Source: an uncultured virus (IMG/VR IMGVR_UViG_3300030101_004641) (lineage: Duplodnaviria > Heunggongvirae > Uroviricota > Caudoviricetes). From it: DNA of 64,000 nt. Location of the stretch: IMG/VR virus record IMGVR_UViG_3300030101_004641; one strand, written 5' to 3'. Shown one piece after another: positions 1-64,000 of this stretch. Each line of letters starts with the position of its first letter. Positions within the stretch are counted from its first letter, which is position 1. The notes beneath the pieces are model-generated. The model worked only from the letters and a program-made list of their open reading frames with translations. It made no database searches and was not told the DNA's origin. The position numbers and the translations under genes are program-made.

Positions 1-278
1 ATTGCGTTTGAACTAGGAACGACTGCTCCTGAGATGATGTTGTTTCCATATAAGAAAGAACCAGCTACTGGTTCACGTATTCCGTCTATATCTACAGGAG
101 GAGCTGCTATGAACGCAATTATGAAGCATGTCGCAGCTGTAAGTAAACAGGGAATCATTAAAACACCAAACCAACCAACATAAAGTCTGTTGTCTGTTGA
201 TGTAACCCACTTACAGAAGGACTGCCAACCGCCTAACAACTCGGAATCATTCCGACGTTGTAGAACTGATGATGCCAT
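1..278 (-). CDS. psbA: Photosystem II D1 protein, 5' part (truncated by window edge)
   Basis: Manual translation [92 protein letters not shown]; not in ORF track. Confidence 0.99.
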
Positions 279-364
279 AATAGTCCGTTGTATTGAATAT
301 AAAAAAAGCCATCCGAGATGACTTAACATAACTATACAGTATAGATGTCTTGAACTCATGACAT

Positions 365-386
365 AAAAAAGAGGGTCTAACCCCTC
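365..386 (-). terminator. Rho-independent terminator downstream of the DUF4278 gene
   Basis: Minus strand GAGGG/CCCTC stem followed by T6. Confidence 0.6.
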
Positions 387-409
387 AGTTTTACAGTGTC
401 AATCAACGA

Positions 410-562
410 TTACACAGATGATTTTTCGTCTTTATTCTTGTTTTCGTAATGATAAACAGAACCACGATAGACATGTGTATTTCTACCAGGTACAAGGATT
501 AGTTTAGAATCATCCTGATCCTTTTTCTGATAAGCAATACCACGATAAGTTAATTTTTTCAT
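410..562 (-). CDS. DUF4278-family small protein (50 aa)
   Basis: MKKLTYRGIAY...HVYRGSVY, the duplicated YRG motif typical of cyanobacterial DUF4278; manual translation. Confidence 0.8.
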   Translation of the reverse strand: MKKLTYRGIAYQKKDQDDSKLILVPGRNTHVYRGSVYHYENKNKDEKSSV

Positions 563-601
563 AGGTTGCTACCTGTAGACAGTATGTAATATAGCACTTT
601 T

Positions 602-615
602 GTATCAATCGCTAC
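602..615. promoter_or_regulatory. NtcA-binding box (GTA-N8-TAC)
   Basis: GTATCAATCGCTAC, 8 nt upstream of a TATATT -10 box (588-593, minus strand) of the DUF4278 gene. Confidence 0.65.
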
Positions 616-866
616 CGTTTGTGAAGATACATTAAATCTTAAGAAAATATTAAGATATCTTATATATGAGAATATCCCTCCTGTTCAACCCTTTGCGTGG
701 TAAGAGGGATATCTATTTGAGGAGTCGCACCACCCCTGTCTCTTTGGCAATGCGATCGTTTGCTGAGTGTAAGAAACAGTAAAAATTACACTCTCCTCAA
801 GGGCTGACACTGTTCTTCTTCGCCCCTGTCCTATAATAATACCGATATGAATATTATCTACCCCTA

Positions 867-1097
867 GTGTCTACTATTTACAAACCAAAATGTATCGGTA
901 AGGTCGCTGTAGACTCTGGAGTTATATCTGTTGTTGATGCAACGCACATAAAAGTTGACAAAAGTGGATCTATTCATTTCCCTAGTTATAATTTGTATAC
1001 AGCTATAAATACAGAAATTGGTGATGGAGAGTACAAAATCTACGAATGCCGAGATGACACTGGAGGACTTCGAAAAATCATTATTGATATCCGATAA
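867..1097 (+). CDS. Hypothetical protein, DUF4241-like motifs
   Basis: GKVAVDSGVISVVD and GDGEYKIY motifs. Confidence 0.45.
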   Translation: MSTIYKPKCIGKVAVDSGVISVVDATHIKVDKSGSIHFPSYNLYTAINTEIGDGEYKIYECRDDTGGLRKIIIDIR

Positions 1098-1258
1098 GAC
1101 TGCTTATATGGATCCCAGAGAGGATTATCGTGAGTGGCTTAAATTAACTCTACGTGATCTTTTTGACAAAGCTTTAAATGGTGATAAAAAAGCTGCCAAT
1201 TTTGTAAAAATGTCAATTAACACTCTGATTTTATATTCAGCTGAAGAAAGAATAAAAA

Positions 1259-1831
1259 TTAATTTTGATCCTTGGATTTGGCCTTACATTGATCTCTTGG
1301 AAGAAGCGAAAAAGCATCAAAATATTGATTGTTCGCCATGCTCTGTAGAGGATTAGCTGGTGTTTTTGGTATAGCTATATAGTCATTCCAAATTTCATCA
1401 TTTGAATATGGTGGACGGTGCCAGAAATATATTTTAGCTTCTTTATCAACAGTCCACTCTGGATGCTTTCGTAACAACCAACCTACAGCTCTAAATTGTT
1501 TATCAGGCTCTGATGAAGTGTTATCAAGATACAGACAATCGCCTGGGTGTAAATTCCATCGAAGTGTCATAACTCCTCTCATACCTTCAATAAGAAATTT
1601 AGTTCCGGATTTACCTGTAAGTTTTTTTCTTACTGACTTTGCTCTTTTATTTTGTTTTCTGTAGTACCAGTCATTTACTTGTCTAGTAGATTTTCCCACG
1701 GCAAATCCGATGTGCCATAACCAAAAATTATTTTTCCACAGCTTTTGTGGGCGTAAGAAAACTTTACCTACTTGACCCTCGACAAAAAACTTATAGGTAG
1801 TAAACTTGCGACGAAGATGATAATTTTTCAT
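1259..1831 (-). CDS. Hypothetical protein
   Basis: 190-aa ORF; no family recognised. Confidence 0.55.
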   Translation of the reverse strand: MKNYHLRRKFTTYKFFVEGQVGKVFLRPQKLWKNNFWLWHIGFAVGKSTRQVNDWYYRKQNKRAKSVRKKLTGKSGTKFLIEGMRGVMTLRWNLHPGDCLYLDNTSSEPDKQFRAVGWLLRKHPEWTVDKEAKIYFWHRPPYSNDEIWNDYIAIPKTPANPLQSMANNQYFDAFSLLPRDQCKAKSKDQN

Positions 1832-2352
1832 ATGGAAGAATTAATTAAAATTATTCAGCAAGATCCTGAACTATGGGAGATAGTTGAAAATCTAAAACAC
1901 CCTGACCAAGAACCAGTGGAGTTTTTTGAAAGTGTTGCAAATATGTTTGCACTTGAGTTTGAAGAACTGCATAGAACAGATCTCCGAGATAAACTTGCCG
2001 GTTTATTTGGTGGCTTACCAAAAAAAGCATACATCATGGTTCCTTACATTTTACATATAGCTTTGGATATGTTCTTATTAAAAGCAAGTATGGATGAAAA
2101 ATCAATAAAGGATTATTAATGATGCAATTTGGATATGTTTTGTGTGACCCAAAAAGGTCAAAAATCCTAGTACTAACAAGAAGTAATGAAGTAAAATTTC
2201 TCTCCTTGAAAGATAAAGAGAATATAAACAAAGCTTTCTGTTTAAGGGATCAAACTTCCATAAAGTCTTTATATTTTAAATTAAAAGAAAATAATATAGT
2301 AAATGAACTTGATATAGTAAATATTCAAGAACTTTATAGATCCAACAAGTAA

Positions 2353-4188
2353 ATGTTAAGGTTCGTCTTTGACTGTGAAACAAACGGTCTTCTTCATGAA
2401 TTAGATACTGTTCATTCCTTAGTATTACGGGATATCGATTCTGGAGATGTGACAAGCTGTGCTGACCATGATGGTTACGAACCAATATGTAATGGCCTAT
2501 ACATGCTGTCTCAGGCGGATTTACTTGTAGGACATAACGTAATTAATTTTGATTTTAGGGCTTTAAAAAAAGTTTATAAATCATTTAAGTTAAAAAAAAA
2601 TTGCAAGATAAATGACACATTAATAGTCAGTAGAGTTCTTCATCCAGAATTAGAGCCTGTGGATGAAAAAAAATTTTCACATATACCATCAAAATATAAA
2701 GGAAAACACTCTTTAGCAGCTTGGGGAGAAAGATTAAATGTAAAAAAAATAAATTTTTTGGGGGATTCAGCATATGAAGAACGCTGGGATATCTGGTCAA
2801 ATGAAATGCAAAAATACTGTGAGGGAGATACATTAGTATCTTTAAAATTATTTGAGTATTTTGAAACACAATTTTTAGATCCAAGATGTTTTGATTTAGA
2901 ACATGAATTTGCAAGAATTATGGCAAGACAAGAATCATTTGGTTTCCCATTTGATGAGAAGAAAGCTTTTGCTCTAGTTAATGAATTAAAAAAACGAAGG
3001 GGTGAGATAGATGAAGATTTACAGCAAATATTCCCACCTATATCAGAAGAAAGATTTTCGGAAAAAACAGGCAAACAATTAAAAACTAAAGTAACTAAAT
3101 TTAATCCTGCCTCTAGACAGCAAACATCTCAAAGACTTAAATCAAAATATCCTCAAATTAGATTTGGTAAAACTGAAAAAGGTAATGTCAAATTAAATGA
3201 CGATGTATTAGATGTTCTTGGTAAAAAATATCCAGAGGCTGCTTTACTCGCAGAATATCAGTTATTAAATAAAAGATTAGGGCAAATATCGGAAGGTAAA
3301 GAAGCTTGGCTAAAGCATAGTCAGAGATATGGAGATGGAAGGATTCACGGATCCGTAATCACAAATGCTTGCGTATCAGGACGTTGTAGTCATAGAAATC
3401 CAAATATTGCTCAGATTCCACGAGTTGGTCAGCCTTATGGCTCAGAATGTAGATCTTTGTTTTATGCCCCTCACGGTTGGAGACAGGTGGGATGTGATGC
3501 CTCTGGTTTAGAATTAAGGGCACTTGGGGCTCAACTCGCTTACTTTGATGGAGGAGAGTATTCAAAATTAGTTAGTACCCCAGGGTTTGATATTCATACT
3601 CATAACGCCAAATTGTTTGGAATATATGATGGTCAAGGAAAAATAGAAAAACGGATAAGAGAATTAGCAAAAACACTAATTTACGCAGTTCTTTATGGTG
3701 GTGGTCCAAATCGTATCGGTTCAATACTTGATTCAAGTTTAAATCAAGAAGATCGACAAAATATAGGAAGAGAAACAATTGACACCTTTTATAAAAATTT
3801 ACCAGCGATAAAAAAACTAAGGGATAAAGTAGATGAGAAAGTTATGCAAAGAGGATATCTTATTGGTATTGATGGTAGACATTTACAAATTAGATCTAGA
3901 CATTCAGCTTTAAATCAGCTTTTACAATCAACAGGCAGCCTTTGTGTAAAAAAAGCTACATGCATTTTGTATAAAGATTTAAAAAATAACCACTTACGTT
4001 GGGGTATCCATTATGCATTCGTCGCTCATATACATGATGAGATACAAGCATTAGTGAAACCACAACATGTTAGCCTCTACAAGAAACTTGCAGTGGACTG
4101 TTTTCGAAAATCTGGAGAGTATTTTAATTTAAGATGTCCTTTAACAGGAGAAGTAAATGAAGGAAAAAATTGGATGGAGACACATTAA
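2353..4188 (+). CDS. polA: Family A DNA polymerase, T7/cyanopodovirus-like, with 3'-5' exonuclease
   Basis: ExoI FDCETNGL, ExoII GHNVINFD, motif A VGCDASGLELR, motif B RELAKTLIYAVLYG (Tyr at the E. coli 762-equivalent position), motif C HIHDEIQ. Confidence 0.97.
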   Translation: MLRFVFDCETNGLLHELDTVHSLVLRDIDSGDVTSCADHDGYEPICNGLYMLSQADLLVGHNVINFDFRALKKVYKSFKLKKNCKINDTLIVSRVLHPELEPVDEKKFSHIPSKYKGKHSLAAWGERLNVKKINFLGDSAYEERWDIWSNEMQKYCEGDTLVSLKLFEYFETQFLDPRCFDLEHEFARIMARQESFGFPFDEKKAFALVNELKKRRGEIDEDLQQIFPPISEERFSEKTGKQLKTKVTKFNPASRQQTSQRLKSKYPQIRFGKTEKGNVKLNDDVLDVLGKKYPEAALLAEYQLLNKRLGQISEGKEAWLKHSQRYGDGRIHGSVITNACVSGRCSHRNPNIAQIPRVGQPYGSECRSLFYAPHGWRQVGCDASGLELRALGAQLAYFDGGEYSKLVSTPGFDIHTHNAKLFGIYDGQGKIEKRIRELAKTLIYAVLYGGGPNRIGSILDSSLNQEDRQNIGRETIDTFYKNLPAIKKLRDKVDEKVMQRGYLIGIDGRHLQIRSRHSALNQLLQSTGSLCVKKATCILYKDLKNNHLRWGIHYAFVAHIHDEIQALVKPQHVSLYKKLAVDCFRKSGEYFNLRCPLTGEVNEGKNWMETH

Positions 4189-4319
4189 TTATTGTCACTT
4201 TTTATATCTTCAATTTTTAGCACTTCAACACATCTATCTATACAATCCCTGTCGTCACCTTGAATAGAGCAAGATGATATACATTCGAAATATAAATCAA
4301 TAGGATCTTTTGTTTGCAT
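4185..4319 (-). CDS. Small twin-Cx3C protein (44 aa) of picocyanobacterial type
   Basis: Manual translation MQTKDPIDLYFECISSCSIQGDDRDCIDRCVEVLKIEDIKSDNN. Confidence 0.65.
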   Translation of the reverse strand: MQTKDPIDLYFECISSCSIQGDDRDCIDRCVEVLKIEDIKSDNN

Positions 4320-4386
4320 ATCAACACTTTACTACCATGCACATTAAAAATACATTGAGTACAATTTCTTAAAACACAAATCAATT

Positions 4387-4752
4387 ATGTTTAACAAACT
4401 ACTTATGGCAGGTGCAGCTTGCTGTACTCTGTCGGCTCCTGCTTTCGCTGGGGTTTATTTAAATGCTGAATTTAATCAAACTAATCTTGGAAAAGAGTGG
4501 AATGGTAATGGTGTAGATTTACATGTCGGTTACGAAAGATCAGTGGGAGACAAAGGTTCTTTCTACGTTCAAGGTGGTCCTTATGTTTCTAATCCAAAAG
4601 ATGGTGACTCAGAGACAAAAGGCTCAGGTAAAATTGGTGGTGGCTACGATTTAGCTGATAACACTTATGTGTATGGTGAATTATCTGTTGTAACAAACGA
4701 TACATCAGATAAAACATGGGGCACAAAATTAGGGGTAAAATATAATTTTTAA
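4387..4752 (+). CDS. Small outer-membrane beta-barrel protein
   Basis: Signal peptide (SAPAFA), alternating beta strands, C-terminal GTKLGVKYNF with terminal Phe. Confidence 0.8.
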   Translation: MFNKLLMAGAACCTLSAPAFAGVYLNAEFNQTNLGKEWNGNGVDLHVGYERSVGDKGSFYVQGGPYVSNPKDGDSETKGSGKIGGGYDLADNTYVYGELSVVTNDTSDKTWGTKLGVKYNF

Positions 4753-4770
4753 ATAACACCCTAATTCTCA

Positions 4771-4803
4771 TAGGTCAGCTCATTTTTGGGCTGGCCTAAT
4801 TTC
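4771..4803 (+). terminator. Hairpin terminator after the beta-barrel gene
   Basis: TAGGTCAGCTCA-TTTT-TGGGCTGGCCTA 12-bp stem. Confidence 0.6.
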
Positions 4804-4816
4804 ACTACAAAAGTCT

Positions 4817-5032
4817 ATGTCTAACCAAGAAATACAAGAGTTGATTGATCAATCCATTGCAATAGCAATCAACAGGCATAATCGCAACGCTTCAATGATT
4901 AGTGCCACATTAGGATTTATATTTATGGGGGCTTTTGCAGACGGTCTATTTAGAGTTCTAGGAGTAATACCACCTTTTATGGATATAGACGTAAGTATAA
5001 TTACACAGCTTTCAGAAAAACTTTCGGTTTAA
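4817..5032 (+). CDS. Small membrane protein of picocyanobacterial/cyanophage type
   Basis: AINRHNRNASMIS followed by a hydrophobic helix. Confidence 0.6.
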   Translation: MSNQEIQELIDQSIAIAINRHNRNASMISATLGFIFMGAFADGLFRVLGVIPPFMDIDVSIITQLSEKLSV

Positions 5033-5379
5033 CCTTGTTTGTAATGATTTAGTACTCTTATTTTATCTTCAAGTGTGTAAGGACCAAATCCTTTTGTGCC
5101 ATATTGACGCATTATCGACCTATATACATCATCAGGTAGTCCTGCAGGATTATAAACTTTAGGATACCCAGCTATCTGCTCTCCTCCCATGAATTCAGTA
5201 GGTTTAATCTGTCCTCCCATGAATTCAGTAGTCTGATTTTCGTTTAAAAAATTATCTACTTTTTCTGTTGTAGACATTCTATTTAACATATTTTTCATCT
5301 CTTTTTCTTTACCCTGCTCTTTAATTATTTTTAAAAAATTCTGTATATCTCTTGTTTTATCATTTGTTGAGTTCATCAT
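5029..5379 (-). CDS. Hypothetical protein with internal TEFMGG duplication
   Basis: 20-nt direct repeat at 5182-5201 and 5212-5231. Confidence 0.6.
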   Translation of the reverse strand: MMNSTNDKTRDIQNFLKIIKEQGKEKEMKNMLNRMSTTEKVDNFLNENQTTEFMGGQIKPTEFMGGEQIAGYPKVYNPAGLPDDVYRSIMRQYGTKGFGPYTLEDKIRVLNHYKQG

Positions 5380-5615
5380 AATACTTAATAGAATAAAACA
5401 CTACCTTGTCATATTAGGATATCTAAGTATAGTAGAACCGCCAGAGTAAAGCTTATGCAAACTAAAGTACAATCCCAAGAAAAGTTAGATGACATGTCTA
5501 ACGAAGAGCTTTTAGAGTTACAAGACGGCTTTATGAAGCTAAGGCAGCATGCTGATAGTAATTTAGAACGAATTATAAAAATCATGCATGACCGTTTAGA
5601 AAACAATGCAAAATT

Positions 5616-6311
5616 ATGAATTTATTTATTTGCTGTGCTGTATACAAAGGTGATACAGCTAACGAGCGTGGTCTTAGAACCATGTCATTCCAAATTCCAG
5701 GAACTGGTAAAAAACAAACCCCAATTCCTATTTTTGTTTTACCTAGTTATGCAGCAGGTGAGACTACAAATGCAGGAGCATGGGCTGAGGGGACGAACAT
5801 TTTAATTAATGGTCGTCTTTATCCACATCAAGATGGAACCATGTACCTTGTCCCTAGTAAACCCTTAATTGGGGTTGATAAATCGGTAAGTGAAAATCAA
5901 GTAACACTAGCTGGTGGTGTCGGTTTTATTGGTAAACAACAAAGAGAAGATGCTTTTAACTTTGGAATGATGTGTCAGGCACCAAAACAAAAAATGATAG
6001 GCCATGATTGGCAAGATAGCTTAGGCTTTTTAATAGAAAGCTGGGGTAATGATGCCGAAAGAATGAAAAAATTCTTATTTGTAGGTCGTCAATTATCTTT
6101 AGGGGGTGTTCTTAAATTTGAAGCATGGAGAGACAAGGATGGTAATCCAAGAACAAACTATAAAGTCAAAATAAGATCTCAACAATATTCTTTCTTCGGT
6201 AAAAATCAAACTGAAGAAGACATTAAACAAAAACTTGATAAGAAGATTGCAGCTGAAAAATTACATGTTTCAGATAAGCAAGACCCTGTTGCCGAAGATG
6301 TACCATTTTGA
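5616..6311 (+). CDS. ssb: Single-stranded DNA-binding protein, probably tandem OB folds
   Basis: ESWGNDAERM..GRQLSLGGVLKFEAWRDKDG OB-fold pattern; acidic tail ending EDVPF. Confidence 0.75.
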   Translation: MNLFICCAVYKGDTANERGLRTMSFQIPGTGKKQTPIPIFVLPSYAAGETTNAGAWAEGTNILINGRLYPHQDGTMYLVPSKPLIGVDKSVSENQVTLAGGVGFIGKQQREDAFNFGMMCQAPKQKMIGHDWQDSLGFLIESWGNDAERMKKFLFVGRQLSLGGVLKFEAWRDKDGNPRTNYKVKIRSQQYSFFGKNQTEEDIKQKLDKKIAAEKLHVSDKQDPVAEDVPF

Positions 6312-6357
6312 TATGGTGTAATCGATGTCCTTAATGAAAACTTTACTTTTGTAAATT

Positions 6358-7296
6358 ATGACTGTATTAGATCGCTTTAAAGATACTGACAAGTATCCTC
6401 GTCGCTTAAGAGAAAAGTTTGCAACTTTTATTGGTTTAAGTGATGAAAAAGCTTTATTTTTAAAAAAAGAAGAAATGGATCGCTGTGGATGGCATGGTGA
6501 TGTAGATGATTTTCCTAATGCTTCTGAAGAAACATACGAGTTCCGTGATGGGACTGTTAAAGAAGGAATCATGTTTAGAACTCCTCGTTTAATTTTACTT
6601 CGTGGTGCTCAAAATACTGATCCAACCTTCTTAGAAAAAAATGAGGAAGGACTTGATGGTAGAAACAAAAGCACTATTATGGGATTCTATGAAGATGCTA
6701 AGTATCTCTGGGATAATTGGAAAACAGAAAATGCAGGTGGTTCTAAATCTTCTCCATACAAGGTTAGAAGAATTATGCTCGTCTATTTAGTTGATAAAAA
6801 TGGTAAAGCAGTGCATAGTAAACCTGTAGTTTTATCTCTTGGGGGTGGGGCACAAAAGAATTTTGTACAAAAATATTCACAATTCTTAGAGCAATTAGAA
6901 AGTTCTTATGCGAAAGCCACTGGAGATACAAACGCTGAGGGTTTCGGAGAAAAAATGTGTGCCTCAGTAATCTGGACACCAACATTTGGAGTCACAAAAT
7001 TTGGTGACTTTGGTGCAAAAGTACTATCACCAAATAAATGGTTAGAACCTACTCCAAAAACAATTACAAACTTCTGGCCGAAAAACGATGAAGACATTGA
7101 TAACTATGAAAACATCTACGAATGCTTTCCTGTAGAGGCATACGGAAAAAACTTCTTTAAACAGATGCAAGAAGAAGTAGGGATTAATGCATTAGCCCCT
7201 GGGGTTGATCTGAGTGCCGCTCCAGTGCTTCCAGCCGCTGATGATTTAGGTAAAAGAAATCAAGAAACTGGGGAACTGGTAGGTGGATTAACCTAA
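6358..7296 (+). CDS. DUF5895-like protein, possible ssDNA-binding/annealing factor
   Basis: GIMFRTPRLILLR and LVDKNGKAVHSKP motifs; position beside SSB. Confidence 0.45.
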   Translation: MTVLDRFKDTDKYPRRLREKFATFIGLSDEKALFLKKEEMDRCGWHGDVDDFPNASEETYEFRDGTVKEGIMFRTPRLILLRGAQNTDPTFLEKNEEGLDGRNKSTIMGFYEDAKYLWDNWKTENAGGSKSSPYKVRRIMLVYLVDKNGKAVHSKPVVLSLGGGAQKNFVQKYSQFLEQLESSYAKATGDTNAEGFGEKMCASVIWTPTFGVTKFGDFGAKVLSPNKWLEPTPKTITNFWPKNDEDIDNYENIYECFPVEAYGKNFFKQMQEEVGINALAPGVDLSAAPVLPAADDLGKRNQETGELVGGLT

Positions 7297-7444
7297 AATC
7301 ATTTAAAAATCTGACAAGGCGGATAGTTTTCTTGAAACTTTATCCGCTTTTTTTATGATTTTCTGTGCTTTTTCTCTATCTTTACAGAGAGTAGCTTTCT
7401 CCAAAATTTTTAGAAGTTTGGAAGTTTTTAATTCAATAGACAAT

Positions 7445-7696
7445 TTAACCCTTAAATCTTTGTATATGCATATTATCCTCTTTCTCAATATCAGTTAATC
7501 TTTTACATAATGCTCTTATCATTGCCTGTCGTTGCATCACAATGCTTACTAATTGTTTAGAAGCAATCTTTACATGTTCTATATCATCTAAGTCGTCTAT
7601 TTGATTTTTTATAACAGTAGCTGTAAATTCATCCTCTATTGTTGGTTCCATATCTAGAGGATCAATAGACAATTCAATTAAGTCAAAAGATGCCAT
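7445..7696 (-). CDS. nblA: NblA-like proteolysis adaptor (copy 1)
   Basis: EPTIEDEF...QI...K...L...RQA...LCK aligns by eye with the NblA pattern ELSLEQQF...QV...K...L...REA...LLK. Confidence 0.6.
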   Translation of the reverse strand: MASFDLIELSIDPLDMEPTIEDEFTATVIKNQIDDLDDIEHVKIASKQLVSIVMQRQAMIRALCKRLTDIEKEDNMHIQRFKG

Positions 7697-7781
7697 AAGT
7701 ATGAGGATTCTTTACTTATTCTACTCTAATTATTGACACTAACCGTACAAAGCTTACAATTTATCCAAAAGACTTTTTTAT

Positions 7782-8384
7782 ATGGCTGACGTTTCAACTT
7801 ATAATGATTTACTTGAAAGAGCTAAACAAATAGATGAATTATTACAATCACCCTCTTTGGATGAGTCTGAGAAAAAAGAATTAGAATATATTTGGAATGC
7901 TCTTAAATCAAGAGAGGAATCTAAATTTGATTCTATAATTAATCTTATTAAAGACTGTGATAAACAAATTACAAGTAGAGAAAAAGAAATAATAGAGCTT
8001 AAAAAAAATCAAGAATTTTGGAAAAATAAAAGAAAAAATATTATTAACATTATTAAGACTGCATATCAAAAAAAATTAATAAGTGCAATGCCTACTGGTA
8101 ATAAATATGAAGCAACAATAAAATCTGTTAAATCCAAACTTATAGATGATTTTGAGAATTGGACTAAGGAAGAAAAAAATAAATTTAGTCTGCATAAAAC
8201 CACTATGATTCAAAGATTGTTTAATGGGGATACAATTGATTGGAAAGAAGAGATGTTACCAGATAAAGAACAACTTAGAAAAGTAATGTCTGAAAATCCC
8301 ACTACTGCCCCAGCAAATTCTAAATTAATAAAAAGATTTTCATTGACATATAACTTAAGAAAAAGATTAAAAACTGGTATTTAA
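7782..8384 (+). CDS. Siphovirus Gp157-like coiled-coil protein
   Basis: KFDSIINLIK...KEIIELKK coiled coil; C-terminal PDKEQLRK motif. Confidence 0.55.
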   Translation: MADVSTYNDLLERAKQIDELLQSPSLDESEKKELEYIWNALKSREESKFDSIINLIKDCDKQITSREKEIIELKKNQEFWKNKRKNIINIIKTAYQKKLISAMPTGNKYEATIKSVKSKLIDDFENWTKEEKNKFSLHKTTMIQRLFNGDTIDWKEEMLPDKEQLRKVMSENPTTAPANSKLIKRFSLTYNLRKRLKTGI

Positions 8385-8849
8385 CTTGAATTTATATTAA
8401 GTGTGATTAAAATAAATAAAAAAATCATGACCAAAAAAGACAAACTAGACAAATTTATAGAGAATGCAGCTATGAGAGTAGAGGCTGCAGCTCTTGAAGA
8501 TATGATAAAAAAAAATAAAGATAATTTAAAAATAGGTTCTGTCGAAAATTACAAACTATTTGATAGATAATTTTCTCTAGATACAGGGCGTATATCCTAT
8601 ACATACCTACCTAAATAAAATGTCTGGTCAGAAGAAGTCCAAAACTTTTGGTGGTATCTCATTACCACTGGAATCTGTATTTCATGAAGAGTATGAGATT
8701 AAAAGTCTGAAACATGGTAATACAGGTCATGTCCTTTATAAATACCCAAATAGAACATATAACTGGGAAGAGTGTTGGACTAGTGATCTAGAAAATGCTA
8801 AAACAGGAGTAGAAAAGTTTTTACAGTATAAAAAGAAAAATTCTAAGTA

Positions 8850-9116
8850 ATGTTAACAGTATCAAGATCACTAATGAGCAATTTAATGGATGATTTAGCC
8901 AAAGGTATCTATAAGTATCTCTATGAATCATCAACCGAATTTCACGGAAACCATTTTGTCTTGGTTCCTATAACCGATGTTGTTAAAAAATTTCAAAGAA
9001 ATCATAGAACTATTCAAAGACGCATCGCAGTCTTAAAAGATGAGGGATTACTTGTGCCCATAATAAAGAGAAATACAATTACTCTTTATCAAATACTTAA
9101 TCAGGAGGAAGAATGA
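8850..9116 (+). CDS. Winged-helix DNA-binding protein
   Basis: ITDVVKKFQRNHRTIQRRIAVLKDEGLL HTH pattern. Confidence 0.65.
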   Translation: MLTVSRSLMSNLMDDLAKGIYKYLYESSTEFHGNHFVLVPITDVVKKFQRNHRTIQRRIAVLKDEGLLVPIIKRNTITLYQILNQEEE

Positions 9117-9459
9117 CTACAGGAAACAACCCCAAAAGAGATCCTTATATTGAACATCTTGATTTTTTACTTTCATCTTTTAGTGACAATGGTAAATCAT
9201 TAAGAGCATTTACTATAAATCCTCAAGAGTTAGCTATTACCATGCTTACTTCAGGTCTTTTAGCTAATTCAAAACTTATGATTAGCCCAGAAGATGCGAT
9301 TAAATCTGCATTTGATATACATAAAAGAATTCAATTTCATGTAGCTAACCATCAAAATATTCAATTCGCATCTAAAATTGAAAACTGTTTTAATGAAAGA
9401 CCACCAGAAGTAGAGCAAGATTAAGGGGCGGTATCCTCACAAAAGCTGACTATTTATTC

Positions 9460-10278
9460 TTGGATTATCGTTCACAAGGTGAAACAAGAGTTACTATAAA
9501 TGGGTCAAGGCACTATAAAACTCCTTACGGTGCTCTACCATCTGTAACCACAATTCTCTCTGCAACACAAGGCAATAAAGCTGCATTAGAGAGATGGGCT
9601 AAAAAAAATCCTGGCGGTCGAGAAGCTGCTGCTGCAAGAGGTACAAAAGTTCACTCCTTAATGGAGGAATATTTACTAGGGATAGATAAAGATCCTGTAA
9701 TAGAAGATCCAGAAATAGCAAAATATTGGGAAGGACTACCAAAAAATTTAAGTAAATTAGATAATGTTATATGGGCTGAGAACCCGGCTAATATTGATGA
9801 TTATGCTTGGACAAAAGGTGGCGATGGTATTTCTCGTGTGTGGCATCCGGGATTTGAGCATGATAAAAATTATGGTTGGGCTGGTGCTCCTGATATAGTT
9901 GCTCAATACAAAGGTAAAATTGTATTAGGGGATTTAAAAACTAGCACTAATCCATACTGCTCAAAATGGCCTGACTCAAGTACACCTAAACATGAATATG
10001 GTAAAAAAAGATCAGGTTTTATGAAATATCAAAAATGTCAACTACAATTAGCAGCTTATGCTTTAGGTCTTGAGCATACAATAAATATCATTCCTGATTT
10101 GTGCATGACATTTGTTGCTACTACAGAAACATCTCAAGTATTTGTTATACAGAAACATACTATTGAGAAATATAAACAAAAATGGAAAGATATAGTTACA
10201 AAATATTACGAAGAGATATTACCTTCAACACAGCAGTCAGAGATTGAAATGGAAGGCATAGATGGAGACAAAAATTAA
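9460..10278 (+). CDS. PD-(D/E)XK exonuclease (RecB/Cas4-like phage exonuclease)
   Basis: PSVTTIL, RGTKVH, AGAPD...GDLKTS, QLAAY motifs. Confidence 0.88.
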   Translation: MDYRSQGETRVTINGSRHYKTPYGALPSVTTILSATQGNKAALERWAKKNPGGREAAAARGTKVHSLMEEYLLGIDKDPVIEDPEIAKYWEGLPKNLSKLDNVIWAENPANIDDYAWTKGGDGISRVWHPGFEHDKNYGWAGAPDIVAQYKGKIVLGDLKTSTNPYCSKWPDSSTPKHEYGKKRSGFMKYQKCQLQLAAYALGLEHTINIIPDLCMTFVATTETSQVFVIQKHTIEKYKQKWKDIVTKYYEEILPSTQQSEIEMEGIDGDKN

Positions 10279-10429
10279 TAAAATAGATAGATATATGTAG
10301 CATAAATTAAAGGATATCAACACTAATTGTGGGGTCAAATACAAAGAAAATAGAAAATTTCCCTATATATAGGGCTTTCCTAGATGAAAATAATAGGTAC
10401 TCTCAATCTGTTAGTAAAAATATTAGATA

Positions 10430-12997
10430 ATGCCAACTGAAACACCAGAACCAAATAAAAATCTTAAAGCTGGTCAAATTAACTTTGATCTTATACCTAT
10501 TGATTGGGCTTTGACTCCTTTGCAGGGAAAAAGAGCATACGTGGCTGGGTGGACTACACAACCTTACTCAATAGAAGAAATAAAACGTGAGTTTAATCAG
10601 GGAAAGGCAACAGGAGTTGGCTTAATAACAGGAGTATGGTCTAACAGTGGTGGTTTGGTTTGGGTAGATATAGATGGGACAGAAGCAATAAAAGGTCTTG
10701 AGGAGCTTGCAGGAGTCCCTGTATCGGCTGCATTTCCTCCTACACTTACAATCTCCTCTGGAAAAGAAGGCAGGCAAAGAATGCTCTTTAGCGTACCTGC
10801 TGCAAAATTAGATTTATTACCTGATAAAGCAACAATAAAAATCGGTGTTCCATCATTTGAAATCTTATTTAGATCAAGACAAGGTGCAATAATGGGTAGT
10901 CATCCCGATACCGATGGTTATTTTACTACACCACATGGTGGTTTTGAATTTGCTAAAAATCCACCAGAAATGCCTGAATGGTTGTATGACGCTATCGCAA
11001 AAGCATATCCATTAAATAAATATAAAAAACCAGTAAAACAAGGAATTATAACTCAACAAGTAAATCTAGATTACGAAGAAGGTTCTGAATATCAAAAAGC
11101 AGAGTATTTAGATGAAGCAAAAATTTACTTAGACCATTTAAACCCTAAAAGGGCTGCAGATTATGACGATTGGCTTAAAGTTGGAATGAGCCTAAAACAG
11201 GTAGATGAAACCTTACTGTCTGAATGGATAGAATGGTCTAGTCAAGCAGAAAATTTTGAAGAAGGTGTTTGCGAAAAAAAATGGGATACATTTGAGGTAG
11301 TAAAAGGCGGTCCTGCACCAGAAAATCATTGTGGCTTACATCATCTAAGAGCTTTAGCAAAAGAAGATGGCTACATAGATGTAGGTGGATTTGTTGTAGA
11401 AACTGGAGATAAATTAGTAGAAAAAGCTAAAAAATTATTTGAAAAGAATAATTCTGATATTCCAATGCCATTGGTCAATCAGGTTTTAAATGAAATTATG
11501 GGTGAGCCTTCTATCGTAGAAAAAAAACAAATTAATGAAAGATTAAGCACTAAAGGTAAACCAAAGACTCCACCTGCATCTGAATTAGCTGAAATGGTTA
11601 CAGGAATGGTCATTGAATGTGGGTGGAGATATGATCCCAAATATGACACCTTTATGTTTTATCAAAGAAAAAAAGGGACATGGAGAAGAGAAGAATATAA
11701 ATCAGAATATAAACATTTTGTTCAGGATTTATTTCTAAGAGAAACGATACCAACTCCAAGTGGATTTACTTCTCATCTTATTTCTGATGTAGTAAATCTC
11801 ACTCAGGCATACATAACTCAACCATATTGGAATGATGATCCTGACAAGTTAGCATTTTTAAATGGGGTTCTTGAAATGAGTACAGGAGAGTTCTTGCCTC
11901 ATGACCAAGAAAATTATTTAACATGGGGATTAGATTTTGATTATGATCCCAATGCAGATTCAGGTCCTATTATTCAATGGTTGAAGAAAACTCAATACAA
12001 TGATGAAGAAAGAGTTCAAGTTTTACGTGCTTGGTTAAAGGCATGTTTAGTAGGTAAGGGTCATGAGTTACAAAGATTTTTAGAAGTTATAGGCCCTGGT
12101 GGTCGTGGTAAATCTACTTTTGCCAATTTATGTTGTGCTTTGATAGGTAATGGTAATTATGCCTCTACTACATTAAATCAACTTGAACAGAGTCGTTTTG
12201 AAATAGCATCTATAAAAGGTAAAAGACTTACGTTGATAAATGATTCAGAAAGATATGGAGGCTCCGCACAAATTTTTAAAGCCTTAACAGGAGGAGACAA
12301 CTTAAGATTTGAAGAAAAAAATAAAAACGTAGGCGAGCCTTTTGTTTATACAGGCATGGTCATGGTCTGTGCTAATGAACCAATACAGACTACAGATAAT
12401 ACTTCTGGTTTAACAAGAAGACGATTGACTATTGAATTTAATAGACCTTTATGGGATAAAAATTCAGAAGCTGTAGAGATGATAAAGCTTGAAAACGGAC
12501 AAGTAAAGGGATTATGGAAGAGTTATTTACCTGGCTTAGTAAATTGGGTTTTAGAAATGGATACAAAAAAAATGAGAGAATATTTATTAGATACTTATGA
12601 AAAAGTTAGTCATTTAAGGACTGTCAGAAATAATATACTTTTAACAAGTAATAATTTAGTTGAGTGGCTTCAATCCGAAGTTGTTCATGCACCTGATTCT
12701 GTCTCTGCGGTTGGTAAAAAAATACCAGCAGCTAAAGATGCAAAAGAAAGGTATGTAAATAGTAATTTTCATTTATATGCAAGTTATTGTAGTTATTGTG
12801 AAGATACTGGATCAAAACCTGTAGGACAAAAAAGATTTATATCTTTGCTTTTAGATTGCTGTAAAAATCAACTTGGATTAAAAGAGATATTTCATTTTAG
12901 TAAAAAAGGAAGACCATTTATTAAAGGATTGGCAATAAGAAATTCTGATGAAAAATTTAAAAAAGTAGATACAATATTACCAGAAAAGAAGTCATAG
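10430..12997 (+). CDS. Primase-helicase: Prim-Pol + PriCT-2 + D5/P4-type SF3 helicase
   Basis: VWVDIDG primase motif; YDDWLKVGMSL PriCT-2; Walker A GPGGRGKST; FKALTGGD; motif C VCAN. Confidence 0.92.
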   Translation: MPTETPEPNKNLKAGQINFDLIPIDWALTPLQGKRAYVAGWTTQPYSIEEIKREFNQGKATGVGLITGVWSNSGGLVWVDIDGTEAIKGLEELAGVPVSAAFPPTLTISSGKEGRQRMLFSVPAAKLDLLPDKATIKIGVPSFEILFRSRQGAIMGSHPDTDGYFTTPHGGFEFAKNPPEMPEWLYDAIAKAYPLNKYKKPVKQGIITQQVNLDYEEGSEYQKAEYLDEAKIYLDHLNPKRAADYDDWLKVGMSLKQVDETLLSEWIEWSSQAENFEEGVCEKKWDTFEVVKGGPAPENHCGLHHLRALAKEDGYIDVGGFVVETGDKLVEKAKKLFEKNNSDIPMPLVNQVLNEIMGEPSIVEKKQINERLSTKGKPKTPPASELAEMVTGMVIECGWRYDPKYDTFMFYQRKKGTWRREEYKSEYKHFVQDLFLRETIPTPSGFTSHLISDVVNLTQAYITQPYWNDDPDKLAFLNGVLEMSTGEFLPHDQENYLTWGLDFDYDPNADSGPIIQWLKKTQYNDEERVQVLRAWLKACLVGKGHELQRFLEVIGPGGRGKSTFANLCCALIGNGNYASTTLNQLEQSRFEIASIKGKRLTLINDSERYGGSAQIFKALTGGDNLRFEEKNKNVGEPFVYTGMVMVCANEPIQTTDNTSGLTRRRLTIEFNRPLWDKNSEAVEMIKLENGQVKGLWKSYLPGLVNWVLEMDTKKMREYLLDTYEKVSHLRTVRNNILLTSNNLVEWLQSEVVHAPDSVSAVGKKIPAAKDAKERYVNSNFHLYASYCSYCEDTGSKPVGQKRFISLLLDCCKNQLGLKEIFHFSKKGRPFIKGLAIRNSDEKFKKVDTILPEKKS

Positions 12998-13033
12998 CTT
13001 AAATTATTAGTATTTCTTATATCGCTAATTAGA

Positions 13034-13073
13034 TATGTTAAGTTATGTAAATTTGTGTTACAAAGTGTAACAA
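13034..13073. promoter_or_regulatory. HLR1/RpaB-like sites upstream of the hli cluster
   Basis: Minus strand TTTACATA-AC-TTAACATA direct repeat plus GTTACA-aag-TGTAAC palindrome. Confidence 0.5.
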
Positions 13074-13104
13074 GTATAAAATATAAAGAAGATATAAATA
13101 CCTA

Positions 13105-13296
13105 ATGACAACAGTTACAGAAAGCGGCAATCGCCAAAATATCTATTCTATTGAGCCACCAACCGAGATTGATCCTAATTATGAAGGCTATCCCGAAGAG
13201 GCTGAAAAAGCTAATGGACGTTGGGCTATGATCGGTTTCGTGGCTTTAATAGGTGCTTATTCAACTACAGGTCAGATTATTCCAGGAATCTTTTAA
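13105..13296 (+). CDS. hli: High-light-inducible protein
   Basis: AEKANGRWAMIGF...TGQIIPGIF. Confidence 0.95.
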   Translation: MTTVTESGNRQNIYSIEPPTEIDPNYEGYPEEAEKANGRWAMIGFVALIGAYSTTGQIIPGIF

Positions 13297-13351
13297 GGAG
13301 ACTTGGATGAAAATCAATTCCCAATTTACAATTACTCAAAGGTACAAACTT

Positions 13352-13459
13352 ATGACTCCTGAAGCAGAAAGATTTAACGGCTGGGCAGCAATGCTTGGAT
13401 TCGTAGCAGCAGTTGGTGCATACGCAACAACAGGTAACATCATTCCTGGCATATTCTAA
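13352..13459 (+). CDS. hli: High-light-inducible protein (35 aa)
   Basis: MTPEAERFNGWAAMLGFVAAVGAYATTGNIIPGIF; start corrected from track. Confidence 0.95.
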   Translation: MTPEAERFNGWAAMLGFVAAVGAYATTGNIIPGIF

Positions 13460-13572
13460 TGAATAACAAGGATATTTTCTTAAAAGCACAAGGCCGAGCA
13501 GCAATGATGGGTTTTGTAGTTATATGTACAGTCTATGGCTTTACAGGACAACTTATCCCCGGATATGTGTAA
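13459..13572 (+). CDS. hli: Divergent high-light-inducible protein (37 aa)
   Basis: Manual translation MNNKDIFLKAQGRAAMMGFVVICTVYGFTGQLIPGYV; TAATG-coupled to both neighbours. Confidence 0.8.
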   Translation: MNNKDIFLKAQGRAAMMGFVVICTVYGFTGQLIPGYV

Positions 13573-13715
13573 TGGACATTCAATCTTATTCAAAACCAAT
13601 AGAAAAACAAAAAATAATTGCTGAAAGATTAAATGGTCAATTAGCAATGCTTGGTGTAGTCGCTGCAGTAGGTGCTTACTTAACTACAGGACAGCTAATC
13701 CCCGGTTTTATTTAA
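13572..13715 (+). CDS. hli: High-light-inducible protein (47 aa)
   Basis: AERLNGQLAMLG...TGQLIPGFI; start corrected from track. Confidence 0.92.
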   Translation: MDIQSYSKPIEKQKIIAERLNGQLAMLGVVAAVGAYLTTGQLIPGFI

Positions 13716-13885
13716 TGATATTAGAGAATTCTTATCTAATATCTTCTTCTACAGCAGCCCTATGGGTCTTTTATCCCATAGGTTGTTTAGTTTTAATAGA
13801 ACTAATACTACGTGCAATTGATGGCGATGACGACGACGATCAAGGTGGTGGTATTATGACTCCTATTTATCAAAAAGCAAAATGA
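13715..13885 (+). CDS. Small membrane protein with DDDDDQGGG motif (56 aa)
   Basis: Manual translation ...WVFYPIGCLVLIELILRAIDGDDDDDQGGGIMTPIY; coupled to last hli. Confidence 0.7.
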   Translation: MILENSYLISSSTAALWVFYPIGCLVLIELILRAIDGDDDDDQGGGIMTPIYQKAK

Positions 13886-14216
13886 ATCATCTTCTTTTTA
13901 CAACTTTAATTTCACTGTATATTTTTACTAACGTAGGCTCTATTGTATTTGCGTGACTAAAATTTTTTACAGCCCTTATTACCCATTATTTGAATTTATT
14001 TTCTTTGTTATTGTCGGAACAATAGCAGGAATGAATGGTTTATTGGAAGTATAAATTATAAAATTAAAGTAAAAGCTATTGTCAATGCAAACTTACAAAT
14101 TAAAAAATTTGCCTTTTTTTGTAGAGGCTAGATTGGCTCAAGAAAATAAAAACAATCAATCAAAGAAATCTGATGAAAGATGGTTTAAAGGTAGTAAAGA
14201 TAGAGGTTTAAAATAA

Positions 14217-14558
14217 TTATTTATTATGATTATGTTGTGGATAATCTCTTTCCATAGCTTGTTTAGATAAATTAAATCTATCACCACCACCTTCATGTCC
14301 ATGAGCGATCCCTAGTTCATGCAACCTTGCATGTTCTTTTATTTCATCTTTTAAGTTTTTACCACCTTTACCAAACGTCATATAAAAACCATACAATATT
14401 AATAGGATTAATAATACTCCTATAAACAATGCAAAAGCTATACCTTGACCTAAATTACCATGTGGAATTAAAGTATCTTTACATCTAGCAATCTTATCAG
14501 GATCAGTCCATGTACCTGGTAAAGTGTAAACAGGTGGACAAGATAAAAAATAATTCAT
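14217..14558 (-). CDS. psbN: PsbN-like protein with N- and C-terminal extensions
   Basis: TM helix then YGFYMTFGKGGKNLKDEIKEH, similar to the PsbN pattern [21 protein letters not shown]. Confidence 0.7.
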   Translation of the reverse strand: MNYFLSCPPVYTLPGTWTDPDKIARCKDTLIPHGNLGQGIAFALFIGVLLILLILYGFYMTFGKGGKNLKDEIKEHARLHELGIAHGHEGGGDRFNLSKQAMERDYPQHNHNK

Positions 14559-14769
14559 AATTTTGCTACCTTTAGTTCATTTTTAAGTTTTGTCCAAACA
14601 CCTTTTGGTGCTCTTTCCAAAAATTCTTCTTTTATTAAAATCAAAAGAAGTCGATGACTGGTATTTTCTAACTCAGAAAAATCCGTCATCTTCTCATATA
14701 ATATTTGACTTACTCTAAAATGAAAGGCTAAATGCCAGCAAATCACATTATTTAGCACATTTTTAAAGA

Positions 14770-15021
14770 TTAAGAATAAACCTTTTTACCATCTACAATA
14801 GCTTTGTCAATTGCAGTAAAGTCTTCTGATGTCCAGATAGAAGTTGTTTCATCAGTCTTTTTGTAACCCTTGATAATTTCAAGATGCTCTACATTACGCT
14901 TGATCTTGTCTTTGTATTCATCATCAGTTTCATCTGATGTCTTGGCAGTGTTGATGACAGTTACACTATCACCTGCAGCAGAGAAGATTGCTGCAATTTC
15001 ATCTGCGGTTCTTTCTTCCAT
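14770..15021 (-). CDS. Small acidic protein, probable fibre-associated chaperone
   Basis: KIKRNVEHLEI motif; lies downstream of an S74 fibre gene. Confidence 0.45.
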   Translation of the reverse strand: MEERTADEIAAIFSAAGDSVTVINTAKTSDETDDEYKDKIKRNVEHLEIIKGYKKTDETTSIWTSEDFTAIDKAIVDGKKVYS

Positions 15022-15075
15022 CGTAAAAAAAAATTGTTAATTTAATTATACCAACATTATTTATTTCAATCAAAA

Positions 15076-15651
15076 CTAAGTTTTTATATAAGAAAACCAA
15101 CCAGTAATAATATATTTTATTTCTTTTGGTGCGGGGATTCCTTTATGTGGATGTGTCCAATATGCAGGCCAAAACATCATATTTCCAGCTTTAGGTTTAA
15201 ATTTTATATCTTGTTGAGGAAATTCTGTCTCACCACCTTCTCTTATATCATTAAGATATAACATCCAAGCAATCATTCTTCTTTCAGTAAAACCATCAGG
15301 AAAGCCATTATTTTCACAATGCAACTGAAAATATGCTTCGCTTGGTAAGTATTTTTGAATCTTGAATATTTCTGCAATATCCCAAGGTCTTGTGGTTGAC
15401 AAAAAACTATACTTATCTTTAAATTTTTTACCAGTATCTTGTAAAGCATTTAATAAACATTTAAAAAAAGGTTGCTGTAGTTCATCAGTTGATAAAAATA
15501 TCTCAGTGCATTTTTTTATGTTCTTATCTATACCTTTAGTTGTAGAACCCTCGTCATGGTATTGTTTATTATTTTCAAAAAAGAAAATTATATCTTTGCA
15601 TTGTTTTTGTGATAATACTTTTTCATTGCAAAAAATTAAATTATCCATCAA
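15076..15651 (-). CDS. 2OG-Fe(II) oxygenase (prolyl-hydroxylase-like)
   Basis: LHCEN (HxE), YLNDIREGGETEF, THPHKG, KYIITGW. Confidence 0.92.
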   Translation of the reverse strand: MMDNLIFCNEKVLSQKQCKDIIFFFENNKQYHDEGSTTKGIDKNIKKCTEIFLSTDELQQPFFKCLLNALQDTGKKFKDKYSFLSTTRPWDIAEIFKIQKYLPSEAYFQLHCENNGFPDGFTERRMIAWMLYLNDIREGGETEFPQQDIKFKPKAGNMMFWPAYWTHPHKGIPAPKEIKYIITGWFSYIKT

Positions 15652-15654
15652 AAT

Positions 15655-18051
15655 CTAAGCTGATTCTAATGCTGATACTTTTTTAGATAATTCTTGTACT
15701 GCTTTAATTGTGTGCCATATTAATCTATCTGCATTAACTTGTTTTATTCCATTATCATCATCCCTAACACATTCAGGTAAAACAGTTTCAATCTCTTGTG
15801 CAATCGCACCAATCTGTAATTCTGGTTTATTAACTGCAATTTGCTTCAAATCAAGTTCAGCTAATTCTGGTGATGCCTCTTCTATTTCATCCGCAGTTTT
15901 ATAATTAAAATTCCTAACTCGTATAGCATTTATAATATTTAATCCCTGCTCATTATCAACAATATCTTTTTTAATTCTTTGATCTGAAGTTGTATCCCAA
16001 GTAGTTGTATTGCCTGTATGAAAAACACCATTACCTCCGACTACTCTAAAGGAACTATTAGCAGCTGCTGTATTTACGCTTTTACCTAAAGCTACAGCAG
16101 TATGTCGGTTTGTAGAATCTACATCTGACCCTGCTCCAAGACAAGTATTACTACCTTGTGCAGTAATTGAATCACCAGCTTCAGCACCCAGACAAGTATT
16201 AGAACTTGATGATGTTATATTTAGACCAGCATTTAAACCCACAGCAGTATTATTTCCTCCAGTGGTGTTTATTGTTAGTGCACTTAGTCCAATTGCTACA
16301 TTATTATTACCTGTAGTGTTTGCATCTAAACAAAGCCCACCAACAGCAGTATTATTTACTCCTGTTGTTGTCGCAAATTGACAGTTTAATCCAATAGCAA
16401 CATTATATGTATCAGTATTTGATGAAGGATTTTGTGCCTGTAAAGCGTTAACTCCTATAGCAACTGCTCTATCTCCTACAGTATTAGACTCTAAAGCACT
16501 TTTTCCAATTGCTGTATTTAAATTGCCAGTTGTGTTTGCACCTAATGAATTATAACCAACGGCTGTATTATTATTAGCAGTAGTGTTGTTTTGTAGAGCC
16601 AACCTTCCAAATGCAGTGTTCTCAGATCCAGTTGTGTTATCTAATAAAGCACTCCTACCCATAGCAGTATTATTACTTGCAGTTGTGTTTGCACTCAGAG
16701 CACTCATACCGATTGCAGTGTTAGCTGTTCCAGTCGTATTTGCATCAAGAGCACTAGTACCAACAGCTACGTTTTCTGTTCCAGTTGTGTTTAGGTTTAA
16801 TGCTTTGTATCCAAAAGCAGCATTATTATCTGCTGTAGTATTTTTAGTTAAAGCTAAATGACCAAAAGCAGTGTTATATTCACCAGTAGTATTTTCTCTT
16901 AAAGCAAAATTACCAACAGCTACATTTTCATCCTCCGTTGTTTTATCTAATGCCAAATATCCAATAGCTACGTTGTTACTACCAGTTTGATTAGTGTCTA
17001 AAGCATTTACACCTATCGCTGTATTTTGCGTTCCAGTTGTGTTTGCTTGTAAGGCTGATCGACCTACAGCAGTATTGTTTGAAGCTGTTGTGTTAAATAG
17101 TAAGGCATTTTTTCCAACTGCTGTATTGTTAGAAGCAGTTGTGTTTTGATTTAACGCACCAATGCCAACGGCTGTATTATCAGTACCAGTAGTTGATGCA
17201 AATAAACTACCATGTCCAAAAGCAGTATTAGAATCTCCAGTTGTATTTGAACCTAAAGAGGAATAACCACAAGCTGTATTAAAATCACCTGTAGTATTAG
17301 CATCTAAAGCTATAGAACCAACGGCTGTATTTTCCGTTCCAGTTGTGTTTGCAGTTAAAGCTTGAAAGCCTACAGAAGTATTGTTATCTGCTGTGGTATT
17401 AGCCTCAAGAGCATCTCTTCCTAATGCAGTATTCTGTGTACCTGTAGTATTTTCTTCAAGGGCATTACAACCGACAGCTGTATTATTAGAGCCTGTAGAG
17501 TTTGTTAAAGCAAATGCTCCCACTGCAGTGTTTTGGTTTGCTGTAGTTGCTGCATCTAAAGCTTGGGTACCTACAGCAACATTTGATGTTCCAGTTGTGT
17601 TTGCTGTTAAAGAATTAAACCCTACTGCTGTATTGTTACTTGCGGTAGTATTAGATTCTAGTGCATCTCTTCCGATTGCTGTATTACTAGCACCTGTAGT
17701 ATTATCTTGTAAAGCCTGTAGACCAATAGCTGTATTATTACTTGCTGTTGTGTTATTTTCTAAAGCACCCCCACCAATTGCTGTATTATTTGATCCCTCA
17801 GTATTATTCTCTAGAGTATCTTTACCTATAGCTGTGTTTGTAGCTCCAGAAGTATTTGCTGTTAAAGAGCGTAATCCAATAGCAGTATTATTTGCACCAG
17901 AAACAGAATCATCTAAAGCACTTTCTCCAAGAACAGTGTTACCCGAAACAGAGTTTGCTCCTTTACCTACTGTTACTGAGTTAAATGAAGCATCAGAGGA
18001 TATCGTAAAAGTTGCAGATGAATCTATTAATTGAGCTTTAGTCTGTGACAT
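15655..18051 (-). CDS. Tail fibre/adhesin with 14-aa NTAxG repeats and C-terminal Peptidase_S74 chaperone
   Basis: About 45 NTA(I/V)GxxALxxNTT repeats; TSDQRIKKDI...IGAIAQE S74 domain. Confidence 0.9.
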   Translation of the reverse strand: MSQTKAQLIDSSATFTISSDASFNSVTVGKGANSVSGNTVLGESALDDSVSGANNTAIGLRSLTANTSGATNTAIGKDTLENNTEGSNNTAIGGGALENNTTASNNTAIGLQALQDNTTGASNTAIGRDALESNTTASNNTAVGFNSLTANTTGTSNVAVGTQALDAATTANQNTAVGAFALTNSTGSNNTAVGCNALEENTTGTQNTALGRDALEANTTADNNTSVGFQALTANTTGTENTAVGSIALDANTTGDFNTACGYSSLGSNTTGDSNTAFGHGSLFASTTGTDNTAVGIGALNQNTTASNNTAVGKNALLFNTTASNNTAVGRSALQANTTGTQNTAIGVNALDTNQTGSNNVAIGYLALDKTTEDENVAVGNFALRENTTGEYNTAFGHLALTKNTTADNNAAFGYKALNLNTTGTENVAVGTSALDANTTGTANTAIGMSALSANTTASNNTAMGRSALLDNTTGSENTAFGRLALQNNTTANNNTAVGYNSLGANTTGNLNTAIGKSALESNTVGDRAVAIGVNALQAQNPSSNTDTYNVAIGLNCQFATTTGVNNTAVGGLCLDANTTGNNNVAIGLSALTINTTGGNNTAVGLNAGLNITSSSSNTCLGAEAGDSITAQGSNTCLGAGSDVDSTNRHTAVALGKSVNTAAANSSFRVVGGNGVFHTGNTTTWDTTSDQRIKKDIVDNEQGLNIINAIRVRNFNYKTADEIEEASPELAELDLKQIAVNKPELQIGAIAQEIETVLPECVRDDDNGIKQVNADRLIWHTIKAVQELSKKVSALESA

Positions 18052-18564
18052 TTATTGTTCAAACTTTTATTTATTAACTCAATTTTACGATGAGTTTATT
18101 TACGAAATCTTACTGTTTCTATCATTGGTTTACCTAATTTTTGCTCGTATTCACGTTCTATTTCGAAATCATCTATGTCTGTTCCTGCCTGACTATATTT
18201 ATTCATTCCTTTGACAAATCCAGATAAAAATGTTTTACCTCCTCCATTTGCCATTACTGCTGGAAAATCATTATCACCCATTTTATTTACTAATTCTGTT
18301 TAAAAATTCATCTACCCTGTCACCTACAGGTGTTTCTTGTGACTTTGCGTTCATTGGATTAGTTTTCTGAGCTGCCTTCATGTTAGCTTCTGCATAAGGA
18401 GCACTGACAGCTTGACCTTGAGTAGCATAACCACCTGGTAATTTAGATTGTCTTCTTGGATCACCTAGATCAGGACTCATTTGCAAGCCAGATTGGTCAA
18501 AACCAATATTATTCATTTATCTAATTAAAGACTATTGTTTTTATTTTATCATCCGGAAGACCAA

Positions 18565-18829
18565 GAGATTAGGTGTGTGAGTGTAATTTTTTTTATACAG
18601 TCACCTACCTAACCAAAGTAGTTAAAAAATTTTTTTCTTCTTATACCTATAAAATTAAGGTAGGGTTAGTAGAAATATTTGTACTTACTTTTAAACATTT
18701 ATTAGTATGACTGATATTTTCTATGAACACCCAAGTTTAAGAAAAATAAAGGTAGTTTATTTAATTCCGTACAGGCAGAGGTTAGGTAAGTGGATGTATA
18801 TAATTTTAAACAGTCATATACCTAACCTC
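18565..18829. repeat. Two 52-bp imperfect dyads (20-12-20) at 18565-18616 and 18778-18829
   Basis: Half-sites acactcacacacctaatctc, acagtcacctacctaaccaa, acatccacttacctaacctc, acagtcatatacctaacctc, each pair inverted around a 12-nt A/T spacer. Confidence 0.85.
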
Positions 18830-18883
18830 ATCTTCTATAAAAGTTAAATAATAAGGTAAAATTTTTTAGTATTTGGGTGTTCA

Positions 18884-20059
18884 ATGATTGCCATTGATAA
18901 TAAAGAGATGTATCCTTATCAATACACCTACCCCCTACTTTGCATGAAAAACAACGATGCTTTTTTATATAAAAATTTGACTGCATATGATCAGATATTA
19001 TTTGTGAGAGCTTTTCAAACAGCTCTACAACACTTTGGAAAAGAATCTTGTTGGTGTTTAACAAAGATGAACAATGCTGGCTTTAAAGGATTTACTACCA
19101 GTAAAAAAACAAAGCTTATGTATAAAGGTCACGATGCTAGACCATTAATCTTAAGCATGACCGGCAGAGATTATTCTGAACAAAAACCAATAATTGTAAA
19201 AAAAAGTGAATGTAAATCTAAATATTGTTTAAATCCCTCTCATTATTATTGGGGAACTAGAAAGGATGTAGCCTATGAAAATGCAAAGATCAATAAAAAA
19301 TCTATTAATATTGAATTAATAAGTAAGTTGAGAGAGGAAAGTAGAAGTGGTGTAAGCAGTAGAAAATTATCTAAACATTATCGTTTACCTTATCACTCGG
19401 TAAGAAGAATATGTTCAGGAGAAACTTATGAAAATGCTGAAAACAAAGAGAACGAATATAATGAAGAAGAAATTTGGTTTAATCTTTCACGAATTTGTAT
19501 AAATTTAATGAGAGCTCATCCAGATGAAGCAAAAAATTTTAGAGGTATTGTGACTGAAACTCAAAATTATGAATGCCCATGGCATCTTCAAGGAAGTGAA
19601 AAGCATAAAGGTAATTTTGGAATAATGGGAGAATGTTTAAATTGTATGGAAGAGATCAAAAAATCAAGATGTACTGTCGATGTTAGAGAATTTGACATGA
19701 AATGGTATTGGCAAGTCAAAAGATTTTGGGAGCAAGTAGATATTAGAGGGGAGGATGATTGTTGGCAATGGAAAGGTTCTACAAGAAAAAATGGAACAGA
19801 ATCGACTGCGTACTTTCCCTCTCCCTTTCATTCAGGTAAAACTCATTCAGCTCCACGTATAGCATTTTGGTTAAGTAGAGGATACACAGGAAGATATAGA
19901 ATATTTAACAATGCCAAATGTGTAGCTTTCTGTTGTAATCCAAAACACTTAATGATTAAAGGTCTTAAAAATATACCAGAATGTAAGAGCATTAAAAATA
20001 TAAAACTACATCATGAAAATATTTTGAAGTATCATAGAGAAAGGAATAAACAAATCTAA
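18884..20059 (+). CDS. Tandem His-Me finger (HNH_3-like) + HTH protein, probably nuclease-dead
   Basis: CW...CLNPSH..GT and CWQWKG...CCNPKHL domains flanking an HTH (SSRKLSKHYRLPYHSVRRI). Confidence 0.7.
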   Translation: MIAIDNKEMYPYQYTYPLLCMKNNDAFLYKNLTAYDQILFVRAFQTALQHFGKESCWCLTKMNNAGFKGFTTSKKTKLMYKGHDARPLILSMTGRDYSEQKPIIVKKSECKSKYCLNPSHYYWGTRKDVAYENAKINKKSINIELISKLREESRSGVSSRKLSKHYRLPYHSVRRICSGETYENAENKENEYNEEEIWFNLSRICINLMRAHPDEAKNFRGIVTETQNYECPWHLQGSEKHKGNFGIMGECLNCMEEIKKSRCTVDVREFDMKWYWQVKRFWEQVDIRGEDDCWQWKGSTRKNGTESTAYFPSPFHSGKTHSAPRIAFWLSRGYTGRYRIFNNAKCVAFCCNPKHLMIKGLKNIPECKSIKNIKLHHENILKYHRERNKQI

Positions 20060-20060
20060 A

Positions 20061-20753
20061 GTGGCAAGATTTCTTACTACTATACCAAATAATTTAGGAT
20101 TTTTTAATTTAGGTAAAGTTGAATCATATCCAACCGGTGGTGGTGGACCAACAGCTTATGGACCTACATCTTATTTTGGATCTGATCCTAGACCTGCAGA
20201 ACAAGGAGATAATTTAAATAATCCTATAGACTTAGGAGATTTTTCTGCAATATTTAAAAATCAAATAATATCTAATAGTCACGGAGGTCTGACAAGAAAA
20301 CAGAGTACTTTTTATAAAATAAATTTGTCTATACCTAGATCAATACAATTTACTCAAGAATTTTCTCGTACTTCTTATGAAGATCAAACTAATAGAAATA
20401 CATTAATAGCTTTTTATAAAATAGATGAAAATAAACATAGACAAGAACTACCAATAAACGATGACGGTTATGTCTTTCATGAATCATCTATAGATTCTGA
20501 AGACGACGACACTGGTGCAATATTAAGTGATTATCCATCCATCAGATTAGAAAAAGGTAATTATTTATTTGTAATTACAAATGATATTAGATATATTGAA
20601 ACAACTTATTCAATAGGTTTAAATGTTTCAGTTCTTGATTGGCGATTTGTCTTTGAAACTGTTGAAGAACAAATAAATCTTGGTTTAATTACGCAAAGTA
20701 TAGTCGATTCAACAGGAGCTTCCAGTGGTGCTCTTAACTTTGGTTTTCTTTAG
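20061..20753 (+). CDS. Hypothetical beta-rich protein, possibly virion-associated
   Basis: GDNLNNPIDLG...LEKGNYLFVI jelly-roll-like pattern. Confidence 0.45.
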   Translation: MARFLTTIPNNLGFFNLGKVESYPTGGGGPTAYGPTSYFGSDPRPAEQGDNLNNPIDLGDFSAIFKNQIISNSHGGLTRKQSTFYKINLSIPRSIQFTQEFSRTSYEDQTNRNTLIAFYKIDENKHRQELPINDDGYVFHESSIDSEDDDTGAILSDYPSIRLEKGNYLFVITNDIRYIETTYSIGLNVSVLDWRFVFETVEEQINLGLITQSIVDSTGASSGALNFGFL

Positions 20754-21446
20754 TTTATTTATCTAATTTTTTTGGTAAATACATACTAGATGGATTCTGA
20801 GCATAACCGGGATTTTCGTTTATCTCCTTGTACGACCTTGGTTTCTTCTTGGCTAAATCTACCATTCCTAAATAAAGATTCTTATAATCTTTTGCAACTA
20901 AAGCTGAATCATCTCTTAATCTTTGTTTATCTGCTTCAGTAGCTACAGGTAATGATGCAGCGTAACCAGACGCAGCAATTAGATCTGTCGCTGCTTTTTT
21001 AGCCCCCATATCTGCACCCGTGCCTACCATGTCGTATCGCTGATCTAATACTCGATTAAATTCTTTATTAGTTCTTGCTGTTGATTCTGCTATATCTTTA
21101 TAACTCTTTCTAGGAATAATAGTTTGAAAAGCCGTAGGTGCTTTCTCAGGTGGAACTATAATACTAGGTTCGCTGGAACCACCACCACCAAATAAATCTC
21201 CAAGAAAACTCATCTTTTATTTTTTGAAATGTACCTCTATAGTGATCCTATCAGTAATAAATTCATATATATTATTAACCCCAACGTATCCTGCCGGTAA
21301 CAAGATTAATATTAAAAGAAGCTCAGCATAGGTAATTGGACGACGCATGATTAAATTTATCCTTGTCTTTCTGATATTAGCTAACTTTTGCATATTTTGC
21401 CTATAATAAATTTTCGATGGAATCAAATCTAAAAGTAAGCTAGTAT

Positions 21447-22064
21447 TTGTACAGATATTGTCCTCCTATGGAAGAACAACAATTAGAGGACTGGGTAGAT
21501 ATCTTAGATACAACAAATTACGCACCACATAAAGACCCTGATAATTTATATCAGAGTTACAGATTTGTAGATTTAGATATTAATTTAGTCACAACTAAAA
21601 ATTATAGAAAAAAACTTTGTAAATCTTTAATAGAACAAGTAGAAATATTTATACCTCCATCAGGTAGTTTTAGTAATCAAGATCTTAGACGATATCTAGA
21701 GTTAGTTTCAAGTTATGAAACAAGTACAAAAGATTTAATTTTAGGTTTATCTTTAGCTGACCAAATAAGATTAACATTTAGTGATATGAAAACAAGCACA
21801 ATTTGTGATAGATATCCAGAAATAAATTTAGCTGAAAAAAGAAGATATAGATGTGTTGCTGAGTATTTAATTAGACAAGGGGAGTTAACAAAATTAAGAG
21901 ATAAAAATGGAAAACTAATAAAAAAAATAGGAAATATGCAAAAAGCTGTTGTTTTATACAGACCCCTGCCAAAACTTTTAGAAACTTTAAAAAAATCCGG
22001 TCTACATGATCTTATAAAAATTGACAAAGAGAAAAAAAATGATAAGAATAAAACAGCCGACTAA
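21447..22064 (+). CDS. Hypothetical protein, possible winged-helix
   Basis: YRCVAEYLIRQGELTK followed by a beta hairpin; start probably ATG 21468. Confidence 0.45.
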   Translation: MYRYCPPMEEQQLEDWVDILDTTNYAPHKDPDNLYQSYRFVDLDINLVTTKNYRKKLCKSLIEQVEIFIPPSGSFSNQDLRRYLELVSSYETSTKDLILGLSLADQIRLTFSDMKTSTICDRYPEINLAEKRRYRCVAEYLIRQGELTKLRDKNGKLIKKIGNMQKAVVLYRPLPKLLETLKKSGLHDLIKIDKEKKNDKNKTAD

Positions 22065-22473
22065 ACAAAATGACTAGTAGAAGAAATCAATTATTAAAAA
22101 GGTTAATAGGCTCAGCAATTGGTGAAGATGAAAAAAAACTTTATCAATTAACTATAGAAAGAATATGTGCTGATATGTGTGATTTTTATCTCAAATTTTA
22201 TAATAATGAAGGACCAGGGGCGATGGTATATGTTCCTACTCACGAAGATGAAAAAAAATCTATGTTTTATTTAACAGTTAATAACCTGATTACCGCAGTT
22301 GATGATCTTAATAAAAAAGATTTGGAAGGTGCTGCAGATGTCATGAAAAAGGCTATAACAAGAGCAGAAAAATTAGATCCTGATAAAGAAGCTCTATTTA
22401 TAATCCAAGATGAAAAAGAAATGTCTTTAGTTCATTACAAAATAGACAGTGCAGGTGCTAGTTTTAAAATGAT

Positions 22474-23094
22474 GTGACTAAAGGTTCATGGGGTGCTAGT
22501 AAAAGATCTTTAAGTCAAGTTGAACATATAACACATGATTGGTTAACCCCATGTGAGTATATCCCTTATATAGATGCATTACTTAAAAATATAGATCTAG
22601 ATCCATGTTCTACTTATGATGCTAATAATCAATTTTTAAGAGCAACAAAGATATATACATATGAAATAGATGGTTTAAATATCGAAGAGCCTTGGACTGG
22701 AAAAACTTATTTATTTCCTCCTACTTTTGGTAGATGCTCTTTTGCAGAGAAACGGGGAACGTGGAGATGGAGTATCTCTGCAGGAAGAAAGGCAAAGGCT
22801 CCATCTGTAATTTGGTTTAGGAGATTACTTAAAGAGTGGAAACTAAGAAATATACCAGAGGCTCTATTTTTTACTACATATCCTGAAATGATAAGAACAT
22901 GTCCTGAAATGTGGGATTTTCCTATTTGCATTCCTACAAATAGAGCTAATTTAATTCATGGAAAAAAGTTTGAATGCTTAGAATCACCTATTAGTTGGGG
23001 ATATTTTGTGTACTTACCTGAGATAAGTATGGGATTTAATCAAATAGAAAGATTTAAATATATATTTTCACATATTGGGAAAGTCGTTACTTAA
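22474..23094 (+). CDS. Phage Dam-like N6-adenine methyltransferase homologue with altered motif IV
   Basis: WLTP, IDLDPCS, DGL...W.G motifs; FPPT where NPPY is expected. Confidence 0.75.
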   Translation: MTKGSWGASKRSLSQVEHITHDWLTPCEYIPYIDALLKNIDLDPCSTYDANNQFLRATKIYTYEIDGLNIEEPWTGKTYLFPPTFGRCSFAEKRGTWRWSISAGRKAKAPSVIWFRRLLKEWKLRNIPEALFFTTYPEMIRTCPEMWDFPICIPTNRANLIHGKKFECLESPISWGYFVYLPEISMGFNQIERFKYIFSHIGKVVT

Positions 23095-23300
23095 TCAATC
23101 ATTTGTCTAGGAAAATTCATATCCCTTAATCTTCCTATAAAAGTATTTAAAAAATTTTTAGAGTTATTATCGTCAATAGCTGGTCGTACACCACGCCTTG
23201 AAGGACTTATATCTCTTTTTGAATCTAACGACTTATAAAATCTGTAACGATTGTCAACGTCGTAACTTGAAGTAGACTGAGGTTTCATAGGACTATTCTA

Positions 23301-23657
23301 TTGGAGACTAACATGGAAACTAGAATTAGCGGTGTATGTGATGAAATAAAAGAATTATTGATTGAAAAAAATAAAAAATATGGAAATTCTGCCCTAAATC
23401 CTTGTCGAGTATTTAGTAAAGCATCTACCACAGAACAATTATTAGTAAGAATAGACGATAAATTAAATAGAATTATGAAAGGAGCAGGTTTATTGGCTAC
23501 AGATGAAGACGTTATAAATGATTTAATCGGATATTTAGTACTGCTAAAAATAAGTATGGCAAAAGATAAAAATTATGAAATCCTCGAATCAGCAAAATCT
23601 CTCTACAACAACGGTCAAAAAACGGACATCCTTGACCATGCAAGAGATTTCGATTGA
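23301..23657 (+). CDS. DUF1599 / nucleotide-modification-associated domain protein
   Basis: KNKKYGNS...VRIDDKLNRI...EDVINDLIGY. Confidence 0.8.
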   Translation: METNMETRISGVCDEIKELLIEKNKKYGNSALNPCRVFSKASTTEQLLVRIDDKLNRIMKGAGLLATDEDVINDLIGYLVLLKISMAKDKNYEILESAKSLYNNGQKTDILDHARDFD

Positions 23658-23719
23658 TTATAAAGAATTTGAAAAAAATTATAGTAGAGAATTACTCGTG
23701 ATGGATTGTCTTGATTGGC

Positions 23720-24436
23720 TTAAGGATCGACCTTACGACGCAAAGGAGATCCTAGACCACTTGGAGTACTGTTCCAATATCGGAAAAAACGACGTAAAAT
23801 TACACCCGATGGATCAAATTCTTTAAAATTTTTCTCTAAAAACTCTATTGCTTTTACTTGTGTGGGTGAACCATTATAAGTTTCTACAAGATTCAACAGA
23901 CATACCTCAGTGTGGCATTTATGGGGGTGAAAGGTAGGTATTTCTTTATCTGCTGCAAAGTACATATCTAACTCGGAACGCCTTCTAGAGATCATTAAAT
24001 CACCCCCTGACATCCATATGGTATTAATATAGGGACTCCACTCTTTAATTATTTTATTTTTAGAAGCATAACTATTTATTAGGTCTAATAATTTGCAAGA
24101 CTTAAAAGAACATATACCAACACTATGGGCAAAGCTTAGTAATGCCGCCCTTTTGTTTTTATTTAAATTTACAAATATATATTTTTCGATATTTTCTGAA
24201 AAACACTTCAAATCTTCGTAGAATTGTTTATCAATATCCTCTTGTGTAGCTTTATCATTAGCATCCAAGTAATGATTGTCTATAATTTCGCTTCCGTAAC
24301 CTATTCTCCAGACACTTTCACCAAAGTCTTTATATGCCGCATATCTACCCATCCCTAAATAAGTTCTAGGAACAGTATATTTTTTTGTTAGTTTATAACC
24401 CTTTTCAGTAAATAATGTATAGTTATGGGACGACAA
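23720..24436 (-). CDS. GH24 lysozyme homologue with altered catalytic residues
   Basis: AYKD...WRIGYG, LNKNKRAALLSFAHSVG, RRRSE motifs. Confidence 0.75.
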   Translation of the reverse strand: MSSHNYTLFTEKGYKLTKKYTVPRTYLGMGRYAAYKDFGESVWRIGYGSEIIDNHYLDANDKATQEDIDKQFYEDLKCFSENIEKYIFVNLNKNKRAALLSFAHSVGICSFKSCKLLDLINSYASKNKIIKEWSPYINTIWMSGGDLMISRRRSELDMYFAADKEIPTFHPHKCHTEVCLLNLVETYNGSPTQVKAIEFLEKNFKEFDPSGVILRRFFRYWNSTPSGLGSPLRRKVDP

Positions 24437-24811
24437 CTGATCCGTTATAGCTCACTTCAGAATAACCATCTAAATTTAAAAGCACAACATAATTTTTAGC
24501 TGCATTAGTTACTGTAACACCAACGGCACCTTTTTGTTTGCCAGCTTTTGCAATATCGAAGAACTTTTGATATCCAGTAGGTGCATCACCTGTAGAAAAT
24601 GCATCTTCTTGGAATATTTGTATTGTATTTACACCCTCTGACCTATCAAGAGTAACTATAATATCTCCTGTTCCACCGGGATTTACTCTAAATCCTCTTA
24701 CAGAATCACCTTTGTTACCTGCTGCTGTAGGACCAAGATAAGTAATCTCAGATCCAGCATCAACACTAAATGTATCTAAAGTTGCTTCAATTGTTCGTGT
24801 AGCCATGTTCT

Positions 24812-25024
24812 TTAAGAAATTTGCCCTTCAGTTGAGAGCTGGAATTGAATGTTGGCATCAATGCCGTGATCTTTCATGATGTCATAAAACATCTGACGAT
24901 CTAATGCTTTTTGATGCAATAGCTCAATAAATGCTTCTTCTAATTCTACTCTATCTAAAGATTGTATCGCCAAAGAAGCAGCATGAATAGAAAACTCTAC
25001 ATTTATTGGAAGGTTAACATCCAT
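24812..25024 (-). CDS. nblA: NblA-like proteolysis adaptor (copy 2)
   Basis: LPINVEFSI...IQSL...LLHQ...IMKDHGID aligns with the NblA pattern LSLEQQFSI...VQNM...LYEQ...LLKHQWGLD. Confidence 0.75.
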   Translation of the reverse strand: MDVNLPINVEFSIHAASLAIQSLDRVELEEAFIELLHQKALDRQMFYDIMKDHGIDANIQFQLSTEGQIS

Positions 25025-25200
25025 ATAAATAAAAACCTTTATACATATAGTACCAACAGTAAATTAATGAGCAATTAATTTAGGTGGTCATTTTTTTCAC
25101 GTTCTAATAAAATAGTACCAACGCCATAAGAACTACCAAAAAGAATAATAAAACTAATAGCAATTACTTCCATAAGTAAATATTTTACTTTAATTTTATT

Positions 25201-25488
25201 TTACCATTTAGTTTTATGTGACCAATATCGTGCAGAAAACTTATCCGGATTTGGATCTTGAGCATTATGCCTTGCGTAATAAGATTTTTTTCTAGCTTTC
25301 TCTTTTGCGGATTTGGGATTTTTACCAGCACCTTCTACTCCTTGTTGACCAAATCTAATTATTTTTTCTTTCCCATCCTTACATGCTTTTACTATATGTG
25401 ATTTAGTTTTATGACTAGGAGTTTTTTTAGGTTTATTACACTTCAAATGCTCTTTCGAAAGTTTTTTAGCCTTTGCCCTCTTTGACAT
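25201..25488 (-). CDS. Basic DUF5754-like protein
   Basis: KIIRFGQQG...RKKSYYARH...SARYWS...W. Confidence 0.6.
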   Translation of the reverse strand: MSKRAKAKKLSKEHLKCNKPKKTPSHKTKSHIVKACKDGKEKIIRFGQQGVEGAGKNPKSAKEKARKKSYYARHNAQDPNPDKFSARYWSHKTKW

Positions 25489-25678
25489 CAGTCTTTTCTC
25501 CTACAAAATTTTTATTACGCCAGATGCTATCTTAGATCTTAAATCTTGACCCCTTGTCCCTTTTAATGCCATTTCGCCTGGACCTGCTGATCTAGATTTG
25601 ACTAATTCTTTATTTAAAGCCTCTTTTTCTTCTTGAAATTCTTTTGCATACTGTTTAGCAAAAGCTAATGCTAGTTCA

Positions 25679-26086
25679 TTAGGCTGTGACCCATCCGATG
25701 TAGAAATCATTTGTTACATATGGTGTTGCTTTATCAGAGGAAAGGATTTTGATTGAGATGTCTTGATCCATCCATTGTTTTATCTTATCAAGTCTCTCCT
25801 TTTGGTAAAAATTACGTGTAGGATTGTACCAATCATCTAAGAGGTGAGATCCTTTTAACCTATTACATTTAGAACATGAACAAATCATATTAGATTTAAC
25901 ATTATGCCCACCTTTAAATTTTGGAAGAATATGATCTATTGTTGCAGATTTAATATCTAATTGTTTATCACAATAAGCACATTTCCAATTCCAAGACTCA
26001 AATATGCATTGTCGAAATTTATGGCGAGCGTTTTTTGGAGAGAGTTCAATTAAATTTGCCAGTAAATCTTGCTCGCAGTGAATCAC
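25679..26086 (-). CDS. HNH endonuclease
   Basis: CAYC...TIDHILPKFKGG..SNMICSCSKCNRLKG, intact HNH. Confidence 0.92.
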   Translation of the reverse strand: MIHCEQDLLANLIELSPKNARHKFRQCIFESWNWKCAYCDKQLDIKSATIDHILPKFKGGHNVKSNMICSCSKCNRLKGSHLLDDWYNPTRNFYQKERLDKIKQWMDQDISIKILSSDKATPYVTNDFYIGWVTA

Positions 26087-26644
26087 ATGTACCTTGCAAC
26101 CTTGTAGAAACTTTATGCTGCATAAACTTACACAAGTATAGTAATTAATCTATTAATGAAATTAGCTCTACCTCTTCTTCTTTTTCATAGTCTGCATCTT
26201 CAAGAAGTCTTAATAAATAATAATGAATTTTTTCTGTTACCCATTTTAAATCTTCATCTTTAATATCATTAAAAATTGCATTTAAAGATAAATCTTTTGG
26301 TGGAGTGCGTAAATGATCTGCTAATAATTGTAAGGCTTTGTATCTATCTTTATTCATCTCCCTTAACATTTTAATCACCACTTGCCTCTGGCACTACTTC
26401 AGCTACAGCTTGTTTTGATTGCTCAGCTTCTTGTATTTGAATATTTACTATTTCCTTGGCTCCTAAAACTTTTAAATATGAATTTTTAGCAGTTGCTAAT
26501 TGAGTTTCTAATTGTTGTATTTGGTTAGCATAAGAGTTTGACTGCTCATCAAGTTGACGGTCAAAATCTCTTAGTTTTTCTATTGATAATCCGCAAGACA
26601 TAGAAAATAAGTAACTACTTCGAGTATAACCCTAGAATTACTTA

Positions 26645-27193
26645 TTAACAATCATTAAAGTCTTTAGCTATCTGTCCACCAATATCTGCTCCCTTTTCCT
26701 GACCAAACATAGTAATCCACCCTGCAGCTATCCAACCTATTATTGGAATATTAGTGACAGCTGGTGCTGCTTTTACACCTACAGAAGCTCCTACTAGCCT
26801 TCCTGTAGACTCTCCACTTCCTTCTATTTTGTAGCATGCTATCTCTTTATCTGTTGGACTAGAAACTCCTTTTGGAATATTTGAATTAATTATCTCACCA
26901 TTCATTGTAAATTCTTTACTAACTACTATTTTTTCTTTTTTATTACCGAAAAATCCTTTTGGTATTTCACTTCTTTTTACAGTATTTAAAACCTTGGGAT
27001 CATTTGCCATATATGAGATTTTATATCCGAATTCAGAAGCATCTACCTGATATGTAGTGTAAGGACCTACAGGTAAATTGATTACAGGAAGATTAGTTTT
27101 ATTAGATAAATTACTTATTAAACTTATATTTGATACGCCCAAAAGGGAAACTAATCCAATAGTTCCCCAATTTCTTTTTGGTCTACTATACAT
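26645..27193 (-). CDS. Membrane-associated cyanophage protein
   Basis: N-terminal hydrophobic segment; C-terminal glycine zipper (IPIIGWIAAG). Confidence 0.6.
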   Translation of the reverse strand: MYSRPKRNWGTIGLVSLLGVSNISLISNLSNKTNLPVINLPVGPYTTYQVDASEFGYKISYMANDPKVLNTVKRSEIPKGFFGNKKEKIVVSKEFTMNGEIINSNIPKGVSSPTDKEIACYKIEGSGESTGRLVGASVGVKAAPAVTNIPIIGWIAAGWITMFGQEKGADIGGQIAKDFNDC

Positions 27194-27563
27194 TCTTTTT
27201 ATTAATATCTTCAGTCACTATTTTAATAGGAGCTTGTTCAATACGCAATATTTGAGTAGTAACACCAGATGATGCTAATTTAGAGCCGCCTTTCTCTTCA
27301 TTCTTCTTCTTACCACCTGGCGTAATATTGAAGGAGGCTAAACATCCTGTAAAGACCGAAGCGATAAAAGTTATATCCTTAACCTCCCTATCCTCAGTTA
27401 TACCAGGCAATGTAATGTAGTTCAAAGAAATTATAAATCCGGCCCAAACCATTACTCCCAGCCTAATCAAAGTACCTAGAAAGGCCATTTGTTCTTCTTT
27501 GTCATCTATGTTTTCTTTTATTTTTGTAAAAACATTCTTTTTTTCTTTTGGATTTTCTGTCAT
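27186..27563 (-). CDS. Two-TM membrane protein
   Basis: Two hydrophobic helices; DITFIASVFTG. Confidence 0.6.
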   Translation of the reverse strand: MTENPKEKKNVFTKIKENIDDKEEQMAFLGTLIRLGVMVWAGFIISLNYITLPGITEDREVKDITFIASVFTGCLASFNITPGGKKKNEEKGGSKLASSGVTTQILRIEQAPIKIVTEDINKKNV

Positions 27564-27633
27564 TTTTTTATTCCATACATACTAAGTTTACCCTCATGTA
27601 AACTTATAGGTACTAAGCCCTAGTTTTAGTCAA

Positions 27634-28119
27634 ATGTTAAAGTATTTTTCACTATTAATAATCTTATTAACCCCTACTGTCAAAGCCGATATCTATCATT
27701 CTATCAGCTCATCCGTAAAATTAGAGGTAAATGCAGCTGGAACAAATGCAGATCGTATTGGTAACTCTATGAGTATAAGCGGATCAGGAATCAATACTAC
27801 GGATGGAACAACAACAGGAAGTGTCGGGGGTTTAGGTGCAGCGACAAATGGTGTAAATGCATATACACCAATTACAGCAAGTCAACTTACGGCTGGAGAT
27901 GCATTCGCTTTTAGTTCTAGTTACACTGCTGGAGACACTGTATCTACAAGTTTAACCGTTGGTGAAGTTTCGCCCTTTGGTGATCTTACAAGTACGTCAG
28001 CTGGTGTAGCAGGCACATTAGCAGGTACCATAGATACTAAAAATGACATAACAGTAACTGCCGGAGGAGCAGGGACTAGCGTAACTGGTCAATTTGTAGT
28101 TGGACTCACTTTAGACTAG
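27634..28119 (+). CDS. Secreted Gly/Ser/Thr-rich beta protein
   Basis: Signal peptide ...PTVKA; low-complexity beta-rich body. Confidence 0.7.
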   Translation: MLKYFSLLIILLTPTVKADIYHSISSSVKLEVNAAGTNADRIGNSMSISGSGINTTDGTTTGSVGGLGAATNGVNAYTPITASQLTAGDAFAFSSSYTAGDTVSTSLTVGEVSPFGDLTSTSAGVAGTLAGTIDTKNDITVTAGGAGTSVTGQFVVGLTLD

Positions 28120-28547
28120 TGAAACGGCTGTTATTACTGTTTATATTTTTACCTGTGCCTTTAAAAGCCTCACCTATCACTGGTGCCTTTACAACTGGTA
28201 CCATGAATTCTACTACCACAACACAGCAAACTATAGTTGAATCGGTGGTTTCAAAAGATTATAATTCAGGATATACCTACAGTGTTTCAGGCACTGGCGT
28301 AGAACTGCAAGATAGCGGTAGTATGATACCAAGTGCTGTTCAAACTAATGGAACTACAGATGGAGTTAGTTACTCATGGACTGGTTTAGATTTCAGTACA
28401 AAGCCAACCTTCGTACAGACAGAAAACGGAGCGGCCTTTCAACTGACAGAAAATTATTCCGGACCAGGGCTCTCAAATGTAACAACTATAAATCGCCAAA
28501 TAACCGTGGAAAGCACAACAGTCACGCAATCAATTTTTCAAAAATAG
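28119..28547 (+). CDS. Secreted Thr-rich protein
   Basis: Signal peptide ...PLKA; FTTGTMNS and GPGLSN motifs. Confidence 0.7.
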   Translation: MKRLLLLFIFLPVPLKASPITGAFTTGTMNSTTTTQQTIVESVVSKDYNSGYTYSVSGTGVELQDSGSMIPSAVQTNGTTDGVSYSWTGLDFSTKPTFVQTENGAAFQLTENYSGPGLSNVTTINRQITVESTTVTQSIFQK

Positions 28548-29194
28548 CTTTAGTTCTACTGCTTTCTCCTACATCAGTACTGGCTAATGCAGTAAGTCAA
28601 TCAAATACTGGAAGTGTTACAAATCAAAATTATAATGTCAATAACGGTAGTTTTCACACCAACCAAATGGGCGGAAATATAGTCTGTCAGGGAGCTATGA
28701 TGAACATCACCCCTTTTTCAACATTTAATTCAAATTTTCAAAAACCTTTTGATTATAGATATGAAACTCCAGTATATGATCCAACAGATATAGAGGGTGA
28801 TTTTGATGATGATGGTGACCCAATAGGGGATGGAACTCCTGACAATCCTGGTAATATTCTTTATTATCAACAAAATTATTCAGGAACTAATAAGGATGCT
28901 TATGCTTTAGGCACAGGTATTACTCTAAATTTTTCTATACCTTTAGATCGGGAACTGGGTAGACAATGTAAAGCTGCAGCTCAAACTCAAATTAATATTC
29001 AAAAACAAAAACTTAAAAATCTAGAATTAGAATGGCATGTCGCAAGAGTGAAACACTGTGGAGAATTAATGCAAAAGGGTATAAATGTAAAAAAAGGAAC
29101 TGTCTTTCATTCTGTCTGTTCTGATGTTTATCTTAGCCCTAAGCCTAATCAGATTGAGAAGCATTATCATTCTTTTTCTTCCGAGAAGAAGTAA
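28376..29194 (+). CDS. Secreted cyanophage protein; true start uncertain
   Basis: Signal peptide begins about codon 52; C-terminal Cys pattern (C..CGEL..C). Confidence 0.65.
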   Translation: MDWFRFQYKANLRTDRKRSGLSTDRKLFRTRALKCNNYKSPNNRGKHNSHAINFSKIALVLLLSPTSVLANAVSQSNTGSVTNQNYNVNNGSFHTNQMGGNIVCQGAMMNITPFSTFNSNFQKPFDYRYETPVYDPTDIEGDFDDDGDPIGDGTPDNPGNILYYQQNYSGTNKDAYALGTGITLNFSIPLDRELGRQCKAAAQTQINIQKQKLKNLELEWHVARVKHCGELMQKGINVKKGTVFHSVCSDVYLSPKPNQIEKHYHSFSSEKK

Positions 29195-29828
29195 TTTTTT
29201 TCACAATATTCTTCGTAAGTCCTTTAATAATATTTACTAAAACAGGACTGGTTGCTGCTATTGAGGCTATTATTATCGTGTTTATGACTAGGGTTGGCTC
29301 TGGAAGCCATTGATCAACATATTCTACATCTTCCCAAATAGTTAGGCATTCTGTTTTTGACTCATTATAACGAAATTCCTTAATTCTCTCCAAACGTTTT
29401 TCATTGGCAAACGAGCCCACTCTTAATTTTGAATTAGGATCTGGACATGGAGGAAAAAATACTTTTTTTTCTTTTCTTTCTGGAATCTTTGTTTCTTTTG
29501 TTTCTTTTAGTATTACTGGTTCTTCAGTTTTCTTTTTTTCTTTTACATCATTTGAATAAATCATTTTAGATCTATCGAACTGTAATGGCACAATCTCTGG
29601 TACTTCACCCCAAGGGCAACTCCAAAAAAATCCTCTAGGATCATCATTTATAAGATTAGAATTTTTATCTGCATCACGATGAGTTTTATAGCAACCTGGA
29701 AGCATTAAGGATGGCTCATTAAAAACAGGATGAACTACGTAATCTCCAAATATTTTTACTGGCTCTATAACTTGAACAGGTATATGAGGTATAGATATAT
29801 CAGGTACGCCTATAACTGGGATAGTCAT
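29145..29828 (-). CDS. Membrane-anchored cyanophage protein
   Basis: PGC..H, CP motifs; C-terminal TM helix and basic tail. Confidence 0.6.
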   Translation of the reverse strand: MTIPVIGVPDISIPHIPVQVIEPVKIFGDYVVHPVFNEPSLMLPGCYKTHRDADKNSNLINDDPRGFFWSCPWGEVPEIVPLQFDRSKMIYSNDVKEKKKTEEPVILKETKETKIPERKEKKVFFPPCPDPNSKLRVGSFANEKRLERIKEFRYNESKTECLTIWEDVEYVDQWLPEPTLVINTIIIASIAATSPVLVNIIKGLTKNIVKKITSSRKKKNDNASQSD

Positions 29829-30096
29829 TTAAAGGGTATGGATAATCCTGTTTTACTTGGCAGTTCATTCTCTATTGCTTTAGGTAAGACATTCTGTATA
29901 TCTCCCATAATTTTGTTTTTAATTAATTTCTCAAAATTATCACTAGTTACATATCTGTAACCGTAAATACCAGCTCCTATTATTGTTAAAGTAAGAACTC
30001 CTGAAGCTACAGCTATGATATTAAAAATTTTTTGCATTTTTTTTAAGTATTTAATTAAATTTTACTAAATTGATATGTCTCATGCAACAGTACGTA

Positions 30097-30627
30097 TTAC
30101 GTAGCACTAGTAACTGTCTCCCATGCTGTGCCATTATATACCTGTAATTTATTTAATGATGTATTGTAGATAAACGCTCCTGAAACTAATCCTGTTAAAT
30201 TACCTCTTTGTGTCGTAGTAATTTTTGGAGGAACCATAAATCTTGTAGTAACAGCATTAACGGCTGAAAAATCTGGTGCAATTTTTGATCCTGCTATCCC
30301 AGCACTGTTACTTATTTTTGCATTTGTTATAACCTGATCTGCTACGTTTGCAGTATTTATTCCTGCTCCTAAAATTAATCCAAAGAAATCAAGACCTGAA
30401 GCAGGTGCTGTCGTGAAAGTTATAGTACTAGCAGCAATTGTATAATCAGTTCCCGGATTTTGAATAACACCACCTACAGAAACAATAATATTATTTGCGC
30501 TTTCTGGACTTACATTTACAGAGGAAACTTGTAGAGTAAAAGCAGTAGTACTTCCGTTAAAACTGCTTGATATATCATCAACTTCTCTATTTTGACCTGG
30601 TGAAGGTTCTGCTCCTATGTATGCCAT
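30097..30627 (-). CDS. Short fibre/virion protein
   Basis: N-terminal YIG..DDISSSFNGSTTAFTL domain paralogous to the N-terminus of the long fibre. Confidence 0.7.
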   Translation of the reverse strand: MAYIGAEPSPGQNREVDDISSSFNGSTTAFTLQVSSVNVSPESANNIIVSVGGVIQNPGTDYTIAASTITFTTAPASGLDFFGLILGAGINTANVADQVITNAKISNSAGIAGSKIAPDFSAVNAVTTRFMVPPKITTTQRGNLTGLVSGAFIYNTSLNKLQVYNGTAWETVTSAT

Positions 30628-30684
30628 CTAAATTACTAGTTTTAATATTATCTAGTTTAAAATGTCTACTTTTACCGATTATTT

Positions 30685-33600
30685 TTATGCTGCTTCAAGG
30701 GCTGCGACTTTTGCTGATAATTCTTTCACTGCGTTTATTAAAATAGGTACAATTCTTTCATATTTCATAGTGTATGATCCACTTGAATTTATTGATGAAA
30801 TTAACATATCTTCTTTTGTTTGACCAAAGCCAAATTCTTTTTCTATTTCTAATTCTTCTTGTGCAATTAAACCTAATTCAAGTTGTGGTGCTTTTTTAGA
30901 TCCATCAGGAGAACCATCTTTATACCAATCTCTATTATCCCAACGATAAGTAACAGGTCTCATTTTGTTTACCCAATCCAATCCAAAATTAAAATCAGTT
31001 ATATCTGTTTTGTCTCTTTTATCTGAACCTGTTTGAAAAGCTACTTGAATATGTGCGGCACTAACACTTGAATCGCCTATACAAACTGTATTACTTGCTG
31101 TTGAAACTGTTCCAGAGGGTGAGCTACTTGTTCCCGCACGTTTTCCAATAAATGTATTATTAGAACCTGTTGTCACATCAAATCCAGAAATTGTTCCTAC
31201 ACATGTATTATTTTCTCCAGTTGTGTTAAGCCTCATAGCGTCCATTCCCATTGCTACGTTATTATCTGCCGTTGTATTATCAGCTAGACAATTTTCTCCT
31301 ATCGCAACATTCCCTGATCCTGTAGTATTATCTGTTAACGCAAATACTCCAAAAGCACAATTTTTGTCTCCAGTAGTATTTGTGTCTAAAGCTTGACGAC
31401 CAACAGCAGTGTTATCTGTTCCAGTTGTGTTTGCAAATAATGCATTTTCTCCAACAGCAGTATTATTGCTTGCGGTNNNNNNNNNNCCAGTAGTACAAGC
31501 ATCTAAAGCTAAAGAACCTACAGCAGTATTTTGTATTCCAGTTGTTATTTCTCCACAAGAGTTATTACCTACTGATGTATTATTAGACGCTGTTGTATTA
31601 TTTGCTAAAGCATTTCTACCAACAGCCGTATTATCTGTTCCTGTGGAATTAGTTGTTAAAGCTTGATAGCCAATTGCTGTGTTATCATCTGCTGTAGTGT
31701 TGGCATCTAAAGCTAAAGAGCCAACTGCTACGTTTCTTGTTCCAGTTGTGTTTGCAAATAATGCATTTTCTCCAACAGCAGTATTATTGCTTGCAGTTGT
31801 ATTACTACCCATACTTCCACGACCTATAGATATATTTTTTTCTCCTGTAGTATTAAAACTTAAAGCACCAAATCCCAAAGCAATATTTCTATCTCCTGTA
31901 GTGTTAGCATCTAAAGCAAAAGCACCCACTGCTACATTTTCTGTTCCAGTTGTGTTTTTTTGTAAAGTTGCAAATCCAACAGCCGTATTATTATCTGCTG
32001 TATTCTCCTCTAAACAATCTCTTCNNNNNNNNNNTATTTTGGTCACCACTGGTATTATGTCTAAAACAATTGACACCCATTGCTGTATTATTATTACCAC
32101 TTACATTATCTTCACCACAATTTAAACCAACAACTGTGTTTGATGTTCCAGTTGTATTTACCAATAATGCGTCTGCTCCAATTGCAGTATTATTAGATCC
32201 TGTCGTATTATCTCTTAAAGAAAGACTACCGATTGCTGTATTAGCAGAACCTGTTGTGTTATTTGATAATGCTGTACTACCGAAAGCAGAGTTATTATCA
32301 GAAGTAGTATTTGCTCCTAAAGCATTAACACCAACCGCTGAATTATTACCTCCTGTTGTGTTTGCATCAAGCGCACCAGTTCCCACAGCTGTATTTAAAA
32401 CACCAGTTGTATTAGAACCTAAAGCTCCATAACCAACTGCTGTAGCATTACTAGCAGTAGTATTAGCATCTAAAGCTCCTGCACCTACGGCTGTGTTTAA
32501 ATCTCCAGTTGTGTTTGCTGATAAGGTTAGATGGCCAAGAGCAGTATTATTATTTGCTGTTGTATTGTTAGCTAAAGCTGATGTTCCAACTGATACATTT
32601 TGCGTACCAGTTGTATTTACATGTAACGATCTCCACCCAACAGCTACGTTATTAGCTGCCGTTGTATTAGCTTCCAAAGATTCAGCACCAAATGCAGTGT
32701 TAAACCCTCCAGTGGTATTTATTATCATAGAACGATGACCCACTGCTGTATTAAGTTGTCCTGTTGTGTTATTAGCTAAACCACTAAATCCAACAGCAGT
32801 ATTAGAACTTGCTGTTGTGTTATCTGCTAAAGCATCGTGACCAACCGCTGTATTCTCAGCTCCAGTTGTATTTGTTGTTAATGCTTGTATTCCAACGGCA
32901 GTATTATTATCAGCTGTAGTATTAGCATCTAATGCGAAAGCACCGACAGCTACGTTGTCTGCTCCAGTTGTGTTTTCCCTTAAAGCAGAATAACCTACAG
33001 CAGTATTGTTATCGGCAGTCGTATTTTTTCTTAAAGAATCTACTCCAGTTGCAGTGTTCTTATCTCCAGTAGTATTATCTGTTAAAGAAGCTTGTCCTAC
33101 TGCTGTGTTTTCTGCTCCCGTAGTGTTATCTGATAAAGTAGCTTGACCTATTGCAGTATTATCGTTTGCTGTAGTATTTGCATCTAAGGCTTGCTCTCCT
33201 ACCGCTGTATTTTGTTGACCACTAGTATTTAGAGTTAAAGCGTTTTTACCAATTGCCGTATTTTTTTCACCAGTAACAGCAGCATCTAAAGCACTTTCTC
33301 CAAGAACTGTGTTACCGGCAACAGAGTTCGCACCTTTACCTACAGTTACGCTATTTATTGTTGCGTCTTTTGAAGTAATTGTTAGTCCATTACCATCTAT
33401 ATTTAATATTTCAGTTGCATTAGAAACAACTCCTATATCTCCAGAACCTTTTCTGTAAAATCCAGTGTCTTCGTCTGCAATAAAAGTTATGGAGGGAGAT
33501 CCGCTGGCTCCTGCAGGGAATGTACCACCTGCATTTAGATAATCAGCAGTCGCATATATTATTCCAAAAAATGCATGTCCACCCGTAGGGGCAGAACTAA

Positions 33601-33832
33601 AAACAATATTTGTTCCAACTAAATTAAATCCTGAAGCTCCAGTAGGATCAGGTTCTTGAATGACTCCATTAACTGATATTAAAATTTGTTGGGGTGATTT
33701 TGGGAAAGGTACGGGAGAGGAACCAGCAACTTGTAACGCAAAAGATGTGGCACTACCGTCAAATCCACTGCTTATATCATCGATTAATCTATAATCGTCA
33801 GCGGCACGAATAGTATTTCCAATATATGGCAT
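30685..33832 (-). CDS. Long tail fibre with NTAxG repeats and C-terminal Peptidase_S74; one gene interrupted by two assembly gaps
   Basis: Track ORFs 31991-33832 and 30685-32100 join across N10 gaps at 32025-32034 and 31477-31486; GSDKRDKTDI...GLIAQE. Confidence 0.85.
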
Positions 33833-33899
33833 AGCAGATTAAACGAGAATTCTTCTTAATTTCTTTAATTATTTTAAGCTCAGTAAATATGAGAACTTT

Positions 33900-34217
33900 C
33901 TAGCTATTAGGTCCTGAAGTTGAAGGTTGAATAGGCCACACAACATCTGTAATTATTGTATATGTTTGAGGTATATCTCTTAAGTTTTGTCTATACGCAG
34001 CCCATTGTGCTTGGTCAACGGAACATCCTGGGAGCACTGTCCAGTCTGTTGATTTTAAAATATAATCTCTTTTTTTTCTGATATTTTCCCAAGTTGAATT
34101 GTCCAACTCTAAAACTTTTTCACCATAAACTATAACTTCAATAGCTTCAACCTTTGCTTTAAGTATCTTGAAATTATCAGATAAATCTACAAGGTCGTTA
34201 TTAACTGATAATCCCAT
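33900..34217 (-). CDS. Tail fibre assembly chaperone
   Basis: WENIRKKRDYILKSTDW...WAAYRQNLRDIPQ. Confidence 0.85.
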   Translation of the reverse strand: MGLSVNNDLVDLSDNFKILKAKVEAIEVIVYGEKVLELDNSTWENIRKKRDYILKSTDWTVLPGCSVDQAQWAAYRQNLRDIPQTYTIITDVVWPIQPSTSGPNS

Positions 34218-34218
34218 T

Positions 34219-34560
34219 TTAGGTCTGCTCTAAATAACTTATTGTGACATCAAGAGCACTGGCTGTGTCAGTTCTTACTCTCAAAACATCACTAGATTCC
34301 ATAATTACTTTTGAACCACTAATTAACTCAAGTGATGAACCTGCTGGTATTGGTGCATTTCTTATTAAAAAAACATCATCTCCTGTATTAGTTACTAAGA
34401 AAACATCAGCATCAGCACTAGCTCCTGTTTTATTAGAAACTAAAATGCTCAGAAGAACTAATGTTGCAGAACCACCAGCAGACAAGACATTCGCATTAGC
34501 ACTAGTGTGTGCATCTGTAACACAACTTGATTTTGTATCGACTTTGAAGGTGTTTGCCAT
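34219..34560 (-). CDS. Virion structural protein
   Basis: Beta-rich; inside tail module. Confidence 0.55.
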   Translation of the reverse strand: MANTFKVDTKSSCVTDAHTSANANVLSAGGSATLVLLSILVSNKTGASADADVFLVTNTGDDVFLIRNAPIPAGSSLELISGSKVIMESSDVLRVRTDTASALDVTISYLEQT

Positions 34561-34561
34561 A

Positions 34562-34966
34562 TTATCCTAAAGCAATAATTAATGCTAAGTTTTCCGAGGA
34601 ATCAAACAAACCTGTTACTGATAAAGATCCATTTACTTGGACATTACCTGTAAAGGTAGCAGCTCCATTAGCATCTATTGTAAGATGGCTAGACCCACCA
34701 GTGACTAAAGCTATTTGGTCTGCTGCAGGACTTATAATCCCAGTATTTGGATCTCCTGCAAATTTTAAAGCACAATTTGTCGTTGATCCTCTTTCAAATT
34801 GTGAATTAGTACCATCCTGTCTTAAAACGGGAAAACCACCATTTGTTATCGCATCATGTATAACAACAGTTTTTAAAGTAGTATCTACAGTTACTTCACC
34901 ATCAGCACCTTTAAATGATAAGTGCTCAGCTGTTGTTCCTCTTCTAAATTGAACTTGGGTTGCCAT
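34562..34966 (-). CDS. Fibre protein with Mtd_N/hyaluronidase-type N-terminal domain
   Basis: MATQVQFRRGTTAEH...GADGEVTVDT...HD; C-terminal LIIALG shared with neighbour. Confidence 0.75.
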   Translation of the reverse strand: MATQVQFRRGTTAEHLSFKGADGEVTVDTTLKTVVIHDAITNGGFPVLRQDGTNSQFERGSTTNCALKFAGDPNTGIISPAADQIALVTGGSSHLTIDANGAATFTGNVQVNGSLSVTGLFDSSENLALIIALG

Positions 34967-34970
34967 AATA

Positions 34971-36248
34971 CTATCCTAACGCTACTGCTATTGCGGTAGC
35001 AAAACTTTCTGTACTTATTGTCCCATCACTGTCTGGGACAGTCATGGTTCTAGTTGTGCTACCTGAAATTCCTGAACATTCAAAAGCTAATTGTTTTGTA
35101 TTGTCTGAATTATCTTGTACTCTAAAACCACTGTCATTTGTTACTATTGCTGTTGAGGTAATAGAAGATAATCCAGTTATTGTCGTAGCACTAGAACCTA
35201 AAGATATGGCTGTGGATCCTACAGTTACTGTGCTATTAGCTAATTGAGAATTAGGTATAGAACTAGTTCCAAATTGACCTGTTCCTGAGTTATATGTCAA
35301 TCCAGAACCTCCAGCAACACTAAGAGATCCTAATAGTACAACGGTACCTGCTGCGTCTGGAAAAGTAATTGTTCTATCAGCTGTAGGGTCTGTAACAGAT
35401 ATAGTAGTTTCAAAATCATCTGCAGTTGATCCTTCAAAAATTAAATTACCGCTTGCAAGTTTTATTGAATTTGCAGCATCAGCTGAACCAGCTATTAAAG
35501 TAGTTCCGACTAATGTCGTAGAAGTTAAAGATGATAATCCAGCTATTGTGGTTGCAGTAGCTCCTAAAGATATGGAGGTACTTCCAACTGTTAATGAAGA
35601 ATTAGCTAAATTACTGTTAGCAATTGACGATGCTGTAGATAATATTGTTCCGGTTTCGTTTGGTAAAGTAAGAGTTTTATCACTACCTGTGGCATTTTCT
35701 GCTGTCAGTATTGTCTCATTTGCATCCGCTGATGAACCTTCAAAGGTGATATTCCCACTTGCTATTGAAATAGAATTAGCTGCATCTACTGATCCAGAAA
35801 CTAAAGTTGTACCTATAAGAGTTGTAGAAGTTAAAGAAGTTAGACCTGTAAATGTTCCTTGGGTAGCACCTAAAGAAACACTTGTTCCTCCAATAGTTAC
35901 AGCTGAATTAGCTAATTGAGAATTAGGTATTGAGCTAGTCCCAAATTCTCCTGTCCCAGAGTTATAACTTAATCCTGATCCAGAAGCTACACTAAAGTGT
36001 GCTCTAGCTTCAGAGGCAGATGGTCCGGTATATGTAATTACTCCAGAAGTGTTATTGTAAGCTAAAGACCCATCTCCACCACTGTCAGTTACTGATACCG
36101 AACCTCTAGCTCTAGATGTTGTGAAATACTGATTGGAACCTTCACTTAAATCAGTTGTACTATTTCCAGCAAAATCTAATTTATCAGAAGAAGAATTTAA
36201 CTCCTGAAACAAACCAGAAACTATAACAAGTGCTTTTCTTGTTGCCAT
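34971..36248 (-). CDS. Tail fibre-like protein with internal repeats
   Basis: Repeated IPNSQLANS..T.G.T..SLG and FEGS.AD..ET units; ends IAVALG. Confidence 0.75.
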   Translation of the reverse strand: MATRKALVIVSGLFQELNSSSDKLDFAGNSTTDLSEGSNQYFTTSRARGSVSVTDSGGDGSLAYNNTSGVITYTGPSASEARAHFSVASGSGLSYNSGTGEFGTSSIPNSQLANSAVTIGGTSVSLGATQGTFTGLTSLTSTTLIGTTLVSGSVDAANSISIASGNITFEGSSADANETILTAENATGSDKTLTLPNETGTILSTASSIANSNLANSSLTVGSTSISLGATATTIAGLSSLTSTTLVGTTLIAGSADAANSIKLASGNLIFEGSTADDFETTISVTDPTADRTITFPDAAGTVVLLGSLSVAGGSGLTYNSGTGQFGTSSIPNSQLANSTVTVGSTAISLGSSATTITGLSSITSTAIVTNDSGFRVQDNSDNTKQLAFECSGISGSTTRTMTVPDSDGTISTESFATAIAVALG

Positions 36249-36316
36249 TTTATATTGCGACGTAATTCAAAATTTATTGAATCACTAGTTACATTTATTT
36301 TACGTCTAGTAAACTG

Positions 36317-36781
36317 TCAGCTTAGTAAAATAGGAGTTTCTATTTTTATAATAAATTGACCTGTAGAACCTGCCTCACCTACTCGTGTTAAATAATTACC
36401 GGAACCAGAAGGTGGTGTTTCTGTAATTGATCCTGCTGAACTTGTTGATAAAAAATACTCATTACCAAAATTTAAACCAGATGTAGCAATAATTCCTCTT
36501 ACTAATACCCTTACTTGTGATCCGGATGATTCTGTAGTTTCTGCAAAACCAGCAACTTTAGCTTTATCAAAAGTATCATTACCTATAGCTTTACCTATAA
36601 ACCCATCAGATGCCCTTGCATAAACTGCATCTCCTTGAGTCACATTTTCAAATGTGGTAGTAACATAACCAGTAACTTTCGGGGCGGGTGTTCCTTGAAA
36701 GGTTGATTTAAAATCTAAAAGTGATTCTGTAAATCCCTGAGCATTGGGTTCATACGGTTCATAATTTTTTACAATAGCCAT
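36317..36781 (-). CDS. Virion protein, DUF2190/cement-like, paralogue A
   Basis: FENVTQGDAVY.R.SDG..GKA; paralogous to next gene. Confidence 0.6.
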   Translation of the reverse strand: MAIVKNYEPYEPNAQGFTESLLDFKSTFQGTPAPKVTGYVTTTFENVTQGDAVYARASDGFIGKAIGNDTFDKAKVAGFAETTESSGSQVRVLVRGIIATSGLNFGNEYFLSTSSAGSITETPPSGSGNYLTRVGEAGSTGQFIIKIETPILLS

Positions 36782-37311
36782 TAGCTTAATTTAATAGGGG
36801 GTTCGATTTGTATTGCTAATGACGTTGCAGTCGCAGCCTCACCTAAACGAACTACGGCTTGTCCTGCACTTGAAGGAGGTGTTAAAGTTATAGACCCTGC
36901 AGTGCTTGGAGAAAGAAAATATAAATCGCCAGCATCTAAACCACTCATAGTTTTTATACCAATAACAATTACTTTAACTGTAGAATTAGCTGTTGCATCT
37001 GCGTTAGCAAATCCCACTACAATTGCATTTTCTACTGTCCCATCGGCAGCACTTGCTTTTCCTACCTGACCATCAGATGTTCTCATAAATAATGCATCTC
37101 CCTCACTAACATCTTCAAATGCTGTAGCATCAAAACCAACCTGTAAAGGAGCAAAACTGGGAAAACCTTCTTTAACATCTATTACTGCATCAACTAAACC
37201 TCTATAATTAGGCTCATATGGTTGACGAGTCATTGTAAAATTATTTGCTATCATCAAATCTCTTAAGACTGCAATAGCTCCTTCTATATTAGGTTCGTAA
37301 GCAGTGGACAT
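36781..37311 (-). CDS. Virion protein, DUF2190/cement-like, paralogue B
   Basis: FEDVSEGDALF.R.SDG..GKA; two YEPN repeats. Confidence 0.6.
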   Translation of the reverse strand: MSTAYEPNIEGAIAVLRDLMIANNFTMTRQPYEPNYRGLVDAVIDVKEGFPSFAPLQVGFDATAFEDVSEGDALFMRTSDGQVGKASAADGTVENAIVVGFANADATANSTVKVIVIGIKTMSGLDAGDLYFLSPSTAGSITLTPPSSAGQAVVRLGEAATATSLAIQIEPPIKLS

Positions 37312-37365
37312 AATTAACCTCTATTAATATCTATTTTAAACTGTGCCTACTATTATAATAGAAGT

Positions 37366-37611
37366 ATGGAACCTCAAGTAATTGCTGCAATCATATCTGG
37401 TAGTATTGGTGCCTTTGCTGGCATCAGCAGAGCTTTAGGAAATTTTAATAGAAAAATAGATAAAAAATTTGATCGTGTTCAAAGAGAAGTAGATGATTTA
37501 AAAAATAGTGTAATTCATGATTATGTACTAAAGGAAGATTTTCTAAGAGAAATGCAAGCAGTGCATACTAAATTAGATAGAATTTTAGATCATCTTTTAA
37601 GTAAAAATTAA
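37366..37611 (+). CDS. Single-TM coiled-coil protein (holin/spanin-like, uncertain)
   Basis: N-terminal TM; DYVLKEDF...KLDRI. Confidence 0.5.
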   Translation: MEPQVIAAIISGSIGAFAGISRALGNFNRKIDKKFDRVQREVDDLKNSVIHDYVLKEDFLREMQAVHTKLDRILDHLLSKN

Positions 37612-38042
37612 ACATTAACCCAAGCAGAACTGGAGGCTAAATATATCTGTAAAACTCCGCTACCACCTCCAGCTGTATCCCAATGTAATTGACCGTCAAT
37701 GGGATTACTAGGTTGACCAGAAGAAACAGATGCTACGGCTTTTACAGGTTGAAATGACGAACCATCAAATACTTTAAATATCTGAGTGCTTGCTGTGTCT
37801 AACCAAGTCTCCCCTTTGCTTGATGATGTAAATCCGGCTGCTGAATTATTTGGTGCAGTGCTCCCAATATGAACAGGACCTATTTTTATTAATCCTGTAC
37901 TTGGAGAAGCAACATTATCAGCAAAAAATAAACCTGGACTTGTACTATGATTGTTTAATGCAAGTTCACCAATTCCTAACCTTGTTGGAAACGGTCTATC
38001 ATTAAGTGTGCTGGATCTTCTTGTTTGAATTTGTACTGCCAT
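37608..38042 (-). CDS. Short fibre-like protein
   Basis: QIQTRRSS...GELALN; GETWLDT and GQLHWDT repeats. Confidence 0.65.
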   Translation of the reverse strand: MAVQIQTRRSSTLNDRPFPTRLGIGELALNNHSTSPGLFFADNVASPSTGLIKIGPVHIGSTAPNNSAAGFTSSSKGETWLDTASTQIFKVFDGSSFQPVKAVASVSSGQPSNPIDGQLHWDTAGGGSGVLQIYLASSSAWVNV

Positions 38043-38044
38043 AA

Positions 38045-40321
38045 CTAAGTTTCTACGTTTATGTATAGTCCTGCATCTACTACTGTATCTTGGTCAGTAT
38101 TTGGATTATAAGTACTAGCATCAAGATTACTAGTATTTACTGCAGAATCTACTAACTCTCCATTTATATAATCGCCTGCATTAATCAAACCAGATTCGAA
38201 AATATCAGTAAATTCAGTTAAAGGTTTATTTATTATTCCAAACTTAATATCATCTAAAACTGTGGGAGATTTATTAAATAATTTATTTATCATTGCAATC
38301 ATTCTATTTGTAGTGTTTAAAGATCGTCCGGATCTATCCAATCCTCCTTGTGCATCTCGTTTTAAACTATCTGTTAACGTCATTGCTACAACAGATGGAT
38401 CAAAATTAGCTACATTTTGTTTATTATTAAAATTACCAGTAATTTCTTTATTGCCTTCCCATTTTGTTGACCGATTATATAAAGCAAATATCTCTGCAGA
38501 TTCTCTAAGTTTTTCTTGCTCTTTCTTCCAATTTCTTTCCCATGCTTTAAGACCCTGACCTATAGGTTTGTCATTAGGTTCTAGTAGCCATGCTCCAACA
38601 TATTCATGTTTCTTTAAATTTTCTACTGTTACATAACCACTGGTAGTCTCATCGAAAGGATAAATAACTACAAAACTATTGGGATTTGGTACATCACTTA
38701 CTGTGTACTCCCCTGAAATTGCATTTCCACTTGTAAAATTTAATTGAATTTTATCATTTTTATTTAAATTATGATTTTCAAAATCTACTGTAATATTTAC
38801 TCCTGATTGAGAATACGTCGCTGATAATTTAAGTGGCTCATTACCCTCATCATGCACTAACGACCACATAGCTGCATAAATATGCTTGCACCAACGAAGT
38901 TGATAATATTGTAAATTTTGAAAAGAATCTTCTTTTTTGTCTTCATATTCTGGTAATTCATAAAAATTATTAATAGTTACATATCCTAAATCTCTAAATG
39001 TGCCGGGAATATCTCTTTCGTCACTAAGTGTTCCATCTGGTTGCAGTACATTTCCAGGCTTTGTATCTCGAATTGGAGTGACTGGAAATCTCGAAGTGTT
39101 TGATCTTTTAAATAAATCATATGTATCTCTTCTAGAGAAATCTTGGCATGAACAATTCCATCTTAATTCTGTAGTTAAAAACCTACCTACAGCAAAACCC
39201 CTATGGGCTGGTACAGTTGTTTTTGCCACTGTATCTATAGTCTTTGCACCATAGCTATCTTTTTTTTGAAATATTATTTCATTAGTATTAGCATCAGAAC
39301 CAGTAACTGTATATCCTACATAATCGTCATATCTAAATCCTCTTAACAATCTACTCAAAGTAAGATTTCCTGAAGTAGATCCACTAGTTATTGTGGTTAC
39401 CTTAAATTGTGTTGGTGAGGTTACTTCTATTGTGTATCTTCCTGATAAAACATTACCAGTGCTTACATCTAAAAATACTCTATTACCGGTTGATAAACCA
39501 TGAACTGAACTACAGGTAATTGTTGCTTCAGAACCTGATCTTGTATAGGTAGAAGAAATACCAGGATCTTTCTCAATTATTCTATCTGCCATTCTTTCAC
39601 CAGCAAGAAATGCTACTTCTGTAGGTAAAGACCTTAATTTAACTCTTACAAATCGCCAACGAGTATCATTAAATTCTGTCGAATTATGATAGGTCACATC
39701 GCCTGAAGTTGTTAAAGAATTCGTTGCTGTTACCGTAAATGTATTTTGAGTTTTACTTATAATCTCTAATGTTTCATCAATTGCATTTCCAGTAGATATG
39801 TCTAAAAAAACATCGTCACCTGGAAATAATCCATGATCTGTTTTTGTTACAACTAAATTAGTTCCTGTTTGTTGATAAGTGGCATCTACAGATGGAGCTA
39901 AATATCTTACTGCAAGTATTGGTAACCCAAAATTGTAAAAACTAAACCCATCTGTATCTCTCATTCCACATACATGTTCACCTAATTCTTTATTTTTAGA
40001 AGGAAAAGTAAATATTCTTGCTGGTATAAAAACCCCAGGAAACTGTTGAAATGTAAAAAATAATCTATAGTCACCTCTTCTATCTCTTTCTTTAGAAGTT
40101 GATCCTAATATCGTCTGCATCATTACATATAATTCATATCCTCTTCGCCATCTTGTCCACAAAGAATCTTGATTATAAAATTTTACTTCACTCTCTAATT
40201 GATAACCATCAGATCCTTTTGGATAAATACTAAGATCTTTTGATTTATTATCAAAATTTTTAAATTTTTTAGTAAAATCGAAATTTGATGATTTATCAAA
40301 ATCTCTTATTTCGAAAGCCAT
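38045..40321 (-). CDS. Virion-like protein with three HGL beta-repeats and a SWIM-type zinc finger
   Basis: TY.Q/RSG...HGL..G..V.L repeats; CSCQDF...WCKHIYA. Confidence 0.65.
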   Translation of the reverse strand: MAFEIRDFDKSSNFDFTKKFKNFDNKSKDLSIYPKGSDGYQLESEVKFYNQDSLWTRWRRGYELYVMMQTILGSTSKERDRRGDYRLFFTFQQFPGVFIPARIFTFPSKNKELGEHVCGMRDTDGFSFYNFGLPILAVRYLAPSVDATYQQTGTNLVVTKTDHGLFPGDDVFLDISTGNAIDETLEIISKTQNTFTVTATNSLTTSGDVTYHNSTEFNDTRWRFVRVKLRSLPTEVAFLAGERMADRIIEKDPGISSTYTRSGSEATITCSSVHGLSTGNRVFLDVSTGNVLSGRYTIEVTSPTQFKVTTITSGSTSGNLTLSRLLRGFRYDDYVGYTVTGSDANTNEIIFQKKDSYGAKTIDTVAKTTVPAHRGFAVGRFLTTELRWNCSCQDFSRRDTYDLFKRSNTSRFPVTPIRDTKPGNVLQPDGTLSDERDIPGTFRDLGYVTINNFYELPEYEDKKEDSFQNLQYYQLRWCKHIYAAMWSLVHDEGNEPLKLSATYSQSGVNITVDFENHNLNKNDKIQLNFTSGNAISGEYTVSDVPNPNSFVVIYPFDETTSGYVTVENLKKHEYVGAWLLEPNDKPIGQGLKAWERNWKKEQEKLRESAEIFALYNRSTKWEGNKEITGNFNNKQNVANFDPSVVAMTLTDSLKRDAQGGLDRSGRSLNTTNRMIAMINKLFNKSPTVLDDIKFGIINKPLTEFTDIFESGLINAGDYINGELVDSAVNTSNLDASTYNPNTDQDTVVDAGLYINVET

Positions 40322-40326
40322 TCTGT

Positions 40327-41118
40327 TTAGTAGAATCCACCTTGAACATTACAATAGAATCCATTTGTTAAAGCAGTGGCACCACTAGCAGCTACGTATA
40401 AAGCTTGACCTCTCTTTAACATTAATCCTCTTTGTTTTGGAGCTAATGAAGCATTAGCACTTCCAAAGTTAGATCCAGCTTGAACAGTAGGGTGATTTAT
40501 AAAAGGCAATATTTGTTCTTGAGTAAGACTATAATTTTGCTGAGAAGAGTCTATACTTGCCACAAATAAAGGGAAAAATTGATTTATGTTTGTCACCACA
40601 CCCGTATTTACTAAATAAAAGCAAAAATCAATAGGTAAAGATACAGCAACATTTCCTGTTATTGTTGATCCAACAGATGGAATAGTCACGTCAAAAGTAG
40701 TGGCTGTGAAATTAGTAGTATCTAAAACTGTAAATGTATCGTCCTTTGGAACCGTGCCTGAACTATATGTAGTGAAATCTAAAAATACGTTTTGACCAAT
40801 TTCTAAATTATGTCCAGATGAAATAGTAACTGTACAAGTAGTGCTATTAGCTGAATATGTTCCTGTAGGCGCAGTAACAGCATCTACAGTTTCTATAACT
40901 CTTTTAGTATATCTAAAAAATATTTCATCTACATACGCTCCACTTATTGCAGTATCTGTTAAAGCCGAATCAACATCAAATACTTTTGTAGCATTACCAA
41001 CAGCTGTTGGAAGTAAACTTATTAAAAAAGATTGCCCTGATGAAACCGTGCATAATGTGGAAGCGGTTGCTGGGCGATCCACCATTAATGGTTGTTTGTT
41101 TGAACTACTACTTGACAC
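40327..41118 (-). CDS. Virion structural protein
   Basis: Contains one GHNLEIGQNVFLDF beta repeat. Confidence 0.6.
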   Translation of the reverse strand: MSSSSSNKQPLMVDRPATASTLCTVSSGQSFLISLLPTAVGNATKVFDVDSALTDTAISGAYVDEIFFRYTKRVIETVDAVTAPTGTYSANSTTCTVTISSGHNLEIGQNVFLDFTTYSSGTVPKDDTFTVLDTTNFTATTFDVTIPSVGSTITGNVAVSLPIDFCFYLVNTGVVTNINQFFPLFVASIDSSQQNYSLTQEQILPFINHPTVQAGSNFGSANASLAPKQRGLMLKRGQALYVAASGATALTNGFYCNVQGGFY

Positions 41119-41166
41119 TGTTACTTTCTAAAAGACTTAGTTTAATTATATAGGAAGGTTTTTTTC

Positions 41167-41334
41167 CTATTTTTTATCTTTTTTACTTTTTTTAGATTTA
41201 GCATCTTTAGCTTTTTCTAAAGCTTCTTTACGTTTTTCTTTGTCAGACATTTTTTCACCACTACCATCATTTTTCTTTTTATTCTTGTTCTTAAAATATT
41301 CAAGAAGCTGGGGAGGCATTTTTCCTTTAGCCAT
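41167..41334 (-). CDS. Small Lys-rich protein (55 aa)
   Basis: Manual translation MAKGKMPPQLLEYFKNKNKKKNDG...KKSKKDKK. Confidence 0.6.
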   Translation of the reverse strand: MAKGKMPPQLLEYFKNKNKKKNDGSGEKMSDKEKRKEALEKAKDAKSKKSKKDKK

Positions 41335-41977
41335 CAGAATTCTCCATTCTAGATACAGGTACAGAAGCTACAAAACGATTAGGTAGAAAATCACCTCTAA
41401 CAGTTGGATCTCTTAAGTAATCTCTTTCTGCAGTAAAGATGTCTACTCTTCTGTCTCCTGCCATTCTAGTACGTCCTCTACCTTCGGCAAACGGGTTTTT
41501 TTGAAGTCTTTCACCTTGACCATAAATATTTTTATCTCTTCTTATGCCTAGAGTATATCCAAGTTGTGTGCGAGGTAAAACAGACATTTATATAGCAGCT
41601 ATATTAAATAACACTGTTGCATCAGTTCCGCCAGCCTCACTGACAAATACAGCTTTAACAAATTTTACAGGTTTATCAGCAACACTATAAATAGAAGTCC
41701 CGTTTGAGGTAATAGTCTGAGCTGCAATAATAGGAGCATAATTAGTACCATCTATACTTCCATCTAAACGAACAACTACGTTAGTGTTAATTGAAGCTAC
41801 TGTAGCCGTTAAAGTATAAGTTTTTGTAGCAAAAAAATTATTTGATGCTACCTGTAAAACACTACCATCTCCAGGTGCAGTTAAAGTCGTATCAGTAAAA
41901 AATATTGTGTCTTGAAAGTAGGTTACTGCCATTACAAATTTACAATTCTTTCCTTAAGAATAACAGGGGGAAATGTT

Positions 41978-42457
41978 TTATCTGTGACTCATTTCTAAGA
42001 ATAAACGTGTACCCACAGCTACATCGGCTGGACCTGGTAAAGCTTGAATAAACTCTGCACCTTCTCTATTAAATCTATATCTAGCTTGTTCTGGATTACG
42101 ATAATTAGGAACATAAAGATGCATTGCTAATCTATCTGTTTCGTAAATATAAATTTCTGTCCAAGTTTTTAATGTCTCACGAAAGTCTGAAGTAGAAACG
42201 GTACGATCAACATCACCAAGAATACTTTCTATTCTATTTTTTGGGATATTATCGTTATTAATACTTCCTGTCATATCAGTTCTTTTTTCGGCTTCATCAC
42301 ATCTGCCAACTTGCTCTACAATTTTAGTTACCCAAAAAGAATCTTGCACATTGTTAAGTGCTTCTTCTAATCTAGCTTGGTCACCGGCTGGTATAGAAGT
42401 TATGTTATAACCTAAATGCCAACGTACTTTTGACTGTAAAAAGGTATCGAGCTTCAT
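41978..42457 (-). CDS. Probable head-completion/adaptor protein
   Basis: KVRWHLGY helical N-terminus; position downstream of capsid genes. Confidence 0.45.
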   Translation of the reverse strand: MKLDTFLQSKVRWHLGYNITSIPAGDQARLEEALNNVQDSFWVTKIVEQVGRCDEAEKRTDMTGSINNDNIPKNRIESILGDVDRTVSTSDFRETLKTWTEIYIYETDRLAMHLYVPNYRNPEQARYRFNREGAEFIQALPGPADVAVGTRLFLEMSHR

Positions 42458-42482
42458 TCAAACAAGTAAAATACACCTGCTA

Positions 42483-42923
42483 TTAGTCTACTCTCACTAA
42501 GTTCTCTTTAAAAATTGCATCCCAATCAATTCTTTTGATTCCTCTTAACTGTTCTAGCTTTGTATATCTTTCTCCTGTCATTGTTGTTTGTAAATCTTTT
42601 ATGTCTCTAGCAGTCTTTAAACCAACTCCAGGGAGAGTATCGGCAATTTGTCTTGCACTTGCAGTGTTTATATTTAAACGTCTATCAAGAGGAAAAGTTT
42701 CTCTGTTGGTTGGTTTTGCATTTTTATCTCCGGTAGCTTTTAACTCCGCAGTCAATCTTTCCTCTGTTTTTATTTTTTCACTGGTTGCTTCTAAATGTGG
42801 AATTAAATCATCTTCATGTACATAATCCACTTCATCATTTGCATTAACTACCATAAAGATTCCTTCCCCGTGCTGAGATATCTTCTCGACCAAACCACCA
42901 GTGACTTTGTGTTGATATAACAT
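42483..42923 (-). CDS. Helix-hairpin-helix (ComEA/HHH_3-like) DNA-binding protein
   Basis: LNINTASARQIADTLPGVGLKTARDI...YTKLEQL. Confidence 0.85.
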   Translation of the reverse strand: MLYQHKVTGGLVEKISQHGEGIFMVVNANDEVDYVHEDDLIPHLEATSEKIKTEERLTAELKATGDKNAKPTNRETFPLDRRLNINTASARQIADTLPGVGLKTARDIKDLQTTMTGERYTKLEQLRGIKRIDWDAIFKENLVRVD

Positions 42924-42977
42924 AATAAGAATTGTTTTCCTCTAATTTAGCTTACCTTAATAATTTTTTATTGACAA

Positions 42978-43008
42978 TAAAAAAGCGAGTCGAGAGACTC
43001 GCCTTTTT
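42978..43008. terminator. Bidirectional rho-independent terminator after the capsid operon
   Basis: A-tract, GCGAGTC-gaga-GACTCGC stem, T-tract. Confidence 0.85.
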
Positions 43009-43030
43009 GGTAATTCTATAAAGATATAGA

Positions 43031-43858
43031 TTATGAATCTGTTCCACCGACTTGTGAAGCAAAATCCACAAATGCTTCAACATCGCTCCAAGCAACAGCT
43101 TTAGCTGGGCGTAGATAGTTTACACGACATACAATGTATGCTGCTCTACCTGCATCTGAATCATCTTGTGAGATAAATACACCATCGCCACTAACTGTAG
43201 TATTTGTGACAGCATCAACATTATAAACTTTGAAAGTTGTGTCTGCTGTTACTTTATACAACATAGCGTTTGCAGCATCCTGATCATCAATACCAGATGT
43301 TGTAACAGCACTCCAAAAAGGAATTTTTGCTAATGTTACATTTTCTGATCCTTGAGTAAACAATGAACTAGCTGCAGTTAGCGTACTAGACGCTGCTGCT
43401 AATCCATTTGCCTGTGTAGAAGGTACACCAAGAGGTGCGCCACTATTATCAGGGCCTAAAAGCAATAACTCAGAGGTTGTACCACCGAGATCTGCTGTTA
43501 TTGGTTGCGCTGGGAAGCCAGGAAGTCCACCTTCTGCTGTAGTAGGCTTGTCCTGTGCGATTGATATGGAAGCTCCATAAACATATGCAGGTCTAACTGC
43601 ATCCGCTTGAACTACTAAGCTAGTACGATCATCTCTTACACGATCGCTAACTCTTCTATCTGGAGAAGGAACAGTAATGTTAAAGCTCTTGTTATCTGCT
43701 TTAGCAGCTGTTAAATTAGTTACCTTTACATAACCAATTAATTCAAAAGCTTCAAATCCTGGCCAACCAAATACACCTTCATTGTTAAATGAGGATAAGC
43801 GGTTAATCTGATTACCGGGCTGTAGGATAGCTCCGGCTTCTTCTTTATAAGATGCCAT
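43031..43858 (-). CDS. Probable capsid decoration / minor capsid protein
   Basis: Directly after MCP, with strong RBS (GAGGT) and shared terminator. Confidence 0.55.
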   Translation of the reverse strand: MASYKEEAGAILQPGNQINRLSSFNNEGVFGWPGFEAFELIGYVKVTNLTAAKADNKSFNITVPSPDRRVSDRVRDDRTSLVVQADAVRPAYVYGASISIAQDKPTTAEGGLPGFPAQPITADLGGTTSELLLLGPDNSGAPLGVPSTQANGLAAASSTLTAASSLFTQGSENVTLAKIPFWSAVTTSGIDDQDAANAMLYKVTADTTFKVYNVDAVTNTTVSGDGVFISQDDSDAGRAAYIVCRVNYLRPAKAVAWSDVEAFVDFASQVGGTDS

Positions 43859-43874
43859 TAGTTAATACCTCCTA

Positions 43875-45020
43875 TTACTCTGTAATTGTGAAGGCAGTGG
43901 TAATGAAGTCCTTATTCAAGTTCGCAAAGCCAGCATATAGCTGCCAAATAAGAATGATAAATCTTGAAAAATCATCATTATTATTAATTAGAACCTGAGC
44001 ATTAGGACCACCGATACCAACACCGATAGCTTGAGGACCAAAAAATAGTCCTGCTGGAGTTGTCTTAGATACAGCTCCACCTCCATCTCCAATATCGACC
44101 GTAATTGTTTTTGATGGGAAGTTTGTAGATTCAAAGAATCTTACTCCTTCGAATACGAATCCAGAAGGCATAACTGGCTCACCAGCTACGAACTGAGCTT
44201 GTCCATACTGTCCACCAGCATAGAGTGCTTGGTTAGGACCCATTGCACCCATTAAAGGTGAACCTTGTCCCATTCCTGGATATCTAGCTACCTCACGGAA
44301 GCCTTGATCAGCCCTTAGATCTTTCATGAATGAAGGATCTGCAATGCAACGATAATAACCGTCTGCAAATACTGGTACGTGACGCTTTCTTAAACTCTTA
44401 ACTACCTCAAGAAGGTCAGTTTTTACATTAAACTTAAAACGCTCAGAAGCATATTCTGTAGCAGAGTATGAGTTTAGTGTTGTGGAGTTAGATTTTGTCT
44501 TTGTATTTGGATAGTAATAACCACCCTGTGTATCAGATGAAGCACCACGAGATTCAGATTTGAATAATTCATCAATGAATACTCTGTCTCTCCATCTTCT
44601 ATAGTCATCTAATAAAGTCAGTGAGCCAATTGACTGATGGAACATATTAAGGTTCCCAGTATCAAGCAGCAAACGCTGAGCTGTCATTAGGGTTTCTCTA
44701 GCAATTTTAAATGTGCTAGGAAGATTTGTATTATTAGGGTCAGCTGGACCTGTATACTCTCTTAGAGATACAAGTACTTTGTCCTTTACGATAGATCTGC
44801 TATTCGCTGTTCCAATAGTCTGGTCCTGAGTCCTCTCTCTAGAGGTCTTAGTTCCTGGATTACCGAAGAAACGATAACGGTCTAACTGAACGGTCTGCCC
44901 TGGCTGCTTAGTGAAGTCATGTACTACCACAGGCTCAGAGGCCATCTCAACGATGTACGCTGGATGTGGACGGTACAGCTCGGCACCAAGCAGCTTCGGA
45001 AAATCGTTATCTATAAACAT
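43875..45020 (-). CDS. Major capsid protein (HK97 fold, N4-gp56-like)
   Basis: KQPGQTVQLDRY, GFVFEGVRFFESTN, FFGPQAIG; follows portal and scaffold; high-expression codon usage. Confidence 0.85.
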   Translation of the reverse strand: MFIDNDFPKLLGAELYRPHPAYIVEMASEPVVVHDFTKQPGQTVQLDRYRFFGNPGTKTSRERTQDQTIGTANSRSIVKDKVLVSLREYTGPADPNNTNLPSTFKIARETLMTAQRLLLDTGNLNMFHQSIGSLTLLDDYRRWRDRVFIDELFKSESRGASSDTQGGYYYPNTKTKSNSTTLNSYSATEYASERFKFNVKTDLLEVVKSLRKRHVPVFADGYYRCIADPSFMKDLRADQGFREVARYPGMGQGSPLMGAMGPNQALYAGGQYGQAQFVAGEPVMPSGFVFEGVRFFESTNFPSKTITVDIGDGGGAVSKTTPAGLFFGPQAIGVGIGGPNAQVLINNNDDFSRFIILIWQLYAGFANLNKDFITTAFTITE

Positions 45021-45806
45021 TTTTAGAAGTCAGCTAGGTTTGCTGATAGTGAACACTGGAAAAAAATTCCAATATATAAATTATAAATTGACTTAATATT
45101 CTACTTATTTAAGTTTCAGGGTTTATTACCGACTGAGTTGTAGTCCCATTAAGCATATTTCCTAAAGAATATGTTGTTGGCGGAACAGTACCAATCCTTC
45201 CCATTGGGTTTATATATCCGTCTTCAGGTTGTAAATCAGCTTCGCCAGCAGCAGCCATTTCATCTTCAAGATCCATTAGGTCTTGAGCCATTTCAGCCAT
45301 TCTTACAGCTTTTTTTGCTTTTTTAGTGTCCATTTACTTCTTACCTTTTTTTAATTCTAAAGGAGGCTGACCTACAGGTAATTGAGTTAATCCAGCTAAG
45401 GGTAAAAATCTTGCTAGAAACAACTGTTCTTGCGATAACATTATGTCTTGTCTTTGCTGAGCAACATCAAGATTTCTTGGTGTTAATAAACCATTAGCTC
45501 CTAAAGGAGATCCAGGCAAATTTAATTTTACATAGGAAGCATCTAAATCAGAAGGCATTGCCGCTGATTGACCAATCCTTGTATCTCCTTGTCTCATCCT
45601 ATAAGTTGCGTATTCGTCTACACTCCCTTTAATTAACTGGTTCTGTAAATCACTTGCACCAAAGTTAATTAGTTGCGGTGATCCTATAGCTCCTCCTGAA
45701 GTGCCAAGACCTGCTAAAAATTGGTCAGCTTTTTCGTTTGTAGTAGGTTTTTTCTTTTTTTTCATAATTAGAAATTAAATGGGGTGTTTTACCACCCCTT
45801 TAAAAT

Positions 45807-46811
45807 TTACTCCATTACGAGAAGTTTTTGACGGAATACTTCAGGATTCTGTTGAGCAGCATTTAAGTAACGCCATGCATTTTGTGGGTCACGATCTGCA
45901 GCCCCGCCAAAATCTTTCCAGAAATCTGTAGGATCGGCTGCGGCTTGTGGTCTTGGTGGAACAGGCATCTCAGGTCTTGTAGGAGCTTGAGCCTGTACTT
46001 GTGGATTCTGTATTTGCTGACCTGCAAATGTAGGAGCTTGTGGAGCTGCATATGCTGGTCTATCTTCTTCAACTGGATATGGTCCTTCTGGTCCGAAGAA
46101 TTCACATGTATAGTCAGCTAATACGTCTGGATCTGTCAATATCTGCTCATAAGCTTTATGTTCAGCAGACATCTCTTGTAATAAACCAATTGCTTCAGCT
46201 AACTGTTGATTAGTTGTTATTAATGAGTCCTCAATCTGACAAGCATAGTTATTAAGAATATTTGGAGCATCTGCACCAAAGTGCTGGAGTACTTCAATAC
46301 TATCTGGACTTACCCCGTTTGCTAGGAGTGCTTCCTCTGTCAGGACCTGAGAAGTTTGGGAAGAGTTGTTGGAGTATGCCTGGTTGTTGTTGTTCGAAGG
46401 CGTATAAGTCTGCTGAGCCGGATTGCTGTACTGGGTTGTTTGTTGGTATCCGTAATTGCCCTGCTCTGTTGCTGGGTTTGCCACTGACTGTTGACCCTGG
46501 AACGGGAATTGGACTGGTGAACTCAGGAGTCCTACCACTCTGTTGAATGCGTCCTTGTATGGGTTCTCCGCTTGTGGGCTCGCCTGTTGTGGCTGGGGGC
46601 TGTACGCTGTAGGGGCGGATTGGTAACCCTGTACCCCCATCTGGGCTTGCACTTGTGGTGCTGGTGCCACCTGAGTTGTTGTCGGTGCCACCCATTGTGG
46701 GGAAGTTGCTACTGAAGGAGCCTGAGCTGAACTCTGAGCCACGTAGCTGGTCTGTGGGGTCTGGGATACTTGGGGTGCTGATTGGGTCTGAGCTGCGGTA
46801 GCGTCCTGCAT
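45807..46811 (-). CDS. Probable scaffold protein (Gln/Pro-rich)
   Basis: Between portal and MCP; GAGGT RBS; coiled-coil core. Confidence 0.65.
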   Translation of the reverse strand: MQDATAAQTQSAPQVSQTPQTSYVAQSSAQAPSVATSPQWVAPTTTQVAPAPQVQAQMGVQGYQSAPTAYSPQPQQASPQAENPYKDAFNRVVGLLSSPVQFPFQGQQSVANPATEQGNYGYQQTTQYSNPAQQTYTPSNNNNQAYSNNSSQTSQVLTEEALLANGVSPDSIEVLQHFGADAPNILNNYACQIEDSLITTNQQLAEAIGLLQEMSAEHKAYEQILTDPDVLADYTCEFFGPEGPYPVEEDRPAYAAPQAPTFAGQQIQNPQVQAQAPTRPEMPVPPRPQAAADPTDFWKDFGGAADRDPQNAWRYLNAAQQNPEVFRQKLLVME

Positions 46812-48558
46812 AAGTTACCTCTTTCTGTAATGATTCTAATGTTCTGTATAAAAATGGAGTTAGATCAAGACGTGGATCTGCGGCCATTGGTAGGTTAGGC
46901 TGCTGAGGGTGTGGAGTCCTCATCTCCTGATTTATAAGATCAATAAATGAAGAATACGCCCTTTGTACTTCTCCTACCATTCTGAATGGAAAACCGGAAA
47001 GCATCCCAGCAATTTCGTCATCAGTTTTAGAAGGAAATAAATACTTCAGTGCTTCTATACTATCAACCCCCAATTCTTGAAGGTTTCTAGTAAATATAGA
47101 TTGGTTCAATTTATCCTGTGCTGTGTCCTCATATACAGGACCCATCCATCTCCAAAGAACCGTTCTATCACCATCAGGTGCAAGCCCTACAACACCATCT
47201 GGAATTTCTTGTTTTTCTAATGCTTCAGTAATAGTAGCTTGTAATTTTTTCTCATATCTTTCTTTTTGTTTATCATATTTTTGTAATGCTTTTTCTAATT
47301 CTTTTGGATCCTCTGAATCTTCGGGTGGAACAGGATATTTTATTCCTGCTGAAAATGCAAGAGATTTTCTAAATATCTGTTCTTCTTGATAAATAATTAA
47401 TTCAAAAACTTTACAAATTCCATACTGATAAATTTGTAGACATTTCTTTTTAGCTGTAGCACTAACTCGACCGTATGCGGATTTAATTTCAGTTGCTGTT
47501 ACGTTAGTAATACTTAAATCATCTATGCCACCAAGTGCTAATCTAATTTCACTTCTTAATTGTTCTGTGTAACGAGCCTGATCAGATCCTACAGGATTTG
47601 GTGTAATAAAACCAACACGATCTGAAGGTTCTAAATTAGCTATAACTCTTGGAACTCTCATGCCACTTCCTGGCCTTCCAGAGTATCCAGCAGGAGCTCT
47701 TGTTACTGGATCAGATTTATATGTAGAACTAAATAAATCAACATTGGAGCCAAAACCGGATTGACTAGATATACTTGGTCTTTGTGCAGTTTCAGAATCA
47801 CTTTCTACAATGTCTTGTTTTGGTCTAGATGAAAGGAGAGTTGGATTACCAAAAAATGATAAGTTCGCTCTAATATTTTTTACCATTTCATCGTGAGCAA
47901 TAATCTGATTGGCTAAAAATTCAAACTCACCTGATCCATCAGTTCCAAATGCATCAGGATTATTAAATACTTCTACACAAGGAATAAATTCCATAGTATT
48001 TTCTACAGTTTTTTTATCAAAAGATGCAAAAGTTGTAGTCTCTTGATCAAACTTTAATTCTTGCTCACTATGAATCTCTTCTATTTCTTTTGCAGTAATT
48101 TTTAATCTCATATATCTTTTATCTGTATTTAAACCAACACCAGAAAAACCTTTAGAAGATTTAACCTTGTACGGATAGATAACTACTACTTCTTCGAGTT
48201 CTCCTTCTGGAGAATAATATGATCTGTAAGAATCTTTATTAAACCAATAAATCCTATATGATTTCTTTGTAGGTCTTATATAAAATAAACCTTTTCCATA
48301 AGCTAAAAATCTATCCCATATGGCATCAAGTCTTGCATCTAATTGATTAAATTTAATAACCTGTTGTATCAAATCAAATCGTTGAGTTCCAAAATTATCC
48401 TGCATGGGATAAAACTCAACTCCCTGTCTTATACCAAACATCTTCATCTGGGATAAGTGGGAACTAAGTAGCATAGTATCTGCAGTTCCCTTACCGTCCC
48501 TTGTGATGACGGATTTGATCATATCTTCCAGAATAGATTTGCTATTGCTTTCACTCAT
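46300..48558 (-). CDS. Portal protein with a C-terminal extension overlapping the scaffold gene
   Basis: Between terminase and capsid; FIPCVEVFN, FFGNPTL, SIEALKYL portal-like patterns. Confidence 0.75.
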   Translation of the reverse strand: MSESNSKSILEDMIKSVITRDGKGTADTMLLSSHLSQMKMFGIRQGVEFYPMQDNFGTQRFDLIQQVIKFNQLDARLDAIWDRFLAYGKGLFYIRPTKKSYRIYWFNKDSYRSYYSPEGELEEVVVIYPYKVKSSKGFSGVGLNTDKRYMRLKITAKEIEEIHSEQELKFDQETTTFASFDKKTVENTMEFIPCVEVFNNPDAFGTDGSGEFEFLANQIIAHDEMVKNIRANLSFFGNPTLLSSRPKQDIVESDSETAQRPSISSQSGFGSNVDLFSSTYKSDPVTRAPAGYSGRPGSGMRVPRVIANLEPSDRVGFITPNPVGSDQARYTEQLRSEIRLALGGIDDLSITNVTATEIKSAYGRVSATAKKKCLQIYQYGICKVFELIIYQEEQIFRKSLAFSAGIKYPVPPEDSEDPKELEKALQKYDKQKERYEKKLQATITEALEKQEIPDGVVGLAPDGDRTVLWRWMGPVYEDTAQDKLNQSIFTRNLQELGVDSIEALKYLFPSKTDDEIAGMLSGFPFRMVGEVQRAYSSFIDLINQEMRTPHPQQPNLPMAADPRLDLTPFLYRTLESLQKEVTYAGRYRSSDPISTPSIPDPTDQLRGSEFSSGSFSSNFPTMGGTDNNSGGTSTTSASPDGGTGLPIRPYSVQPPATTGEPTSGEPIQGRIQQSGRTPEFTSPIPVPGSTVSGKPSNRAGQLRIPTNNPVQQSGSADLYAFEQQQPGILQQLFPNFSGPDRGSTPSKRGKSR

Positions 48559-48575
48559 TAGATTAAGAACCCAGT

Positions 48576-48758
48576 TTACTGATCAATGGTGTATCCAGCG
48601 TGAACACGTTTTAAGGTAATCACATCTCCCTCACATTCTACTTCAAACCTTTCATTAGGTTCAAGTGCCAAATCGTGGCATAATTCATCAGGAAGAGGAA
48701 TTACAGCAGATCCATATGCATCTTGCTCTAATTCAATTTTGTAATACGTTGGTGCCAT
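48576..48758 (-). CDS. AbrB/MazE-like DNA-binding protein
   Basis: GSAVIPLPDELCHDLALEPNERFEV...ITLKR. Confidence 0.7.
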   Translation of the reverse strand: MAPTYYKIELEQDAYGSAVIPLPDELCHDLALEPNERFEVECEGDVITLKRVHAGYTIDQ

Positions 48759-48786
48759 TGTTTGTTAATAGTAATAGTTTAATTGG

Positions 48787-50310
48787 TCAATACTCTAACT
48801 CAAGTTTGCCACGAGTCATTAACCCATTACATAGCCAGACTAAGGCATCTACACAATCATCATGTGAGCTAACGCCAAAATTTACTATCTCATCAGTTAA
48901 ATGAGTCATTTTTCTAAATTTATTAAATATAATTTTTCGTTGTTCAAAAAGTCCCATGATTCCACGAAATCTTGCAACTTTATCTCCACGGAAACCTTTT
49001 ACTGGATGCCAAATTAGATTATATAAACCTTGCTCCTGTAGACATATTCTTTTAAAGTCTGCTTCTAGTGAAGCTTGATACGCAACTGCCTCTGACCATA
49101 CATCTATTGAACTACCTGTAGGAAAATAATTTTTACCATCTTTATGAATGATTCCCCACTCCTCCATCATTTCCATTAAAAGTTCTAATTTTTCTAAATT
49201 TCCCATAACTCTTACTCTTTTACAATCTATGATGTGGATCTTATCTTTTACTCTCCCTCCCATAACAAAAACTGTATAATCATTCTGTTCTCTAACTCCA
49301 GCAGATAAATCTACTCCAACTCCTAAAGAATCAAACTCTGTAGAAATAGTTCCTTTAACAATTAAATCTGGAGACAATGATAATTCGCTAGTCTGTACAA
49401 TTTGATTTTGATATTGAAAACTAAAGGCTATAGGTGCAATTCTTCTACGATCACCTAAATACTCTAATGACCACATTTCAGGCCAATAAGATGTTTCCTC
49501 TCCCTCTTCATCAACAGTTATTGCAGATTGCACTATTTGTCTCCAACCATTAGCGGGTAAGAAAGTAGTGTTATGAATATCATCATGTCTAAACCTAGTT
49601 CCTAAACAAATAGCTCTTGCTCCTTCAAACATAGTAGGAACAATAACTGCATTCCAGTTATCCTCCATAGCTTGTCTAATATCTTTATTTTTAATATCAT
49701 CAGAACTTTTTATAGCATCATCAATTATACAAAGATGTGATCTTTTCGAGGTAACAGCACCTTTTAATCCTGCACAACATACGGAAAATTCTTCTTCACC
49801 AGTTGATTTTATTCCTGCAAATTTCCAATCAATGCTCCAGTATTCATTAGAATTTATTCCCTTAGCAATCTTAACTGTAGGAAAAATTTCTTTATAAATT
49901 TTACTTTCTTCTATAATTCTTTTTATCGCTGCACTCTTCGGTCTAGCTACATCAACTGTATAAGAAATATATAAAATTTTTAAAGGCATTTTATTTAAAG
50001 CATGTATGCCGATAGCCCATGCTGTATATAGTCCTAATACTGTAGATTTAGCAGATCCTCTTGGAGCAAGTATATCAATATTTGGACCAGCGATACCTCT
50101 TAAACAAACACTGTCATCTCCTGTGCATAAATATTTATGCCATTCAAGATGATGTTTAGCTGGTGGTTTTCCCCCTACAACATCACAAAAGTATGCAAAA
50201 TTTTTTCTAGCCTTTTCAACATCTACATTAGAAGTTTTCTTTACGACTTGTTGTTTTGCAGCTGCCCTTGCTGTGCGTCTATAAACGCTATAGATACTAG
50301 TTCCTGCCAT
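48787..50310 (-). CDS. terL: Terminase large subunit
   Basis: Walker A APRGSAKS, Walker B LCIIDD, GTRF, nuclease GVDLS...HDDCVDA. Confidence 0.95.
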   Translation of the reverse strand: MAGTSIYSVYRRTARAAAKQQVVKKTSNVDVEKARKNFAYFCDVVGGKPPAKHHLEWHKYLCTGDDSVCLRGIAGPNIDILAPRGSAKSTVLGLYTAWAIGIHALNKMPLKILYISYTVDVARPKSAAIKRIIEESKIYKEIFPTVKIAKGINSNEYWSIDWKFAGIKSTGEEEFSVCCAGLKGAVTSKRSHLCIIDDAIKSSDDIKNKDIRQAMEDNWNAVIVPTMFEGARAICLGTRFRHDDIHNTTFLPANGWRQIVQSAITVDEEGEETSYWPEMWSLEYLGDRRRIAPIAFSFQYQNQIVQTSELSLSPDLIVKGTISTEFDSLGVGVDLSAGVREQNDYTVFVMGGRVKDKIHIIDCKRVRVMGNLEKLELLMEMMEEWGIIHKDGKNYFPTGSSIDVWSEAVAYQASLEADFKRICLQEQGLYNLIWHPVKGFRGDKVARFRGIMGLFEQRKIIFNKFRKMTHLTDEIVNFGVSSHDDCVDALVWLCNGLMTRGKLELEY

Positions 50311-50334
50311 GTATGTAGCATAGCGTATTTTCTT

Positions 50335-50820
50335 CTAAGATTCTTCTTGTAATATTTTTGTCCAAACTCCCATTGATGCTTCTTGTAAAGGACCCTCTAT
50401 AGGATCATCTCTAAAAATAGATAACATTTCTCTTAATGCTCTATCCGCACCAGCAAGAATTAATCCTTGTTTATCTTGTAAAATCTTTTTATCCTCAATT
50501 TGTTTTATAGCCCCACGTAATTCCTTTTGTAACATTGCAATTCTTGCAGCACCCATATCCTGTTTAACTAGACCCATATCAATGGCCTGTCTTAATTTAG
50601 AAATATCATCCTGCATATTATCAATTTCTCTTTCTAAAACTTTGTTAAAATTTCGTTTTTTATATTCTTTTTCAGACCATTCATTACATTCCACTATTGT
50701 CCCTTGAAATCCTAAAAATCGGGAAAATAAATATATTTGCACTGGTGAAGCAGTTTTCTTACAAAATTGAAAAAAGGATTCTCGATCTTTATTATTTAAA
50801 GATTGAATCCATTGCTTCAT
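50335..50820 (-). CDS. Possible terminase small subunit
   Basis: Helical, directly upstream of terL; position only. Confidence 0.4.
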   Translation of the reverse strand: MKQWIQSLNNKDRESFFQFCKKTASPVQIYLFSRFLGFQGTIVECNEWSEKEYKKRNFNKVLEREIDNMQDDISKLRQAIDMGLVKQDMGAARIAMLQKELRGAIKQIEDKKILQDKQGLILAGADRALREMLSIFRDDPIEGPLQEASMGVWTKILQEES

Positions 50821-52070
50821 ACTCTAGCCGCTCCTCTTGCTTGATTGAAATCTCTATTCTCTTTATAACGCCTAAACATCTCTTGTTGCAAGTCTGTAAT
50901 TCTTTGTTGACTACCAGCAGTCTCAAGTGCTTTTCTTTGTTGTAATCCTCTTTCCGCTGTAGTTAAACGCTCTTGAGCTCCAGTGGTTTCAATTCCTAAT
51001 CGTTGCTGAAGACCTGCTTCTGTAAGACCTAATCGTTGTTGTAGTCCTCTCTCTGCTTCTGTTAAACGCTCTTCTGTTCCTCTAAGACCAATTTGTCTTT
51101 CCTGACCAGATAATAATTGTTCTTGAGTTAACCTTGCTTGTTCTCCCAGTGTTCCTGCTGTTAAACGGTCTTCTGCTCCTCTAAGACCAATTTGCCTTTC
51201 CTGACCAGCTAATAATTGTTCTTGAGTTAATCTTTGTTGCTCTCCTCCTGTAGCCAAAGTTAATCGATCTTGTTCTCCCGTTGTCGCTGCTGTTAATCTT
51301 TGTTCCGCTCCTGCTTTGCCCAAAGTTTCCCTCTCTTCTGTTCCTGTTTTCCCTATTATGTCCTGCTGACCTTGTATTTGATCTGCTAAAGTTAATCGAT
51401 CTTCTGTTCCTCTTTTACCTAGTATGTCTTGCTGACCTTGTATTTGGTCTGCTAAAGTTAATCGATCTTCTAATGCTTGTTTTCCAATTACTCCTTTCTG
51501 AGCTGTCGCTTGTGTGTCTATAGTTAACCTATCTTCTGTTCCTGTTTTTCCGATTATTCCTTTCTGAGCTTCTGCCTGTGTGTTGATTATTCCTTTTTGA
51601 CCTTCTATCTGATCTGCTAAAGTCTTTCTTGTTTCATCTCCGGCTGTCTGCATATTAAAGCGTTGCTCAGTCCCAGCTGCCTGTCCTTTTTTAATATCTA
51701 GCGATGTAAAAAAGTCAGCATTAACTCTATCTAATGCTGCACCAAATTCCATATTTAATTGTTGTTGTGAAGCTGCTGTTTCATTCAAAGCAGTTTGTGT
51801 GGCTAATGATTGACTACCGGTCTGTATAACATTTGTATCACCAACTTTTACATTTCCTAACTCATCTTTAGCCTCTGGAGTTGTTGGAGTTGATCCACCT
51901 TTGTTTTGAGGTATTGGACCAACAAAATCATCGCCATATTCCGTAACATCTCCTGGCTCTTTCTTTTTTAAACTAGGTACAGTTGCTTTTCCTGATGTAA
52001 GAAAAGCCATATAATCGGTACCAGCTACTGATTCTGGACCTGAAGGAGTTTTATCTTTTGACTCACTCAT
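50817..52070 (-). CDS. Probable internal virion protein with 11-residue repeats
   Basis: Repeated G(T/A)E(D/E/Q)RLT units. Confidence 0.6.
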   Translation of the reverse strand: MSESKDKTPSGPESVAGTDYMAFLTSGKATVPSLKKKEPGDVTEYGDDFVGPIPQNKGGSTPTTPEAKDELGNVKVGDTNVIQTGSQSLATQTALNETAASQQQLNMEFGAALDRVNADFFTSLDIKKGQAAGTEQRFNMQTAGDETRKTLADQIEGQKGIINTQAEAQKGIIGKTGTEDRLTIDTQATAQKGVIGKQALEDRLTLADQIQGQQDILGKRGTEDRLTLADQIQGQQDIIGKTGTEERETLGKAGAEQRLTAATTGEQDRLTLATGGEQQRLTQEQLLAGQERQIGLRGAEDRLTAGTLGEQARLTQEQLLSGQERQIGLRGTEERLTEAERGLQQRLGLTEAGLQQRLGIETTGAQERLTTAERGLQQRKALETAGSQQRITDLQQEMFRRYKENRDFNQARGAARV

Positions 52071-52123
52071 ATCTGTAAGAAATTAATAAATTTATTCTAA
52101 ACTGAGTAAACTATCTACAGTTA

Positions 52124-52996
52124 TCACCCAGCTGTAAACGTCGCAGTAGGTGGCCTCATTCCAACCCCAGCCATTCTTGACGCAGCGTCTAGTTGAGCAG
52201 CTACAGCTAAATCTTTTGCAGCGGATTCTTGGGCTGCTGCTAATAAACGTGTTTGTACAGCATTAGGTAGTCCCTGTTTAATTGCTTCTGCCTCTAAAAG
52301 CTGTTGTTGTTTAAAAGTTGAAACATCCTTTAAATCCTTAATTACTTTTGGACTTACTGCAGCATAATTAAGAAATTCTAATGCAGAATCTAAAACTCTC
52401 CCTTTTCTTGAGACTGTGTCTTCTGCCTTTTTAAAATCACCATATGCCTTAATAGCATCGTCTATAGAATCTACTGGATTTGTACTTGCCTTCTCAATTT
52501 CAGTTTTTAATTTATCTTTAATTGCTTTACTTAATTTAAAATCAGTAGGTTGCCCACCAAAACCTCTTAGGGACTTTGCACCTCCTAGTAATCCACCACC
52601 TTTTTGATCAAAATCGGTAAGACCAAATGTTTTGGCATCCATAATTGAAGCTAAAGCTCCTAGTGCACCTGTAGGTCTATCTTTTCCTACTAATCTACCT
52701 GATTTAGGATCATAAACTTGTTCACTGTATTTTGCACCCCCGCTACCAAGACTTTTTATTTTCTCTAAGAAAGTATCAGCTTTTTGTGCAACCGGTACTA
52801 CAGGTATTAAACCTTTTCCATAATTTATCTCTGGAAGAGCACGAGCTGCATCCATTGTGATTCCTTTGAATTCTGCAAGTTCAGAAAGAGTTTGAGGTAT
52901 TTTTTTGTTTTCCTCTACTAGATCAACATTTCTCTTCCCAGTGCCGAAATCAAGACCTTTAAATTTAAACGGCAATAAATCTAAAAAATCATTCAT
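52124..52996 (-). CDS. Probable internal virion protein
   Basis: Helical, Gly/Ala-rich; in cluster upstream of terL. Confidence 0.45.
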   Translation of the reverse strand: MNDFLDLLPFKFKGLDFGTGKRNVDLVEENKKIPQTLSELAEFKGITMDAARALPEINYGKGLIPVVPVAQKADTFLEKIKSLGSGGAKYSEQVYDPKSGRLVGKDRPTGALGALASIMDAKTFGLTDFDQKGGGLLGGAKSLRGFGGQPTDFKLSKAIKDKLKTEIEKASTNPVDSIDDAIKAYGDFKKAEDTVSRKGRVLDSALEFLNYAAVSPKVIKDLKDVSTFKQQQLLEAEAIKQGLPNAVQTRLLAAAQESAAKDLAVAAQLDAASRMAGVGMRPPTATFTAG

Positions 52997-52997
52997 T

Positions 52998-53768
52998 TTA
53001 GTAGTTGTATTGGGTTGTTAAAGCTTGACCAGCTTGCTGTGCAGCTGTTGTGCCAAGTTGTCTTGTTGCTGCAGCCATACCTTGAGTTAGAGCTGCATTT
53101 GTTGCAATATTCTGAGCAATACCTCTAGATGCCATACTTCTTGCAAAGTCATCCTTCTTAGCCTGTTCAGAAAACTTACGTAGTGTAGGAAGAACAATAT
53201 TTGTCGCATCTCTCAAAGCTTCAGCATCTTTTTGAGTCCTTACTCTTCTACCTGCATCAAGACCTAAAGGACTTAAAACATCAAGGGGTAGTCCTGATGG
53301 ACCTACATTACCATAAGGTCCCATTCCTGGAGGTATAGCAACACCACCTAAACCTTCATTACCAATTGACCCATATCCTGCTAATCCAGCAGCTCCTTCT
53401 GCAACATTTCTTGCTGGTCTGCCTAAAAATCCAGCTGTTGATCCTCCAGCAAGCGCACCTAGTCCTAATGGTATACCTGCTGTGGCAACACCTTGTAAAG
53501 CTTGAGCTCCTGCAGTTCCTGCTAAACCTCTTTTTGCTGCTTGTTCAAAAATTGCTTTATTTGCTGCAGATACTCCCTTTCCAGCTACAGAACCCAATCC
53601 TGCAGTACCTAAAGCTCCTAATCCTCCACCTACTAATGCTCCTGCTAAATCTCCTCTCATAATTGAGGGGGCTGCACCTGCAGTAATACCAGCTGCTCTG
53701 AGAAGTAAAGGTAGTTTTAAAGCTCCTACCTTAGCTAATGCTGGCATAAATGCTCCGGCCATCAACAT
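52998..53768 (-). CDS. Glycine-zipper membrane-active protein (probable ejection protein)
   Basis: Long Gly/Ala hydrophobic stretches; helical C-terminus. Confidence 0.55.
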   Translation of the reverse strand: MLMAGAFMPALAKVGALKLPLLLRAAGITAGAAPSIMRGDLAGALVGGGLGALGTAGLGSVAGKGVSAANKAIFEQAAKRGLAGTAGAQALQGVATAGIPLGLGALAGGSTAGFLGRPARNVAEGAAGLAGYGSIGNEGLGGVAIPPGMGPYGNVGPSGLPLDVLSPLGLDAGRRVRTQKDAEALRDATNIVLPTLRKFSEQAKKDDFARSMASRGIAQNIATNAALTQGMAAATRQLGTTAAQQAGQALTTQYNY

Positions 53769-53810
53769 AATTTTACTCTCTTTCTAAATACTTGTTAGCA
53801 ATATTCTAAA

Positions 53811-54035
53811 TTAACTATTCTTTGCCTTTAACTCCTCTTTTGCTTCAATCATATACTTATACAAAACATCCATATCTAACATTAAAACACCCTCTACTTC
53901 TACTACAGCCTCTGGAATAATCTTCTGTACTTGTTGTGCAGAGAAACCTGCTCTTAACTTCTGTTCAGGATCAAATTCTTTTTTATAACGAAATTGTATA
54001 GGTACTAATTGTTTTAATTTTTCAAGAGCACTCAT
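53811..54035 (-). CDS. Stand-alone C-terminal part of a Peptidase_S74 chaperone domain
   Basis: ALEKLKQLVPIQFRYK...AGFSAQQVQKIIPEAV...EAKEEL. Confidence 0.85.
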   Translation of the reverse strand: MSALEKLKQLVPIQFRYKKEFDPEQKLRAGFSAQQVQKIIPEAVVEVEGVLMLDMDVLYKYMIEAKEELKAKNS

Positions 54036-54696
54036 TTAAGTCTTTTACGAAGAACGCACATTCTGATAATACGTCATTTACGTCTGACTTACAAAGCGGA
54101 GCAATATCTTCTTTTAATCTAATATCACAGAAAAGTCCCCCAAGAAATCCACCTACTGCTCCTCCTATTGGACCAAATATACTACCTACTGCAGTTCCAA
54201 GAGCACTTCCAGCCATTCTCTTACTGTCCTTTTTCTGTTGCTGTTGTTGCTGCTCCATTTGTTGTACTTGTGCTCTTTCAACAGAATTGTCAGGTGGTGT
54301 ATACAAGCTTAAATTGTCTGCAACTCTAGATACACCTCCTCCTCCAGAACCTCTTTTTGTTGTAAAGTCTCTCAAAAACTTTTCTTCTTCTGATACATTT
54401 TTCTCTGGATTGTATGATCCTATCCCCTCTACTAATTTTCCTAAAAATCCTTTACCCGCATCTTCAGCCTGAAAAGGAATATTATAAGGTGATTGAAAAT
54501 CCCTGTAATCCATACCTGAGATACTTCCACCTAATATAGGAAAATCACTATTTTCTCTAAGTACAGGCATTTGTTGACTTAAGCCCTTTCCACGATTATC
54601 AAAATCAAAACGGTCGCCAGTGACCTTATCTAAGACCCCACCAGCGACTTTACCAAAACTAGGTAATATTGCACCAGCAATTCTTCCCAAAACCAT
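54022..54696 (-). CDS. Glycine-zipper protein ending in the N-terminal strand of an S74 domain
   Basis: GSALGTAVGSIFGPIGGAVGGFLGGLF-CDIRLKEDIAPL. Confidence 0.75.
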   Translation of the reverse strand: MVLGRIAGAILPSFGKVAGGVLDKVTGDRFDFDNRGKGLSQQMPVLRENSDFPILGGSISGMDYRDFQSPYNIPFQAEDAGKGFLGKLVEGIGSYNPEKNVSEEEKFLRDFTTKRGSGGGGVSRVADNLSLYTPPDNSVERAQVQQMEQQQQQQKKDSKRMAGSALGTAVGSIFGPIGGAVGGFLGGLFCDIRLKEDIAPLCKSDVNDVLSECAFFVKDLNECS

Positions 54697-55951
54697 AAGA
54701 CTATTCCTTTTTTAAAATTATAAAATATCTATGCACGGAGTCCTGTTCCATATATGCCTCGTCCAAAGATACCTACTTCATCTAAAAGACTTTTTTCAAA
54801 TGCTCTATCTGCAGCCATCGGATTTAAAGAGCCGGGATATTGAGCACCTGGAATTCTAGATTCAGCTCTTGCTTGCACTAAAGCCATGTCATGCATAAAT
54901 TTTTGATTTTGTAATTGCTGTGACTGTAAGAAGAGCTGCATATCTCTAGTTGCGGCATTAGTTGCCATTGGTTGTGAATATTTAGATTGTTGATCAAACA
55001 CTCTATCCGCTAATGATAAACCTACACCGGCAACTCCTAAACGTGCTGCACTCTCAGCTGCTCTAGGTAATGGACTTCTTTGTGATGCTCTTAATATAGC
55101 TGGTAATTCTGACTGTGCTAAGTTCGGCATAAATCTATCTGTGCCTGCTTTCAATGCTACTCCGGCACCATAATTTGCGAGTCTTCCAATTCCACTCGAC
55201 ATAGTATCAAAAAACTTTCCTAACTGCTGACCAGCTAATCCTTTTGTACTCATTACACTGCCACCGAATTACTTGGGAATCGACCAGCTATATTTGGATC
55301 CTGTACCGCTCCACCACCAGTTGCTGGTTGTGAGGATAGCTGAACTAAATTCTCTGGTCTTACTATTCTATCAGGCTCAATCAGTCCTTTACCTTCGGCC
55401 GTATTAGATCCTCCTAATGCTGAATAGTACTTTGTCAGAAAATTCTGTGCCTGAATATTATTCTGTCCTTCAAAAGTATTGCCATAAAAACCAGTTCTAT
55501 TATCAATTTCAAATTGTGCCCTTTGAGCCTCTTCTGTTGGAAAAGTCTGATAAAAACTATCACTTCTAGGACTTGATTTAAATTTACCTAAAAATGGATC
55601 GGGCTTAAAAAAATCTTGAGAAGGTTTGGTAGGTCCTGTAGTAAAACTTGGAATTTTTTTACCTCCCTTAACAGCTTTATCGCTTGGTGTTTCTAATCTT
55701 CTGTTTAGGTTAGTAATTTTTACCATGGTTATGATTCAAATAGTGCCTTCTCTAATTGTGCAACAAGTAAATCATCTACCTTGTTACCACTTTTAGCTGC
55801 TGCTTTTTTTAAAATAGAAATTAAAAATTTCTTAAGTAGTTCATCTAAGTCTTCTGGGATTTTGTCAACTGCCTTGTTAATTACATTGATTGCAATTGGA
55901 AGTAAAAATTTAGTCATAATTTTGTCCTGATAATAATAATTTAGCAAAGGT

Positions 55952-57430
55952 TTATTGATCTATACCATAAGCCATTCCTGTTTTGTCTTTAATAGATTTC
56001 TTAGCAAGATTAAATAATTTACCGAAAGATTCTTTAGGTAGAGAATTATCCTCTACCATTTCATTTAAAGATACAGCCATTGGAGTACTTATTTCAACAG
56101 AGTAAGGATTAGTTCCGCCAGTATTATCGTTAAGATTAAAAGTCGCAGTAGGAGCTTTATCTGCTGATAAATCTAAATTCATTGACTCTACAAATGAACT
56201 ACGTTTATTAGGCATAATTTTAGTAGTAAGTTGGTCTGCTTTTTCTAGTGTAGTCTTGGGCAGCATAGATTCTTGAGCGGCTATATATTCAGGATCTTTT
56301 CTTATTTCCTGCATATCAGTTTTGTTTGGTATTCCACCTATACTTCCCATTCTTATTGACTCTCTTCTTCTTCCTTCATCATCTAAATTCATAAATCCAC
56401 TGGCTATTGCTTCTTCATTAGCCATTTCTCTTTCTTTTAATAAATTTACTTGTCGATCTCCAGGAGAAATCATTTTATCAATAACATCTTCTTGTTGTTT
56501 TGGTGACAGTGTAGCTGCACCTCTTCTAATCATATTTTCAACTTCGTTTCTTCTTTGATTTAAATTTACTGTTGCTCCCGTATTCATGCTTCCGGGAATT
56601 GTATTGTCATCTTCACCACCAACTACATCTGGATGGTCTAATAAAGGTGAATCATCTCCAATCATTTGTTCTATCTCCATTCTTTCCCCTATTGCCCCTA
56701 AAAGTGCTTGATCAAGTCCTTTTTGTGATAAAAATTTTGCTAATTGATCTTTACCTACTTCCCCAATCATTTCCTCTGAAGGCTGACTATCTTGAGACTC
56801 ACTAAGAACCTCTGCAATATTTGGAGTGCTGTCAGCTATCTGTGATCCCTGTGATAATTTTCTATCGACTATGTTAGTTGCAGTTTGATTTGGTACATAA
56901 TCTTGTGCATAACTGTCAGCAGTTGTTGGATTTAACAAAGATTGATAATCATCCATCGGAACTGGGTTTAAACTAGTTTGAACAACTCTAGAAACCCCTG
57001 AACCCTTTCCTAAAGCTCTACGATCCATCCGATCTTGTAATTCTAATTTTTGCTGATGTTTTTCTGCATCTGCCTTCATTTGCAGCTTTATTTTTGCCAT
57101 TGCAGGAGTATCTGCTACCTCTTCTACAAGATTCTCCATAGTTACAGCTTCAGACTGCATAACGTCAGCTTGATTACGTAATTGCTCCTGTAAAGCTCTT
57201 TGTTCATTAGCTTGTGACTGTTTATATCCTTCACCAATACCTCTAAGACCCATTGCTCCTAAAGTTTTTACTAAATTTCCAGTTTTTTCCAAAATATTTG
57301 GTTTTCTTGCAAAGTCTTTCGTAAATTTATACACTTCAGGAGCCATTTGCATGCGAGACATAGCGTCAGCAGGCATTGGAACCCCAGTCATCCGTGAATA
57401 TAATTCGAAATCCTGTGGAGATACAGGCAT
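55952..57430 (-). CDS. Large low-complexity protein, probable internal virion protein
   Basis: 492-aa ORF; first gene of the minus-strand block. Confidence 0.5.
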   Translation of the reverse strand: MPVSPQDFELYSRMTGVPMPADAMSRMQMAPEVYKFTKDFARKPNILEKTGNLVKTLGAMGLRGIGEGYKQSQANEQRALQEQLRNQADVMQSEAVTMENLVEEVADTPAMAKIKLQMKADAEKHQQKLELQDRMDRRALGKGSGVSRVVQTSLNPVPMDDYQSLLNPTTADSYAQDYVPNQTATNIVDRKLSQGSQIADSTPNIAEVLSESQDSQPSEEMIGEVGKDQLAKFLSQKGLDQALLGAIGERMEIEQMIGDDSPLLDHPDVVGGEDDNTIPGSMNTGATVNLNQRRNEVENMIRRGAATLSPKQQEDVIDKMISPGDRQVNLLKEREMANEEAIASGFMNLDDEGRRRESIRMGSIGGIPNKTDMQEIRKDPEYIAAQESMLPKTTLEKADQLTTKIMPNKRSSFVESMNLDLSADKAPTATFNLNDNTGGTNPYSVEISTPMAVSLNEMVEDNSLPKESFGKLFNLAKKSIKDKTGMAYGIDQ

Positions 57431-57546
57431 TTTTAAACAATTAATAGATCTATAGACCTAATTTTAAGTTCTATACATTCGTCCCCCTAGAACGCCTTAA
57501 AAACCCTCAAATTTGGGAAAAAAAATCTTGAGGTATCAGGCCCCGC

Positions 57547-57704
57547 CTTACAAAATGTTACAATGTGAACAAAAAAAAAGAATATAGGGGGCATTGTTAC
57601 AGTATGTTACAGGTTTCATGGCGAAATGTTACAGTCTTATTGAGAATATTAAGAAAATATTAACCAATTTGTACAAATATCACCCAAATGTGACAATTGT
57701 TACA
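57547..57704. repeat. Cluster of TGTTACA repeats including HLR1-like direct repeats
   Basis: TGTTACA at 57556, 57595, 57605, 57627, 57698; CTTACAAA-AT-GTTACAAT at 57547-57564. Confidence 0.75.
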
Positions 57705-57910
57705 GGTTTTTGCAGTACTGTCTCTTAGGCAGTACTACTGGACACAATAATATTTCATTTTGCAACACGATTAAGGCAAAATTACAACAATATGTAAAGT
57801 TTTTCCCGGTTTTGTTAATTTTTTGCTAAAAATTTGACATTTTACCCTCTTTTTATCCCTTTTTTGTGAAAAATTGTAAAGGATCAAGGCCTTGCGCCCA
57901 TATGTTAAGT

Positions 57911-57931
57911 TGTGGATAAAACTGTTGAAAA
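57911..57931 (-). promoter_or_regulatory. Paired DnaA boxes
   Basis: TTATCCACA (57911-57919, exact) and TTTTCAACA (57923-57931, one mismatch to TTTTCCACA). Confidence 0.5.
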
Positions 57932-58044
57932 CTCAAAATTATTAAACTTATTAACTTTTAAAGCAGTTATATAAGCGATCGGTTAGAATATATTTATAGA
58001 GTTTTTAAACTTAATTAATCCTATTTATTAGAGGACTTTAAACA

Positions 58045-58971
58045 ATGGCTACAAAACATACTGAAAGTATGAAAGCTTTTCAAAACAAACATAATCTAAG
58101 CTTTCAAAACTTTTTTACTTTCACTAATCCAAAAATCGAGAAAAATAACAAGATTGAAGAAATCCCAACCGCTTGCTTAATGCTAATGAATACGCCAAAA
58201 GCTTGTCCTGCAGCGGGTTCTTGCCGTTCTGTGTGTCTTATGACTAGTGGAAACCCTATTTATTTAGATGGGAAAATGAAATGCAGATTAAGAAGAAATA
58301 ACGCCTTTATGAATGATTATCAAATGTTTTTAAGGTACTTAGTTATTAATTGCTATAGACATTATTTTAAAAACAAGAATGCTTCAAAAGTGGCTTATAG
58401 ATTAAATGGTGTTTCTGATTATCCTTTTGAGTCTATTAGCGTTGAATTAACTCAAGAAGATACAGACTATATACAAAAGGCATTTAATATCTATATAGAG
58501 CCTATTAGGTATGGTTCAGTGATTGAAGCGGTTCAAAAGGGTTTAGATTTAGATAGAAATCAAGTACTTAAAAACTTTGCTCAATTCTATGATTATACAA
58601 AGAGAATAGATAGAGACTTTAAAAAAGCTAAGAATGAATTAAATTATCATTTAACCTTATCCCATGGTTCAAAATTCAATACATTCTCAAAAGCTATTGA
58701 AGAGGGTTTAAACTATGCAGCAGCTTTTAACCTTAAAAAATCCCAACCATTGCCAAAAACTTTTAACTATCAAGGTAGAGACTTAATAGTTATAGACGGG
58801 GATGTCAGCGATTGCCGCTTTTTAGATATTAATACAGATACCCATATCGTAGGCTTAAGATTCAAAATTGTAGCTAATAAGAATAATGCTGAAAAACTAA
58901 AATTTTGTATAGATACAAAGTCAGTTAATACAGTAAACGGAAATAAGTTTTACTTCCACGCTAAAAGCTAA
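58045..58971 (+). CDS. GP88-like Cys-cluster protein
   Basis: CPAAGSCRSVCL, RLNGVSD, FYDYTK, YHLTLS, DGD.SD.RFLD, VGLRFK. Confidence 0.75.
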   Translation: MATKHTESMKAFQNKHNLSFQNFFTFTNPKIEKNNKIEEIPTACLMLMNTPKACPAAGSCRSVCLMTSGNPIYLDGKMKCRLRRNNAFMNDYQMFLRYLVINCYRHYFKNKNASKVAYRLNGVSDYPFESISVELTQEDTDYIQKAFNIYIEPIRYGSVIEAVQKGLDLDRNQVLKNFAQFYDYTKRIDRDFKKAKNELNYHLTLSHGSKFNTFSKAIEEGLNYAAAFNLKKSQPLPKTFNYQGRDLIVIDGDVSDCRFLDINTDTHIVGLRFKIVANKNNAEKLKFCIDTKSVNTVNGNKFYFHAKS

Positions 58972-60165
58972 TAAATACTTTTATAACCTTTAATAAACCT
59001 CGCTTAATGCCTTTATACCTTTAATAGTATTTAAGGCATTCTGAGAGGCTTTTAAAGCTATCTCATGTAAAATTATTATTCATTTATTATGAAAAAAGTT
59101 GATTACACCATTAAAAAATTATCTATTTGTTTTGGTGAGAGAATAGGTCAGGATGTTAGACCTAGCCAATTAAGAATCAGAGGGAACTGGTTATTTTATA
59201 AATCAGATTTTAATGATTCTATAGAATGTTATTGGGCCAAGAATGCTCAATATAACAGCGGCGTATTATGTTGTGAACCTTGGGATGATTGTAAGCTCTC
59301 TGAGAGTCCTTTTATTCCACATAATCAGGATGAAGTCTTTAATACTTTAAAAAGATTAGATAGAGAATATCAAGAATATTTAAAAGAATACTCTTAAATT
59401 TAATTCTTTCCTTATGCCTTCCATAGTGTGGGCATAATGAAAGGTTTATACACCTTTCTTTGTACACTTATAGGTCAATTTATTTATGACTACTACATTA
59501 ACCGATTATGGAAAGTGTTTTTTGACTGCCTTTCCGCATGTTCACATTAAAACAGTCTTACAAAGATATTTTAATAAAGAACATTTATATAATGATGATG
59601 GCTCTTTAAAAGAGCATATAAGCAAAGTTGAAGAAGAGACTTATAAATATGGTGGGACAGGATTTAAATGCTATTGCCCCACTTTATTTGTGACTCTTGA
59701 ATACAAAATGGATGGGGTCGCTTACATGATTACCCATGAATATGCTTTGTATGAAAACATAGAAAGTTTAAAAGAGTTAGAAGAGACAAAAGATAATATT
59801 TGGAGTCAAGACCCTAGCGAAGAAATAGAGGGAGAATGTCTTGATCTTATAAATGCTTTTCACAATGGTATGGGGTGCGAATTATTAGATTATGAATAAG
59901 AAAGCTAACAAGATAAGGGTAAAAATTACCGCAGGGTGGGAGGATCTAAACTCCCTCTACTCCACTATCGAAAGCCATGCCCACTTCAAAAATTTTGAAA
60001 TTACTTTCAATAAAACTAAACAATGGAGAGACACACCTATCTATGAACAAAACATAGAACTAACAAAAATAGAGGGTAGGAAAAGCTAAACCCTAACCCC
60101 CCAAAAAAAATATCCATAATCAGAAAGTCACCCATTATTCTGATGGACAAACTTGCCCCAGCCTG

Positions 60166-60179
60166 GTATCAAATGATAC
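60166..60179. promoter_or_regulatory. NtcA-binding box
   Basis: GTATCAAATGATAC, intergenic, upstream of a TTGACA-N18-TAGGCT promoter (60224-60253). Confidence 0.6.
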
Positions 60180-61185
60180 ACGTAAATTTTTTACAACTTA
60201 AAGCAACTTTTAGGGGTAAATGCTTGACAGTCACACCCATCTGGGTATAGGCTAATTTTCAAAGGTTACACCACCTTATTCACACACTCACTTATTAGGA
60301 GACTATTTACGAATGGAGAAATCCTTATTTTATTTACCTGCGGAGGGTTTAGATGCCCCAGAGTTTGAAGGTTATTATGACCCCAATAGAGTAGATAATC
60401 AAGCTCGATGCCCTTACTTCACAGAGGGGGTATTTAAACAAATACAAAAGTATTATTTAAACTTTAATGATGTTGATATTCAAAGAGATGTAGTACCCCA
60501 TTTAAAAGATATGGAGACTTGTAAATCAAACCTTCATAAATCTTGTGATGGTCAACTTTATGAAATTGGTAATGGCATATTGCAATGGGGTTGTATAGCT
60601 GATGACTAAAAAATATATTCATAGATACAAACTTTCCTACACTCAAATCTATAACCTTGTAGGGCATCAAGTTATGAGTGCTTACGATAATGGCAAAATA
60701 ACTTTTGATGAATTCGATCAGCACTTAATTACCGCTATACAGGAGCATAACAAAAATGGATAAAGAAATTGCACAATACGTCAACACTCTTTTAGCCGAT
60801 AAGGAAAGAGAAGTTGAGAAAGAACAACGTGCATACAATGAAATTTATAGATCTAATCCTAATGAAGGATCTAGGATAGATCCCGAAAGAATGGTTGTAT
60901 GGGGTCAAGAATTATCATGGGAAAGGCACATGATTTACAAGGCTCAAAAATCTATGGATTACATCATCGAGGAAGAGGAGGGGATGCAATGAGTCACACA
61001 GCAAACGACCAAATCTTAGAAAGTATCTACGAAAGATGGGAAATTATTTCTTGTTCAAATGGTGTAGGTCAATTTGAATTAGCTTATGAAAATGAATCTA
61101 CCCATGAAACATTTGACACTTTACAAGAAGCTGAAAAAGCTATAGAAGTTTATGTATCTAATCAATTAGAGGAGATGCCACAACC

Positions 61186-61764
61186 ATGAAAATATTAGTA
61201 GCCTGCGAATATTCGGGTATTGTGCGAGAAGCATTCAATGCTAAAGGCCATGATGCATGGTCATGTGATTTATTACCTACAGATCAACCAAGTGATAAAC
61301 ACATCCAAGGAGATGTCCTAAAAATTATTAATGATGGATGGGATTTAATTATTGCTCATCCTCCTTGCACTCATCTATCAGTTAGTGGAGCATCTAGATG
61401 GGCTGAAAAAGTAGCCGATGGTAGACAGCCCAAAGCTATTAAATTTGTTGAGGATATATGGGATGCAGATTGTCCAAAGATTTGTATTGAGAATCCTGTA
61501 GGAGCATTATCTAGTAGATCAAAATTAGGTAAGGCAACAATCTACATTCAACCTTATGAATTTGGACACCCTGAGCAGAAGAAGACAGGCTTATGGCTTA
61601 AAGGACTACCCAAACTAAAGGGAACTAAATACATCGATGTCTCAGGGCTACCTGATAAGGAAAGGCAGAGACTTCATTGGCTACCTCCATCTAAAGATAG
61701 ATGGAAAATAAGATCAACAACCTTTCAAGGTATAGCGGATGCTATGGCTGATCAATGGGGGTAA
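61186..61764 (+). CDS. Short C5-cytosine DNA methyltransferase
   Basis: LVACEYSG, CDLLP, HPPC catalytic motif, ENPV. Confidence 0.88.
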   Translation: MKILVACEYSGIVREAFNAKGHDAWSCDLLPTDQPSDKHIQGDVLKIINDGWDLIIAHPPCTHLSVSGASRWAEKVADGRQPKAIKFVEDIWDADCPKICIENPVGALSSRSKLGKATIYIQPYEFGHPEQKKTGLWLKGLPKLKGTKYIDVSGLPDKERQRLHWLPPSKDRWKIRSTTFQGIADAMADQWG

Positions 61765-64000
61765 ACCTCTTGACCTGATTATTTAGTCATAAAACTGATC
61801 TTTGCACACTTTTATTTACACCAAAACTAATGTCAAACTACAGCACAATTTCAGAGCAATTATGGTCTTTACCTGTTAAAGATTTACATAAGATTAAAAG
61901 CTCAATTTCTAACATCATTGAATCAAAAATCAAATCTTCTTTATATGTAGATCAAGAGGTCTATGTAGTTACCAAAAACAAAAGAGAGAATGGAGTAATT
62001 AAGAAAGTAAATAAGACTAGAGCAGTAGTTTCCATAGAAAACAAACTACATGACTACAATGTTCCATTTGCACTAATCGAGGTGAAGAACTAATGAAACA
62101 AGACGTATTACAGGATATTGCCTGCCTATCTTTGATGAGGTCAGGAGGTCAAAAGTGGAAAGATGATTGTCTTAAAGCTATTGAATTAATTAAACAAGGC
62201 ACTTTTGATGCTGACCTTGAAGAATTTACTCAAGGTAGTGCTGACATTGAAACAGTATCAGATTACATAATTCAAAAAATTAGGAGAACTAACAATGCAT
62301 GATTATTTAAAAGAAATCTATTTTGATTATTGTCTTAAGAATGATATGCCTAAGCATTCTGAATCTGCTCCACATAAAGGTTATTTATCAGCAGATGATC
62401 TCTTATGCAGTAATTATCAATTGACTAAATCACAAGTATCTTGGATAAAAAATTACATAAGATTATGGAACATCCTTGAGGATACATGGTTAGAAGAGGA
62501 GCAAAACTAATGCAGATTACATCTAAAAATGGCTGTATGGTCATTGATTATTACCCAGTTATGACTCCTACTAAAAAATTATTAGCTAATTATCGTTTAA
62601 GAGTTTTAACTTTTATTGGGCAAACTCAAAACAAAGAATTAATTTCTGAAAAAGAAATGATAACTGATAGAGATTTATTAACTAAGGATGGTTCTTTTAA
62701 AATTTCCTGCCAGACAAATCGCCCACCACAACTTATGACATTTACGGAGGTCAAGTAATGTTTATTCAATCAACAGAAAAACAAGGCACCTTTAGAGCCT
62801 GCGAAGAAGGTCATAAATTACTAAAACTAATTGATGACATGGGATGGGATTACGATAGATTCTCATCATCAGGACAAGAAACATATGACAAAATTTGCAA
62901 AATTATAGGTACTCCAGAGGAGGATTTAACCCATGCCTAAAACAAAATCAAAACCACAAACTTGGGAACAAAGAATCTCAAAACAATTAGTCGGAAGAAA
63001 GATCGTAGAAGTGCGATGGATGACTAAGAAAGAAGCTGATGAAAACTATTGGGATTATCAGCCAGTTCTATTAATACTTGATGATGGAACAGCCCTCTGC
63101 CCTATGTCAGACGATGAGGGTAACAATGCAGGGGCATTGTGTCACCTTGGCGGTGAAGAAGAAACTATTCCAGTAATGAGGGAAAGATAATGGATTCAAA
63201 AATAAGAGACAAAATTTTGCACAGATGTGAAATCCTTAGATACATGGGGGATGATGGTATTTCTTGCATATATGACCAACTACCCGATGATGAACTCATG
63301 GAGGACTGTGGATGGGTCTTGGATAAGGCTCATGATGATTTAGATCAGTATCAATTCCAAGTTACTAAAAAGATCATTAACGAAGCTCCTAAGAGAGCTA
63401 CTAGTAAAGATATGTGGAGCTAATCATGACTACTTACAGAATTACTTGTAAAGAGGAAGTCATCTTCGTAAAAGAAGTAGAAGCTAACTCAGAGGATGAA
63501 GCAAGAGAAAAGCTTAATAACGATGTCAATGATTTTAAAACTTTCAAAGAATGGACAGAAGCTTGGGAGATAGCTGATATTGAAGAAAAAGAATCCCATA
63601 AAAAGACATGGGCAAACACATTCCCTACAAGAGGAGTAAGACCAAAATGAAACAAGACAAAAACTTTGAGCCATTAAATGAAACAGAAATGGACTGGCTT
63701 GCACAGCACAGATTCGATCTCTATTACAGCCTTAACGTGGATGAGATGTATCCAAAGGATCAGGAAATCTTTAGGTCAATCAGTGAAAAATTAGAAAAAT
63801 CAGATAAATCATGAAAATTTCTAATCGCACAAGAGCCTACAACAGCTACGAAAAAAGTCTTTGGTATGTTTATACCCTTCAACCTGGGTATCAATTGTTA
63901 CATGGCTCTTTTCCCCGCCACCACTATTAATTAATTAACTATGCGACCTTTACGATGCCATTTATTAATAGGACAGCCCGCAAGTGGTAAGTCTTATTTA

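Follow-up and report, generated by a model that had tools for sequence, protein, structure and literature searches.

A 64,000-nt stretch of DNA from an uncultured tailed phage (IMG/VR record IMGVR_UViG_3300030101_004641; hereafter the window) carries a run of head genes. The portal gene (46300..48558, −) encodes 752 amino acids and adjoins, on its upstream side, the gene of the large terminase (48787..50310); the major head protein gene (43875..45020, PHROG 1357) lies downstream. Between portal and major head protein sits an ORF for an acidic protein of 334 amino acids (45807..46811, −; pI 4.17), which we call scaffold-like. Its ATG (46809..46811, −) is assembled from the T-A-T triplet of portal Tyr583 and the G that follows it; as codon 583 contributes all but its first base, the scaffold-like frame is +1 relative to the portal frame. 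A Shine–Dalgarno-like AAGAGGT (46817..46823, −) lies 5 nt 5′ of this ATG, within portal Lys-Glu-Val codons, and the portal stop, TAG, is at 46300..46302 (−). The portal core, residues 1–582, is encoded by 46812..48558 (−), and the remaining 512 nt (46300..46811, −) specify both portal residues 583–752 and scaffold-like residues 1–170.

A sequence-only reading of the window had claimed such a 512-nt overlap of the portal C-terminal tail with the scaffold N-terminus, with the portal frame open for about 170 codons beyond the scaffold ATG. The ORF coordinates bear this out, with 169 codons between Tyr583 and the stop, and the peptide ending in KEVTYAGRY and the codon strings that were quoted (cct tcg aac aac aac aac cag gca tac tcc aac aac tct, in which AAC serves for each of six Asn, and tac aag gac) are all present. 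In phage genomes, genes that overlap on one strand mostly share just a few bases. Elsewhere in the window, 110 nt (31991–32100, −) are common to ORF 30685..32100, which begins with GTG, and ORF 31991..33832; an over-long start call may account for this.

The overlap also stands out in composition, as had been noticed from the letters. In 200-nt windows its G+C content is 0.505–0.585, compared with 0.355–0.415 in the adjoining DNA. At third positions of the scaffold frame, G+C (GC3) drops from 0.53 within the overlap to 0.22 once the portal stop is passed, the genome-wide figure being 0.18, so AT-ending codons resume at that stop. Over the whole overlap, scaffold-frame Asn is AAC in 10 of 12 cases (170 of 802 in 39 reference ORFs) and Tyr is TAC in 8 of 9 (78 of 367 in the window's reference ORFs); these G/C-ending scaffold codons keep the portal frame open. 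The two frames do not differ in how far their codon usage departs from that of the genome (Spearman 0.14 versus 0.20; relative synonymous score −0.30 versus −0.29); codon usage, tried as a means of dating the frames, does not separate them.

The portal ORF matches PHROG 20475, annotated ‘virion structural protein’, with E = 9.4e-211, residues 6–750 aligning to positions 5–700 of the 701-position profile. The match thus spans the tail as well as the core. No Pfam family, and hence no curated portal family, was matched at E up to 0.01. An AF2 model built from 49 family members (mean pLDDT 72.6) is confident for the core up to about residue 588, and a Foldseek search of the PDB with this model returned portals in all of its top rows (9efk_A, E = 9.8e-12), including those of LME-1, 80alpha/SaPI1, T7, SPP1 and lambda (probability 1.00), confirming at the level of the predicted structure that the core of the 752-aa protein folds as a portal. 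Codons of the core show a normal coding pattern, with diversity of 0.38–0.52 at third and 0–0.22 at second positions.

The tail beyond this core is rich in Ser, Pro, Gly and Thr, basic (pI 9.2) and predicted to be disordered, with pLDDT below 50 except at about residues 676–694, where block 681–690 (pLDDT 82) is its sole high-confidence segment. This segment falls within the first of two sequence motifs, PEF..P.PGSTV (residues 678–692; 46483..46527, −), which is common to 20 portals that are 33–43% identical to the reference row of the alignment (A1) and in which the P and G of P.PG are invariant. The same 20 portals share a second motif, ADL..QPG.L.QLFP.F, read in the window as GSADL...QPGILQQLFPNF (residues 714–736; 46351..46419, −), and a Lys/Arg-rich end, which in the window is the basic tip SKRGKSR (46303..46323, −). 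At least four Lys or Arg occur among the last 20 residues in 42 of 49 diverse family members.

The scaffold-like protein has no match in Pfam, PHROG or PDB-sequence families, and an Atlas search with it gave weak leads only, the nearest named cluster being PF09306 with a score of 0.75. Its N-terminal half, the 170 residues encoded by the overlap, is acidic, rich in Gln, Ala, Ser and Pro, and predicted to be disordered apart from one conserved helix. The AF2 model, which is of low confidence throughout (mean pLDDT 49), leaves residues 1–158 disordered bar a helix at 84–96 and places helices at 159–239 and 294–332; a scaffold would be expected to be elongated and helical with a C-terminal helix-turn-helix, a likeness on which helices modelled at this confidence bear neither way. 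The order portal, scaffold-like gene, capsid gene also holds in distant loci. Given this gene position and the low-confidence helical model, the downstream protein is probably a scaffolding protein. In two relatives (L168, 4209–5363; L007, 4736–5803), a long low-complexity insertion rich in Asp, Tyr, Asn and Gly occupies the linker before the C-terminal helices.

The stretch separating the scaffold-like gene from the major head protein gene contains two small ORFs of 143 and 74 aa without family matches (45109–45765, −), and an ORF of 140–158 aa occupies the same place in distant relatives; either of the small ORFs could encode a further assembly or decoration protein. A G+C-rich, terminator-like hairpin with a T-rich tail is found 9 nt past the scaffold-like stop (45781–45798, −), and the loose end of an RNA-library contig, X6, bears a similar hairpin. 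The region holds 2 terminator-like sites against 3.3 in shuffles, a count that is not significant.

Both readings of the overlap are present in every relative from which DNA was recovered. Two scans of viral contigs confirmed 556 and 597 relatives, and the scaffold-like ATG occupies an unchanged position in each of the 162 distinct loci, which fall into two clades with portals about 52% identical to one another. In the window clade (82 sequences: the window, L001 and 80 contigs at 76–93% identity), every member carries the ATG and 81 show the portal stop, with an overlap of 464–554 nt in 80 cases and of 329 nt in L067. The second clade is that of Synechococcus phage S-EIVl/S-EIV1 (KJ410740), the sole isolate matched among 50,697 records; here the ATG is present in 81 of 81 loci, the stop is seen in 78 and the overlaps span 542–692 nt. 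Portal stops at variable positions near the scaffold start, which the sequence-only reading had named as evidence against a maintained tail, are thus absent from the two clades: the stop lies 464–692 nt past the start, except in L067. In that locus both frames end early (overlap of about 329 nt), through an indel or an assembly error. Another locus, L023, has an in-frame stop within the portal core.

The arrangement extends beyond these clades. A profile scan returned 77 diverse viral loci, some lying on contigs that had come up before, and 62 of them hold a complete portal gene with a +1 ORF across its stop, with overlaps of 476–638 nt when counted from the first ATG. In 14 of the others the contig ends first, and in L187 the stop comes 9 nt short of the contig end, so that a spanning +1 ORF is found in 62 of the 63 loci of this set in which the portal stop is seen. 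Among the 62 are portals 42–45% and 34% identical to the window's, and the overlaps of these diverged portals are likewise raised in G+C (0.58–0.63 versus 0.42–0.46). The most distant branch was reached by way of tail-less portals about 30% identical to the window's; of the 12 metagenome loci retrieved with the resulting alignment (A3), 7 were of sufficient length, and each has a +1 overlap, of 179, 305, 353 or 542 nt. Scans of the viral contigs with the single proteins P0136 and P0186 yielded no loci, and for a truly tail-less portal, such as P0186, no DNA locus was recovered in the scans. In most lineages the start site lies at the end of the portal core, and TATG recurs there in distant loci (L165, L240 and L241), with tails that vary from about 18 to 230 residues. 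Tail length varies in the most distant relatives too, yet the stop is never near the start wherever the DNA is seen.

Several tests bear on whether one or both of these frames are used. First, the stop-free portal frame is not explained by the scaffold frame's amino acids. With scaffold residues held fixed and codons drawn from the usage of neighbouring genes, shuffled sequences carried a mean of 11.7 portal-frame stops and none of 20,000 was stop-free, compared with 0 stops observed; the claim that scaffold codons avoid creating portal-frame stops is upheld by this depletion from about 12 to 0. Two other nulls, also of 20,000 shuffles each, gave P = 0.005 for zero portal-frame stops when synonymous codons were permuted within the overlap and P = 0.010 when whole codons were shuffled. 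The third frame of the same strand has 6 stops in the overlap. The reverse test is weak: with the residues of the portal tail fixed, the scaffold frame was open in 13.5% (codon usage) or 28% (permutation) of shuffles. An open length beyond chance is therefore found for the portal frame, whereas the scaffold frame taken alone has P = 0.135–0.28, and the single sequence argues for the portal frame while the scaffold frame needs comparative evidence.

Second, substitution patterns supply that evidence for both frames. Per clade, trees were built with FastTree from the non-overlapping flanks (65 unique sequences), and changes in the overlap were counted by Fitch parsimony and classed as synonymous (S) or non-synonymous (N), with the scaffold-frame class written first and the portal-frame class second; rates were divided by mutational opportunity, and a phantom second frame superimposed on single-coding flanks served as control. 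The window-clade rates of 6.4 (SS), 2.05 (SN), 1.25 (NS) and 0.64 (NN) come from related metagenome contigs, with ancestral states set by parsimony and every change assessed on its own within the parental codon; alignment is difficult in low-complexity stretches, and some changes scored as ‘stop’ are artefacts of this procedure.

Two of the ratios test the scaffold frame. SN/NN is 3.24 [2.53–4.2] in the window clade and 2.99 in the second clade, above phantom controls of 1.2–1.3 and 1.23–1.27, and NS/SS is 0.20 and 0.17, below controls of 0.55–0.82 and 0.65–1.01. The other two test the portal frame: NS/NN is 1.96 [1.57–2.56] and 1.60 [1.26–2.04], above controls of 0.67–0.72 and 0.61–0.79, and SN/SS is 0.32 [0.23–0.54] and 0.32, below controls of 1.3–1.4 and 1.05–1.16. 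The first pair of departures indicates selection on the scaffold frame and the second pair selection on the portal frame; alignment guided by the portal instead of the scaffold frame gave the same selection result. Judged by these substitution classes, purifying selection is acting on each frame, in both clades. Past the portal stop, NS/NN falls to 0.53, SN rises to 5.0 and the portal-frame signal is gone.

The two constraints are unevenly spread. Portal-frame selection is strongest at scaffold codons 2–30 and 111–168, with NS/NN of 2.9–3.2 for residues 111–168, and is weak in codons 31–110, where NS/NN is 1.0–1.4 with intervals that reach the controls. Scaffold-frame selection is already apparent in codons 2–30 (SN/NN 4.2 [2.15–14.1]) and reaches an SN/NN of 7.0 [3.5–32.9] for residues 86–110. 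This last stretch largely coincides with the best-conserved scaffold-frame segment, NPYKDAF...PFQGQ (residues 83–107; 46491..46565, −; alignment A5), which contains the one helix predicted in the N-terminal half. Diversity at the three scaffold codon positions is 0.024, 0.070 and 0.268 for residues 86–105, and 0.116, 0.381 and 0.135 for residues 126–145, where portal third positions vary most and where the DNA also encodes the second tail motif. The substitution and diversity profiles show that constraint alternates along the overlap, some segments being ruled by the portal and others by the scaffold frame.

The start site of the scaffold-like gene is conserved in a form that fits its use, with two limits on how far its conservation can be read. 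The Lys-Glu codon pair before the ATG is AAG-GAG, AAA-GAG, AAG-GAA or CAG-GAG in 162 of 162 loci and AAA-GAA in none, although window codon usage makes AAA-GAA the commonest pair expected, with a share of 0.61; since the loci are related, the kept Shine–Dalgarno-like tract is suggestive only and 162 of 162 is not a probability. The ATG itself falls in a conserved Tyr-Ala/Gly pair whose Tyr is preferentially encoded by TAT; that the ATG persists is therefore no separate demonstration that it is used. A more distant locus, L239, has AGGAGG before its internal ATG. A scan for a sigma-70-like site before the internal ATG found none, with 4 sites in 4 kb compared with 11.1 in shuffles, a scan that is uninformative for cyanophage. 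Contigs from four marine RNA-library runs (three studies) on 45800–47200 span the ATG with no indel; as DNA may be present in libraries of this type, they do not demonstrate transcription, and they are blind to frame. From these sequence features, we suggest that ribosomes would begin translating the second gene from the internal ATG, downstream of the purine-rich Shine–Dalgarno-like tract and independently of portal translation.

If instead the portal tail were the only product of the overlap, with the downstream gene starting later, the open +1 frame upstream of that start would be a by-product of a tail composition poor in stops and in hydrophobic residues. The 13.5–28% of shuffles in which the scaffold frame stays open around fixed tail residues, and the ATG forced by the Tyr-Ala/Gly pair, are both compatible with such a later start, as is the S-EIVl GenBank record, which annotates just 7318–7719 of L001 (133 aa, from an internal ATG). 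Against it, scaffold-synonymous changes run at 3.0–3.2 times the double-nonsynonymous rate compared with 1.2–1.3 in controls, in both clades and from codons 2–30 onwards, and NPYKDAF...PFQGQ varies almost solely at scaffold third positions. The window, moreover, has no Met from the portal stop to about residue 205, with conserved scaffold sequence directly after the stop, and the Shine–Dalgarno-like tract at the upstream ATG is kept. We regard a later start as very unlikely.

The converse, that only the scaffold-like gene is translated while the portal ends functionally near ...YAGRY and its extension is unselected read-through or a G+C artefact, we consider more improbable still. It draws on the predicted disorder of the tail, on a tail sequence that diverges fast and in some distant relatives numbers only about 18–58 residues, and on the weak portal-frame signal in the middle of the overlap. 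It has to be set against the absence of open portal frames from all 20,000 shuffles made with local codon usage, and against the relatives, in which the portal frame is open through the tail in all loci with a stop seen but one (L067, where both frames end early). The portal-frame ratios also depart from controls in both clades (NS/NN 1.6–2.0 against 0.6–0.8; SN/SS 0.32 against 1.05–1.4), the motifs and basic tip are kept at 33–43% identity, the PHROG profile runs through the tail and the raised G+C ends at the portal stop. Together, the substitution classes in two clades, the motifs and the structural model support the earlier suggestion that selection maintains a Ser/Pro/Gly-rich, predicted disordered portal tail.

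Least probable of all is programmed ribosomal frameshifting near the ATG that would yield a portal–scaffold fusion and not two independent proteins: the genes do share a strand and a +1 relation, and frameshift fusions are known in phage structural genes (T7 10A/10B, the tail chaperones G/GT), but each of the 162 loci has an ATG and Shine–Dalgarno-like tract at the junction, no slippery X XXY YYZ run is visible in the 19 nt upstream of the ATG, and a shift has no need of a portal frame that is open and selected for another 170 codons.

The overlap is thus very probably a genuine and ancient out-of-frame pair of head-assembly genes in S-EIV1-like marine cyanophage, with two products. Two disordered, low-complexity products would tolerate shared coding, and such tolerance is the usual way in which long viral overlaps persist (PMC8227390).

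What the portal tail might do can be sketched from its predicted position. In solved portal structures, the C-termini sit in the crown and face the capsid interior; twelve flexible tails with basic tips would thus reach into the head and might meet DNA or the acidic core of the scaffold there, as the particle assembles or ejects its genome. A bolder version, to which we assign a small chance, is that the overlap is a functional coupling, beyond mere tolerance, in which the two disordered regions would cooperate at the portal vertex. The basic tails would recruit the acidic scaffold-like protein, or at a later stage the DNA end, so that the head is first nucleated and afterwards emptied, with portal ribosomes crossing the internal start setting the portal-to-scaffold ratio. 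A complex prediction for portal residues 1–752 with scaffold-like residues 60–180 scored 0.00, which says nothing for or against binding. Were the coupling true, the fixed start and variable tail (about 18 to 230 residues) would make an evolvable ‘tether’ module of this phage family.

Apart from any coupling, the tail with its motifs and basic tip is a conserved portal appendage for structural work on cyanophage heads to seek, and the overlap is a natural test bed in which two disordered regions share codons. The analysis also corrects the annotation of a widespread cyanophage lineage whose reference genome truncates the downstream gene; any gene caller that penalizes overlaps will truncate it likewise. 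A literature search found no publication on a portal/scaffold-like overlap, the S-EIV1 paper itself having been outside its reach.

The closest known system is S-EIVl itself. Its portal-like protein (AHV82224.1, 767 aa) is 52% identical to the window's over residues 5–750, tail included, and a +1 ORF (6742..7719 of L001, 325 aa) opens at the same TATG site, giving an overlap of 554 nt; in GenBank the downstream gene appears only as its last 133 residues, and both genes are labelled ‘hypothetical’. S-EIVl is of freshwater origin in host and clade; the contigs nearest to the window come from marine metagenomes.

Among tailed double-stranded DNA phages, the lambda spanin genes Rz and Rz1 are an established case of +1 dual coding on one strand in which both products are real. 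There, the Rz1 gene lies entirely inside Rz, far fewer bases are shared, and the two lysis proteins are known to bind one another. Here, by contrast, 512 nt serve as the 3′ part of one head gene and the 5′ part of its neighbour, and the likeness concerns the arrangement of the genes, not binding. For the tail as a protein feature, one parallel is the portal barrel of P22, a long C-terminal addition beyond the crown that forms a helical coiled coil and is encoded by non-overlapping DNA. The addition described here would likewise face the capsid interior, but it is predicted to be disordered and is dual-coded.

Overprinting in small viruses (phiX174 A/B/K and D/E, and many RNA viruses) offers a further parallel, with long out-of-frame overlaps whose products are enriched in disorder and whose frames constrain each other's synonymous sites (PMC8227390). 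Those genomes are a few kilobases long and size limits have been invoked for them, whereas this phage has at least 64 kb, the length of the window, and both products are low-complexity, predicted disordered extensions of structural genes that are ordinary in other respects. The locus therefore presents well-replicated, long out-of-frame coding in a large double-stranded DNA phage, for which genome compression is a poor explanation; overlapping genes in viruses are already known as a kind, and the portal/scaffold-like pair adds a new case.

Follow-up and report, generated by a model that had tools for sequence, protein, structure and literature searches.

A putative Peptidase_S74 chaperone domain divided over two overlapping genes, with cysteine at the nucleophile position, in uncultured marine phages

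The window (the whole stretch of DNA that was analysed, 64,000 nucleotides of IMG/VR record IMGVR_UViG_3300030101_004641) belongs to an uncultured marine phage, and the stretch is present in marine metagenome runs. Its gene set includes a DNA polymerase, a primase, TerL, a portal-like protein, a major head protein and two fibres, and the nearest cultured relative is Synechococcus phage S-EIVl, with 52% identity as measured on the 752-aa portal-like protein. The two genes considered here, ORF1 and ORF2, are on the minus strand together with their conserved neighbours, and the gene order g492-g72-g157-g174-ORF1-ORF2-g256-g290-g417-g161-TerL is conserved across the lineage. The conserved neighbour upstream of ORF1 is g174 (54729..55253, minus strand), and downstream of ORF2 lies g256 (52998..53768, minus strand), which is Gly/Ala-rich, conserved, and directly adjoins ORF1 in relatives without the module formed by the ORF1 C-terminal tag and ORF2.

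ORF1 (54022..54696, minus strand, stop codon included) encodes 224 residues, in the order of a low-complexity N-terminal part, a glycine zipper, an S74 dyad strand and a 23-residue tail, and its C-terminus reads ...GGFLGGLF-CDIRLKEDIAPL-CKSDVNDVLSECAFFVKDLNECS, followed by the stop. The glycine zipper MAGSALGTAVGSIFGPIGGAVGGFLGGLF (residues 161-189, 54130..54216, minus strand) has eight GxxxG starts, and its Pfam matches are weak and below the cut-off (C19orf12 with E 2.7e-4, DUF456 and DUF1269). The N-terminal S74 strand CDIRLKEDIAPL (residues 190-201, 54094..54129, minus strand) begins with the dyad motif C190-D-I-R-L-K195 (54112..54129, minus strand), and the bond predicted to be cut is F189|C190 (54130/54129 in the window). 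The tail CKSDVNDVLSECAFFVKDLNECS (residues 202-224, 54025..54093, minus strand), a putative clasp onto ORF2, has the consensus ExTEVNDxLAExAFFVKxLRECS in an alignment of 41 sequences. ORF2 (53811..54035, minus strand, 74 aa) is in the +1 frame relative to ORF1, and the two genes share a dual-coding overlap of 14 nt, ATGAGTGCTCTTGA (54022..54035, minus strand), which runs from the ORF2 start codon through the ORF1 TGA stop.

The original prediction, made from the letters of this stretch, held that an S74 domain is split over these two genes, with the first part at the end of ORF1 and the remainder in the +1 frame, and the profile searches bear this out. ORF2 matches PF13884 (Peptidase_S74) with E 1.4e-10 and 41.7 bits (cut-off 22) over profile positions 16-57 of 58, and because the match begins at position 16, the first ~15 positions are absent from ORF2. 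The AlphaFold2 model of ORF2 has a pLDDT of 94.7, and its best structural match by Foldseek is the MyRF ICA domain (PDB entry: 7DC3; TMq 0.79, prob 1.00, E 7.9e-5), the phage chaperone domains 3gud and 3gw6 being found at weak scores (E 0.15-1.2). The same entry 7dc3 is also the best match when the PDB sequences are searched with the ORF2 profile (E 6.4e-5), and the tail fibre 8jov is found with E 0.0033. When ORF2 is compared by tblastn with 50,697 phage records, it matches contiguous fibre-type S74 domains only (25 records), at no more than 38% identity save one match at 40.7% (78% coverage), and none of these is in S-EIVl. The dyad motif is also absent from the corresponding region of S-EIVl, which has g161 and TerL alone in common with the ORF1/ORF2 gene neighbourhood (blastp, 1e-4), and blastn of the ORF1/ORF2 region against the 50,697 records gives zero matches.

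The ORF1 strand by itself gives no significant S74 match, either in Pfam or in the profile search of PDB sequences, where the ORF1 C-terminus finds nothing meaningful, and its assignment to S74 stands on motif, spacing and conservation. The strand has the x-D-x-R-x-K pattern, with the lysine (K195) five residues past the nucleophile position (C190), and in the alignment of 41 sequences (A1) the D and K are invariant and the C and R are at least 90% conserved. As had been noted in the original prediction, both fibres of the window have SDxRxK at this place (SDQRIK and SDKRDK); their S74 domains are contiguous and match from profile position 1. In these fibres the distance from the serine to the L-x-x-I/V helix is 15 residues, and exactly this spacing is obtained when ORF1 residues 190-201 are joined to ORF2 residues 1-3, so that the tail appears as an insertion at the break when compared with contiguous S74 domains. 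This is also seen with an HMM built from 104 contiguous S74 segments (taken from ranks 18-150 of the ORF2-profile search described below, each with SD.[RK].K and at least 70 residues from the motif): ORF1 residues 190-201 fall on positions 9-20, and ORF2 residues 2-73 on positions 22-93 with 78.7 bits. The score of ORF1 residues 190-208 (positions 9-26, 2.6 bits) is weak because the piece is short.

The split recurs in dozens of relatives of this phage. A scan of IMG/VR with ORF2 gives 77 distinct loci, of which the best 51 (L006-L056, 47-89% identity) are analysed here, the 26 weak or partial loci L057-L082 (mostly 29-38% identity) being outside all counts. The motif [CS]D.[RK].K is found near the end of the upstream ORF in 49 of the 51 loci, at 35 residues in 48 and at 34 residues in one (L045), and the 14-nt overlap is the same in 48 of the 51. 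These loci are not de-replicated; the number of distinct ORF2 proteins in them is 44, and the 49 loci with the motif have 38 different tag peptides. Such recurrence in related loci is far above chance and shows that the split is not a recent break. The nucleophile position is occupied by Cys in 48 of the 49 loci and by Ser in the remaining one (L046), and among the database homologues of ORF1 (628 in total) each of the 120 listed, which span 189-224 aa, has Cys, so that the Cys pointed out in the original prediction is the usual residue of the family. PF13884 is matched by 0 of these 120 proteins, and 118 of them end exactly 35 residues past the Cys; the remaining two are one in-frame read-through call and one protein that reads CDISLK.

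The ORF2 profile (41 sequences) finds 1998 proteins at E <= 1e-3 when searched against 1.84 billion representatives. The best 17 (E <= 3.5e-15) have 47-169 residues, and most of these matches begin at residue 1, whereas long contiguous proteins, which are ordinary fibre-like proteins, are found from rank 18 (E 1.3e-14) on. Fused ORF1-ORF2 forms, which would have spoken for an assembly indel or recent decay, are found neither among the 17 best representatives nor among the 120 listed ORF1 homologues.

A complex of three ORF1 C-termini (the last 75 residues) and three ORF2 chains was modelled, both supplied as 41-row alignments. The median ipSAE of three runs is 0.79 (0.81, 0.66, 0.79), and the best of the three controls reaches 0.01; the mark applied to this score is attained by 116 of 157 solved complexes and by 2 of 215 mismatched pairs, and is a rough guide for a six-chain job with its own alignments. 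At least 68% of the contacts agree between the runs and the partner pLDDT is at least 80, with the ORF1 chains at pLDDT 54-55. The interface comprises construct residues 34-72 on the ORF1 side, including the dyad strand and L52, and residues 7-18, 26-34 and 50-66 on the ORF2 side. The ORF1 strand 190-201 touches ORF2 residues 12-17 and 29, and the conserved tail residues L61, A65, F66, V68 and K69 (numbering of the 75-residue construct) are within the modelled interface. Because a domain in two halves may pass such a test by its resemblance to solved S74 trimers, this result is to be read as likeness to S74 and not as binding: in the model, the ORF1 tag and ORF2 fit together as in an ordinary S74 domain, and the tail packs against this.

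When the loci are compared, three evolutionary states are seen. In state A (49 loci) both the tag and ORF2 are present. In state B (L010 and L013) ORF2 is kept and the dyad peptide and the tail are deleted, such that ORF1 ends in ...GGLF or ...GGLFG, which is at, or one residue beyond, the predicted cut site. The ORF2 genes of L010 and L013 differ from those of their relatives by 13-25 synonymous and 8-16 non-synonymous codons, and no other dyad motif is found in the fetched L010 and L013 loci. It is possible that ORF2 can act without the tag, or that the deletions are recent, since these loci keep an ORF2 that looks constrained in the absence of the dyad peptide. In state C, seen in all eight loci found with P0279 (L084-L091), ORF1 stops at, or close to, the last residue of the glycine zipper and g256 follows, without tag and without ORF2. 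The module is therefore dispensable for the cargo, as these eight relatives lack the whole of it. State C proteins in the database end in ...KLLF, ...GGLF, ...GGFM, ...GGFMG or ...GGIV, the sister of one of them (63% identity) retains the tag, and the ends of orthologues without a complete module also include ...GGLA and ...GFFS.

The tag and ORF2 are also found on other cargo proteins. The 59,963-nt contig that carries the state C locus L089 also carries L045, where the tag and ORF2 are on a different, strongly basic protein of 608 aa. The cargo is a protein of 395-601 aa in L046-L048 and L050, coiled-coil in look and with a match to phrog_20153 in both L046 and L047. This occurrence on different cargo proteins shows that the module behaves as a cassette. 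The conserved interface tail, the cassette on different cargoes and the two contigs that have ORF2 without the dyad peptide had not been foreseen in the original prediction.

We consider it probable that ORF1 and ORF2 form a split S74 chaperone/autoprotease that is rebuilt in trans and cuts at F189|C190, both the cleavage and its site being predicted. Translation of ORF2 would begin at an ATG or GTG of its own, which lies 14 nt ahead of the ORF1 stop, and ORF2 would supply the remainder of the fold, ORF1 contributing the catalytic strand, with Cys190 and Lys195 in place of the Ser-Lys dyad, and the family-specific tail. Three ORF2 chains would associate with as many ORF1 C-termini, the tail being the clasp that replaces the absent peptide link, and the rebuilding of the trimeric domain would gather the three ORF1 chains and align Cys190 with Lys195. 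By analogy with the Ser-Lys dyad, an N-to-S acyl shift followed by hydrolysis would then cut F189|C190, generating mature ORF1 (residues 1-189), with the glycine zipper at its C-terminus, and, as by-product, the 35-residue peptide with ORF2. The S74 cargoes known so far are trimeric fibres, and a trimer of ORF1 is putative. The best support for cleavage at F189|C190, which would bare a hydrophobic C-terminus, comes from the ends of the module-less orthologues, and these are consistent with it: state C would be expected of a mature protein whose last residue is the one just before the Cys.

It is also conceivable, although we hold this wider reading only tentatively, that the module is a portable cassette whose ORF2 is a trans-acting and possibly reusable trimerising chaperone or co-protease for any protein with the 35-residue Cys tag, and serves the glycine-zipper protein even when this is tagless, as in L010 and L013.

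Clearly less likely than the split autoprotease is that ORF2 is a stable, non-cleaving partner of the tag (a trimerising cap or docking adaptor), or has a function of its own, the strand merely serving for binding. This would be in agreement with the intact ORF2 of L010 and L013, which lack any dyad peptide, with the place of ORF2 among the best-conserved proteins of the module (70-89% identity in syntenic relatives, where ORF1 has 32-70%), and with the Cys in place of Ser, as the catalytic role of Cys in the S74 family is putative. However, the identity of ORF2 drops to 47% in the more distant loci (47-69%) and even so the D and K remain invariant and the C/S and R nearly so, which is how a catalytic strand is expected to look; Ser is the sole substitute for Cys; and the module-less orthologues stop at or near the predicted cut.

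A programmed +1 frameshift or hop within the 14-nt overlap would fuse ORF1 and ORF2 into one chain with an insertion of about 20 residues, and we regard this as improbable. The two frames do overlap, the overlap length and the TGA stop are strictly conserved, and a stop codon in the A-site can promote +1 shifts. Against such a fusion, a start codon for ORF2 is kept in all 51 loci (ATG in 12, GTG in 39), and in each of the 39 GTG loci the overlapping Arg codon of ORF1 is CGT, the sole Arg codon that gives GTG for the ORF2 start. These 39 loci also have AAGGAG, AAGGGG or AAAGGT 5-10 nt before the start. The junction in the window reads ...ACT TAA ATG AGT..., with TAA directly abutting the ORF2 ATG as originally described, which in the clade of the window leaves 12 nt only for a shift. 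The codon that precedes the ORF1 TGA differs among the loci (TCT, GCT, TCG, CCT), which rules out a shared slippery site and differs from the slippery codon of the prfB type. The geometry of the junction varies as well: L045 has a 4-nt overlap (ATGA) in a different frame relation, the genes are 8 nt apart in L010, and in L013 they overlap by 1 nt. A fused call is absent from the 120 listed ORF1 homologues.

The entropy per codon position is also in agreement with two separate genes. In the tail, read in the ORF1 frame, the third positions have an entropy of 1.30 (0.72 and 0.50 for the other two); after the overlap, read in the ORF2 frame, the third positions have 1.20 (0.68 and 0.37); and within the overlap all three positions have low entropy and are constrained. 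This switch of the third-position peaks from one frame to the other across the overlap indicates that translation runs through the tail and that ORF2 is a separate gene. Initiation of ORF2 on its own start codon, which the original prediction had preferred to a frameshift fusion, is supported by these sequence comparisons, and a minor frameshift product may exist besides the independent ORF2. A spliceosomal-type intron and a bypass of the T4 gene-60 type can be rejected, as neither agrees with the reading frames and as the tail shows conservation at the protein level.

That the split stems from an error of sequencing or assembly, or from the recent decay of a contiguous S74 domain into a pseudogene, has nothing but its unusual look to speak for it and is of negligible probability, given that the architecture is shared by 49 of 51 contigs, which come from many samples, and by 118 of the 120 listed database proteins, that both frames are under purifying selection, and that a contig of another study, which covers 53944-54087, differs by 12 substitutions and has no gaps. 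In independent contigs, no indels are listed between 54000 and 54140, the overlap itself (54022-54035) included; the sequences compared over the window are contigs, and depth and uncovered parts carry no weight in this comparison.

The role of the ORF1 cargo is approached through gene order. ORF1 has no Pfam or PHROG matches to internal virion proteins, and an Atlas search with ORF1 finds unnamed viral clusters only, with no functional lead; its own model in the Atlas has pLDDT 0.49, and one S74 cluster scores 0.83, which is taken as a lead only. In L046 the order is a nozzle gene (Phage_nozzle PF25675, E 2e-112), the cargo with the tag, ORF2 and a protein of ~883 aa, followed by a protein that matches phrog_6651 'internal virion protein' (E 6e-11), and in L047 it is a nozzle gene (PF25675, E 2e-124), a 172-aa ORF, the cargo with the tag, ORF2 and a protein of ~885 aa. 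Judging by gene order, we take the cargo to lie where T7 has its internal core genes (gp14 type). No nozzle gene is recognised in the window, where the module is upstream of g161 and TerL. From a single line of evidence, the gene position in the T7-like loci L046 and L047, which applies to these relatives only, we infer that ORF1 may be an internal virion or ejection-type protein. The original prediction of a membrane-active ejection protein has weak support, which consists of the glycine zipper, whose highest hydrophobicity over 19 residues (Kyte-Doolittle 1.49) is borderline for a membrane span, and of the gene order in L046 and L047.

The ORF1/ORF2 pair can be compared with several known systems. 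With the CIMCD of the K1F endosialidase and of phage fibres and spikes (MEROPS S74, PF13884; PDB entries: 3GW6 and 3GUD) it shares the family, the x-D-x-R-x-K pattern and the helix spacing. The differences are that there are two genes here and one chain there, that Cys is found here and Ser there, that a conserved 23-residue insertion is present here at the break, and that the cargo is a glycine-zipper, low-complexity protein when considering ORF1 and a beta-helical fibre when considering the CIMCD.

The MyRF ICA domain is a further point of comparison. As described in the work on this protein (PMC8326128), the S587A and K592A variants abolish cleavage, these residues match S911 and K916 of endoNF, and the trimer is needed; the ICA domain is found there on a non-fibre cargo beside a membrane segment, and the trimer-dependent self-cleavage frees one part (PMC8326128). 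MyRF consists of one chain and has a Ser-Lys dyad, whereas here there are two genes and a Cys. In MyRF the membrane anchor follows the domain, whereas here the hydrophobic segment precedes the cut and would be on the released product.

Small trans-acting helper genes just downstream of their client are also known, as with T4 gp38/gp57A and the Tfa type of phage lambda, and ORF2 is like these in that the helper gene adjoins its client downstream and, as proposed for ORF2, acts in trans. These helpers have unrelated folds and no self-cleavage, and their clients do not carry a part of the chaperone fold. In naturally split inteins a self-processing domain is encoded over two genes, becomes active once the halves associate, and commonly has a Cys nucleophile. 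This is an analogy only: inteins have an unrelated fold, and they splice, whereas here a helper would be released. No description of a split S74 domain was found in a full-text literature search, judged from its result entries.

The ORF1/ORF2 family adds a Cys nucleophile, the conserved 23-residue putative clasp, a fixed 14-nt overlap, non-fibre cargoes and three evolutionary states. The S74 class is described by a Ser nucleophile and by a domain that is contiguous with its cargo ('intramolecular'), and, save for the Ser of L046, this family has neither feature. S74/ICA domains being defined by acting in their own chain, the two-gene version with Cys puts folding help and self-cleavage in trans to the test, as well as the minimal tag and whether thiol chemistry works in the S74 fold. 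The clients of S74 are widened from fibres to glycine-zipper, coiled-coil and basic proteins of virion type, and the lineage concerned is one of abundant, uncultured marine phages related to cyanophage S-EIVl. A further use of the module could be as a split self-cleaving tag that is triggered by its partner. If the cassette reading were true, this would be the first natural trans-acting 'intramolecular' chaperone, loading internal or ejection proteins and not fibres, and a ready-made split self-cleaving tag.

The Cys is not limited to the split form, since it is also found in a contiguous S74 domain, that of P0188, and we count this, with the Ser of the split locus L046, in favour of a workable Cys. 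This protein of 901 aa has the motif CDARLK, which makes it the sole contiguous S74 protein with Cys at this position among the 150 listed, with PF13884 matched over positions 1-58 at 58.1 bits, and its further domains are Laminin_G_3 and YadA-head repeats.

The module formed by the tag (the C-terminal 35 residues of ORF1) and ORF2, the separate Peptidase_S74 core, is also found on another cargo. In locus L045 (2178-4228), the tag and ORF2 are carried by a 608-aa protein with an arginine-rich end, and the two reading frames overlap by the 4 nt ATGA. The glycine-zipper homologue of ORF1 is encoded elsewhere in this genome (locus L089, 2785-4157) and is without the module; the two loci are on the same contig, being part of one phage genome.

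In two other contigs (loci L010, 3579-4225, and L013, 33-583), the dyad peptide and the tail of ORF1 are deleted and ORF2 is intact; no further dyad motif is found within the fetched sequences of these loci. Short S74-core proteins lacking the dyad motif are also seen outside the ORF2 family: the 150 best representatives of the search with the ORF2 profile include P0153 (90 aa) and P0203 (97 aa), each of which may be a fragment or half of a further split domain. In P0008, a database homologue of ORF1, the same frame continues beyond the usual TGA (...NECSW...), reflecting either the change of TGA into a sense codon or a gene call made under another code.

An 889-nt contig from run X7 joins window position 53828 to 54693, such that 481 different letters replace the 864 nt with ORF1 and ORF2. 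It probably represents a variant of the ORF1-ORF2 pair that has diverged or is shorter; with the threshold set at 90%, its side match extends over 44 nt only.

The fibre region of the window has two runs of ten N (31477-31486 and 32025-32034), and it is at the second run that the 471-aa S74 fibre ORF (30685-32100) and a 613-aa ORF (31991-33832) overlap. These two ORFs may be a single fibre gene, broken by the masked bases.

Among the neighbouring genes, g417 (50817-52070) encodes a Gln/Glu/Arg-rich protein with plentiful ...RLT... repeats and ranks among the module's fastest-evolving genes, with 29-52% identity in relatives. The annotated large terminase gene of Synechococcus phage S-EIVl, the nearest cultured relative by the portal-like protein, is 2541 nt long (L083, 10081-12621), compared with 1524 nt in the window, although the two terminases are 68% identical across the blastp alignment; this difference in length suggests that the S-EIVl gene has an insertion, for example an intein or a homing element.
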